A DNA stretch of 64,000 bases from Octopus vulgaris (Eukaryota): the NCBI GenBank assembly GCA_951406725.2, contig OX597828.1, positions 57,412,001 to 57,476,000 of the forward strand, written 5' to 3'. Within the stretch, counting starts at the first letter, position 1; each line of letters begins with the position of its first letter. The notes beneath the pieces are model-generated. The model was not told the origin of the DNA. It saw only the letters and a list, made by a program, of their open reading frames with translations, and made no database searches. Shown piece by piece: positions 1 through 64,000 of the stretch. A program made the position numbers and the translations under genes.

Positions 1-64
<64 letters not shown>

Positions 65-176
65 AAACGTCGGAGACAGAAAGGATTGAGAAGGAAAATT
101 GGGGAGATAGGGGAAAATAAAACGGAGAAGGAAATGATCGGAAGCGGATGATTTTATATATATCTACAAATGTGTG

Positions 177-215
<39 letters not shown>

Positions 216-218
216 CGA

Positions 219-449
219 CAGAGTTGGCCAAAAGTCACCCGATAGAAAATCAAAATTCCATAAATACTATTTGTATTTTGTGTATTGACTCTAATGGAAA
301 AATGTCTCTCTCAAGGACTTCAGTTCGAACGCTTTTTCTGATGTTACATATTTATAGGTTTTTATTAAATTCTTTCAGTTGTTAAACATAAATAAATATT
401 GGAATAAAATGGCTTTGATTTACTGTCTGGTGACTTTAGGCCAACCCTG
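219..449. mobile_element. Tc1/mariner-type MITE (~230 bp)
   Basis: Left end CAGAGTTGGCCAAAAGTCACCCGATAGAAAATCAAA matches the reverse complement of the right end (CAGGGTTGGCCTAAAGTCACCAGACAGTAAATCAAA). The right end is followed by TA and there is no coding capacity. Confidence 0.75.
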
Positions 450-1584
450 TATATATATATATATATATATATATACATACATATATACATTTGTATTTAT
501 GTTAAAAGTCATATTAAAATACAGATATACAATACATGAAATTATATATTATGTAAGAAATGTTTTGTTTATGTAATCGAAAATATTTTTAACTTCCTGC
601 GAATGTGTTCTGGCTGTCTCTGATTGTCACGTCGTGGTGGTTGATCTATGTCTGTAATAATTCTGTCAACTCTGCTGTACCTCTAGGTTCCACTCTATTC
701 TCTTAGTCCTACAGATCAAATACATCCAGGTTTTCAATTTGAACAGGGCGTATGATACCTCTCATACCGATAATATAGGCAAATGGGAACCATTGACGCC
801 AGTGACGTGACATCTCCAAGTATCATTATAAGTCTACGGTTTCAGGACGTTGTACCAGATGTCATTTTGGAGATGAACGAAGATGCATATGTCCATGGGA
901 AGTACTTTAGAATGGAGATAATATGGGCGATGAGAGGAAGAGATATAATTATGTATGAAGTGCCACAGAATATGTAAGATAAGACTTGCCAACACCGAAT
1001 CGCTAAAATCATTATGGAAACGGCAGATAGGAAAGATATTGGATATAGTTTAGGTATATCTTAGTAGCGTTCTCTACTAATATCATTACCGGTAACATAC
1101 TGAGCACACCACCCATGTATAAAATTATGTTAGAACAACACTCTTCGCACATCATCGTTAGTCTATAAATAAGATATTTACCTAATTTCTTCGGTATATT
1201 GTAGATGTTGAACCCTTATTTTTTGCATAATAATTTCAAAGCAAAATTAAGAGAATTAAAGAAAATACTGCAGACAATATGTTGTGTCATTACTATAAAA
1301 AATTTAAACGACAGCAAAGAAAGAAATTTAAGAAAAAAAGCAAGTCATGAAATTCTGATACTAACCATATATTGAAATCAAAGTGAATTCAGATTTTTCT
1401 GTGCACTGTAGACACACAATAGCTACACAGAGTGATATTCTTAAAAAACTGGAAGGTTATATATGAACGTGTGGGTGACGCACACCCCAATATGCTAATG
1501 AATATGTATACGTATATATGTGTGTGAGTGTTTGTGTATGTGGGCTCGCGCGTTTGTGTGTGTACTTATATAGATATAAGGGTG

Positions 1585-1652
<68 letters not shown>

Positions 1653-1680
1653 TGCATACACATATATAAGTGTCATTTAT

Positions 1681-1723
<43 letters not shown>

Positions 1724-2002
1724 GTATATTATATTTTTGTGTATGTGTTAGTCATATGAATATTATATTCAAAGCATGTAATTGAAAGACACTCTCTGTG
1801 AAGTTGCCAACATGCAATAAATTGAACACAAACAATAGCGTAAGTAAAAGTTGATATAGTCAGCTTCTTTTCATTTTCAAAGTCAGTTCCGCCTATATTG
1901 ACTGAAAAATATGTTGTGCGTATGTGTGTGTTTGTTTGTATGTATGCGTATGTGTGTGCATGTGCGTGTGTATGTGTGCGTGTGTGCATGGTTGCGATTG
2001 TG

Positions 2003-2143
2003 GTTGCGTGGTAAGGAACTTGCTTTCGGCTTCAGCCCCGCTGCGTGGCATTCTGTGCAAATGTCTTCTGCGATACCCACGTTCCGAGCAAGGTCTTGTG
2101 AGTGGATTTGGTAGACTGAAACTGACAGAAGATCCTCGTATAG

Positions 2144-2231
<88 letters not shown>

Positions 2232-2349
2232 GAAATTGAAACCGATAGAATAAATAAGATGTCTTGGATTTTATTTGTTCGACTAAGACTATTCTAGGCG
2301 GTGCTGCAGCATGGCAGCTCTCAAATCACTGAATGAAGGAAAATAAGAA
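2003..2349 (+). mobile_element. tRNA-derived SINE family A copy with internal (GATA)n
   Basis: Head ggtaaggaacttgc...caaggtcttgtgagtggatttggtagactgaaactgacagaag and tail cgactaa...ggcggtgctgcagcatggc are shared with copies at 19783, 34888, 39345, 44040, 53528 and 58425. Confidence 0.75.
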
Positions 2350-2350
2350 C

Positions 2351-2399
<49 letters not shown>

Positions 2400-2409
2400 C
2401 ATGTTTATA

Positions 2410-2729
2410 TATTTGTTGTGCAAGATTTTTTATGTGAAGTCGTGTGTTGAAACAGATATTGTTGTATTTAGGAATGGTCATTTTGCCAGTTTAGCCAATA
2501 AAAACACACGCACTATATATTTGGTGTTACTTTGCTTCAGTGTTATTTATTTTTTACATTAATCTTAATCTTATTTCGGCCAGAGTTCTTTCGTCACGCT
2601 CCTGTGACCGCATCAGTGGTCCTTTGTTTTCTTCTTTCTTATTTGTGTCTCTCCTTACTAACCGTCAGCCATTTTGTATTTCCATTGTATGTCTTCATTT
2701 GCGCATGCTTATATCTCTATGTGCGTCAT
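2410..2729 (-). mobile_element. TA-embedded non-autonomous repeat, Penelope pLTR-like, with a hammerhead-like motif
   Basis: Near-identical to 57757-57968 and 62903-63348. The minus strand at 2578-2622 reads GGACCA CTGATGCG GTCAC-AGGAGC-GTGAC GAAA GAAC TC TGGCC. Confidence 0.6.
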
Positions 2730-3285
2730 AGATGTCTTGGATTTTATTTATTCGACTAAGACTCTTCTCGGCGGTGCTGCAGCATGGCAGCTCTCAAATC
2801 ACTGAATGAAGGAAAATAAGAATATATATATATATATACATATATAAACACACACACAAACACGCACACACGCAGACACACACACAACATACATATATGG
2901 GATCGCGTGGCGTCTACTCTGGGATAGACTGGTGTTCAGTTAAGTGGGAATGTGGGGCTGCTCGCCTCGCCAAGTAACTGACATTATTCAAAGGATTTGT
3001 GTTCATCGACATATAACAAGATTATCGTAATATGCGAGGCTGGTGCCTGAATGTTCCTAGCTTCAAGCTATCACGAAAGGTTAGAATTGTTACATTTACG
3101 GTGGTAGTAGTGTAACTATTCAGGTAAAAATATGCAAAAGAAGATCATCATGGTATACTAAAACCGCTTTGATTTTAGAAGAGTCAACGCATGGAGGTAG
3201 TTCTTACAATGAATTTTGGTAAAAATCGATGCACAGGGAGTCATGAAGTTCCGCTTTTTGCAAGACAAACGAGCGGCGGAAACCC

Positions 3286-3690
3286 ATGGAGATAGGAAAG
3301 AAGCCTTACTCCACATTGAAAATCAAGGTGTCAAGGTTTCGGGCTGATCATTTTGAGATCTTAGATCTCAAAGTAACCAGTCAAGACGGCCAACATCGGC
3401 GACCACAAAAGACAAACAACGAGTTGTTCACGACACGATACTCGAGGACCGAGTATCATGACCGAGTAGTTGATAATCTGCGGATTTCCCGCGATAGAGT
3501 TGGTCACATCATCCACATTCTGGACATGAGAAAGCATTCCGCAAAATGCAGAAGAGAAATGCATCAAAATGACGGCATTAAATGTGTTTTGCGACCGGTT
3601 TGCTGCGGTAGAGCCTCATTTTATGGCTCCTTTAGTCGCTATGCATAAATCTTGGCTTCATTATTCTGTTCCACAAACAAAGCAGCAATA
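3286..3690 (+). mobile_element. Degenerate mariner transposase fragment
   Basis: Translations include PYSTLKIKVSRFR and LRISRDRVGHIIHILDMRKHSAK (resembles GISKERVGHILHEHLGMRKLSARWVP), then SWLHYSVPQTKQQ (resembles DETWIHHYTPETKQQS), with stops and frameshifts. Confidence 0.75.
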
Positions 3691-5149
3691 ATGTACTTTA
3701 ATAATCACCAAATCTATAATCATTCATTGTGTAAATACATTTTTGAGAGGGACTTCCTCTATAAAACTCGGAGTACAATCGTATCACAGTCAGGTTCCAC
3801 TTAGGAAATTATATCAACAGCAGCAGCATTTGCTTCCTTTCTCTAATCATGCACTTCCTCCTCCACCTCCACCGTCTCCATCGCTCCTCATGCTCTTTCT
3901 TCTACACCCTCTTCTCCTCCTCCTCCTCCTCCTCATCATCATCATCACCATCACTAACACAATTCCTCAGCATCTGCATCTTTGTCTTTGTCGTCATCAT
4001 CGTGGCTGTTGGCGTCAATCGTAATTTTGATTTACATACAGATATTTAATAAGACATAGAAACAGCAATTTTTGAAATCAGTCTTTATTCGATAAAGTAA
4101 TTTTATTATGGAAAACACGGACAAGTGAATAAGCTTTATTCCAAATTGTGTATAAACATCTAGATTTCATTGTGCTACAGAATCACAACATTTTACAATA
4201 GTTTGTGTTATAATAATATACATGTATTTGACTTCATATATAAAAATAATACTCGCTGTATACAGTATAATGAGAGACATTTAAATATGTGAATAGTGTG
4301 AACGATTATTGCTTTCTGACATTGCAGAACTGCTCTTCATTGTTTCTGATCCCTATTTAAGAGGGAGTTGGTTTTATTCATAGTCATAGAGTCCCATTAC
4401 TCATTTAAATATTAAAATTGTTACGTACGATGATAAAACTTCTTCTTTCATAAATGTATTTTACTTAGTGAACATAGCGCTGATACATCGATATTCCAGT
4501 GTTTCTAGTCATTGGATCAGTGGTTTGTTATCTAACAGGTTTATTTATTTTAGATAACGTCCTAAGTTTCATGCAATAATCTTTGATGGATACACTTACT
4601 AGAAAATGACCTCACACGCATTAAAATTCGTAAACCTTTAGTTTCAGAACTGATGTTTGCATTGTTACAATTTTACATATTAATCTCAACATGAAGTCTT
4701 GTGCTTATTCTCTATTCAGTAAAGAAATTCTGTACATGTTATCCGGTAACTGTTAATGCTCTAGTCGCTCCGCAAATATTAGGAAAGCAATTGATAATAT
4801 GAGTTAAAGGCTTATAAGTATATTTGTGTTAAATAACTATTTATCATTACAGTACAGCTATAGAATGAGGCTCTATTATGAGATCTTTCACGGACATAAA
4901 AAGAAAAAAATATAACCCTATGCAAACTACTAAATGTTTTACCGTAACGAAGTATGAAAATTATTTCGTACAAAGAAGAGGCGGCTCGGCAGGGGTGAAA
5001 CTATTGGTAGCTGAGATTAACGTTGATCGCTAACGTTGATCTGATTTGATGAGATGCTCACCGTGGAAGCGGTTAGGCAGAACGGCGGGCTTCATGCATG
5101 TAATGTAGGAGACTAGCACGAAGGTAGCAGGTGTCAGTTACGGCGTCAG

Positions 5150-5722
5150 AAACCACCTTCAGTCATGGTATTGGATGAAATTGCATCTGATGGGTCCAAG
5201 TCACACTTGATCTCCATTGATGCAGATGTCAAGATCAACAGTGAAGTTTATGTGGAACTGTTGGATGAGAAAGTGTTGCCCTGGGTCACAGAAAACTTTG
5301 GTGACCGTTACATATTTACTCAAGACCGGACTCCAGCTCAAGCATCCAATTTGATACAGAGGTACTGCGAAGAACATTTCAACGGGATTTTAGAGACAAG
5401 ACACTAAGGCCTCCCTCAATCCCATGAACTTTGCTATTTAGTATTTCTGTTCGCTCCTATCCAAATGTATCATATCTGAAGAAAGCCCTTCTGCCTTCAT
5501 GAGTTAATGTGGATGAAGTGGTTATGCGGCGCTCATGCAACTCAGGGACCACTAATTTGAAGGCTATGATCAAGACGAAAGGTTATCATTTTGAGATGCA
5601 ATTACTGCAATTAATTGACCATTTAACATAGAACGTGTGTGCTGAATTTCATTACCCTACATTAAGTGTATTTTGAATAATTAAGAAATATCAATGGGTA
5701 AATCTTTCTTGGACACCCTGTA
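5150..5722 (+). mobile_element. Tc1/mariner (maT/DD37D-like) transposase 3' remnant with right TIR
   Basis: Translates as VMVLDEIASDGSKSHLISIDADVKINSEVYVELLDEKVLPWV...FTQDRTPAQ, then a decayed PP..NPMNFAI motif. It ends ...ttggacaccctg|TA (CAGGGTGTCC TIR plus TA). No left TIR found. Confidence 0.75.
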
Positions 5723-6121
5723 GATACAGAAAATATCAGTCAAATTAATATAACCGAAATTGCATGATAACACAACGTTATGAAGGCAAAGCAAAATTGC
5801 TTAAATACAAAGTGAACTAAAAATAATATCTCTGGTAGACGAACGCATACAAAAACAACATAAAATATTCTGAAAAAAGCTAGTTTGGTATTCTTCTAGT
5901 GACGTCAGTGGATAACGAAAGACAACAATATAATCATATGACGTGTACGTTGCTAGAAACGTAAGGGTTTCCACGTAGCGACAATTACATGTCTATATAT
6001 TTAATATGCTAAAGAGTTTTAGAAAGATTTCCAGTATTTATTTGAAGGTGAGAGACATATATCTAAAAGTTGTGAATGGCGCATCATATCAGAAAATATT
6101 CCTTGATTCAGTGTTTTTATC

Positions 6122-6168
<47 letters not shown>

Positions 6169-6239
6169 TTACTTAGTATTAACATAATCAATTTTTGTTG
6201 TTTTTGGTCCTCAAAATTATAAAAAACTGTAGACTTATA

Positions 6240-6267
6240 ATTATTATTAATATTATTATTATTATTA

Positions 6268-6353
<86 letters not shown>
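6240..6353. repeat. (TTA/TAA)n microsatellite at the 3' end of the RLE retrotransposon
   Basis: Directly visible. Confidence 0.95.
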
Positions 6354-6354
<1 letters not shown>

Positions 6355-7737
6355 TATGTTTGACTTTTGCTTTATATTTGTACAAGTTGGGTCCAAGTCT
6401 CACCCAGAGACCTCAAGAGACAACAGGGTTGGAGGTTCATGTTGTTGTTATGCCTAGTGTGCCATATATTTGGGGGGGGGGTGTTGTACTAATGAATGTC
6501 TAAAAAAAGTTGTTGTTTTTTTTAAACCGAAAATTATGTTTGTTTTAAACCTTGAGATTACATAGAAAGTATTTTGCGTAGGATATGAGCAGTTCCCATG
6601 AGCACTATCTTTTGAATTTCTGCCATTTTGGGGTTTCCTGGTATCTGAGTTAGGTAGCTACCAGCCCCTTTTGCTATCATTCCCAGGGCACCTATGACAA
6701 CAGGTATTGTTTTAGTCTTCAGGTTCCACATTTTGCTGATTTCTATTTCAAGATCTTTATATTTGCTCAGTTTTTGGTAGGTCTTGACAGATACGTTTAT
6801 ATCGATTGAGACAGTCATATCAATGAGAAGGCATGTTCTTTGTTTGAAGTCTTTCAATATGATGTCTGGCCTATTTGCATCTATCTTTCTGTCAGTTTGA
6901 ATGGTGAAGTTCCAGAGGAGTGAGATGTGGTCAATTTCAAGACTGGTGGTGGTTTGTGTTCCCACCAGTTTTTTTCATGGGGCAAATCCAGGTTTTTGCA
7001 GATTACCCAGTGAATATATTGTGCAGCTCTATCGTGCCTGTTGAGATACTCTGTAGGCGCTAGAAGACTGCACTTGGAGACCACATGGTCAATGGTTTCA
7101 TTTTGTTGCTTGCATACACGACACGTTGGACTGCTTCTGATCTTTAATATGTTGGCCTGGTAGTTTCTTGTTGGTAGGCATTGATCTTGAGCTACTATGA
7201 TTAACCCCTCTGTTTCAGATTTTAAGCCAGAGGCCATTAGCCATTGATGGGTCAGGGCTTTGTCAACATCTGCATTATTTGCTCTCTTTGGGTATTTGCC
7301 ATAGAGAGGTTTTTCTTGCCATTTATTATTCAGAATATCTAAGGTCGCAGATTTAGCACGGGTTTTCATGCGCTTAGTTTTTCTGTGCCTGTTTCTTGTA
7401 TGTCTATCTCTAATTCCGAAATTTGTTGTATTCGGAATTCACTTAGATATTCCTTTGCCTGTTTTGTTACTGAGTATGATGCTTTCTTGTTTTCATGTTT
7501 TGAGACAAGTTTTAACATCCAGTCCTCAGAGTTTTTCAGGTAGGTGTCTAGGCCAATTGTAGCAATCTTCATTGTTATTGCCAGTTGTAAAAGTCCACGG
7601 CCTCCCTCTTTTCTTGGCAGATAAAGTCGTTCTGTATCTGCCTTAGGGTGGTGCATTCTATGCATTGTCAACAGTTTTCGTATTTTTCTCTCAAGATTAC
7701 ATATTTCAGTAATTGACCAGTTAACGATATTGAAACT
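6354..7737 (-). mobile_element. 5'-truncated R4/Dong-like non-LTR retrotransposon (thumb region, CCHC knuckle, restriction-like endonuclease), two frameshifts
   Basis: Motifs HHPKADTERLYLPRKEGGRGL, CRVCKQQNETIDHVVSKC, RHD and RPDIILKD...LIDMTV...KLSKYKDL...PVVIGALG are spread over ORFs 7366-7671, 6881-7369 and 6558-6965. The 3' UTR is 6354-6557. Confidence 0.92.
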
Positions 7738-7749
7738 TTATTATTATTA

Positions 7750-7799
<50 letters not shown>

Positions 7800-7908
7800 G
7801 TTGTTATTATTATTATCATCATCATCATCATCATCATGATCATCATCACTTCATCATCATCATCATCCTCATCATCATCATCATCGTCATCATCATCATC
7901 ATCATCAT
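7738..7908. repeat. (TTA)n then (TCA)n microsatellite at the 5' junction of the RLE element
   Basis: Directly visible. Confidence 0.95.
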
Positions 7909-7962
7909 CTGAAACCATAGCCATGTGGTTGGAAAGCAATATTCTTACCACACAGTCATGCC

Positions 7963-8031
<69 letters not shown>

Positions 8032-8658
8032 GTATATATATATGTACCGAAGAGATTATGTAAAATGTCATACGGTGTAAAGCTAAACTCAAAAGACGTT
8101 AAAACACTCTTATTTTCTGTCACTTATTTCGTTACAATATTAACTATGTTTCAATGCTCACTTTCATTTACCGAATATGAATTTGTTACCTGATTGTATA
8201 CTTCGACGCATCCTCATATGCTTGCATTTCATATAATACCACGTAACCTTAGATATATAATTCATAAATGTCGCTGTTTACAGTTGAATCTTTTACGGCA
8301 TTAATTTTACGAAATTAATTGCTGACCAAATTACAATTATGAAAGTTTGATAATCTCATGCTTGAAATTAAAATCCAGTTTTTTTTTGCAAAAACAATAA
8401 CTCCTTTCATTGCTAATTTGTTCAAATACACGGGAGCATAAAAATGGCACATGTAATTATTTAATATCAATTAGATATCTCTATTAGCGATCGGTACTAA
8501 TTTTAAGAAGTACAAGGCAAATTCTATAAATATTTCGATAACACTGAAACTCCGTCGTGATCATAGAATGTCCAAGGAAATATATAGGATATATGAAAAA
8601 TAACAAGATAAAAATTATTTGTAAATTAACAGACACGGCATAAATATTGTTGGTCTTG

Positions 8659-9837
8659 TTAGTCAAGCGGTGTAAATAACAAACCTAAAAACAATATTGA
8701 AATTATAACCAATAATACGATGGAAATTTTTAGAAATATGTCATCCAGTCTTACGTGATCGGAAATACAGTTTCTCTTTATCTTACTTTGAAGTTCATTA
8801 TCATTAAGAGTTTGCGATTTTACCGTGGAAATTAATGAAGCATCTGCCACTTTGTTATTTTGAGTTTTGTTTTTATTTTCTTGAGATGATTGATTAACAT
8901 GCAACTTGCTTATAACCACAGATCCAAGTGTGACGATACCACTAAACATTGACAATAACATCAAATATAACATGAAAAGTGAAGGATATTTCGAATTTTT
9001 TGGTGTATTCTTATCGATTTGAACAAGATACAAGACGTTTGATAAAAATATTGTCATTGCTAGAGAAACTTTCTCCCCTGATTCAGGAGGCAGAAGAAAA
9101 ACAAAAAGAGTTAAAATAGTCATCATTACTGTCGGAATCAACATAGCTACGATTCCTATGGTGATTTTACGATGTAACTGTATTACCACTGATGCGTGAC
9201 TGATTTGATCGTTTGTGACACTTGCTTCACCATAGAAATGAATATCCCACTTGTAGCTTTCTGTAATATTCATATTCTTGTATTTAACATATTTAAATCG
9301 TGTTTCGTCGGGATAATGTAAAGCAACACAAATGTTTATTTCACATTCATGGCCATCAAATGGATACGTGTATGCGTTCACTAGGCAATATGTCTCCATG
9401 TACTTAAGGGACCACAACTCCACTGTTCCGTCAGAGTGAACGATTACTTCGCGATTGATATCGCTATTATCTTCCTCATTGATTGAATTACACATCATCA
9501 GAGATGGCGTCCATATTTGATTTTTTGGTATATACATATGACTAATGTTGTTATATTCCAATGGATCCCAGGTCAGATATTCATCAGTCCACCATGGGTT
9601 GAACACATACCGAGCAATCAGTACGTTATTTACGAAGTCCAAATCATACAGCGTGTGAAGATTCAACTCAGCATTTATCTCAACAGGTGTAGACAGATTA
9701 GTAACAGGTCTTATATCTTTTGTATAATTCAAAAGCAATGTTTTTTTCAATCGTTCTTCATCCTCGTGCGTTGGGTTGGAATTTACTATCAATATCATTA
9801 AACTCAAGCTAAAAGTCAAATATTTCATGAGCTTCAT
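8659..9837 (-). CDS. Single-exon Cys-loop ligand-gated cation channel subunit: atypical nAChR-like, cephalopod chemotactile receptor (CR) family, 392 aa from the first ATG
   Basis: Uninterrupted ORF (track start 9855 is TTG, first ATG at 9837, TAA at 8659-8661). It has a signal peptide, RPV, W-D-L-WDP and IWTP motifs, the Cys-loop CLVNAYTYPFDGHEC (C-x13-C), four TM helices and M1-M2 linker LPPESGEKVSL. There is no vicinal CC in loop C. Confidence 0.93.
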   Translation of the reverse strand: MKLMKYLTFSLSLMILIVNSNPTHEDEERLKKTLLLNYTKDIRPVTNLSTPVEINAELNLHTLYDLDFVNNVLIARYVFNPWWTDEYLTWDPLEYNNISHMYIPKNQIWTPSLMMCNSINEEDNSDINREVIVHSDGTVELWSLKYMETYCLVNAYTYPFDGHECEINICVALHYPDETRFKYVKYKNMNITESYKWDIHFYGEASVTNDQISHASVVIQLHRKITIGIVAMLIPTVMMTILTLFVFLLPPESGEKVSLAMTIFLSNVLYLVQIDKNTPKNSKYPSLFMLYLMLLSMFSGIVTLGSVVISKLHVNQSSQENKNKTQNNKVADASLISTVKSQTLNDNELQSKIKRNCISDHVRLDDIFLKISIVLLVIISILFLGLLFTPLD

Positions 9838-10624
9838 TTTCTGTAATATCTTCAAGAGTTAAATATTGGTATATACTTGTGTTAACGGTTCCTAGTAAAT
9901 ATTGACTTGTATCAATTTTGTAACCCTTTTTCTACACTAAATAACTGTTGTACATGTTATTATTGATACAACAAAATAAGATATATAGAGTTTTCGAGAA
10001 CACGGCAGATTTATAGAATGCATCAAATACACAAATCTCACTTTATAGGCACTATATAAACAACGAGTTATAGTACAATGCAGTGTATTTATTTTTAAAT
10101 GAGTTGTGAAATGTTTAATACTGCATGAAGATGTTATTTCTTTTGTCTGGTTAAATTGATTATTAAAATAAGATGTAAATAAGAATATTAATGTTCCACT
10201 TGAAGAGACAGGGATATTTAATCATTTAATTATATATATTTCAATCAATGTTCTGATAGAAGTATTTATGTAAGTCAGCTTTTATACTTATAAGGCTGCG
10301 AATTCGAATATATATCGGGTGTTATAACCCCGTTCACATAGCAATATCACATGGAAAAATTGAAGAGATTATTTGGTGCCAAACATGTTCGTGGTAACGA
10401 GGTGACTCGACAATCTGAAATAAATAAAAGTAGGTAGATAAACATGCAAATCAATGCTTGAAAATCCATTATCATTTACTAACGTTTCAGCTACATAAAC
10501 AAGGCAACAAAGGTACTTACAGCAAGATATGCAGAGGAATAACAGCTTAAATTTCGTTGAACGTTTTCATGCCATTGAAAAAAAAACTATCATCTTCAAG
10601 TACCTATTTTTTTTTACATTGATT

Positions 10625-11955
10625 ACCGTGTGAAACACAATCTTTTTAACCCTTGTTTTAGATTAACGTTTGCTCTTGATTCTGTATTCAAAATGACCTT
10701 AGGTTTTCCGTATAACATTAACCTTTCGAGGATTCCTTTGCTTTGCTTGAAAAACCATAAATATACGGCATCTAACAATAACATTTTGCTTAATTGTAAT
10801 ATTTGTGCAAATTTATTCTTTCCATAGTAAAGATATTGTTACAGTAATATAAATTGTGGGCAACTACTTATATAAAAATTTGCTCTCATAACCTTTCCTA
10901 GTGTTCAATCTGTGGACAATTTTGGTTATGTTCCAACAATTGTCACTCATATTATTTACATCCATTCTACCAAGATACTATTCCTCCATGACTTTCAAGT
11001 ATTGGCAGAAGCTTTCACCCTGCTCATCGCTGACCTTACCGAGGTTTCTGGGAAGTGAGCAAGATGGCTACGCAGAAAATGAAAACTTCGTGCTCATGCA
11101 ATAACGGAGTGTGTTGTAGCTCCCTGGTGGTATCTCAGCAATTTCGGTGTAATTCTTTGCTCGTGTATTTCTAAGAAAATTATTAACAAAGTCTTTTCGA
11201 ATTCTCACATTGTCTCACTAAAATATCTTTGATAAGCTGTCGAATCTATGGACCATCAATCAAATTGACTTTGTGGGGGTCTTTCAATTGACAGGCCAGG
11301 ATATGACAAAGTGGGATAATTGAAACACCCGCCTTCAGTCGGAAATGTTTTAATGAACCGTTTCATGAAGTCCCGTTTCATGTTCAGAGGATAAGAATAT
11401 AATTTTCTTTATATCAATCTGTCTCTTGTAGAATATGGGGATCACCAGTTTTGAGGTTAGATCTTCGAGGCCAACTCTTCTTCTGCACCCAATGTTTTTT
11501 TACCGATCTCTGCTGTCACACATGTATAGGAACTAGGGATACTTGGTGTGTCCCAGTTGCTGACCGAGAAGGCAACATAGTATTTTAAGGTCAGCACAGA
11601 TGATCCAGTTCTGTTTGTGGTAATGCAACAAGTCAATGACTCTACTCTCTTTATGTCACCATACATTCACGAAAGCAAACTGACTGCTCCATTGGGACTC
11701 TATCATATAAGTTGTCATTGTGAGGAGGAAAAACTCTAATCTCTGATTTCAGATATCAAAAATCAGTCGCCATTCAGGTGAGTTGTAGAATAGAATTCCT
11801 ATTTTTCTCCAGTTAACATTGTATGTTATGGCAGCACACAAAGCCACAGTTACTATGAAACTACTGCAGAAAGTCATTTTCTCCCGATCGAAACTAGGAT
11901 AACTCCACTCCTTTTTTCAAGGAAATCTATTTTGTTCAGTCTTGATACTAGAATG
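10625..11955 (-). mobile_element. Degenerate DNA transposase, Chapaev3-like (CMC group)
   Basis: Manual minus-strand translation gives FRSGENDFLQ*FHSNCGFVCCHNI, YNSPEWRLIFD, NWIICADLKILCCLLGQQLGHTKYP*FLYMCDSR, PLNMKRDFMKRFIK (resembles PLHIKLGLMKQFVK) and NLGKVSDEQGESFCQYLKVMEE*YLGRMDVNNMSDNCW (resembles VSDEHGERFHQDI..MEKRYQG.W...ADYCW). Confidence 0.8.
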
Positions 11956-12215
11956 ATATATATTCTCACATTCTGCAAATCATGTGCTGTTAACAACAGC
12001 GTAGAGAGCATAAACATTGAATAGTTAAAGGTGATCCCAATATACAAGATCGGCCATGCTCTTTATTCTCTTAGTGAATATTTTCTGGAGTGACTCAATT
12101 ACCGTAACGTTTTGTTTGGTGTGGGGAGGCCACAGGGCCAACGGTCTGATGACATCTTTCTGTCTGGTCCTGAATGTTCTGAGTATCCAGGAGTTCATCC
12201 TTCGGGCTATATCGC
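11955..12215 (-). mobile_element. Old CR1-type LINE fragment related to the element at 36934-38990
   Basis: DIARRMNSWILRTFRTRQKDVI and LWPPHTKQNVTVIESLQKIFTKRIKSMADLVYWDHL align with DIARRMSSWILRTFRSRKQGVI and LWSPHTRQNISRIESPQRALTKQIEGMAALDYWDRL. Confidence 0.85.
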
Positions 12216-12893
12216 AAAATGGACAAAAGTAAAGCGACTAAGTTTGTACCCACGTGGTTATATTTTTATGAAGACCAGCTCTATATTTCCTACATTCAAA
12301 TGAATAATCGAAGAAGAATCTATGCAATATGTTAATGGCTAAACAAAATTCAAATTACGCGTAGCCTAGATAGTGATTTATTCTTCTTATATCTAAAAAT
12401 TCAACTGAAATGCTGAATTGCAAACATATGGACAAATTTCTATTGGCGACTTGTAGAACACCACCATCTCTGGATTCAGCAGCTGTATTGCAGATATTAG
12501 CCTTCGTCTGTTGAATCTACACTATATAGCTTTCAGATTCTACGGTCAAAGGGGACATAACTCTAATATGTTTTTGTTACTCTTTTTGTTTCTGTTTCTG
12601 CGTTTTTCAACATCCCAACTTCTGGTATTTTCTTTTCATTTCTCTTTTTCTATTGTCCCGACTTGTAATTTGTATAGGTCATGAGCCCAGGGGCGGCAGG
12701 TTATTGGAAAAACTAGGCGTGTTTTACAAGCCGCCAAGATAATATTTTCAATATATGAAACATTTAGTACCTCAAGACTAGAAATAGAGCAAATAAAACA
12801 ATAGCTATCACTCACCAGATGGAGTACATTTTCTTGTTGATCTTACCTTAACGGAAAACTAAATTATATAAAGCAGAAGGAAAGAAAGATAGG

Positions 12894-12896
<3 letters not shown>

Positions 12897-12945
<49 letters not shown>

Positions 12946-12963
12946 CAGGCAGGCAGACAGATG

Positions 12964-13007
<44 letters not shown>

Positions 13008-13025
13008 CATACATACATACATACA

Positions 13026-13054
<29 letters not shown>
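12897..13054. repeat. (GATA)n/(CATA)n compound tetranucleotide microsatellite
   Basis: Directly visible. Confidence 0.95.
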
Positions 13055-13056
<2 letters not shown>

Positions 13057-13378
13057 CCTATAGCGTTACCAGTGACACAGAAACAAATTCCATCTTATAC
13101 ATATGCAATATATGCATAGCATTTATCCAGATTTTATATCAGTATGAATTAAATTTACTACATTGTAAAAGCCATCTGGTTTTTAATTGACAAAACGTGT
13201 CTTTTGCGTAATTCTCTGGATAATGGAGACATCAAACAACCAACAAATTTATTGGCAACTATTAACCATATGCAGGCGCTGGTGTGTGTGTGTATTTATT
13301 TAGATATAAATATATATATATGTATATATATATATGTTTATATATATATATATATATACACACACATATGTCTGTATG

Positions 13379-13422
<44 letters not shown>

Positions 13423-14029
13423 TATATATATAACTGTATATGTATAAAAGCAGGATGTATTTTCAACTTATTTTTCCGAGGGGCACCAGCGAATAACGGT
13501 AAAAATAATATTTTCAACCAAAACATTCCACAATTTTCAAGTTTACAAAGAAGAGTTAAGTCCCCTTCAAGCGATAAGTAAGATTTTGTTAACACATTTG
13601 CTTGTTTGTTTTTTTCCATCGAGGAAAAAAGTGTTTTGTAGATATACGGGAAACACACACACATACACACACGCACGCACGCACACACACACACACACAC
13701 GCGCACATACACACGAACATGTATGCGTACAAAAACCATGTATGTACGTGTGTGTGTGTTTGTGTGTGTGTGTATGCTTACGACTTAGTTGTGATCTGAA
13801 CATAACAGCTTCTGACACGGAGGATCGGGAGTCCTTTTGGGCATTCTATTTTCCTTGCTGGAAGGCTTCCCAACACATGGGCAAAGGGGGTTAGATGATG
13901 CGGGTGGTGTTTTCAAAGGGCTGGCATGTACATCCTGATCACCTCTGCCGATCAAACTCCCAACCTATGCACTCCCATCGCGACACTGATTCTGCAGAAC
14001 TGGATTGCGTGTGAAAACCAACCTTAAAG

Positions 14030-14376
14030 TATAAATATAGATTTTTTTAAATCAGCAATGTTGTGTTCGGTTAAGTCCTATTTGGGGAGAAAAATCAATA
14101 CACTGATTCCTTATGGGATTTTCCATTTAATCATGATAAAAAGAATCGATAAACCGATTTCTGATAGGATTTCCCAATAAAATAGGCTACACCCCATTTT
14201 CAACCATAACGTTTTCAAATGTTGTTGCATTTTCTTCAAACTTGATGTTAGCATTACTTAGGACCCATAGAATCTTGGAATGCTTTAAAATCGAAAAAAA
14301 ATCCCGTGGAAAGCCGGGCTATACTGCTAGTATATATATATTCTTAATCCCGGGCAAAGCCAGGATATACTGCTAA
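14030..14376 (+). mobile_element. Probable non-autonomous Helitron with doubled 3' end
   Basis: Hairpin cccg-tggaaagc-cggg, 8-nt spacer, then CTAG|T at 14327-14331. A second decayed copy follows at 14347-14375. The 5' boundary is uncertain. Confidence 0.55.
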
Positions 14377-14386
14377 TATATATGTA

Positions 14387-14433
<47 letters not shown>

Positions 14434-14829
14434 CATAAACATAAACATATACATATATACAAATACACGCGTACGCGCACAAACACACGCATTATGTTGG
14501 CATAAGGTCATTTTTGAGATTGGTGCTGGGTACTGTAGTGTCTGCAACAATTTCCGACAGGGGATATTTCCCCTGGTGTTTTCGTGTGTGTTTATTGCAG
14601 AACATTCACTGAGAATTTACTTTGTCTTGTTAGTCTTATTACATCTCAGTGATAATCTGAACTTTGCTCGGATACAACGATGACATGAATCTAGCGGCAA
14701 GAACGTGTTATCATCTTTACAGTACATTTCATTAATTTTTCATTTAATTATAATTAAAATATACTCCAGTAAACCACGAGCTTCATATGAATGATTAAGT
14801 TTTCAGGTTTCATGCATTTTTCTTATACT

Positions 14830-15215
14830 TCCAAATAATTCTCTGTTTTGTCATGAAAGCAAATATCGTTAAGCTCCTCTTTTCCAATCTTTACATTAAA
14901 GTTTCCTGAGACGAGAGTTAAATCATGCTTTTTGTCACAATTTTCAGCAATTTCTAATCCTTCCATATTTGTAGGAATGTAACAAGAAATTATGGTTATG
15001 TTCAGATTACTATTGAAGTCGCTGTCTTGGTGTAATAGACAAAATACAGAGCAAAGATAGTGGCGCTTATGGACTTTAAATGATACTTACTGCTCCTATA
15101 GGAGAATTGTTTTGAGCTTTATCAGCTGAAGTAGACTCAAATTCGAAGCTTTTCCGTAAATCATATTTGATATATTTCTTCAAGAAATATTGTTTAATTC
15201 TATTTCCTTATTTAT
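14830..15215 (-). mobile_element. RTE-type LINE APE endonuclease fossil
   Basis: Translates as STSADKAQNNSPIGAVSII*SP (resembles SASAWKNSVNATIGGVGMLLSP), NITIISCYIPTN and KHDLTLVSGNFNVKIGK. Confidence 0.7.
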
Positions 15216-15516
15216 TTATCTATCATTTTATTATTGTTGACCTGAGGATGGACTCTAATTTTAAATTGAATTGTTTTTCGATTAAATTCAAATTTAATTG
15301 TAATTCGAATTTAAATTGTAGCCATGAAACGTACGTAGTCTTTTTACTTGTTTTATATTGTCTATTCACAAATCATTTTTATACTTTTTGTGATCACGTT
15401 ATATGCTTTGAGATATATATATATATTTATTTATGATTTAGTTTATGTCTGTCATTGTTTGAATTGCATAATAGTGGTTTTTCTCTAATTTATATATTTA
15501 TTATTATCATTATTAC

Positions 15517-15568
<52 letters not shown>

Positions 15569-15705
15569 CAAAATTAGCAAGAGAATATCATGTGGTGATG
15601 CCGTACGACCATTTCTAGCGGCTCCATTTAATTGAACAATGCAATATTTTTACATCAGTTTAAGTGATGTGCTATATTCAGCTGCATAGATAAATAAATA
15701 GAATT

Positions 15706-15787
<82 letters not shown>

Positions 15788-15809
15788 ATATATATACATA
15801 TATATATAT

Positions 15810-15844
<35 letters not shown>

Positions 15845-15959
15845 CAAACATACATACATACAAAGACAGATAGAGAGTGCACGAAGGCAAGATAATTTTT
15901 GCCTGTAACGTAATGAAATTGCACGTTTTGTGTGTGAGAATTAGAAATATGTTGCAAAG

Positions 15960-16006
<47 letters not shown>

Positions 16007-16030
16007 TTTCTGTCTATGTATGTATGTATG

Positions 16031-16061
<31 letters not shown>

Positions 16062-16292
16062 ATATATATATATATATATATAAATTAAGTTCGTTGTCGA
16101 AATCAAGTGCGAATCGCAGATGCTGCTGCACTCGCTTACGGAAAACGACTTCCACGCAGGATTGCAAAAGTGGCAGGATCGCTGGGACCGGTGTATTGCT
16201 GCGCAAGGTCACTATTTCGAAGATTATGTCAAAACTTAGGTAAATAACTTATTTTTTGTTAAGCGTAAGTAGACCGGGACGCTTTTAATACC

Positions 16293-16519
16293 TATTTCTT
16301 TATTGCCCACAAGGGGCTAAACATAGAGGGGACAAACAAGGACAGACTTAGCTATTAAGTCGATTATATCGACCTCAGTGCACAACTGGTACTTAATTTA
16401 TCGACCCCGAAAGGATGAAAGGCAAAGTCGACTTCGGCGGAATTTGAACTCAGAACGTAACGTCAGACGAAATACCGCTAAGCATTTCGCCCGGCGTGCT
16501 AACGTTTCTGCCAACTCGC
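16293..16519 (-). mobile_element. tRNA-derived SINE family B, full length, with target-site duplication
   Basis: The minus strand has a B-box-like GAGTTCAAATTCC and the central GCCTTTCATCCTTTCGGGGTCGATAAATTAAGTACC. It is flanked by cgcttttaatacc at 16280-16292 and 16520-16532. Confidence 0.85.
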
Positions 16520-17443
16520 CGCTTTTAATACCACCTCGTATATTGTTACCCTACTCACCCTCACTTATGTATAAGTAAACATAAATTTTATTCAAGCTAA
16601 ATTCATGAACATTCTTTGTCGGCTCATTTAAGTAAAATATACGTTTCCTATAAGTGTATGCATAATATACTTCTACAATAAATTTGGAGTTGTAAACATG
16701 GGGACTTTCAGGAAATATAAAACTCCTCCACATTCTTAAACAAATGATCATCTAGATACATGTATGCAAAATCTGTATGTATCACCATTATATACACTAT
16801 ATACATTATATACATTATATACACGTGTGAGTGTTCGTGCGTTTGGACGTGTGTGTGTGTGCGTGTGTGTGTATGTGTGTGTGTATGTGTGTGCGGGCGT
16901 GTGTTTATGTACGTATGCGCGCGTGTTCTTATAAATACGTGCTTACGTATATAATTCAGATCCTATTTTGTATGTTTTACTGACTTAATCAATACCGATG
17001 ATGATAATTCGCTATAGCGTATATTGAGAAATAGCTTAGGAAATATTATCAATGTTAGATAAATAGGAATTACTATGCAGGTTGGTAGCTGGATGAAATG
17101 GAATTATGAGAAAGTTATGAACCATATCGTTTTATCTGTAATCCAAAGCAAACACAACCGTATATTCATCTTCTATATTTTTGTCTAAATATGTTCTCTT
17201 ACATAAATCTAGTCTTACTCAAGGGAAGACGCGTTATAGATGAAAAAGAAATCATGAAAAAGAAAAGAAGAAGAAAATAAAGAATTAATTTAGGAAAAAA
17301 AAAAGAAAAAGGATGGAAATGTTTTTTTGAAAATTTTCAAGAGATTGTAAAATAGCAGATTGAAAAATAACAAAGTTATATTGTGCTCAGGTAATTATAT
17401 ATGCAAAGACTGAAATATTAGCCATGGTTCTATGTCCAGTTCC

Positions 17444-17592
17444 GAAGAAGAAGAAGAAGAAGAAGAAGAAGAAGAAGAAGAAGAAGAAGAAGAAGAAGAA
17501 GAAGAAGAAGAAGAAGAAGAAGAAGAAGAAGAAGAAGAAGAAGAAGAAGAAGAAGAAGAAGAAGAAGAAGAAGAAGAAGAAGAAGAAGAAGA
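17444..17592. repeat. (GAA)n microsatellite
   Basis: Directly visible, about 150 bp of pure repeat. Confidence 0.97.
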
Positions 17593-17843
17593 ATCTCTAC
17601 AACGATCTTCTGGACATACGATAAACGAGATAAGAGTTGTTGCACTTGAAGGATAAAATTAACTGTATCTCTCTCTGTGTGAATAAGGTATCAGTTTCCG
17701 CAAGACCGTCATATTGCTATATTCCTTAAATTATTGAAGTCTGTATTTCTGGTAGTCTTGTTTCTTCGTACCTTGATACCGAGATATTTATTTCTCTTTG
17801 TGGTAACAATCGAACAGTTACCACATGCATGCATATATATGTG

Positions 17844-17904
<61 letters not shown>

Positions 17905-17907
<3 letters not shown>

Positions 17908-18252
17908 AGATAATGGTGTCAATGAGATCCAAAAGTGTCAGACAATGCTGAAGAAGTGCTATAGACAGACCATAGTTAAGTTCCAGATTCGATAATATTG
18001 CGAATAAAGGGTTCAACGTTGGTTCTATGTCAGCGTGTGTATATATGAATTTTTTGCGCAATGAGATAAAAAAAAACAAGGCTGTATAAATAGTAGATCA
18101 TTTATTGATAGGTCTTACAGCTGTTTCTAGAATATCCGTCTCCGATGAAGGGATATTATTATTAATTAACATTCTAGAAACAGCTGTAAGACCTTCTATC
18201 TATAAATGCTCTAATATCTATACATACTTGGTTTTTGATCTCATTACGAAAA
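17905..18252 (+). mobile_element. TA-embedded pLTR-like repeat with hammerhead motif and internal inversion
   Basis: Homologous to 58028-58410. 18056-18136 is an inverted copy of 18171-18252. Confidence 0.65.
18138..18192 (+). ncRNA. Candidate minimal type I hammerhead ribozyme (CCGAUGA core variant)
   Basis: GTCT CCGATGA [stem II GGGATATT/AACATTCT] GAAA CAGCTG TA AGAC, with palindromic stem III ACAGCTGT. Confidence 0.55.
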
Positions 18253-19750
18253 AAAAAAAAAATATATAAAAAAATATATATATATATATATATATTGTGA
18301 GTTTAGAGGGATATGTTAGCTGGGCGGATACCGTAGCCGCTATGAGTTGTGTTTCAGGTTTTGGTTAAACGCATTGATTAGTATTTAGTGTCTATGACTA
18401 TTGAGTTGTCACTGAAGCTGTTAATTTCTCCTATGGGTAATTCCGTGTTCGCTTCTGTGGATGGAAACATTATTGAAGCGAGACTAGCTGGTGAACAGAT
18501 GGACAGACCTTGAAAGGAACTGCATAGAAAATTGTGCTTGCTTGCCTGTGTATCTGGCTATACCGTGTGCAATAGAAACACGTGTAGGTCTTAATATCCA
18601 TTAGAATATTCTGTATGAAATTGTAAAATAAATTTTGAAGAGGAACAATTCTCCATCTTCCTGAATACAAAGATATGTGCAAACATAAATATATGCATAC
18701 ATAAATATATATGTATGTCTCTACTCACACTCTTATACGCATGCATGCGTATCCTAAGTTGTGCTAAAGACTAAGATTATGTCATTCGATGAGATGTAAT
18801 AAATGTAAAGCATGCCTACAGCTGTCAAGTGACTTCTAAAAATTAAAATTAATCCATTCATTATTTTATAGATTATTAATTTTAATTAACTTAAAATTCA
18901 AATTTTGTGCACTGCAGTTCTCTTCTAAACGTGACATTTTAAACAATGACTTTTTTCTTGTCATTAGAGGATAATTTTAATTAATTAAATATCTCTTCTC
19001 TCATTTCGTCGAATATTACTTTCAGGTCACTCTTAATATTTTCAATTTCGATGTGTTCCATGCTGATTTTCGGTGTTTTTCTCACATATTAAAATAACAG
19101 TTTCTTTGTTATTCTTCTTCAAACCTCAGTTTGGCTTCTTTATAAATACATAACAAAATCGTGAATTTTCTTATAATTTAACCAAAATCTGAATCACTAC
19201 GCATTTGTCGAGATTGAAGTCAACTGCATAATATTTCTGCAGTTCGCAATATTTTCAGCGATAAACTTATTATATGAGCAAAATAAGAACGTCATGCCTA
19301 ATGAATATCGATATCGACGAAGATATTAGAAAAAGACACAGAGAAGTGGATAAACTTTTTCTATGACAACTCGTTAGCTTGTCACATGAATAATGCTTCA
19401 TTCAAATGTGTCATTGCTTGTTTGCAGAGCATTAAGGCAAATATATATTTATACACTATAAGCAACTCATAAAATAATTCGATACAAATGTCCACATATT
19501 TTACGCTGTTTGCGCTGTCCTCACATTCAAACCCAAACATTCTCAAATGTTCCTATTGGAGCGTCCCGCGCGAATGCCTAGCAGCACAGCATGTCGTTTC
19601 CAAATTTCTGGCAGAGCGAACTGTGTGAGAGCGAAGAGCGGTTTTTCTCTTCGACGGTGCCCAGCTGTACTGTTTAGTCAACAAAATTGAAAACAAGCAA
19701 TGTGCATGCGCGAAATAATATAAAAAGGCGACAATTTATCCATCGCAACC

Positions 19751-19782
<32 letters not shown>

Positions 19783-19783
<1 letters not shown>

Positions 19784-20160
19784 TCTTTTATTCGTTTATT
19801 TGTTACAATTATATGACTGCGGCCATGTTGAAGCAGCGCTTTTAGTCGAACAAATCGACTCCAGGACTTTGTAAACCAAGTACATATTATATCGGTCTCT
19901 TTTACAGAACCGCTATGTTACGGGGACGTAATCACACCAACATCGATTGTCAAGTGATGGTGTCAGGACAAACACAGACGCACAAACATACGCACACACA
20001 AGCACACATTCACACACACACACACACATATATATACGACGAGCTTCTTTCAGTTTCGATCTACCAAATCCACTCACAGAACTGTGGTCGTCCCGAGCCT
20101 ATAGTAGTGGTACTGAACCCAGAATGAATGTGGTTGGGAAGCAAGCCTCTTACCACACAC
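19783..20160 (-). mobile_element. SINE family A copy with internal (CA)n
   Basis: Reverse complement of the family A head and tail. Confidence 0.75.
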
Positions 20161-20959
20161 CTATATATATATATATATATATATATATAATCATCGGCGT
20201 GCAGTGGAAACATGCAGGTTATGCACTGCACGTCCGTTTATTTTTTGTATAACTTGAAAATTAATGTAAGAAGGTAATGTATGTATAACAACACGGGAAA
20301 GTTGTTCAAATCAATGGAAACTGAGCTAAAATAGTTACTTCAAAGGAAACCCGTCCAGATTTGATACTTTGCTGTATTTACATGCTCTATTCTGCTTCAT
20401 CTGGGCATGCATAAAAAAACGCGTATGAAATATCTTGTCCTCTCCTTCCTATCTTTCAGTAACTATCATTTCTCTCCTGCCTATCTGCAAGGTCAATGCA
20501 TGTATGATTCTTTATTTCGATAAAATAACTACAGAATGTATGCATTGAGAAAAAATGTTACAGTTCTGGTTTCTCCCCTCTCTTTCCATCAGTTCTTCTT
20601 TGGCAACAATTCTTTTAATAGATGTCTTTAATGCGACAGGCTAAATGGTTGAATGGGTTTTTAACTCGTAAATATTCTGACCAAAACATACCCCATAATT
20701 CTTAATTAATCAGCTCAAATGTTGCTGTGGCTTTGGAATTTCTATTTCGCTCTGTCGTAAGTTTTGTAATTATTATCATTCACCAACCACTGTATTGAAC
20801 AAATTTTCAAAAATTCTGGAATCAAAAATATAATATAGCTTTCGTCGCTATACTAAAATTATCTTTGCGCTTTGTTGAAAACGGTTTCCAGTTCACGCAT
20901 ACACTCGAAAACACGTGCTGTATTACTTTCATAACAATCTTTAGGATTTTTTAAATATT

Positions 20960-21575
20960 TCTCCAAATGACTGAAATGTGTGTTATGGAAGAAATGTTGA
21001 AAAATGGTTTCTCAAAAATAGAATTTGAAAGGAAACAATTAATCATAAATGTTGGTTGATAAACACTGAAATTACCTGATTCGCGAAGCCACAGCAAGAA
21101 ATTCACGAGACAATCTCATTTGAAGTTCATTTGTATGAAAAGAAAAGGTAAACTTGTAGTGCTACGCTTAATATAATATTCTGCTGGCTTTGCGTGCTGT
21201 TTCGTTTTCAAAATAATAACTGTTTGGAATGATAAAGATTATGATGATTTAAATAATTTATTTATGGCTATGCTAAAACATAAACGTTCTCAAAGGCATA
21301 CATCTTGAAACGTTCGGGAATGTTCGCATAGACTTACAGTTAGATGCGTGTAAAAAAAAACAGAGCATGTGTTAGACGAAACAGATCCATTCTGCAACGA
21401 TTGATTGAGGTAGTTACTTTTTAGGTCGTCAGGAATTATCATTTCGAGGTCATATTGAATCTGTAAGATCTAATAATCGTGGAAATTATAAAGAACGCTT
21501 ATATTTAATCAGTAAATATGACGAAAAATTGGCAAGCTATCTAGATATGACATCTTTTTCCGGTCTATCACTCAA
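20960..21575 (+). mobile_element. hAT (ZMYM1/DUF4371-like) transposase fossil
   Basis: FCWLCVLF (TTF-type zinc finger), then NRSILQRLIEVV / LGRQELSFRGHIESVRSNNRGNYKERLYLISKYDEKLASYL. Confidence 0.8.
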
Positions 21576-22188
21576 GCAGCCTGTTCTAACACTTACCGCA
21601 TTCAGAACATTGACAGACAATGATCCTCGCACACAACCACATTGAAACATACACTTTTAAATATAAACACACTCACACATTCACTGATGTGTGTGCGTGT
21701 GTGTATTCATATAAATCATTTTATATAAATCATTTTCGTTTACACTCTTTCAAATTTTCATTCACCTTTAGGTAAGTGTAATTTACGTCCTCGTTTTCGC
21801 CTTCCATGTTGCGATATTTCATATCATTGTTACTCCCAGCAAATGAAAAGAGGCGCTAGGTTTTTGCTTAGTGTATTTAGGGCGTTTTACAATGTTGACG
21901 TTTCGTTGTCTTTCATTGTGAGTGTCTTTATGTATATGCGTGTATGTTCAATGTGCGCGCGCGAGACGTAGTCTTTTAATGTACGGATTTCAGTAAGTAT
22001 AAGAACAAGCTGCTCGCATGACTGTCAGTTATTTTCCCCAAATTGGTGAGATAAAGTAACTGATTTGTCTTTGACAGCATAGCATGGCCATATAACGTAA
22101 CTGTGTTCTCTTAGATAATTCCAAAATGACTCGGCTCAATCAATAAGTATTATTGCATGACAAACCTCAGAAATCACTGCACGCCAAT

Positions 22189-22259
<71 letters not shown>

Positions 22260-22409
22260 CTGTGTATGTATGTATGTATGTATGTATGTATGTATGTATC
22301 TATGTATGTATGTATGTATGTATGTATCTATGTATGTATGTTTGTATGTATGTATGTCAGAAAGACAGGTCAGTTTCTCCTCTACAATATTTTGTAAATA
22401 TATTTCCTT

Positions 22410-22501
<92 letters not shown>

Positions 22502-22506
22502 AAGGA

Positions 22507-22555
22507 GCTTCTACAGGACTAGAACTGTTTCATTCAGATGAAATCTTCAGGAAGC
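22507..22555 (-). ncRNA. Candidate type I hammerhead ribozyme (canonical CUGAAGA core)
   Basis: GCTTC CTGAAGA TTTCA-TC-TGAAT GAAA CAG-TTCTAGTC-CTG TA GAAGC, located about 10 bp from a (TA)n tract. Confidence 0.65.
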
Positions 22556-22904
22556 TGGCTGTCAAAATAAGTTTAGGTATTTATGCATTTAGGCAGATTT
22601 AATGGAGTGGTGATGGCAGGGGGGACGTTTTTTGGGTAGGTTGGTATTTATGAGATAAACAGAGCACAAGCTATTGTTCTTAGGGGAGTGGTCAAAAGGC
22701 CAGAGTGTTTTTTGAAATGAGAAGAATCAGTGAGAAAATAAATAAATGAATAAATAGAATAAATGAATAGAAACCCCAAGAATAGTATTTCAACAGATAT
22801 ATGGGATGGGATTTTAGGTAAATTAGAAGACAATTGCTTTTAGGTGGTCAAGAAGAGGTAGGCAGTTTGTTATTGTTAGGTGGAGGGAATAAATAGATAA
22901 ATAT

Positions 22905-23150
22905 ACATGAAAAAACATATCTGGCACCTTAAAAGTAACTCCATTCCCTTCAAGATCAAGTAGAGACTACTCCAGAGAGCGCGTTCTTACACGGGAGGGC
23001 ATACTTGCTGTGATCTTTGCATTTCTGAGAGCTTGGAGATCTTATCCGCCAAAGGCCCTCTCCTCAACAAGATCTCGGAACACTCCCCAAACTGTATGCA
23101 CAAAATCTATGCAAACTACAAAAATTACAGACCCACCCGGCCACCCGATT
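22905..23150 (+). mobile_element. Penelope-like element, GIY-YIG C-terminal fragment
   Basis: KHIWHLKSNSIPFKIK*RLLQRARSYTGGHTCCDLCISESLEILSAKGPLLNKISEHSPNCMHK resembles the PLE pattern KHIW.LK...IKW.I...CNLC..EK..I...LLNKRSE....CRH. Confidence 0.8.
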
Positions 23151-23229
23151 GACGACACCCCACCCAAAAAACCCAAACACACCACACCACCGTTCCTTCA
23201 TCACCCCCAATTACCTTCTCTCCTAAGAC

Positions 23230-23873
23230 TATATACACACATATATATATATACATATGTATATATGCACATATATGTATATGGGTGCATATATATGTAT
23301 ATGTGCATATGTATATGTACATTTGTATGTGTATGCGTGTATATATATATATATATACATGTTTGTATGTGTGTGTATGTATTTATGTATGTATGTGTGT
23401 ACATGTGTATATATCTATATGTATGTATATGCATATGTATATGTTTATGTATGTATATATATATATGCATATGTGTGTATGCGTGTGTATTTATATATGT
23501 ATATATGTATTTATATGCGTATATATACTTATATATGCGTACATGTATTTATATGCACATATGTTTTTATATCTGGATATGTGTTTATATATGCGTGTAT
23601 ATATTTATGTGTGTGTTTGTGTGTACATATGTATATTTATGTATGTGCTTATATATTTTTAACACAACAAAGCTCATACAAAGCTTTACATTTTACTTTT
23701 GACAATCTTTTTCTAAAAAGGTGAAATATGTCAAGTGAATAAACAACTTTACAATTGCATTTTCAAACCCTCTTTCATACACATACACACACACATATAT
23801 ATATATCTATCCATACATATATATATATATACATATATACACGTATATATATATAGATACATATAGATATACA

Positions 23874-23921
<48 letters not shown>

Positions 23922-23960
23922 TATACATATACATATACACATATACATACATATATATAA
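23230..23960. repeat. Degenerate (TA/TG/CA)n low-complexity tract
   Basis: Directly visible. Confidence 0.9.
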
Positions 23961-24000
23961 TTATTAAACTTACTGCTAATAATTCGATATGTATATTAAT

Positions 24001-24039
<39 letters not shown>

Positions 24040-24549
24040 ATTAATTTAATTTTTACTTTTAGTATTTCGATATATTTATATATAAATATAAATATAAGCA
24101 CACACCCTCCACACATATATATATATATATACACATGTAAAGGATGATTTAAGTACGTTTCATTTATTCGTCTGAAAAAGAGTGACTTTTTATAATAAGT
24201 TGCTGACCGTACGTGACTGTACAAATATTTAGAGGGAGATGATTTGTTCATATTCGCATTTTTATCTTCGTAACGTCCTGGTTATATTTACTGCCAGGTC
24301 AACTACCTCTTTTTAGCTTGTCAGTTTCTAACTGCAGGGTGCTCATTGATACGTCACCTGGATTGAACGAGTTACTACACTCTTGTCTCTTAAAAGCTTG
24401 AGAAATGCCGAAAGAAATAAAAATTTCGGTCAGGAGAACCTGTGTAATTGTGTTTCACAAGGCTTTTTGTGAGTTTTTTTAAAAAATATAAATACTTTAT
24501 TCTCTTAACACACAGGATGGTATACAAATTGTTTAAATCTTAGTAGTCT

Positions 24550-24605
<56 letters not shown>

Positions 24606-25915
24606 AATTTTGCAGCCGGTATGATTCGTTGGAGTATAACGTTACACCTGGAAAAATTTTATTATATTGTGCAAGTATGTTTTTTTTTTTTTTTATGTCT
24701 AGTAGTTTCCAATACATGCCACCCGTGTCCACTCTACTGATGTCGTTCAAGAGAAATTTTTCCATGCTGGATTACAAAGCGCAATCATCTGATCAGGAAC
24801 AATTCTCACCAGGCATTTTATTTACCGCGTTAACTGTTCTCTCAAACCAATTACTACACACACATATCCTCGCTCGTGTATTCGTGTTTCTTCGGATATG
24901 CTTGCATATCTATAATTTCACTGGTATTTTAAACTCGGTTTTGTGTTGTAGATTAAAGTCTTTAGAGAAGTAGAAATTTGGAGAGAACTGTTCCTGCAAT
25001 GTGAATTGAAATTGGATTGCTGCTGACATTTTAAGAGATTTTACATTCTGTTCACTGACATTTTGCAAATTAATGACCGATTAGTAAAAAAAACAAACAA
25101 AAACAAACTACAGGCAATTCCTTTCACTACGTCAAAGTACATCTAAACGCATATGTCTCGATCAAATAAACGATTCTAGCTTTTTTTTTCTATATCCATC
25201 AAATGAATGGAGAGTGGTGAAAATTTGTAGTAGCTCTATAATTTCACGGAAACTCTAATATGCACTACTATACATCTATACATGGGAACATAATTCAAAT
25301 AGGATGTCATGATCAATAAGATTGTTTACAATATGATTTGGTTCTATATACATCTACAAAATATTATGGCTCTTGACTCATAACAAGCGCCTACAAGAAA
25401 GCAAATACGTGCTCACACGCTCGCATGCACGCACACACACGCACGTACATACAGTAACACACACAAACACACATATATACACATGTATCCACTGACAGAT
25501 ATGCTGAGACACACTGTTACACACATATTTACATACGTTTAAAAACACATATATGTGTATGTGTGTGTGTGTAATGTGTGTGCGTGTATGTGTCTGTTAG
25601 TGCGTGAATGTTCTATTTCCAGCCAAACATTTATTGTGTTCTTTCACTGTTGTCTCTTTCATTTACGGAAATAATGGTTTGCTTTTGATGTTACGAGCCA
25701 ATTTGAATGCCTACCAATTTGAAAATTACTTTCGAAACAGAAAACAGGTAAATAACAGTAAATAAGTCTTGAAGCAGGCTTGCCACTAGCAATCATAAAC
25801 GCAAGAAAAGCAGAAGATTTGACAATAGCACTGAGCGCGAAAACAACAAGAAATAAAGCAAAATTCGAGTGAAACTAAAAATGTATAGACATGCATATAT
25901 ATCTATATATGTATG

Positions 25916-25971
<56 letters not shown>

Positions 25972-26099
25972 GTGTGAATGTTTATATTCCAAGACTATTT
26001 TTTTTACTATTGAATTTCTAACGAATAATAGATTTTTAGCTCTTGGTCCCTACCCAGTCTAATCTCCAGTAGTTTCTCTCTATCCTACTCTCTTTCAAA

Positions 26100-26865
26100 A
26101 TTAAGGTAAACAAATTTCCTTTTTATTCTCAAATGTTCTCTCCTTCATTTTCTACAATGCTCTTCCATCTATCTTCTAACATTCACTTGTCCGTGGCGAA
26201 AAGTACTACTCCAGTACTGTTCTAACCTCGTCCACGGAATTCATAATTTCTCCGTCCAAATGATTTTGAAGACTGCAGAGTAAATGATAACTAACCGGAG
26301 AAACGTCCGACTAGTATGGTGGGTGGGGCATCATTTCCTATACAAACTGCTCCAGCCTGTGGAATGTCATTTTCGCAGTTTGTCACCTAACATTATCCCG
26401 AGGGAAGAACACCTTTAGTCTTGAAACCGAAGATGGTCGATTTGTTTCTAACTCAGGCTTGAATGTTTGTTTGAATTGCCAAATCCAAGCTTTTCTGCTA
26501 GTTCCTCAATAGTTACGATCTTCTAGGATGATGCTTGTCCTCTAGATTCTAGTTTCCGACTCAGAATTTCTGGAACCACCGTTGTCTCTAGCTTACGCGT
26601 ATTGCCCGATCCCCATATATTGCATTGATATCCCTCGCACTTTCTGTGATGTTGCCTTTATTGAACTCATAAAGCAAAATATGCCGAATATGCTCCTTTG
26701 TCACTTCCATTATAGCTTCGTTAAAACAACTATTGAAATCGAACTGCACTCTTCGAAGAGTAAATTGACTACGTGTTTTTATAGCAAGTTGATGGTGGTA
26801 GTTTATCCCATCCCCTCCGACTTTTAGTTCATGCAATTGTAAATGCCGTATTATTCATGTGAGGA

Positions 26866-26870
<5 letters not shown>
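26100..26870 (-). mobile_element. Internally deleted mariner (Mos1-like) fossil
   Basis: Translates as MEVTKEHIRHILLYEFNKGNITESARDINAIYGD, RWFQKF and PHPPY*SDVSPVSYHLLCSLQNHLDG (resembles HPPYSPDLAPSDYHLFRSLQNHL). Confidence 0.85.
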
Positions 26871-26943
<73 letters not shown>

Positions 26944-26944
26944 G

Positions 26945-27005
<61 letters not shown>

Positions 27006-27121
27006 ACTCCATTTCTTCCATTCACTAATTATATATATATATATATAAATATGCACATACACATATATATGTATGTATATCAAAATGCATTTTTAAATAT
27101 AATTATGAGTATAATTATAAT

Positions 27122-27478
27122 TAGGGTTCAGCAAAAAATTCGCTTCACCACATACCGAAATTTAGAATCAGCAGCCAAAACTAGCTATTTCTCTACCATA
27201 AGAAATTCTCCCAGACAACAATACTCAACAACCCACGTAGTGGTCTCAAATTTAAAATCTTGAAATACTGTACTGAAGAGCGAGAATGATAGAGTGGAAA
27301 TGTGCTTTTTGCATTTTTCACATCTATTAAACTCCGAAACGCCTCTGCAGTTAATCGATACCGAGTGAATTCGCTATTTTTTTCTCTTTGCCTATGTGGG
27401 TTTTTGAGTAGTGTTGACTGGGTGATTTTCTTATGGCAGAAAAATAGCTAGCTTTGGCTGCTATTTCTAAATTTTGTT
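27122..27478. mobile_element. MITE-like element with ~85-bp imperfect inverted arms
   Basis: 27157-27240 (aaatttagaatcagcagccaaaactagctatttctctaccataagaaa...cccacgtag) pairs with 27392-27476 (ctatgtggg...ttcttatggcagaaaaatagctagctttggctgctatttctaaattt). Confidence 0.7.
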
Positions 27479-27664
27479 TTTGTAATATTCATACGCAAGA
27501 GTAGTCAAGTCGATTACGTTAACCGCAGTACATTCCTGGTACTTCATTTATCGAACCCCAAAATATGAAAAGCTAAGACAATCTCGCCAGAATATGACCT
27601 CTAAAGGTAGCGACGGCCGGAATACAGCTAAGCTTTTCACCTGGCATGCTAACGATTCTGCGAG

Positions 27665-27719
<55 letters not shown>

Positions 27720-27785
27720 ATCTTTCTCTCTCTTTCTCCCTGTATATATTTACGTATGTATGTACATATGTATGTATGTATGTAT

Positions 27786-28322
27786 GTAGAATTAGGTAAG
27801 TTAACTATGTTTGTAACATATTTCAACTTCTAAAAGGCAAATGAAATGCAATTACCGTAGGGAGTTACACTTTCTTATGGTAAACAGGTGTGAGAACACC
27901 AAGTTCGTTCAATGTCCCCATATATTATGAATCTCAGACATCGATGTTTGAAGATAATTGGCTCTCGTCAATGAGATGTACTTAAGAGAGGCAACACAGG
28001 ATGAACTTAAAAAGGCCTAGCTTTATATATAATTCTGTCCAAGGTAAATAACGAAGTGTCGGCGCTAAACAGTGTGTAAGTATGAGCAGAATTAGGCAAG
28101 TAGAAATACGATTGTGACATATTCCAGCTGCTAATAGACGACGTCTGGGATTTCTAATAGATGGCGACACTGTTTTCACACTTTTTTACCATAGGAAGGA
28201 TATATTTTCCACGGTAACTGTAGTGTATTTGCCTTTAAGCAATCGAAATAGGTGACAAACATATATCAACTTACCTAATTCTACTCTTACTTACACACTG
28301 CTTAGCACTGACACTTCGTTAT
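27786..28322. repeat. Nested fold-back (inverted-repeat) element
   Basis: 27786-27900 is the inverse of 28170-28285, and 28048-28120 is the inverse of 28245-28322. Confidence 0.7.
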
Positions 28323-28374
28323 ATATATATATAGATGTGTGTGTGTGAATTTTGTACGTATGTACGTGCGTATG

Positions 28375-28411
<37 letters not shown>

Positions 28412-28454
28412 TTCTATGTATAAAGGAATGCATGCAGATAGGTGTGTTTTTTGT

Positions 28455-28652
28455 AGAGTAATTCGAAATTTTTAGTGAGGGTGCCAGTCGATTAGATCGA
28501 CCCCAGTACGCAACTGATTCTTAATTTATCGACCCTGAAATGATGAAAACAAAGTTGACCTTAGCAGAATTTGAACTGACACTGTAAAGGCAGACGAAAT
28601 GCCGCTAAGCATTTCGCCCGGCGTGCTAACATTTCTGCCAGCTCGCCGACTT
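28455..28652 (-). mobile_element. SINE family B copy
   Basis: atcgaccccagtacgcaactg...gaatttgaact...gcatttcgcccggcgtgctaac. Confidence 0.8.
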
Positions 28653-29137
28653 GGGTTGTTTGTACACTAATCCCTCATCATATCGCAGTTCACCTATTGT
28701 GCACTCAGTACATCCCGGATTTTTCTGGCGAATACATGTAAATTTATATCGCGGACCGCTTAGTATATTGCGGTCGTTTGCGGCCGATAGGTATTAATAT
28801 TTTTTTTAGGTTTTAATTATTTCTGTATTAAAACAAGTACTTTCACACCTAAAAATTGATAAATTAATAAATATAAATAGAATAGAGTACCGCACTAATA
28901 ATTAAAATATATTAATGGGAAATTTGTAGTTTACCATAGATGAGTAAACAAAGAATAGCACATACTGTGTAGAAAACGAAACTCTGGAGGCGAGTGTGTG
29001 GTATTGTTTTGCATTTATGATAATATAAATATATACAGTAGAGTACTGTTTCTACTCCGAGGATTTTCACCAATCTCAGGAGATTTTGGAACATAGCACC
29101 CCGTGGTAATCGAGGGATTGTTGTATATACGTATATT

Positions 29138-29334
29138 ATTTTCTACTCTAGGCACAAGGCCCGAAATTTTGGGAGGGAAGGCCAGTCGATTAGTACGTAA
29201 TTTATCGACCCCGAAAGGATGAAAGGCAAAGTCGACTTCGGCGGAATTTGAACTCAGATCTTAAGGACAGAGGAAATGCCGCTAAGCATTTAGCCCAGCG
29301 CGCTAACGTTTCTGCCAGCTCCCCGCCTATAAAA
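29138..29334 (-). mobile_element. SINE family B copy with 14-bp TSD
   Basis: tatatacgtatatt occurs at 29124-29137 and 29335-29348. Confidence 0.85.
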
Positions 29335-29464
29335 TATATACGTATATTCTGAAAGCAATTTGATCAAGTGTCTTCAGCTTATAATTTACAGAGAAGTTAT
29401 TTGTTTTTATTTCAAGTATATAATTTTTTTCTATCTTTACAAGGATGTTAATTCACATTTATGT

Positions 29465-29735
29465 GAAGGCACGTGGCTTATTCATTAAGATATTCGGCTC
29501 ACGATCACAAGATCATGAGTTCGATTCCGGGTGGTGGGTTGTATCTTTACTTTCACGTTATTTCTCTCCACTGAGCTGCTAAACATGATTAGTACCAGTA
29601 ATTGAAACGGCCTGTCTTGTCATATTCCGTGTCACGCTAAATCTCTTTGAGGACTAGGTTAAGTGTATGCGTATCTGTGGAATAGCCAGACACTATACGT
29701 TAATTTCATGAACAAGCTTTTCTCTTGATCGGAGT
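29465..29735 (+). mobile_element. tRNA-derived SINE family C copy
   Basis: A-box-like gtggcttattcattaag, B-box-like gagttcgattcc and ctccactgagctg domain. Related to 35083-35327 and 55555-55857. Confidence 0.65.
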
Positions 29736-31649
29736 GTCTATATTTCACTGTTCTACATTTCAGTTTTGTTAACGAACCGTCTTGTCGATAAATATTAAAC
29801 GAGGATGCTACCCTGATACACCCTTTCTTAATGATATCACTTTGTTGATATCACCCCTGTTGTACTCTTTCGCCCCAACTTTCTCTCACTCTTTCTTCCT
29901 GTTTAAGTAACGCTGCGATGGACTGGCGTCCCGTCCAGCTGGGGGGGGGAATACATACGCCACAGAAAACTGGAAACCGGGCCCATGAGACTGGTTAGGC
30001 TTGAAAAGGGCGAAAGAAGAATATTTGTAAGTATCTTCATGTGGTACTTATTTTATCGAACTCGAAAAGTTGAAAGTGGACCTCGGCTGAATTTGAGCTC
30101 AGAACATGGTGACGGACGAAATGCCGTTAAGCGCTTCGCCTGGCGTGCTAACGATTCTCCCAGATGGCCGCGTTATTGAATCAAATTATTACAAGTAAAT
30201 TGCATAATAGTAAGCGTGTTATCTGAATATTTTGAATGACCGTATGTAGGAAGTACTTTCGTTCGTCGCGTTTCGTCTACTTGGTGGTATGCTTTATGTA
30301 TAAAGTATATCTGCGACACTCAAGGCTGGGAAACAGTTGAAAATATCCAAACACTGTGTTCTGTTATACATAATATTGATTTCAAATGTGCCCTCTCTAT
30401 ATCTTTACAAGAATTAAACCTACAACATCGGTATGACGCATCGGCTCACCCATAGTCCGTGTACATATCTTTGCTCGTCTGCAATACGCTCATTACATTC
30501 CAACGGAGTAGAAATTTGTAAATTTATTATCCTGAATATATTTAAATATTAGTCTATAATATGGTAAAATTATTACGTCTTCTTATATAAAACCAATGTC
30601 TATCTGTTGATAATTCGAAGACAAAAGATATAAAAACAGAAAGACATCAAGTCGAAGTCATAATAAGGTTTGAAATATTCGTAGAATTCCTGTATATTTC
30701 AAACTTCTCTTTAAATCAAAAATATTATCTTGTAATTATATTTCTGCAGAAAAAAAAATTTTTTTCTGTGTCGAAACAACTCATAAAAATGCCTGCAATA
30801 TTTTTTAATATGTATTGTCTTCAACCATTTCTGTAACAATTTGTCTCAAGAGAAATCTAGTTCAATTATGGTAGGAAGTAATTCAATTTTTACGAAAAAA
30901 AATATCTTTTCTTCAGGCAGTAAATATTAAATGTTAGATATACGCTACCATCGAGTACAGAAAACAATTATATTTTAGTACAGCTATATTGCTTATATTT
31001 TGTTTCGGTGTCGTGACTGCATTCCAGTTTATTTGTTTATCATTCACTCTTTTACACTCTTTTACACCTCAACACAACATAAGCTACTGATTTTGTGCAG
31101 GTAATATTTGAGTTGCTGGATATGCGCAGATAAAATCGTAGCAGCTTTGTAGAAGAATCCCAGAAAGTATACGTATGTTGATCTTACATATTTCGAGAAA
31201 TATTAGCAGTTCAGTCAGTGAATACGTTACGTGAGACATTTGATGTAATTAGAAATTTATTGAAAATTCTTTCGTAGGCAATTAAATTGAAACCGATTTT
31301 CTATATCATTATTCGTGAAGCTATTTGATATTTTAATTAATTACGTGGATTATTATTCTGAGCAAGATTAACTGGGATATACTAGGATGGCTTTACAGTA
31401 TTTCTATTAAATATTGGTTTCCAATTTTAGCACAAGGTCAGTAGTTTTGGGAAAGTATATAGCTATACTGGAGGATGGTGATCTTTTGCTTTTTGTCTTG
31501 CCTGATCCATTTTGTCCTTCTGTGGTACCACAGAAGGACAAAAGGGAGACGGCAGGATAAAAGGACACACATGGAACAAAGAGGCACTGAAGGATCACAG
31601 AATGTGTGACAAAAGAACTTTGAGAGAAAAATGAATTATCAGTAATAAT

Positions 31650-32328
31650 AATCCTTTCTACAGAAGGCACAAGGGTATGAAATTTTGGCGGAAGGTCTAG
31701 TCGATGGAATCGACCCCAGTTTTTCACTAGTACTTAATTTATCGATTCCGTAACGATGAAAGGTAAAGTCGACCTCGGCGGAATTTTATCTCAAAACGTA
31801 ACGGTAGACGAAATACCTATTTCTTTACTACCCAGAAAGGGCTAAGCACAGAGAGTAGAAGCAAGGTCAGACAAACGGATTAAGTCGATTATATCGACCC
31901 CAGTGCGTAACTAGAACTTATTTAATCGACCCCGAAAGGATGAATGGCAAAGTCGACCTCGACGGAATTTGAACTCAGAACGTTGCGACAGACGAAATAC
32001 CTATTTCTTTACTACCCACAAGGAGCTAAACACAGAGGAGACAAACAAGGACAGACAAACGGATTAAGTCAATTATATCGACCCCAGTGCGTAACTGGTA
32101 CTTAATTTATCGATCCCGAATGGATGAAAGGCAAAGTCAACCTCGGCGGAATTTGAACTCAGAACGTAGAGGCAGACGAAATACCCATTTCTTTATTACC
32201 CACAAGGGGCTAAACACAGAGAGGACAAACAAGGACATACAAACGGATTAAGTCGATTATATCGACCCCGGTGCGTAACTGGTACTTATTCAATCGACCC
32301 CGAAAGGATGAAAGGCAAAGTCGACCTC
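31650..32328 (-). repeat. Head-to-tail array of SINE family B, period 184 bp (~3.7 units)
   Basis: The junction gacgaaatac recurs at 31807, 31991 and 32175. Confidence 0.9.
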
Positions 32329-34828
32329 AAGTATAACAATAATTATTCATATCGTATCACAGAAAATTTTCAGACAATCTATGTTAGCTGTTTCCAACAT
32401 ACATCCGTCCGTCGAAATATTTTTCTGCCTAATATTCTTAAGTGTGTCGTATGGTGACATCTTCAGGAACCTACCGTTTAGGGTCCTACCTGAAACAATT
32501 GTTGCTTAATTTTCTGTTGGATTCCCAAGCGTTGGCAACTAACACTATGGATATTATACTACCATTTACTCCTTTGTCTACCCTCTTGCTATCCTACTAC
32601 TTGATGGCTGGTCTTGAAGAATCCCTTCAGCGATTCTTTCTGCGACATTCTAATAACATGACTGCCTACCGCGCTGTGACATAGAAGTATGTCAATGATG
32701 ATTAATAACTAGAAGTGTTATGTTACGATATTTTTCATGATTTTATGAAGGATTAAAGTTAGCATTTACCACGTTCGCTATATTATACCTCCCGATGTTA
32801 TCAAACGAACTGATTTTTTCCTGTTCACTTTATTTAAGTTTATAGAAGTCATTTACTTGTTTCTCAATTATCAATTGTTACATTCACTCTAGATTTAAAA
32901 TGTAATTCAAAGTAACATTACTTTATGGAATCAAAGAAAAGTTGTGTTACTTCACATAGCTTGCTAGATGCACAATATTTTCGTTAAGTGGAGGTAAAGT
33001 AAGCTAGAATAAGGGATATGATTATTGAATGACTTTTGTCTAATTTATATTGTATATTTTGAAATATTTTATAAAATCAAAATAAATTACGTTTTCCACA
33101 GCATTATGCACATGAGAGATTTCAAATATTAGATCCAAACTCTTAATGCAAAGCTCGGACTCACATGGAAACTAAATTAATAAAATACAATTAAGCTCTA
33201 CATTGCCTTTTATAGTGTAGATTTTACTGAGTTGTCGTCATCTTATGTATTTTACTTACTGTGTGTGTGTGTGTATGAATAAAATCGATAAAATAAGAAC
33301 CAGATAAAGTCAATGTAATCGTCAAAAAGTATTAAAGCACTGGCTAATGTTAATTCTGGCTATAGAACTGACTGGGCTGCAGATATGCGACGAAAATTTC
33401 GACAACTCAGGAAAGAACTTACGCGTGATTTTATAAGTTTTGAGTTTTAATATATCGTTAAGTTGGCTTTTCGATTACATAAGCTGTGTGTGTGTGTCTG
33501 TGTATGTGCGTATAAGGTGGGAGAGTTACTGACATAGATTGATAGAAAGCGATATACAGATATCCATATACATACAGCTTTCTGTGTTCAGTATTGATTT
33601 TGTGTGAAAATCGTTTATTGAAATAAACGTTAGCATTCATTTCCTACTTTTGTAACGAATGCAAAGTGTTTCTTTCTACAACCACAGTCATCTCACCTGC
33701 ACTAATCACAAAACTTTTAATGTATTATTTGTGTTCAGAAGGCTTAAGTCTTGGCATATCTCTACAGGATTTTCACCAATAAATCCCATCGGACCATTAA
33801 CTTTTAAATGAAATCAATACAAATATTACTGCGTTAATATGGTTTTACTTTTTTTGTTCTCTTAAACGTAATCTTCAGGAAAGTATATGCAATTTAGTTT
33901 CTGAAATACACAAAAGCTAAATAAAAGGTTTTATTAAAGTATTACACGTGTATTTCAAAGAGAGTAAATGTTACACTTAAGGCAACTGAGACAATGTTAA
34001 AGGAAGCTTTGATACTGTTGTTTAAAATATCGATGAAGCTTTCAGTAGAATTGGAAGCATTTAGTCACGGTTTCGTATTGATCTAACGAAAACAAAACAC
34101 TCATTCATAAAAGTGAGTTTTTTTTATTTTCTTTCTTCTTAAAGCAAAATTGTCAATCCAATGAATTGCTTTCACGAAATCTCTTAATATTGAAACAGTA
34201 TTTATCTTTAATATTCCCGTCCTAACACAATCACAGTTTCTGCAACTATCACAAAAACACATGTACACATACTACTAAATTATCTGTGGATACAAAAAAA
34301 AGCAAATTACCTCTGTATTATCTCTAAGATTAAAAGCTTTCCCGCTTTGTCAATCTTTTGTTTAATATATGATATATACTCTGTATTCAATATATCGATT
34401 TCTTCACTACTTTGTTGCTTAGAAACTGTGTTGTCAAGGGCATTATTATCGTGGATATTTTCTTGTTGCTTATTATCGTATTAGATGCTATTGTTAATCC
34501 CGGAGTGGTTATCAGAGACATGCTAGCCTTTGTGTTGGAAATACGTTGTTGTTGTTTATATTCATGTCAGCCCTAATCAAGTAAACACTATGAAATCGTG
34601 ACCGTCCTGTCTTTTTTACACACACACGCACACATACGTATTTATGCATATGAATATACATATGTACGTAAATATAATTATGTACATCTTCCAATATGCC
34701 CTTAGTGTCCTAATAGTAAGCCTCTCTCTTGAAGATAGTATAGCTGCTATAGATAAAGCGTTCACATAGAGTATATCGTGTCGGCTTGGTTGCGCTGTAG
34801 ATGCCGTTGGCAGTGGTGTGTTATTTGT

Positions 34829-34869
<41 letters not shown>

Positions 34870-34887
34870 TTGTGTGTAGACAGGCCG

Positions 34888-35935
<1,048 letters not shown>

Positions 35936-36341
35936 ATAATATATATATGTATTATGTATGTATGTTTTCGTTGTGTGTATGTGTGTTTGTGTGTATGTGT
36001 GTGTGTGTGTACGTGTGTGTTTGTGTGTGTGTTGTTGACGAATCCCTCGTTTGCAAGTCCTTCCTTCTTCTAATTTACTCATTTATGTCTGATCCTCAAT
36101 TCGCTAGCAAAACCGACTTTCTCTTTTCTCTTTATTTTTCTTTTTTTTTCTTTCTTTTTCCGCTCTAATGAATTTCCACAAATTGCGTATAATTATTTAC
36201 GGTGATAATTTTTATTATTGTAATAATTAAGCCTGATTATGCCAAAACAGCGCGAAAAGAAACAGCTGTTAGATGAGATACTGTCTTACTTTTGTAATCA
36301 ATAAGTAATAATTTTATCTGTAGTTTCTTATTTTCCTTTTT

Positions 36342-36494
<153 letters not shown>

Positions 36495-36563
36495 ACATAC
36501 ATATATATATACATACATATATATATACATACATATATATATACATATATATATATACATACG

Positions 36564-36595
<32 letters not shown>

Positions 36596-36646
36596 CATAC
36601 ATATATATATATATACATACATATATATATATATATACATACGTAC

Positions 36647-36680
<34 letters not shown>

Positions 36681-36933
36681 ATACATACATATATACATAT
36701 ATATACATATATACATATATATACATATATAAATATATATACATATATACATATATATACATATATACATATATATATACATATATACATATATATACAT
36801 ATAAACATATATATAAACTTAGATAATCTTAGATATGTTTCGACCAAAGATTGGTCCAGGCCATGTCTAACTTAATAGCACCACCTGATAGGATTATTCG
36901 AATCCTGTTTAAGTCATGTTTTGTTTGAGTCAA

Positions 36934-37105
36934 GTTTTGTTCAAGTAGTGAGTTCTTGTTGGGTGAGTTGTATCCAGTTTTGTTCAAGTAGTGAGTTCTT
37001 GTTGGGTGAGTTGTATCCAGTTTTGTTCAAGTAGTGAGTTCTTGTTGGGTGAGTTGTATCCAGTTTTGTTCAAGTAGTGAGTTCTTGTTGGGTGAGTTGT
37101 ATCCA
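36934..37105 (-). repeat. Four exact 43-bp tandem units forming the LINE 3' tail
   Basis: gttttgttcaagtagtgagttcttgttgggtgagttgtatcca starts at 36934, 36977, 37020 and 37063. Confidence 0.95.
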
Positions 37106-38990
37106 ATTATGGGTGGCTTATCTGGTATTCTTTGAAGGAATCTATCCAGACTGTTTAAAGTTGATGGGATCCTTTTCCTCTTTGATCTCCCTCGGGACAA
37201 TGTTAAATAGAGCAGGGCCTGTTGAGGAAAAGAAATTATGTTGCAGTGTACATGTATGTTGTGATCTTGAATTAGGCAGGGGACGTATATCCCGTGTTCC
37301 AAGTCTTGGATGAACCTTGAAGCTAATGTTTAGGTCGTTTGGGCAAAGTTGGCGGTATATTTTCCACATCGTACAAATGATGTACCGCTCACGGCGACGC
37401 TGGAGGGAGTAAAGTTTCAAGGCTTTAAGGCGATCCCAATAATCGAGAGCAGCCATGCCTTCAATTTGTTTAGTGAGTGCTCTCTGGGGTGACTCAATTC
37501 TGGAGATGTTTTGTCTTGTGTGAGGAGACCACAGTGGGCAGCAGTATTCAAGGTGTGGCCGTAAAAAGGAGGAAAAAAGTGGTATGATGACACCTTGTTT
37601 TCTGGACCGGAAAGTTCTTAAGATCCAGGAACTCATTCTACGAGCTATATCGACCTTCTTGTTGATGTGTGCACTCCAACTGAGATCGTCATCAACAATT
37701 ACACCCAGGTCTCTGATATTGTTAGAGACTGTGAGCGGTTCCCCTGAAGGAAGAGAGTATGGTTGTTTTAGTGAGGAATTTCTTCCAAAATGCATCAGCT
37801 CAAATTTTCCCTCATTCAGTTGCATTTTGTTTCTGTCTGCCCATTGACTCACAGCATATAGATCAGACTGGAGTTGAGTTCGGTCTGCTTCTTCATTGAC
37901 GATTTGCTGGAGCTTAGTGTCATCAGCAAATATTTTCACTTTGCAGTAATGTACGACACTGGAAAGGTCGTTTACGTAAATTATGAAGAGTAGCGGACCC
38001 AAAATAGTTCCCTGGGGAACACCGCTGGTGACTTTTGCTGGGTTTGAGTGGACTCCATCAACTACAACATGTTGTGTTCTATTCGCCAGGAAATACTTAA
38101 TCCAGTGTAGAACTTTTCCACGGATTCCAACATTGGCCAATTTTGAGAGTAGGATGTTATGGTCTACCCTGTAAAACGCTTTACTGAAGTCAAGATATAT
38201 GACGTCAGAGTTCGAACTTGTTCCCAAGGCTTTGAGTACATCTTCAATGTGGTGTAAGAGCTGTGTTATACAGTCCCTGCCACAGCGAAAGCCATGCGGA
38301 TTTGCATTTAGGAGTTTGTGGGTCTCCAGGAAGTCAGCTATCCTTGATCTTAACACTCTTTCAAACACTTTAATGATGTGGGAGGTGAGTGAGATTGGGC
38401 GATAGTTGACTGCGAGGGATCTGTTTCCCTGTTTGAAAACCGGGATGACCGACTGGGATAGAAACTGTTTCGGTATATAACCTGCGTCTAACGAATTTCT
38501 CCAGAGGTTGGTCAGAGGGACTGCAAGTTGGTATCTACATTCCTTCAGGAGACTAGCGGGAAATCTATCAGGGCCTACAGCAGAGTAATGTTTGACCTCA
38601 TTTATTGCTGCTACGATGTCAGTGGCAGTGAAGGTTATGTCTGAGATTTTGTATTGGGAGTCAACTTCGTTCGTTTCCCTTACGTCAATATCAGTGGGAA
38701 CACTAAAGACAGAACAGTATTGTTTCTGCAGTATTTCTGCCATTTCTTTAGCATCATATTGGGGAATGCCGTTATCATCAATCAATGGCCCAATGGGTGA
38801 GGCAGTGGTTCTATGCTTATTTGCATAAGAATAGAACACTTTTGGGTTCTGTTTGATGTTTTTGATTACCCATTGTTCCTCCACAGCTCTTTGATTTTCA
38901 ATGGAGGTTTTCATGTTGGTCTGCAGATGAAGTTTTTCCAGCTCTAGTCTTTTCATTGTTGTTGAATGTGGATGTTGCGTGTGGGAATAT
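36934..38990 (-). mobile_element. 5'-truncated CR1-type LINE, reverse transcriptase ORF (604 aa open, 37142-38956)
   Basis: Motifs NYRPISLTS, HGFR, YLDFSKAF, SGVPQGTILGPLLFIIYVNDL, FADDTKL, RDLGVIVD, RPHLEYCCPLWSP and LYSLQRRRER. No endonuclease is present and the 5' end abuts (TA)n. Confidence 0.95.
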
Positions 38991-39006
38991 TTTAATTAAT
39001 ATATAC

Positions 39007-39274
<268 letters not shown>

Positions 39275-39344
39275 ATTGTATGTAATATATAACATAATGA
39301 TATTTATTCTCCGATTTGAAGCGATATTATATATATAATCTAAT

Positions 39345-39530
39345 TGTTTTACTTGTTTCAGTCATTTGACTGCGGTAATGCCAGAGCACTGTCTGAAGGG
39401 GTTTTAATCGAACAAAACGCCCCCCAGGACTTATTCTTTGTAAGCCTATTCTATCGGTCTCTTCTACCTAATGTAAACACCCCAACATCGGTTGTCAACC
39501 GATGTTGATGGGGGACAAACACACACAGAG

Positions 39531-39582
<52 letters not shown>

Positions 39583-39735
39583 GATGAACCTCTTTAAGTT
39601 TCCCTCTTCCAAATCCACTCACAAGGCGTTCGTCCTCACGAGGCTTTAGTAGAAGACCCTTGCCTAAGTTGTTACGCAGTCGTACAGAACCAGGAACCTT
39701 ATAATTGGGAAGCATGCTATTCACGACACAACCAC
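39345..39735 (-). mobile_element. SINE family A copy
   Basis: Family A tail and head surround an internal (CA)(TA)n tract. Confidence 0.75.
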
Positions 39736-41749
39736 ACACATTCACACACACACACGCATGCACACACACGCACACGCAGGCCTGTATCCTCACTCATTAC
39801 ACATAGTCTCGCCCGGTATACTGTCGCTACTTCGTTCTCTATAGATAAAACGGACTTTTATTCATTAATAGTTTCCAGCTATCTTTATGATCTACCTCCG
39901 CCACATCCTGTATTTCTGTTGTCTCGATATCTCTATAAACTGTTGGTACTCGAGAAATATACACATCTGTTTACTCGAAAAAGCAATTAGACTCGACTTT
40001 GGAAACTCTTATCCTTCTCACATTGAAATTGTTCATCATTACAAAGGAAGACGATAAGTAGGTTTATGTATATGGCAAATTGGAATTCTTAAAGTCTAGG
40101 AAATGAAGAAAAAGAAGAATTATATTTTTGAAACGAGAGATAGTGCATCGATAAAGGTAAAGAATTTATCATGGGTTCAGGAGAGAGGTTTTGTGGAATG
40201 AATACATATGGAAATTAGGTTGGGAATTGGATCGTTTTGCGTGTGTGTGTGTGTTTAGATAGAAAGGAGAGATTGTCGAGATGTGATAAACATCAAGTTG
40301 ATGTTCCTCGTGAGAGAGAGGAGAGAAAGGTAAGGGTACTTTTGTTGTTGATTCTAGTGTGTGTAACCTTTTGGTTCCATGAGACAGACATTTTTATTAC
40401 TCTGCTCACGTAGAACTTCATAACAGTAAAGAAATGTCCGCCAGAATTGCTAGAAAATCACTTCATGATTGGTCTTATCTGACATCACTACAGTTATATT
40501 CTTAATTCAATTGTTTCTAACAATGGCATAAGAGCAGCAACTTTGAAGAAAGGCGTTCAGTGGAGTTATTTTATTATAACGAATACTAAATAAAGTAAAG
40601 CTAACTTTGGAGAGATTTAAATGCAGAATAAAAGAACCGAAACTAATATCAGAAAGCATTTTTTCAGACGCCTTAGCGACACTGCCAATCCACCGGTCTG
40701 TATATTCGTAATGCTGTGCACTTATTGAGGGTAATGTAATTTACTTCACAAAAACTTTGCCTCTATGTCAATGTAGGAACACCATGTGGCTTATCCATTA
40801 TTGTTTTTGTTTTTTTTTTAACCCAGATCAGTTCCGTTGAACGAAGCCTACGTTCATAACACACTCTATCCTTCTACATTTGGTATATATTTATGCTTTT
40901 CTGTTGTTGAGGTTTTTTTAGATCTCTCATTTTCCAGTGTGCCCTTTTTAGTATGTTAGGTTGTATTCCGATATGAAGAAAATTTGATTACTATTTCTCG
41001 CAGGTCGAGCGTCATCACTGTGGATGTCTATTGAAGAGAACTGGGTATTTTACGAAGTTTACTTTCAAACGTTTATGTGCATACAGTATACCCATTTCTA
41101 CATTGAACCCAATTCTTTTACGTGTTCCTCAAAAAAGTACTATGGAATACACAATACCTTTACAATACCTCAGTCTCTGCCATGTAAGATATATAAGCAT
41201 TCATATTTAGCAGAAAGAAAGTAATATCTCCATGCATTTATGTAGGCTATTTGAAATATCGTACATATAAGCGAACAGCTGAAGCCTTCTAGCTGTTTTT
41301 CTTCTTTCTGTGAAGAATTTCGGTTATCTTCCTTTGCCAACGGAAGTAAGTTTCGTTTAAGTTCATTTCCATTATTGACAATATTCACGTTGTTATTGAT
41401 GTCCGTGATATTGATAATTGCTATCTTTAACAGTGCCCCACTTCTCTCTAACTCTCTCTCTCTCCTCTTTCACTCCCCCTCTATCTCTCCTCTTTCACTC
41501 CCCCCTCTCTCTAACTATCTATCTATATATCTCTATCTCAGCAATGCTGCCTGCCTATATATTCCAGTGAATTTTAAAAAGAATAACGTATTCTATACAT
41601 CAACTGCTGTTGTTCATATTCCTATGATTTTTATAGCAGCTGTTCTACTTGTAGCTCTACTTGCTGTTTACTAACGTCAGCTTCCATTAAACATACGAAG
41701 ACATTCCAGTTATGTCCACGTATCAAACATATTATATTCTGAAATAAAA

Positions 41750-42225
<476 letters not shown>

Positions 42226-43250
42226 CATACAATTTGATTCCCTGTGTCAAGAATTTCTAATAGGAGATATCTTACATATCTCTCTTATTAGGAAATGAAA
42301 CAAATACGGGAGAGCGGGAGAAAGAGAGAGAGAGAAAGATGTAACTTATTTCATGTATTCAATATCACGATAGTGAAGAAGAAGAAGAAGGAGGAGGAGG
42401 AGGTGGAGAAGAAGAACAAGAACAAGAACAAGAACAAGACCAACAACAACGAGGGGGATGAGTGGGTAGGTAATCAGATCATGAACCTGACAATGATTTC
42501 CATGACAATTATTCGGAATAGGAGACGGTGAAAAATTCTGTAATGTTGTTGTAACATTGTTGCTGTCGTCGGTGAGGCCACTCCTGCTGCTGCTGCTGCT
42601 GCGAAATTTATTTTTATTTCTCAAGTTCCAACTTCTAATGTCTGACAGGATAGAACGTATGTAATTACATCTAACTCTGTGACCACGTACATGATTAGAG
42701 TAAACGAATGTATATGTGACCTAGGTGGACTGTAAAATTATATTTATCGTGTATATGTTGCAGTTAATCTTAATGTACCACTCTGTACCTGACATTCCTT
42801 TCAAAATCAGTCAACGGATAAAATGAAATACTAAAAATAAGATCAAAGTTTCAGATAATGTTTAAAATTGTTCGATTTCAATCATCTTAAGAAAAAGTAA
42901 TGCTTATCGGCAAGGGTTTTCTATTTTATTTGGTTTTTCTTCAAAAACTTACTGTCTCCTGTCAATATTGAGGAATTTGGTTTCTTATTTCCAGCTTCCG
43001 TCCCAAGAGAGTAGTCGACATAAGAGCCTTGTCACTTCATGTTTACCATAAACCATACATGTAATTACGTATGCATGCCTATATGCATATATATATACAT
43101 ATATCAGTGTGTTATGCATACATGTATGTATGTATGTATGTATGTATGTATGTATGCATGCATGTATGTATGCTTCTTAATATGAGACTATCAACAAATA
43201 AGTATATAGTCGATACGGAAGTTAAATAAAAATGATACTCTGTGTTTGTG

Positions 43251-43307
<57 letters not shown>

Positions 43308-43335
43308 GTATAAAATATCTATACCATATATATAG

Positions 43336-43388
<53 letters not shown>

Positions 43389-43486
43389 TATATATATATA
43401 CCAATATATGTATATATATTTATATTTGTATACATATATATATAACATATATAATCTACATACACGTGCGAGCGCACACTTACACA

Positions 43487-43545
<59 letters not shown>

Positions 43546-44039
43546 TAACTACATACATACATACATATATAAACAGAGAATGGCTAAGAGATAGAGGGGT
43601 AGGGAGGGAATGAGACATAGAGAGGAAAAGTAAAGAAGTAGTTGAAAGTTTACACTTGATATCGAAGAATTTGGTCTTCTGGCTGGCATCGCCAGTCAGT
43701 ATCCCATGAGTCTTAATCTTTATGAGTTTAGATTTAGCTTTCTTTCTCTGTTCTTTTCTATGTTATTTTTAAATCAAACAATGTTAAAGTTGGAACATTT
43801 TTAGTATGAATATTACCCATGATTTATGCACTGTCTGTACAGATAATTACTTGAGAAGCATACGTTATGAGAGCAAACTTACTAACTATAATAAAGGATT
43901 TTGTCTGCTAGCAGTCGTTTAGTGTTATATCATCTTGCAGCAGATCTCTTATGACACCAAGAAAACTTTCTTTCTTTAAAGGAAATTGTGATGGAAAGAT
44001 TTCATTCCAAACTCAAGAGATTCTATTGTAATATATTTA

Positions 44040-44438
44040 TCTTTTGTTCTTTGTTTCAGTCATTAAACCGCGGCCATGCTGGGGCATCGGCTTGAATCTT
44101 TGAATCGAATGAATCAAATGAATCGACCCCGGTACTTATTCCATCAGTCTCTTTTACCAAACCACTACGTTACGGAGACGCAAACACACCAACACCGGTT
44201 GTCAAGTGGTGGTGACGGGGAAAAGCACAATCCTAAAAAGACAGATTTACTGCTGAAGCGAATGATATACGTATATGCAACGGGCTTTGTTCAGAGTCTG
44301 TCTGTCTACAAAATCCACACACAAGGCTTTGGTCGGCCCCAGGCTATAGTAGAAGAGAATTACCCAAGGTTCCACGCAGTGGGACTGAACCAACAATCAC
44401 ATGGTTGGGAAGCAAGCGCTTTACCACACATCTGTACC
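44040..44438 (-). mobile_element. SINE family A copy
   Basis: tgtttcagtcatt...cggccatgctgg...aaatccacacacaaggctttggtcggccc...gggactgaacc...ggttgggaagcaagc. Confidence 0.75.
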
Positions 44439-45079
44439 TAATATGTATGCTAACAATGAATGCTAAATTATTTGAGAGAAATTTAGAAAAATGTTGTAAA
44501 TCTTCTGCAATTCAATGTGAATATTTAAACAATGGCGACGTGTGATAAATTTGTTAAACTAACGATTTCTTCAACCCTGTTTTACTTTTATATTCAAGGA
44601 AAAGTTAAGTTAAACAGATGCGACCTTTTATTTACCCAGTACAATTTCGCTCGTATTTCTTTAAGCATCCAAAGCTAAAACTACACACATCACTATAGTC
44701 CCGCTGCATAAGTCCTATCATTGATTCCATTCTTTATGATGCTCTTTTTACTGCTGAAGCGAATGATTTTTACAGTTGTAATACCTTATATTCTTTCTCT
44801 TATTCTTTAATTCTATTATTCTTTTATATTCTTACTTGGTTCAGTCATTAGGCGGCGGCCATAATGTGGTAGGGCATTAGTCAAACAAATCGACTCCACT
44901 TCTCGTTTTATTTTAAAATCTGCTCCTTGGTCTATCGAGCACTCTTGTCAAACCGCTAAATTACGGGGACGTAAACAAACTAACACCAGTTGTCATGGGG
45001 TAGTGGGGCAAGCACGAAAATAAAGCTACACACACATGCACACATCCATGTATACGTACATACTTACATACACACACAA

Positions 45080-45125
<46 letters not shown>

Positions 45126-45555
45126 TAAATGAAAAAGTGGAAGATGGAAGATACGAAAATATTCATTAATCAAGCATCGATCCCTCACGGGTAGGATATT
45201 GAACAACTACCTCCGGAGCACCCGATGGTGCAGCTATGTCTCTTCGAGTGATAAATAGATATAAGTCGTTAAAATAACGATTACGCAATGTATCTTCTCA
45301 TTTCGTGTAAAATAACAGTAAAAAGTAACATAACATGAGTATTTGTATCACGTGATCACGTCACTGACTAGTCTATCAGATGTTGCTAGACATCGCTGAT
45401 CACAATGCGCTTCGCATTGTTTTTAACCTTCAAATGTCGCTACTCCGCTGGCTAAGAGAGCAGGCCAACAGAAGGAAGAGTGAGAGAAAGTCGCAGCGAA
45501 AAAGTGTAGCATCGATCGCCACCATCCCCTGCCGGAGCGTCGTGGAGCTTTAGAT

Positions 45556-45608
<53 letters not shown>

Positions 45609-46324
45609 CCGCTATGTATTTTGCCCAGCGTATTGACAGTTCCACCAGTTCACCAGTAATAATATTTCCCTCTCCGTATGTTGAACTGTAATCCGTAATT
45701 TGATTATGTATAAATTCTTCACATCATAAACAAATTTCAAAATGTAAGATTTCTTTACTGTCTATAATTCCAACAAACAACTCTCCAGAGGTGAAACCCG
45801 AGCTTAGAAACGCTTTCATATTTTCATAAGAGCAGATGTATAATGGGTGTGAGTGTGTGTGTACGCGCAAATCTGTGTTTACGTCTTTGACAGTCGATAG
45901 TCTCTATCTTAAAGAAACAATCACCTTTATTTTACACCAGCAAAATATCGAGTCACAAATGAGAAGCGTTAAAAAGCTTATCGTGATAAGATCATTTTTC
46001 TCATACGAAAATTCTTGTATATTCTTGCCTGCACAGTTTCCTTATTTTTAATCTAATCTACTTAATTATACGCCTACGTCTTCTCTTTTTCCTCCTCCTC
46101 CTCCTTCATCACTTTGTGTCTGTAACCCAATCCGCCCCCGCGCGCAAATACAAACACTAAATATTACCTGATACGTGTAGACTATAATGTACTGACATTA
46201 ATTTGGTTTCTCAATAATTAATGAATCGCTGCAAAACTTAATAAACAATCATCACGCACATACACACGCATCCAAACAAACATACAAGCTCACACCCGCT
46301 CGCGCTCGCGCACACAGAAGAATC

Positions 46325-46375
<51 letters not shown>

Positions 46376-46376
46376 G

Positions 46377-46461
<85 letters not shown>

Positions 46462-46468
46462 GTATATT

Positions 46469-46536
<68 letters not shown>

Positions 46537-46590
46537 TATATATGTATATATATATATGTACATATATATGTATATATATATATGTACATA

Positions 46591-46650
<60 letters not shown>

Positions 46651-47019
46651 TATACACGCACACACATACATATATAAACATATATATCTCTGTATTGCGT
46701 GCGTGTGCGTGTCTATGGGATTATTTATTAAATTATACGGCGAGCAATTTATTTGATTAACGTTGCGAAAACACAATTAGTTTTATAAAATGATTATGTT
46801 ACACAATAATTATATTCTTCTTCAGTTTCATCAAGCTGTTGGAGGTAGACAGAAGATTTTCGGAATATATATATATACGTCAATAATTACTTACTTTTCT
46901 TAATTAGAGAAACAATATTTTACATATCTTAGGGAAAATCTCAATATTTCTTGGCTTCAACTTCGTACAAAGCAGCGACCGTCGATCATTATTTCTACTA
47001 TCACCTTTGGAATCAAAGA

Positions 47020-47250
47020 AAGAACAGAACATGTTATGCCCATCGCTGTTGGGAAAACAAGGATGAAACATCCAGCGATTTCCGGCAATGGAAACTAACG
47101 CTTGGACATACAGTTATCGGTGTTCCAATACGAACATATATAGATCAACTTGTGGAAATCAATGGATATCCGGTTGAGGATATGAAGACTGCTATGGAAA
47201 ATAAAGACATTTGGCGTAAAAGAATTGCAGTGATTCATACAAATCAATAG
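47020..47250 (+). mobile_element. RTE-type LINE C-terminal fossil
   Basis: YAHRCWENKDETSSDFRQWKLTLGHTVIGVPIRTYIDQLVEINGYPVEDMKTAMENKDIWRKRI resembles YAGHCWRSKDELISDVLLW.P.HG....GRP.RTYI.QL.EDTG....DL..AM.DR..WR.RV. Confidence 0.8.
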
Positions 47251-48144
47251 ATAAATAGGTAGTCTTGAAAATATTTGATGTGCATCATGGGTACCAGTCG
47301 TTTTCCACTGATGTAACTGTTATATGTGGTGTTGTAATTTCGGTTGGGTATAATGATATAAGTCCGTAAACTTTTGAAAGTCTATATTAAATTATAAGTA
47401 GCACACAGTTCGCAGCAGAAAAGTAAATTTTATACTGTGCGGCTACTATTTTCCCTGGCTTAAAAATTATTTTATCGTTTCTTTTTGCGGAACCCATACG
47501 TTTCTTGTCACAAACAAGACTACACCGGCTTCCCAGTGGTGGTGGTGATATTAGTGATGGTTTGGGGATAGAAGCACAAAATAAACACAGAGACACAGCG
47601 TGTGTGTGTGTGTTTATGTGTGTGTGAGTAAAATTTTTCGTAAAAGATAAAATCTTTAGTTTTCAGTCATTTACATCCAAATAAACGAACACATGCTTCT
47701 AGTGATTTATAAGACGTGATTGGATGGGCTATGTTGTTCGATTCATCTACTTTTAGAATCAATAAACACATGTATATATTAAAACAATTCAAATAATAAA
47801 ATTCAAATGAGGTAAGAATTCTATTCGAGTACATAATGATGGCATAAAACCATAAGAAACGTGTATGTGCGCGGAGATACATGTAACCGAGGGAGATTAA
47901 AAATTGTAAATACCAAATATCATGAAAGGTAAAAGTCAGTTGTTTGGCGAGGGAGACTATCGAAAATATGATGAATACTAGCTCCAACTTTGGGGTCACA
48001 ACTATAAGCCTTGTTAAATAGCTGGTTAATCTTCAGGCGTTTGGTGTGAATGATTTGCATTGATTCATGCAAGTCTATAGACAAATAGGCAATCTTGAAA
48101 ATATGTCATGTGCATCATGGATACCACTGGAGACTGTTATTCAC

Positions 48145-48175
<31 letters not shown>

Positions 48176-49304
48176 GGAGAGAAAGAGAGAGAGAGAGAGA
48201 GACTTTTATTCAGCTTGTGATGAAACGCACTCCACTCGCAGAATACTATATATTATACGGAAAAATGTGTGTCGTTAGCCAGCTGGAAGAGATGTCTTTC
48301 TGGATCTCTAAACGGCAGTAGCACCGTCCTGTATAGGACGCCACACTTGGTTGGCAATTATATGTTACGATTCCTCATTGCTAGAGTTTACATCTCGCTC
48401 AGAGATTTAACGTAGCTAATGGTATCAAGATTTAGCACTAAATTCTTACTGAAACTTATACATGAATGAATGCGGTAATTCGTCAGCCGGAGTGGAACCA
48501 CCGTCGGTAATTGATTACCTCTACAAGTCACACCTATAACATTTGGTTTTTACGGTTCCATATACGTTTTTGTTCCATCTCTTCGTTCCATATATATATA
48601 TCTCTTCGTTCCATATATATATATATATATATACATACACAAAAGAGCATGCGCACACACATACATATATGTGTATATATTGTTGATTTGATATATTCTT
48701 GTGGCATTTCCACAAACCAGACATCACCATCCACCAGCAAAATCAATTAACAGTGCACATTTTTACAATAGTTGGATTATTGAGATAACATGAATACCGC
48801 TCTTTGAGTTTCTGTGCTTAGTAACTAGTGAAAGGCAGAAGCTGGATGACCAGTAATTCCATGAGATCGCTGATTTATAACCGAGTATATCTCTTCTAGA
48901 CGGATGATTTTATAACCCCTAGGAAATTTTCACTCCAGCAGATTTACTGCGCGCCCTGACAGCACCCAATGGTATCCATCCATCTCCGCTCTCAGGTGGA
49001 TTGTTATCATATATGCTAGTGAACGTGATGCTCTGGCTCGGGAGCACCAGCGCTTTGCAACGTGTGGAAGCACATCTTAGAGTGTCTGTGCGTTTAAATA
49101 CCTTTATGAAGAGTTCATGTCTGAATTACCACAAGCAGATATTAAGATTCACAGGAATTTTAATTACTTTTGTCAGTGAACCTTTCGCGGTCTCAAAGCG
49201 ACGAAACTGTTTGGGAAATTTAATCTAAATGTTGAAGTGACTTTAATGTTATTTGTTTGTTTTTAATTGGCTTATAAACACCTTCCACGATGCAATTGTA
49301 TATA

Positions 49305-49400
<96 letters not shown>

Positions 49401-49517
49401 TATATAGATATATATATATATACATATATATATACATATATATATATATACATATATATACATATATATATATATACATATATATACATATATATATACA
49501 TATATATATACATATAC

Positions 49518-49554
<37 letters not shown>

Positions 49555-49561
49555 GGGAGAT

Positions 49562-49600
<39 letters not shown>

Positions 49601-50159
49601 TAGAGAAAGAAAGAATTGGCAACAGAGAAAGAGTGTACTTATGTGTGTGTGGGCGACTCACTTTTGTTCATTTGTTTACAAGATAGACATGTTTTACAAA
49701 CCAAAAATTTTAGACAGTCTTTGACGAACAAAGACTAGAATTTGAAAGGAAATGTCTCCAGAACAAAAGGATTGAATGGAATGTCTATTGAAATATGAAA
49801 CTTATTGATACGTTGCTGGGGAGGAAAAAATATCTACTTCATATATCGAGACGGATTTTCGTTGATTTCTGTCTACTGGTGTGACAAAACATCAGTACAC
49901 GCTGCTCAAAAACACTGGTCTAAAACATATTAACTCGTAGGCGTTAATCACTTCAGTATTTCGAGTGTTCAAATAACTGTGTGCAATTCATATTTCCATA
50001 TATACATATATAAACTAGCACACACAGACACACACACATGAACGCAAACAGAGTGAAGAAATATCATACCCTCTCACTTAGAAATATCTTGTGATCGATG
50101 ATCAGACAGCAGTGAAGACACCACTGGCTGATTTTCTGTTACGCAATTTTATATACATA

Positions 50160-50380
<221 letters not shown>

Positions 50381-50599
50381 TTATATATCTATGTATATAT
50401 GTGTGTGTGTGTGTGTGTGTGAAATAAAGAAATAGTGTGTGTGAATATGTGTGTGTGTGTGTGTGTTTATATATATATGTAGGTTCTCTACTGTTTTTAT
50501 ATATTTGAAGTCTTCCCCCAAAGAAAATCTCGGGTTCCAACATGAATTCAAAGTTTCATCGTCGGAATCTAGATAACAAAGAGAAAAAATCACATTTTA

Positions 50600-50920
50600 A
50601 ACTTGGGAAACCTTTTGCCTAAGTTTACTCTTCAACTTACAGATTGTCAAGTTCGAATTCTCAGGTGCATCTTTTTTTTTTTTTCCTGAAAACTCTAACT
50701 TTTCTGGATCGTCGCTTACCCATGCTGTACCAAAAGCAAATCCACCAATGTTAATAGGTAAAAATGTGAATTTATGATCTGCATATAGAAGCTCGAAGAT
50801 ACGAAGCAACTGTCCGCAATTATCCTTCTTCTCTTTGGTTTTCGAAGAAGTTTTCGCATAAGCCGGGATGCTGTGCAGTACGGCAGTACTTGTATTTATT
50901 TGCTGGTAGATAACCGTTTT
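50600..50920 (-). mobile_element. Old RLE non-LTR retrotransposon endonuclease C-terminal fossil
   Basis: SIPAYAKTSSKTKEKKDNCGQLLRIFELLYADHKFTFLPINIGGF resembles SCP.D.N...K..EK...YG.L...L..LYP.Y.F...PIIIGALG. Confidence 0.55.
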
Positions 50921-52298
50921 TATTCCATTGTAGATAACATGAGATACGATGTCTTACCTAAATGCCTGGTAGTCTTTCAGAAATATTCTCACTGTTAACA
51001 ACATTCAAGCTAATGCTTTCTTTGTTGGGCTTTGCATCGTCTACGCTTGATGACAGCTTAAAATATTTTAACTTTTGGGTAGAAGGCAATTAATGGAGTT
51101 CTTTTATTACTGTATTTTATGGAAATGGGACTAAGAATTATGTGCTTTGAATAGGCCTATGTCTTTACATATGTATATGTGTATGTATAAATATAAAATT
51201 GTTGCTCGAAAACGGTAAAACAGGTTAGGAACTGGAAAGTAGAATATATAATATGCTAATCATTATTTACTCATATTTCAGGTTCTGGTATGACATGTCT
51301 GTCAGTATTAGTTACAATCACGAACGTTTTAAGCACAAAATGAACCGTTTAAATACAAGCTATGAAACGCATATTGTCGAATCTAACTTCCATTTATAGT
51401 CACGAACTGTTTGTTGTGAACTGAAACACACCAATCTCATGTACTAAATACTTAAATACATTGACAAATGATCATATTTGTGTACATTTTTAATTGCTCA
51501 CTGAAAATGTGCGTGTATGCATGTCTAAATGTATATGTTCCAGAGTGTATTTGCGCTTAAGAGAGGGGGGGAAAACTGAATAGGGAAGAAAAGCTGAACA
51601 ACAGCGAATGGGTGGTATGTGTGCGTTCGTGAATGAGTTTTATAGGTGTTTCTAAAGGAAAATAGGCCATTTCGATCACTTAATGGACATATGAGATACC
51701 ATTCAAGCAAATAAGATCGTTTATTTCTAACAGCGCATCATCGCATGCACAGAAAATCGTCGATAATCTCACGGATACATATGTAGTATCAATTTCAATA
51801 AATAGTTAATTGCATTCACTGACAAAGAGTGATAAATGCGGTTCTCCTTTCTTTTCCACTGGAAACCAAGCAGAATAGGATATTGCAGCTTTGCAAACTA
51901 CCCAGGAAAATTAACTTCAAAATAAATTATCAACTGGTGAATATTAACTAGCTTTCACTACCAACTGGATGAGCCCCACCAGTATTTCTACATATACATA
52001 CAACAGTTAATTGCTATTCCAGGGCCTGTTGTAAACTTTTCTGTTGTTGTTACGCTTCAGTAGAGCCAACGTGATTTGCGATCAATGATTTTCGATACCC
52101 TATGCTCCGTCATTTTCATTGAGACTCCGTATATGTAAGATCGAAGCAAATATAGTAACCTCATTTCTCATGGACATTTGAATGATTCGAATAAGACTTT
52201 GCAGCTATTTCTGGGAGGTTAAATGACCACGTAGATATATCGTATTTGACTCAACAGTCTATGTGTGTGTATTTGTGATTACACGTATCTATCTATCC

Positions 52299-52433
<135 letters not shown>

Positions 52434-52719
52434 TGTCTGTCTATCTGTTTTTCTGTTTCCCTCTTGCTCTCTCTCTCTCTTTCTCTAAGTATACATATAT
52501 ATATATATATATATATATTCCTGGTGAAGGCCCGTCGATAGGGTTGCCTTGGGTTTCCAGTCCTTAAAGGGTTTAACTTTATTGGATATAAAAGTCATAT
52601 ATCGTATTACAATAGCGGCAGCTCTTCAAATGCATATTACTATTTTCTTATATTCTTTCTTAACTACCTACAAAATAAGAGAATAAAAGTTAAAATACAA
52701 TATAACAACATGTAGTTCC

Positions 52720-53460
52720 TTGAAGGAACTTTAGGGCCGTCGCCGAGACATGCGGTGCACCACTGTCTCCCATCTTCCGTGGTGGATTGTGAGATCTCAG
52801 GAATTTAAGTTTCACTGTTCTATTCATGATCTTAAGCTTCACATTTTTTCCTGTCTGATACTTATTTTGAATTTAACAATTCCTTTGAAAATAATCGTTT
52901 CCAAGCTCTTAAGTCTACGCCATCTCATTTTTCTCACATTGATTTTTGTAAAAAGCACACCTGCTTATTCGTGCTTCACGTGGAGGATGCGTATAATTTA
53001 GTAGTAGCTGGTTATTTGCTGTACCTGTATCTCTCTTTCCGTCTTTTCAATGTGGATCCACGTCCCACATACATAAAGAAAGAGTGATATTGTTTATTAA
53101 TGCACGCATGTGACTGATCATGTTATTCATATTCATGTCTCTGATGCTGCACATGGGTACGCGCAGTCAATCTATGTGTGGCTTTCGATCTCAAATATCT
53201 CTAGATATTCATAGTGCTAGACAATATCTAGCTTAATCAAAGAAGTCAATTCACGCAACGGATGTTTACTTCCTGCTGGTCTGTCACTGCAGTTAGCAAT
53301 GTTTGGTCTTGTGATGTTTCTTCCTCGCATATTGACACGGTTTTCCAGGCCATCGCAGACGATCAGCTCCAGTAAACCGATGAAGTGAGTGACAGGGAGA
53401 AAAGTAGCTTTGAATAACACCTACTGTGTTACAAAGCCAACATCTGAAAATATTTTGTCT
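52720..53460 (-). mobile_element. RTE/BovB-like reverse transcriptase fossil
   Basis: TVGVIQ, then LPVTHFIGLLELIVCDGLENRVNMRGRNITRPNIANCSDRPAGS, resembling LSPTLFNIFLERIMTDALE..VSIGGRTITNLRFADDIDGLAGE. Confidence 0.6.
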
Positions 53461-53699
53461 AGTTCGAGCCTGGCTGCCTTCTTATGAAAATCTTATTTAT
53501 CATGAATGGACTTTGGGATGCATAATAAAATTTCAGTTTCGGTCAACCAAATCCACTCACAAGATTTGGTCGGCACAAGGCTGTATTCGAATCACTTGCC
53601 CAAGCTTCTACACAGTGGAACTGAGCCCGGAACCATATTGTTGAGAAGCAAGTTTCTTACCGCAGAGCCACGCCACATATATGGTAGAATGTATATATA

Positions 53700-55530
53700 T
53701 ATATGTAACAAAAATCAAAATGGATGACAGATATTCGTAGGCGAATTTTCTTTATCATGGGAATACAAAATACATAAACAATTCATCGAGATTTAAGGCT
53801 TCATGGGCTCCAATATTACAATCCAAAGAAAAGCAGAATTACAAAACCTTATGATCGTTTCAAAGAGTGCGTTTGTAGTTGGCGATTTTTCCAGCCGATA
53901 CAAATAGTTGCGTTTCTCTCATCAGAGGTACAAATAAATCGATTACAATAGTTTAAAAATTGAGAATGCTTAGAATATCTCCTACTTACAAAACTTGAAG
54001 TAATATCGAGAAATGGGATATTTAGGTATCCTAACATGTATGATAATAATAACAACAACAGCAACATCAATAATAATAATAATGATGATGATGATGATGA
54101 TGATAACAGTAACACCAACAACGGCAAACTGGAAGTAGAAATGCGAGAAAACGGGAAGTTTATGATTTAACCCCTTTTTCCCTGCAGGTTAAAAATCTCC
54201 CTAAGATATTTTTTTAATATCGTCGATAAGGATATCCCTGTGGCTCATGAATACCGGTGTATCTTTAATAGAACCTGTCAAAAACATTCAAACCTAATTA
54301 CACCTAATTTAGGATCAATAATTTCAGAAAACAATGCGTTCAAGCTTGGAAATAACGAGAATATGGGCAGCTACAATACGAGTAGGATTAATAATAACAT
54401 AGATAAAGAACGCACTGAGATGAGAAACCAAAAATAAAAGCCTACAATTAATTGAACCGCAATTTCTCTCCATGATGGAGTCCCGAACCCAGGCAAAAAA
54501 CGCAACAGCGCTGGTTACATATTTTAACAAACTAAAAATGCGAGATAAGGAATTTAGATTAGACTGGTCGATCATAACGGAATTCACCCCATGTAAAACG
54601 TATACTGGAAGATGTAACTTATGTACGAACAATGCAGTTAGTATAATTTTTGCAACAAGAAAATTCCAATTAATAAGATATCGGACGTTATAAATGCATG
54701 TAGGTATTAAAATTTTGCTACATTTAAGTTTTTTAAAAGTAGAAAGGATAGAATCCGAACTTATGAACATCGACTTACCTTAATAAAATAATACTTTCCT
54801 CCAGTTTGGTTAGATTTGATCAACTTAATATTTAAGCGTAAACTTCTTTATACATTGACATCTTAGTAATTTACGGGCTTAGCGTCGCATTCGAACCTAT
54901 TAACCTGCTATATATAAGTTGTAAGTTAACGATCATTGTAAATTGTAAATCACAAGTATCAGTCAATTTTTAGGCCATTCTCACTAACATTCTGCATATA
55001 TGGATTCACCTTACTTTAATTATTTACTATCTTTAACTATCAGCAATCCAACTGCCGTAAGATGTTATTTGAGTCCATATTTTATTTTATTTTGTTTTAT
55101 TTTACAAATATTTTAATTTTCACTTTCATTCGCACACATATTTTACTTCACAACGTTTTCCACTCCACAAAACATTTCTATATCCTTGTGAACTTTTTAA
55201 AAATACTATAACACTTTTTTAAAAATGTGTTTCTCGATCTGACTTCAAGCTCTGTAAGTAGGAAATATTTTAAGCTTTCTCAATTTTTAAACTATTTTAG
55301 TCGATTTATTTTATTTTAAGAGAAATGCCGCTATTTGTATCAGCTGGAAACCAATACAAACGCACTCCTCGAAATAATCGTAAAGTTTTGTAAAACTGGT
55401 TTTCTTTGGATTGTCGTATTGGAGCGCTTGAAACCTAACATCTCGATGATTTTTTATGTATTTTTTATTTCCATCATAAAGGAACTTGACCTACGAAAAC
55501 CTTTCATCCACTTCGACTTTTGTTATATTT
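53700..55530 (+). mobile_element. Penelope-like element remnant: GIY-YIG region (54140-54740) bracketed by inverted terminal repeats (pLTR-like)
   Basis: Translates as FFNIVDKDIPVAHEYRCIFNR, PNLGSIISENN and NATALVTYFNKLK...LDWSII...GRCNLC. 53700-53920 is the reverse complement of 55315-55530. Confidence 0.8.
53846..53929 (-). ncRNA. Candidate type I hammerhead ribozyme in the Penelope pLTR
   Basis: ACCT CTGATGA GAG...long stem II...CTCTTT GAAA CGATCA TA AGGT. The partner copy has ctc GAAA taatcg TA, implying an ancestral palindrome ACGATCGT. Confidence 0.55.
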
Positions 55531-55554
55531 TGGTCAAATCAAACATTAACTAGG

Positions 55555-55857
55555 TGCGCTGCAACAAAGGTTTTCGCCGGTTACGACGACGAGGGTCCCA
55601 GCTGATACGATCAACGGAACAGTTTGCTCGTGAAATTAACGTGCAAATGGCTGAGCATTCCACAGACACGTGTACCCTTAACGTAGTTCTCGGGGATAAT
55701 CAGCGTGACACAGAGATTGACAAGGCTGACCCTTTGAAATACAAGTACAACTCATTTTTGCCAGCTGAGTGGACTGGAGCAACGTGAAATAAAGCGTCTT
55801 GCTCAAGGACACAACGCGTCGCCGGGAATGCCCTAACCACTAAGCCACGCGCCCTCA
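55555..55857 (-). mobile_element. SINE family C copy (alternative tail)
   Basis: actcatttttgccagctgagtggactggagcaacgtgaaataaag...gctcaaggacacaacgcgtcgccgggaat...ccctaaccactaagccacgcgcc. Confidence 0.8.
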
Positions 55858-55893
55858 CTCCTAGCTTGTTATTATTCATATATATATATATGC

Positions 55894-55927
<34 letters not shown>

Positions 55928-55928
<1 letters not shown>

Positions 55929-56600
55929 TAAGATCCACGGATTCAAAAAAGCACCCAAGGACTACAGAAGTTTACCTGACTCAGCATTAAAAGTAATCAA
56001 CCGCAAAAATATAGATCTCGTCTGCAAACACGGACTAGAGGACAAGTCCGAACCTTTCACACCTCACACACCCCATATCAGAATGAAGGATCACAAAGAA
56101 AAATTCACTGTGAACCTCTCCGTCCGCCTCATCTGCCCCTCCTGTTTCGATATAGGTATGATTTGCATAATTATAGTCGATCGAATAACATCTTAACTTT
56201 ACACCACTTCTTCACTAACACTCTGGACCAAAACTACTGAAGTTATGCACTGATTCAACTATCTATGCCCTAAGCAATCTTTTACATTCATATAAGTTGA
56301 CATCGATCAACATATATATATACCCCAGCATTTCTCATTTTCTTCTTAAGAAAGCTCTAATTTTCTCCAAGGAATATTCCAATCTATCTCGCGAAGATAT
56401 TGGTATTATACCAGCAGCCCGCGGAAATATCCTATGTTTTGATGGGAAATCCTGTGCCCACGAAGATACACCCGATTTTTCCGACATCCTTATGGGAGCC
56501 AGTGACTCCACCTAAGTTACTGACATCGTCGGATTCTTCGTACTTAATGGTCCCCATGAATAATTTCCCAACATCTCTGGAGCTGTATATAGATAGGATT
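55928..56600 (+). mobile_element. Penelope-like reverse transcriptase fossil
   Basis: Translates as HIRMKDHKEKF...VRLICPSCFDIG, LWTKTTEV, IYPSISHFLLKKALIF and DILMGASDST*VTDIVG (resembles FITLKDHK..RLINP.KSEIG, FYPSIS..LL.KAL.F and FDVTMGSYDGAEVCELVG). Confidence 0.8.
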
Positions 56601-56615
56601 ATATATGAATAATAA

Positions 56616-56975
56616 GAAACATCTGCAAGATCGTCAGCGTTGTCTGTCGTTTACGAAATACAATTTCTAGAACTAGATACAGGGCGCTGGAACTAGATGC
56701 TAGGCCAATGGTTTTAATTGATTAATATCAATTTCTACCCTTATTTAATTTTAAATAAAAAAAGGTCTCTAGCCGGTAAATTAACTGCTGTAGTTTATTA
56801 ACTGCAGAGTAATTTCCGATCTCAGCGCACAAAAGTGAAGGCATTTGAAAGATACACACAAATATAATTTGTGGAGATTTATACATGCTGGATTTCGGTC
56901 GAGCGCTCTGTATCTAGTTCTATAAATTGTATTTCATAAACGACAGACTACGCTGACGAACTTGCAGATGTTTGC
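56616..56975. repeat. Inverted repeat, ~70-bp arms
   Basis: aaacatctgcaagatcgtcagcgttgtctgtcgtttacgaaatacaatttctagaactagatacagggcgc pairs with gcgctctgtatctagttctataaattgtatttcataaacgacagactacgctgacgaacttgcagatgttt. Confidence 0.85.
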
Positions 56976-57186
56976 GTATCCATATACGTGAATAATAACA
57001 AGTTAATCTAATTAGTACACTAGGTAATCGTTTTTTTATTTTCGTATATTTTCACTTGTCTTACTTTTAAACTTTGGTTTTTCCTGAATTTTTTCTTGAG
57101 AACACATTCTTCATGGAAAATGGCGAGTTTGACGTCTATATCTAGCATACAGGCTGTCCACTATTAGTGGACATACCTCTAAATTT

Positions 57187-57751
<565 letters not shown>

Positions 57752-57756
57752 GTTTA

Positions 57757-57968
57757 TATATTTGTTGTGCAAGATTTTTTATGTGAAGTCGTGTGTTGAA
57801 ACAGATATTGTTATATTTCGGAATGGTCATTTTGCCAGTTTAGCCAATAAAATAAGATTAAGATTAATGTAAAAAAATAAATATCACTGAAGCAAAATAA
57901 CACCCAATATATAGTGCGTGTGTTTTTATTGGCTAAACTGGCAAAATGACCATTCCGAGATATAACAA
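57757..57968. mobile_element. Inverted pair of fragments of the 2410-type repeat
   Basis: ggaatggtcattttgccagtttagccaataaaa (57819-57852) pairs with its reverse complement (57923-57957). Confidence 0.75.
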
Positions 57969-57995
57969 TATATATATATATATATATATAAGTGG

Positions 57996-58027
<32 letters not shown>

Positions 58028-58034
<7 letters not shown>

Positions 58035-58410
58035 GTGCCGTTGAGATCCAAAGGTGTCCGATAATGCTGAACAAGTACTATAGACAGACCATAGTTAAGT
58101 TCCAGGTTCGGGGATTTTGCGAATAAGGGGTTCATCGTTGGTCATATGTCAGCGTGTGTATATAAGAAATGGATCTAAAAATCCAATATCCCTACATATC
58201 TCACATCTCTTTTCTTTACTACACCTCACTCTTTACTGTGTATCCCATCTAAATTTACTATTACTTAACCATCCTCGCACACCGTCTCCGATGAAGGTGT
58301 ATAATTAATAAATATCCTGGAAACAACTGTAAGACCTTCTATCTATAAATGTTCTAATATCTACACATCCTTGGGATTTTTTTATCTCATTACGCAGGGA
58401 TTCTTATATA
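58028..58410 (+). mobile_element. Second copy of the 17905-type repeat, with hammerhead motif at ~58284-58335
   Basis: gtctCCGATGAaggtgtat...atatcctgGAAAcaactgTAagac. Confidence 0.65.
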
Positions 58411-58424
58411 TATATATATGAACT

Positions 58425-58795
58425 TTCATTCTTTAACTTCTTTCAGTCATCTGACGGCAGGCATTTTGTAGAACGATTCAACCCAAATACACATTTTAAA
58501 ACCTGGGAATAACTGTATCGGTCACTTTGCGAAGCGTTAAATTACGGGGACGTGAGCACACAAACACCAGTCATCAAGTGGTTGTGGTGCTGGAACAAAC
58601 ACAGACACAAAGATGCACACAAACACACACATATATATGACAGGCTTCTTTCAGTTTATGTCTACCAAATGCATTTACAAGGTTTTGGTTGGCCCGAGGG
58701 TATAGTCGAAGACAATTGCCCAAGGTGCAACGCAGTGGGACTGAACGCGAAACCTTGTGGTTGCGAAGTAAACTTCTTACCACACAACCACGCTA
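58425..58795 (-). mobile_element. SINE family A copy
   Basis: Family A motifs in reverse complement. Confidence 0.7.
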
Positions 58796-59847
58796 TGTAT
58801 ATGGTACAATGGAAATTATTATTGGAGAGAATGCGATGTTGAATGGCAGTACCTCATCTAAATTTAATATTGCTCATTCGTCTGCTCCGATGCTGTATAC
58901 TTAATATAATGGTTTAAATTCCAGTGAGAAAATTACGCTTATATATAATATATACTTTATGCCCATTGCAAATACATTCTTATATCTTCAAAATATTTTG
59001 AAATTCGTAATATACATTTACATAGTTATGTAACACACTGGAAATATAACTATTTTTCTCATACGCTACTATGTCTGTATTTCCATTTCTTTCTTGAATC
59101 CAATTTATTAGGAAATTTATTGCAGATTTTCTATTGCACTCTGATATCCTTGGAGGAGATATTTCGAAATTAAATATTTACTATCATTACTTTGACTCTC
59201 AATATAACGCCAAGACTGTCTGACAAGCTTTTACTTCGTAGTATAAAATCGAGCGATCTATTGTTCGTAATAAGTTCATAAATATTTCTAAGTTGATTTC
59301 ATTTTCTCTTTCTCTGTTCTCCGGTTTGGATACAACTCTCCAATTGCATTTTATTTTCTTAACGTTATCATGAAGCTGGTCCAGCAGTATTCATGCTGCG
59401 CTGGCTTATTAAATTCAGACATTATGAGAGACATATTCGCCCAATTCTAAACACATTATTTTTGTAGAATGACAGTAGTTACCTACCGATATAGTAAAAT
59501 CGGTAGTATAGGATGTAATATTACTGAGCTCTTCTTTTAATTTCACAAAATTAATTCTCATGCTTTATAAATCAAAATTTCTTCTTCTTCTTCTTCTTCT
59601 TCTTCTTCTTTTCTTCTTCTTCTTCTTCTTCTTCTATATACATATATATATATATGTATGTATATGTATATATATAAAATACCAAACGGGACGAGAACGC
59701 AAAACATCCGGACAACTAGGTTATACAAAAGGGGACAACAAAACAACCAGATAGATGATGAAAAAAAGACACGGACTGGTCATTCGAAGCCTTTTATCAT
59801 ACATATATAATATACATTTACACATATTTAACTATCATTTTTCTCTT

Positions 59848-59904
<57 letters not shown>

Positions 59905-59990
59905 TAATCCAAACATGAAAACACAACAACGCGAGGACGCGGAACAAATATAGTATTATTGGACGCTCAGGAAGGAAGGGAAGAAGGAGG

Positions 59991-60025
59991 GTTTTACGTT
60001 TCGAGCGGAGCTCTTCGTCGGAAAC
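59991..60025 (-). ncRNA. Candidate ultra-minimal type I hammerhead (CCGACGA core) inside a TA-flanked repeat (59900-60085)
   Basis: GTTT CCGACGA A GAGC-TCC-GCTC GAAA CG TA AAAC. Confidence 0.55.
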
Positions 60026-61864
60026 ATAGGAGAAGGAAAGATCCAGAGAAGGGAAGACGGAGGGGAAAAAATCGCCAACGGTACACAAGAGAGAGAGAGA
60101 GAGAAGGGCAAGATATAGATATGGATAGATAGATAGCTTTGATAGATAGATTGACAGATAGATATATGTACATATGCATATATGTAATCACATATGTATT
60201 GTTTTCTCTGTAGTACAGTACATACATCTATGTTGTCTCCTCTCTCAGATATTTATGTCTCTAGTAAAATCGTCACTGTAGCTGTGAGATAGGTACTTGC
60301 TTGGCCTCGCTACACAAATCCAACTGCAACAAGCTGTCAACCCAAACTAGGCCCACCACAACATAGACGCTTTGCTTAGTAGTTTACTTGGAATCTTATC
60401 ATCATGTCACTAAACAAACAGAGCATTTATTCAATCCTGTACTTTTCCTATAGAATCGAGATGTAGAGCGTGCTCGCTTCAACATAGATCTTATCGATCT
60501 AAGCAGTCTCTAGATGTCATTCTGGGTATATTATATAATTACTTTTATAATTAATAATTTAAACTATATTTTGAGATATTGTATTTAGAATTAGTTTGAA
60601 TTATTATGAATTATTGTGCATGTGTCGCTTCATATTCATTTCCACGCCGATACGATCGTATCAGAAAATCTGCAGTCACTTTGTCTGCTCAGACAAATAT
60701 AAAGTCTCAGTCGATTATGGGGTGTTAGTATTTCTTAGTTTCCCTTGGTAAGTTGTTTAGCGTTTTACATAGTAAAATCTTATCTCATAATTTACTTGAA
60801 CTATATCATTCTAATATATCTCTTTCACAATTGATCATTTATATCTAGAGTTCGCTTTTATTTACATCAAACTGCACGTTGATTTCACGCCAGAGGCATT
60901 CCTTTATCAATTTGTAAACACTTATCTTTTCCGAATGCATGTATCCACATCCATACCAGCATACACGCGCATAGACACACTAACACGCATGCACACACAC
61001 TCACACGAATAGCATATGAATGTATTTGTGTGAGATTTCTATTAATGCAGCTCAGTCACTCTCTTCGCGTGGTATCTGTAAAACTAGATTCAGGCTACGT
61101 ATTAATTCCATACGTTTAACTTATATATGTAACAATGCAATGGTCACATACACGCATAAATCAGCTTCACCTTTGATCAAACGAAATATTTTTGGCAAGC
61201 GTAAGAGTATGTTTGGAGCCGCGCATTCCTTCAATTTCCGTTTAATTTACACATTCATTTATAAAGATATACACAAAGATATCTGAGAACACACAATTAT
61301 AATATACCAGGATACGTTCAACGTGAATAAATCAAGACACAACGTGCTTCAATTTCCCAATGTAAAAGTCAATTAGTCATAGAAATATACACACTTCAAT
61401 ACGTGTACATATGCTTGCACACACACACACTCAAACACAGAGGCAACTAATGAGATTTGAGCATTCTCTCAATTATAAATAGATTCTTACGTCTTGAGCA
61501 ATACACACACATGCACGCACGCACAAACAAACACACACATACACACACACGCACATGTATATATATACAGCGTGGCCCAAGAAGTGGGCTTACAGTTATT
61601 CAACTATCTATTTCGCATTCATATATTCACAGTTTCGATCTTAAATATGAAACCATTCTTCTATGCTAATTTAGTGAATTTTCTCAAGCTCCCTTTTCAG
61701 TTTGTAAGGAATATAATAGGATAGAGTACCATCAAAAATTGTGTTGTAGTTTTCACCACCAGCAGACAGACCCGACTAGTCGTCTTGTGTTACAAGCCTT
61801 CGAACTACCGGATATGAAGGTACGCAATGAAGGAGATGGTTCCCTCGGCCCACCTGTCAAGAAG

Positions 61865-61906
<42 letters not shown>

Positions 61907-62008
61907 GGAGTAAACACATAAATGTGGAACAAGGTGGAAAAAAGAGTACTCAAATACCAGTGGTAGAGTAATATGCTTTATCTTAAGCAGCAGAAAATTC
62001 AACAAAAT

Positions 62009-62046
62009 CTGTTACTCTGAGTTTCTCGTTGCCGTTCATCAGACAG
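62009..62046 (-). ncRNA. Candidate minimal type I hammerhead (canonical core) inside a TA-flanked repeat starting ~61905
   Basis: CTGT CTGATGA ACG-GCAA-CGA GAAA CTC-A-GAG TA ACAG. Confidence 0.65.
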
Positions 62047-62902
62047 TTTTTGCTAGAATGGAACTTATATATTAATTCAATCTATACTCTTACAAACGCT
62101 ACACTTTTAAAAAGAAATGGACTTGTTTGATTGGCCCTTTAGAAAAAACGGTCAATCTTCGAGCGATAAACAAAAAGGTCAAAAATATATGTATATATAT
62201 ATAAAAAAACTTATAAAAATTATAAAATCCGAGGAAAAAACCGAGGAAAAAACCTATTGCCGTTAATGAAGACAGTACAAATTAAACCTGTTATAAATAC
62301 TGCAATGCATATTTATATTAAAATCCACATATATATATCAACATACACAAAAGGATGCGCGTAAACGCCATACATACATATACAGACGTATGAATATGAA
62401 TCTAAATTATACACATAAAAGCATGTGTACATATATTCACGCAAACCGTCTCGCACGCAAGCTAAAATTCATCTATGTAGCAATTCTCATATACTGAGCA
62501 AGGAGGGGGAACGAAAGAAAGGGAAAGAGAGAAAAAGGAACGAAGGAGGGGTGGGGAAAAAACTTGTAGCGATGTTATTGGCATCTATAGAGGCCAGTAT
62601 ACATACACAAGTTTGAATTGATACATATACATACCGTCGTGTGTATGCGTGCTTAAGCACAAGCATAGCATACTTTCACTCACACATACACAGATACGCA
62701 TGCTTACAAATACATATGCTTTGCTATACACATACTTATATAAACATTCTAAATTTTGACAACATTGCTTTTTTTTAAAAAAAAACATTGCTTTTAAAAA
62801 ATGGGTGCATTAATAAAAATATATACGAGAGACATATAAAAAACAGATTTTGTTGAATTTTCTGCTGCTTAAAATAAAGTATATATATATATATATATAT
62901 AT

Positions 62903-63348
62903 ATTTGTTTTGCAAGGCTTTTGATGTGGAATCGTGTGTCGAAAGAGATATTTAGGAATGGTCATTTTGCCAGTTTAGCCAATAAAAACACACGCACTAT
63001 ATATTTGGTGTTACTTTGCTTCAGCGTTAGTTATTTTTTACATTAATCTTAATCCTATTTCGGCTAGAATTCTTTCATCACAATCCTGTGACCGCATCAA
63101 CTAGGCACATACAATAGAAATACAAAATACAAGATGGATGACCGTTAGTAAGGAGAGACACACAAATAAGAAAGAAGAAAGCAAAGGACCACTGATGCGG
63201 TCACAGGAGTGTGACGAAAGAACTCTAGCCGAAATAAGATTAAGATTAATGTAAAAAATATATAACGCTGAATCAAAGTAATGCCAAATATACAGTGCGT
63301 GTGTTTTTATTGGCTAAACTGGCAAAATGACCATTCCTAAATACATCA
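62903..63348. mobile_element. Inverted dimer of the 2410-type repeat between two (TA)n tracts
   Basis: Arms 62951-63099 and 63193-63341 are reverse complements. A hammerhead-like motif lies at 63186-63230. Confidence 0.8.
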
Positions 63349-63629
63349 ATATATATATATATATATATATATATAATCATATTTATATGTACAGTAAATT
63401 TTGATATGCAAGAGTAGACGAAAGTAATTATATGCGTGATCTGACAACAAGTATCCGGATTGTTGCAATAGTAATATAATTTTTTTTAATATCCCAATTT
63501 TATTCTTAGAAGCAATATTTTACCTAAGAAATTTCTTGTTCTGTACTTTACGAGATGTAATAACGTCTCCTGTAATTTTCCAGGTTTACAATCTTAAGAA
63601 TATTATCTCTCATACTCGCATTTTCCATG

Positions 63630-63674
<45 letters not shown>

Positions 63675-63796
63675 CATATATACATATACATACATATATG
63701 TATATATATATGTAAATGTATATATATATACATATATACATGTATATATATATATATGTGTATATATATATATATACATATGTATATATATGTGTG

Positions 63797-64000
63797 TAAC
63801 ACTGCAACATAATTTCTTTTCCTCAACAGGCCCTCCCCTATTTAACATTGTCCCGAGAGAGATCAAAGAGGAAAAGAATCTCATCAACTTTAAACAGAGT
63901 CTGGATAGATTCCTTCAAAGAATACCAGATAAGCCACCCATAATTGGATACAACTCACCCAACAAGAACTCACTCCTTGAACAAAACTGGATACAACTCA
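63797..64000 (+). mobile_element. Short 3' copy of the same CR1-type LINE (runs off the window)
   Basis: Nearly identical to the reverse complement of 37050-37250, including the start of a second 43-bp unit. Confidence 0.92.

Follow-up and report, generated by a model that had tools for sequence, protein, structure and literature searches.

What does the single intact receptor gene at this locus detect, and how did it come by its ligand pocket? The window, by which we mean the whole 64,000-nucleotide stretch analysed here, carries at 8659..9837 on the minus strand a complete single-ORF chemotactile receptor (CR) subunit of 392 aa, L001 (protein P0001), which was recognised by its ORF, Pfam matches and structure model. 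Octopus bimaculoides has a cluster of 26 sucker-expressed CR genes, in tandem like the array of L001, according to PMC9068888. Ligands have been assigned to only a few of the roughly 26 octopus CRs, namely CRT1 and, with chloroquine, CR840 (bioRxiv 2025.03.03.641191). In bioRxiv 2025.10.28.685082 it is posed as an open question whether divergence of CRs between species serves mate or prey recognition. In this study, we believe that L001 is a CRT1-clade CR subunit that probably underwent gene conversion with its paralogue L002, and that its pocket has since been diverging fast, likely under selection for a new ligand.

The ORF runs from an ATG at 9837 to a TAA ending at 8659, with 392 codons and 0 internal stops, which bears out the first-pass annotation in its description of a complete pLGIC subunit in one ORF. 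The Pfam domains Neur_chan_LBD (E 2e-31) and Neur_chan_memb (E 1e-13) were both matched. All features lie on the minus strand. The signal peptide (residues 1-20, 9778..9837), whose cleavage was placed by the mature start of CRT1 in 8EIS, is followed by the extracellular ligand-binding domain (residues 21-224, 9166..9777, by alignment), in which the Cys loop C151-C165 occupies 9343..9387 (alignment). The membrane part consists of the M1 helix (residues 227-248, 9094..9159, AF2 model), the M2 pore helix (residues 255-277, 9007..9075, alignment and AF2 model), which is preceded by a GEK motif with E at -1' and has L at 9', the M3 helix (residues 287-312, 8902..8979, alignment and AF2 model) and the M4 helix (residues 360-387, 8677..8760, AF2 model). 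The AF2 model, for which a 110-sequence alignment was the input, reached a pLDDT of 90.1 and shows a signal helix, a beta-sandwich, M1-M3, a disordered loop and M4; with about 47 disordered residues, that M3-M4 loop is indeed short, as had been noted. Its best Foldseek match was 8EIS, octopus CRT1 (E 9e-42, rmsd 1.5 A, 60% identity), with a TM score by target of 0.96. Cysteines occur only at 116, 151, 165, 170 and 357, so the vicinal cysteines of loop C are absent, again as first described, and loop C is 6 residues shorter in the alignment than in the alpha-type nAChR P0090. The pair C116-C170 presumably forms an extra disulfide, as in CRT1. All 7 invariant columns of the alignment are kept.

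The gene had also been called intronless. This holds for the coding region, as read from DNA; run X1, guessed to be RNA, matched L001 over only 73 bases with 6 differences and was uninformative on it. A conserved splice acceptor directly before the ATG was considered and rejected. The TTACAG found there is shared by L001 and L002 only; because it sits inside the L001/L002 tract described below and is missing at that place in the other 22 genes, no splice-acceptor claim is made.

The family of L001 was examined by sequence search and phylogeny. In phmmer, CRT1 scored E 1.5e-135, squid CRB1 3.7e-39, and the nAChR and 5-HT3 chains about 1e-28 (Torpedo beta 1.5e-28), and the identity to octopus CRT1 is 57%. 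In a FastTree phylogeny of 160 sequences (proteins of 300-520 aa, CRT1 duplicates dropped, no named molluscan beta subunit among them), L001 fell with CRT1 into a clade of 34 sequences (support 1.0, stem 0.45), apart from the canonical nAChR sequences in the tree, and this clade is nested in a 64-member clade with all 24 listed array genes. The earlier reading of L001 as a CR paralog is thus upheld. The alpha-type P0090, which is alpha7-like, falls outside the CRT1 clade. Both features of canonical nAChR alpha subunits, the vicinal cysteines and the aromatic box, are missing from L001: the loop D Trp of alpha7 reads V78, the loop A Tyr C116 and the loop B Trp A172, YxCC is absent, and the last loop C aromatic is I212 when aligned through P0090. 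Since L004 is the CRT1 orthologue (87%), L001 is a CRT1-clade paralogue and not CRT1 itself. We know of no ligand for L001.

The absence of vicinal cysteines would also suit a canonical non-alpha, beta-type nAChR subunit working in acetylcholine-gated channels, and relatives of L001 bear database names such as 'acetylcholine receptor subunit beta-type acr-2-like' or '5-HT3A-like'. We consider this reading very improbable. The non-alpha features are not those of L001: the loop-D Trp that beta subunits contribute is V78 here, Torpedo beta lies far behind CRT1 in the search (E 1e-28 against 1e-135), and L001 is intronless, belongs to the CR clade and sits inside the CR array. Two unusual relatives were noticed on the way. 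L027 (G000 C25:41333390-41334274) lies on another contig; this Cys-loop subunit of 447 aa, encoded by a single ORF, falls outside the 64-member CR clade, lacks YxCC and may belong to the 'CR-like' receptors. The unnamed 987-aa protein P0039 has four tandem Cys-loop ligand-domain repeats followed by one TM domain; it could be a model merged in error or a genuine receptor with tandem domains.

Among the best 50 of 104 genome matches, at least 24 uninterrupted full-length CR ORFs lie within 0.51 Mb (56.91-57.42 Mb of C15), and L001 is the last CR at its end of the array. The next CR, L003, ends 2.2 kb ahead of the window start and lies between L001 and L002, which is 29 kb from L001 at G000 C15:57391377-57392576. 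CR intronless structure is listed as unverified beyond O. bimaculoides in PMC13174522; in the Octopus vulgaris genome it holds, for coding regions read from DNA, in at least 24 CR ORFs. L002 is letter-for-letter identical to a public protein labelled Octopus vulgaris; no exact match was found in the protein collection for P0001 or for 8 of 8 further array proteins tried. The array also contains recent whole-gene duplications, L012/L014 (57.12-57.13 Mb) and L019/L021 (56.91-56.92 Mb of G000 C15), which with flanks included are 93.6% identical over 2.3-2.5 kb. Their ligand-domain pN/pS values are about equal or higher for pN (0.042/0.039 and 0.077/0.065, respectively). CR copies that are incomplete or broken, some of which carry stops and frame changes, were seen as well (L025/L029, L026, L028, and further copies at G000 C15:57338309-57338839, 57121181-57121624 and 57116980-57117306); this is birth-and-death turnover.

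L001 had been put forward as the only supportable host gene in the 64 kb, and as far as tested it keeps that position. Among 103 stop-to-stop frames of at least 75 aa in non-simple sequence, a screen that short exons would escape, 4 passed the Pfam cut-off: L001 and three transposon fragments. These are an open LINE reverse-transcriptase frame of 604 aa at 37142-38956, a zf-RVT fragment at 6881-7369, about 1.3 kb downstream of L001, and a mariner-type HTH fragment at 26591-26854, all on the minus strand. A tblastn search of the window found no further CR fragments, and a tRNA search of it found none. The remainder is repeats, with tandem repeats covering 8483/64000 bases. The 54 kb upstream of L001 (9838-64000) hold no detected CR fragment or other host gene; the array ends at L001, and this region is where any regulatory elements of the gene, shared or 5', would be located.

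The relationship between L001 and L002 differs sharply along the gene. Their DNA is 93.4% identical over 990 nt, against roughly 60-70% in the tail and flanks. Codons 1-312 have 94% DNA identity (57 differences in 936 coding nt) and a pS of 0.086, compared with 0.42 in codons 313-392, and in the control pairs L001/L003 and L002/L003 pS is flat at 0.38-0.40. No other pair has such a pS step among the 276 pairs of 24 listed genes (Fisher p 6e-8; runner-up p 0.0035). We delimited by DNA identity a likely gene-conversion tract common to L001 and L002, which starts about 28 nt before the ATG and stops where M3 ends (8902..9865, minus strand), and in which pS is uneven (0.04, 0.10 and 0.13 along its length). 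The M3-M4 loop and M4 form an unconverted tail (8659..8901, minus strand), orthologous to that of O. bimaculoides XP_052829242 by tree and deletion. In the tail tree, L001 grouped with XP_052829242 (UFBoot 98), with which it has an 8-residue deletion in common, and L002 with O. bimaculoides XP_052829360 (UFBoot 100). In the ligand-domain and M1-M3 trees, L001 was paired with L002 (UFBoot 100 and 98). AU tests on 14 proteins rejected the orthologue tree for the ligand domain (p 4e-6) and for M1-M3 (p 6e-5), and the paralogue tree for the tail (p 2e-7); the other orthologue groups had the same membership in ligand-domain and tail trees. Because the trees of the two gene parts conflict, gene conversion is likely, and we hold it with high confidence over any other route to this pattern. 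L001 has 16 orthologue-pattern sites in its tail and 0 in residues 21-312, and on the latter count we reject that the L001/L002 pocket differences are relics of the old paralogues.

A recent whole-gene duplication, or an assembly error behind the mosaic, would be compatible with the high identity across most of the ORF, but we regard either as hardly credible. The L001 and L002 flanks are about 60% identical and each tail sides with its own O. bimaculoides orthologue, and the true recent duplicates L012/L014 and L019/L021 share more than 2.2 kb including flanks. As to the assembly, the 3' end of L001 is single-copy in G000, a run X9 contig spans the tract end (8415-9051, 7 differing letters in about 637), and in O. 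sinensis XP_029646620.2 the three genes L001, L003 and L002 have their orthologues in the same order and with the same mosaic. Run X7 has doubled depth at 9022-9055, which we do not count as evidence for two identical copies, since this 34-mer also occurs in L005. Run X7 also left a coverage hole over the L001 ligand domain. L005 is a distant paralogue, and its exact 34-mer around the M2 start, common with L001 and L002 (9022-9055), possibly marks a short conversion tract; closer paralogues differ at 2-7 positions of it.

L002 was the more probable donor of the L001 ligand domain, a direction on which the sequence evidence is mixed: UFBoot values are 85 and 55, and donor site patterns are 15:5 in the ligand domain and 2:6 in M1-M3. 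In the simplest reading, the conversion postdates the split from O. bimaculoides and predates that from O. sinensis. The O. bimaculoides pair differs at 46/204 sites in the ligand domain versus 36/80 in the tail, and this greater closeness in the ligand domain hints at an earlier exchange.

After the likely conversion, the ligand domain of L001 did not stay constant between close relatives. Compared with its O. sinensis orthologue, 29/204 ligand-domain residues differ; seven neighbouring orthologue pairs together differ at 23/1391, with 1 to 7 differences each, which amounts to a roughly ninefold excess in L001 (p 5e-14). This comparison covers eight CRT1-clade orthologue pairs, leaving out L006 and L009, for which no O. 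sinensis orthologue was found, and 14 distant genes. L004 and L010, with 7/204 differences each, come next after L001. Elsewhere in L001 the two species are nearly the same, with 0/20 differences in the signal peptide and 2/137 in the TM region and covered tail (ligand domain against TM and tail, p 3e-5). With L002 as the reference, the 29 sites are split into 11 changed in the L001 genome, 12 changed in O. sinensis and 6 with three states. Since the O. sinensis and O. bimaculoides orthologues were compared as proteins from one genome per species, these counts take fixed and polymorphic differences together. Loops A-G, which make up 66/204 sites, hold 19 of the 29 O. sinensis differences (p 8e-5) and 19 of the 26 differences (26/204) between the ligand domains of L001 and L002 (p 6e-6); both p-values are post hoc, the loop ranges having been chosen after the L001/L002 difference list was known. 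Independent of the loop choice, the L001/L002 differences fall at high-entropy sites among 16 other CRT1-clade proteins (p 1.5e-6).

We believe that positive selection is the probable driver of this pocket divergence, as judged from substitution patterns. The case is likely and short of proof, because dN/dS is not significantly above 1 and loop pS is raised. Between L001 and L002, dN/dS is 1.12 in the ligand domain (p 0.51, not significantly above 1) and 0.11 in M1-M3, and pS is 0.143 in loops versus 0.028 outside; the raised loop pS fits patchy repeated conversion as well as selection. At several residues, a run X8 contig agrees with the O. sinensis orthologue. Of the contig's 20 differing letters, the 17 listed comprise 15 nonsynonymous and 2 synonymous steps. 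Its nonsynonymous divergence (15/317) exceeds the divergence of the flank (14/882; p 0.003), and its dN/dS is 2.1-2.5 (not significantly above 1, p 0.15-0.25), or 0.83 if the 3 unlisted letters are silent.

The excess might instead come from old allelic variation or patchwork conversion rather than from new selection, which we consider unlikely while giving it some weight. Deep L001 allele lineages, or repeated short tracts from L002 or from a lost paralogue, would then segregate across close species. It would account for the 23 of 29 sites at which one species agrees with L002, for the uneven pS along the tract, and for a run X9 contig that, in the 40 of 75 rows listed, has L002-type letters at codons 32, 33, 39, 72, 78, 162 and 222 and window-type letters at codons 55, 57, 59, 80 and 119. 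The six three-state sites and the linked signal peptide and tail, with 0/69 differences, argue against it, and the lineage-specific changes interleave (181, 182, 185, 187, 188, 191, 192), so that very short tracts would be needed for a patchwork. It is also conceivable, and in our view improbable, that L001 became redundant after conversion and is drifting under relaxed constraint towards a pseudogene or silent accessory subunit. The ORF is intact in L001 and in the 361 residues covered by the O. sinensis model, none of the 7 invariant columns has been lost, and only those 2 of 137 TM and tail residues differ, even though broken CR copies exist in the array and the ligand-domain dN/dS to L002 is near 1. 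Drift is moreover bounded by the neutral rate: it would yield about 8 nonsynonymous changes in 480 sites, compared with the 29 residues seen, an expectation from mixed sources in which about 1.6% flank divergence (run X8) is set against a RefSeq protein.

Pocket membership was set by alignment to CRT1 and alpha7 numbering, not by coordinates. In bioRxiv 2025.10.28.685082, L153 of CRT1 lines a conserved hydrophobic core, Y39 and L191 form a fast-evolving steroid rim, and Y39Q abolishes the progesterone response. According to bioRxiv 2025.03.03.641191, Y58, W122, F124, F192 and S169 of CRT1 hold microbial ligands, responses to these are lost in aromatic-site mutants, and E104 tunes calcium flux. 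Of the CRT1 contact set Y39, Y58, W122, F124, L153, S169, L191, F192 and E104, 2/9 are kept in L001 (W122 and L153); Y39, Y58, F124, S169, L191, F192 and E104 correspond to N59, V78, L144, M189, Q211, I212 and N124, respectively. N124 in place of E104 would predict lower calcium permeability, unless one of the nearby acidic residues E121, E122, D123 or D126 takes over. By alignment, aromatic residues occupy 1 of CRT1's 8 contact positions in L001 compared with 5 in CRT1, and the L001 pocket has a hydrophobic core (W142/L144/L173) and a polar rim (N55, E57, N59, N80, Q211). L004 keeps 8/9 of the CRT1 contact positions, with M at the steroid-rim L191. Because six CRT1 contacts read N, V, L, M, Q and I in L001, we predict a ligand shift: L001 should not respond to progesterone, and its poorly soluble ligand should carry more polar groups than do the ligands of CRT1 or L002. 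L001 likely detects a different chemical; that its ligand is not CRT1-like seems reasonably probable, and that it is more polar than CRT1's is a tentative suggestion. The pore has changed little. Residues 250-276 equal those of CRT1 except M261, and with M2 nearly that of CRT1 and E at -1', a cation current is therefore expected.

By the Cys-loop and CR biology described in PMC11526382 and PMC10338036, L001 subunits would assemble into homo- or heteropentamers, and a ligand bound between subunits under loop C would open the M2 pore. A poorly soluble chemical met on a surface, and not acetylcholine, would open the channel, and the cation current would depolarise the sucker receptor cell. Knowledge of the family is our ground for expecting that L001 assembles as a pentamer, selects cations (E at -1'), is expressed in suckers and does not respond to acetylcholine. 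The ligand domain and M1-M3 of L001 would have been overwritten by conversion with L002, after which the ligand domain would have changed at an unusual pace, with selection for a new ligand as the likely cause. We further speculated that L001 could be a species-tuned sensor, in which conversion supplied a spare L002 ligand domain and selection re-tuned the pocket separately in each young species, so that it answers to that species' own contact cue, for example from mates, eggs or local prey; we regard this extension as doubtful. If true, L001 would be a candidate chemosensory barrier gene, and L001, its O. sinensis orthologue and L002 would make a natural mutagenesis series for new CR ligands on a near-identical pore.

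Published work already covers the CR family, its array and intronless genes, and diversifying selection on the pocket; the mosaic structure and fast pocket divergence lie beyond the earlier account of this gene. Conversion between paralogues can bias selection scans, and no recombination screen is named in the methods sections examined for published CR selection scans. The word 'recombination' is absent from the main text of bioRxiv 2025.10.28.685082 and 2025.03.03.641191. Our literature search, with the primary CR papers and supplements beyond its reach, found no report of conversion between CR paralogues or of L001 as a species-level outlier; the O. bimaculoides orthologue may already be covered, or recombination mentioned, in the supplements of the primary CR papers (names, trees, expression maps). 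L001 is the clearest outlier of the eight CRT1-clade orthologue pairs that were compared, and the tract together with the ligand-domain excess makes it a sharp, testable case of receptor re-tuning. As its two close relatives have 26-29 mostly pocket differences from it and nearly the same pore, the species-divergence question is directly testable here. RefSeq XP_029646620.2 (P0185, 1061 aa) fuses the orthologues of L001, L003 and L002 and drops their M4 helices, and CR counts and trees built on the O. sinensis annotation miss or garble these three CRs.

Among known receptors, CRT1 (PDB 8EIS and 9E6B; XP_014786442.2) has in common with L001 its clade, fold, single-ORF gene, ligand-domain cysteine pattern and near-identical M2. 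It is unlike L001 in that 4/5 of its aromatic contacts (Y39, Y58, F124, F192), as well as S169, L191 and the vestibule E104, are replaced, and carry-over of its ligands (terpenoids, norharmane, lumichrome, progesterone) to L001 is not expected. Squid CRB1 (PDB 8EIZ) and the nAChR alpha7 and beta subunits have the Cys-loop fold and the GEK cation motif in common with L001 at 27% identity or less, and the W/Y/W/YxCC/Y acetylcholine box of alpha7 is missing from L001 (alignment through P0090). In O. bimaculoides, XP_052829242.1 (P0003) is the L001 orthologue by its tail (84%) and XP_052829360.1 (P0004) is that of L002; a search for a link from these accessions to published CR names such as CR840 found none. 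In the ligand domain, L001 and P0003 differ at 66/204 residues, the highest count of nine orthologue pairs, the other eight having 26-54 differences. Residues 1-361 of O. sinensis XP_029646620.2 (LOC115220613) are the direct orthologue of L001, with the same mosaic and with identical signal peptide and tail. Tandem-array gene conversion has been suggested for cephalopod protocadherins in PMC9068888, where neighbouring paralogues are homogenised, as here. Unlike the protocadherin case, L001 has a sharply bounded tract over its ligand domain and pore, followed by fast divergence of the pocket.
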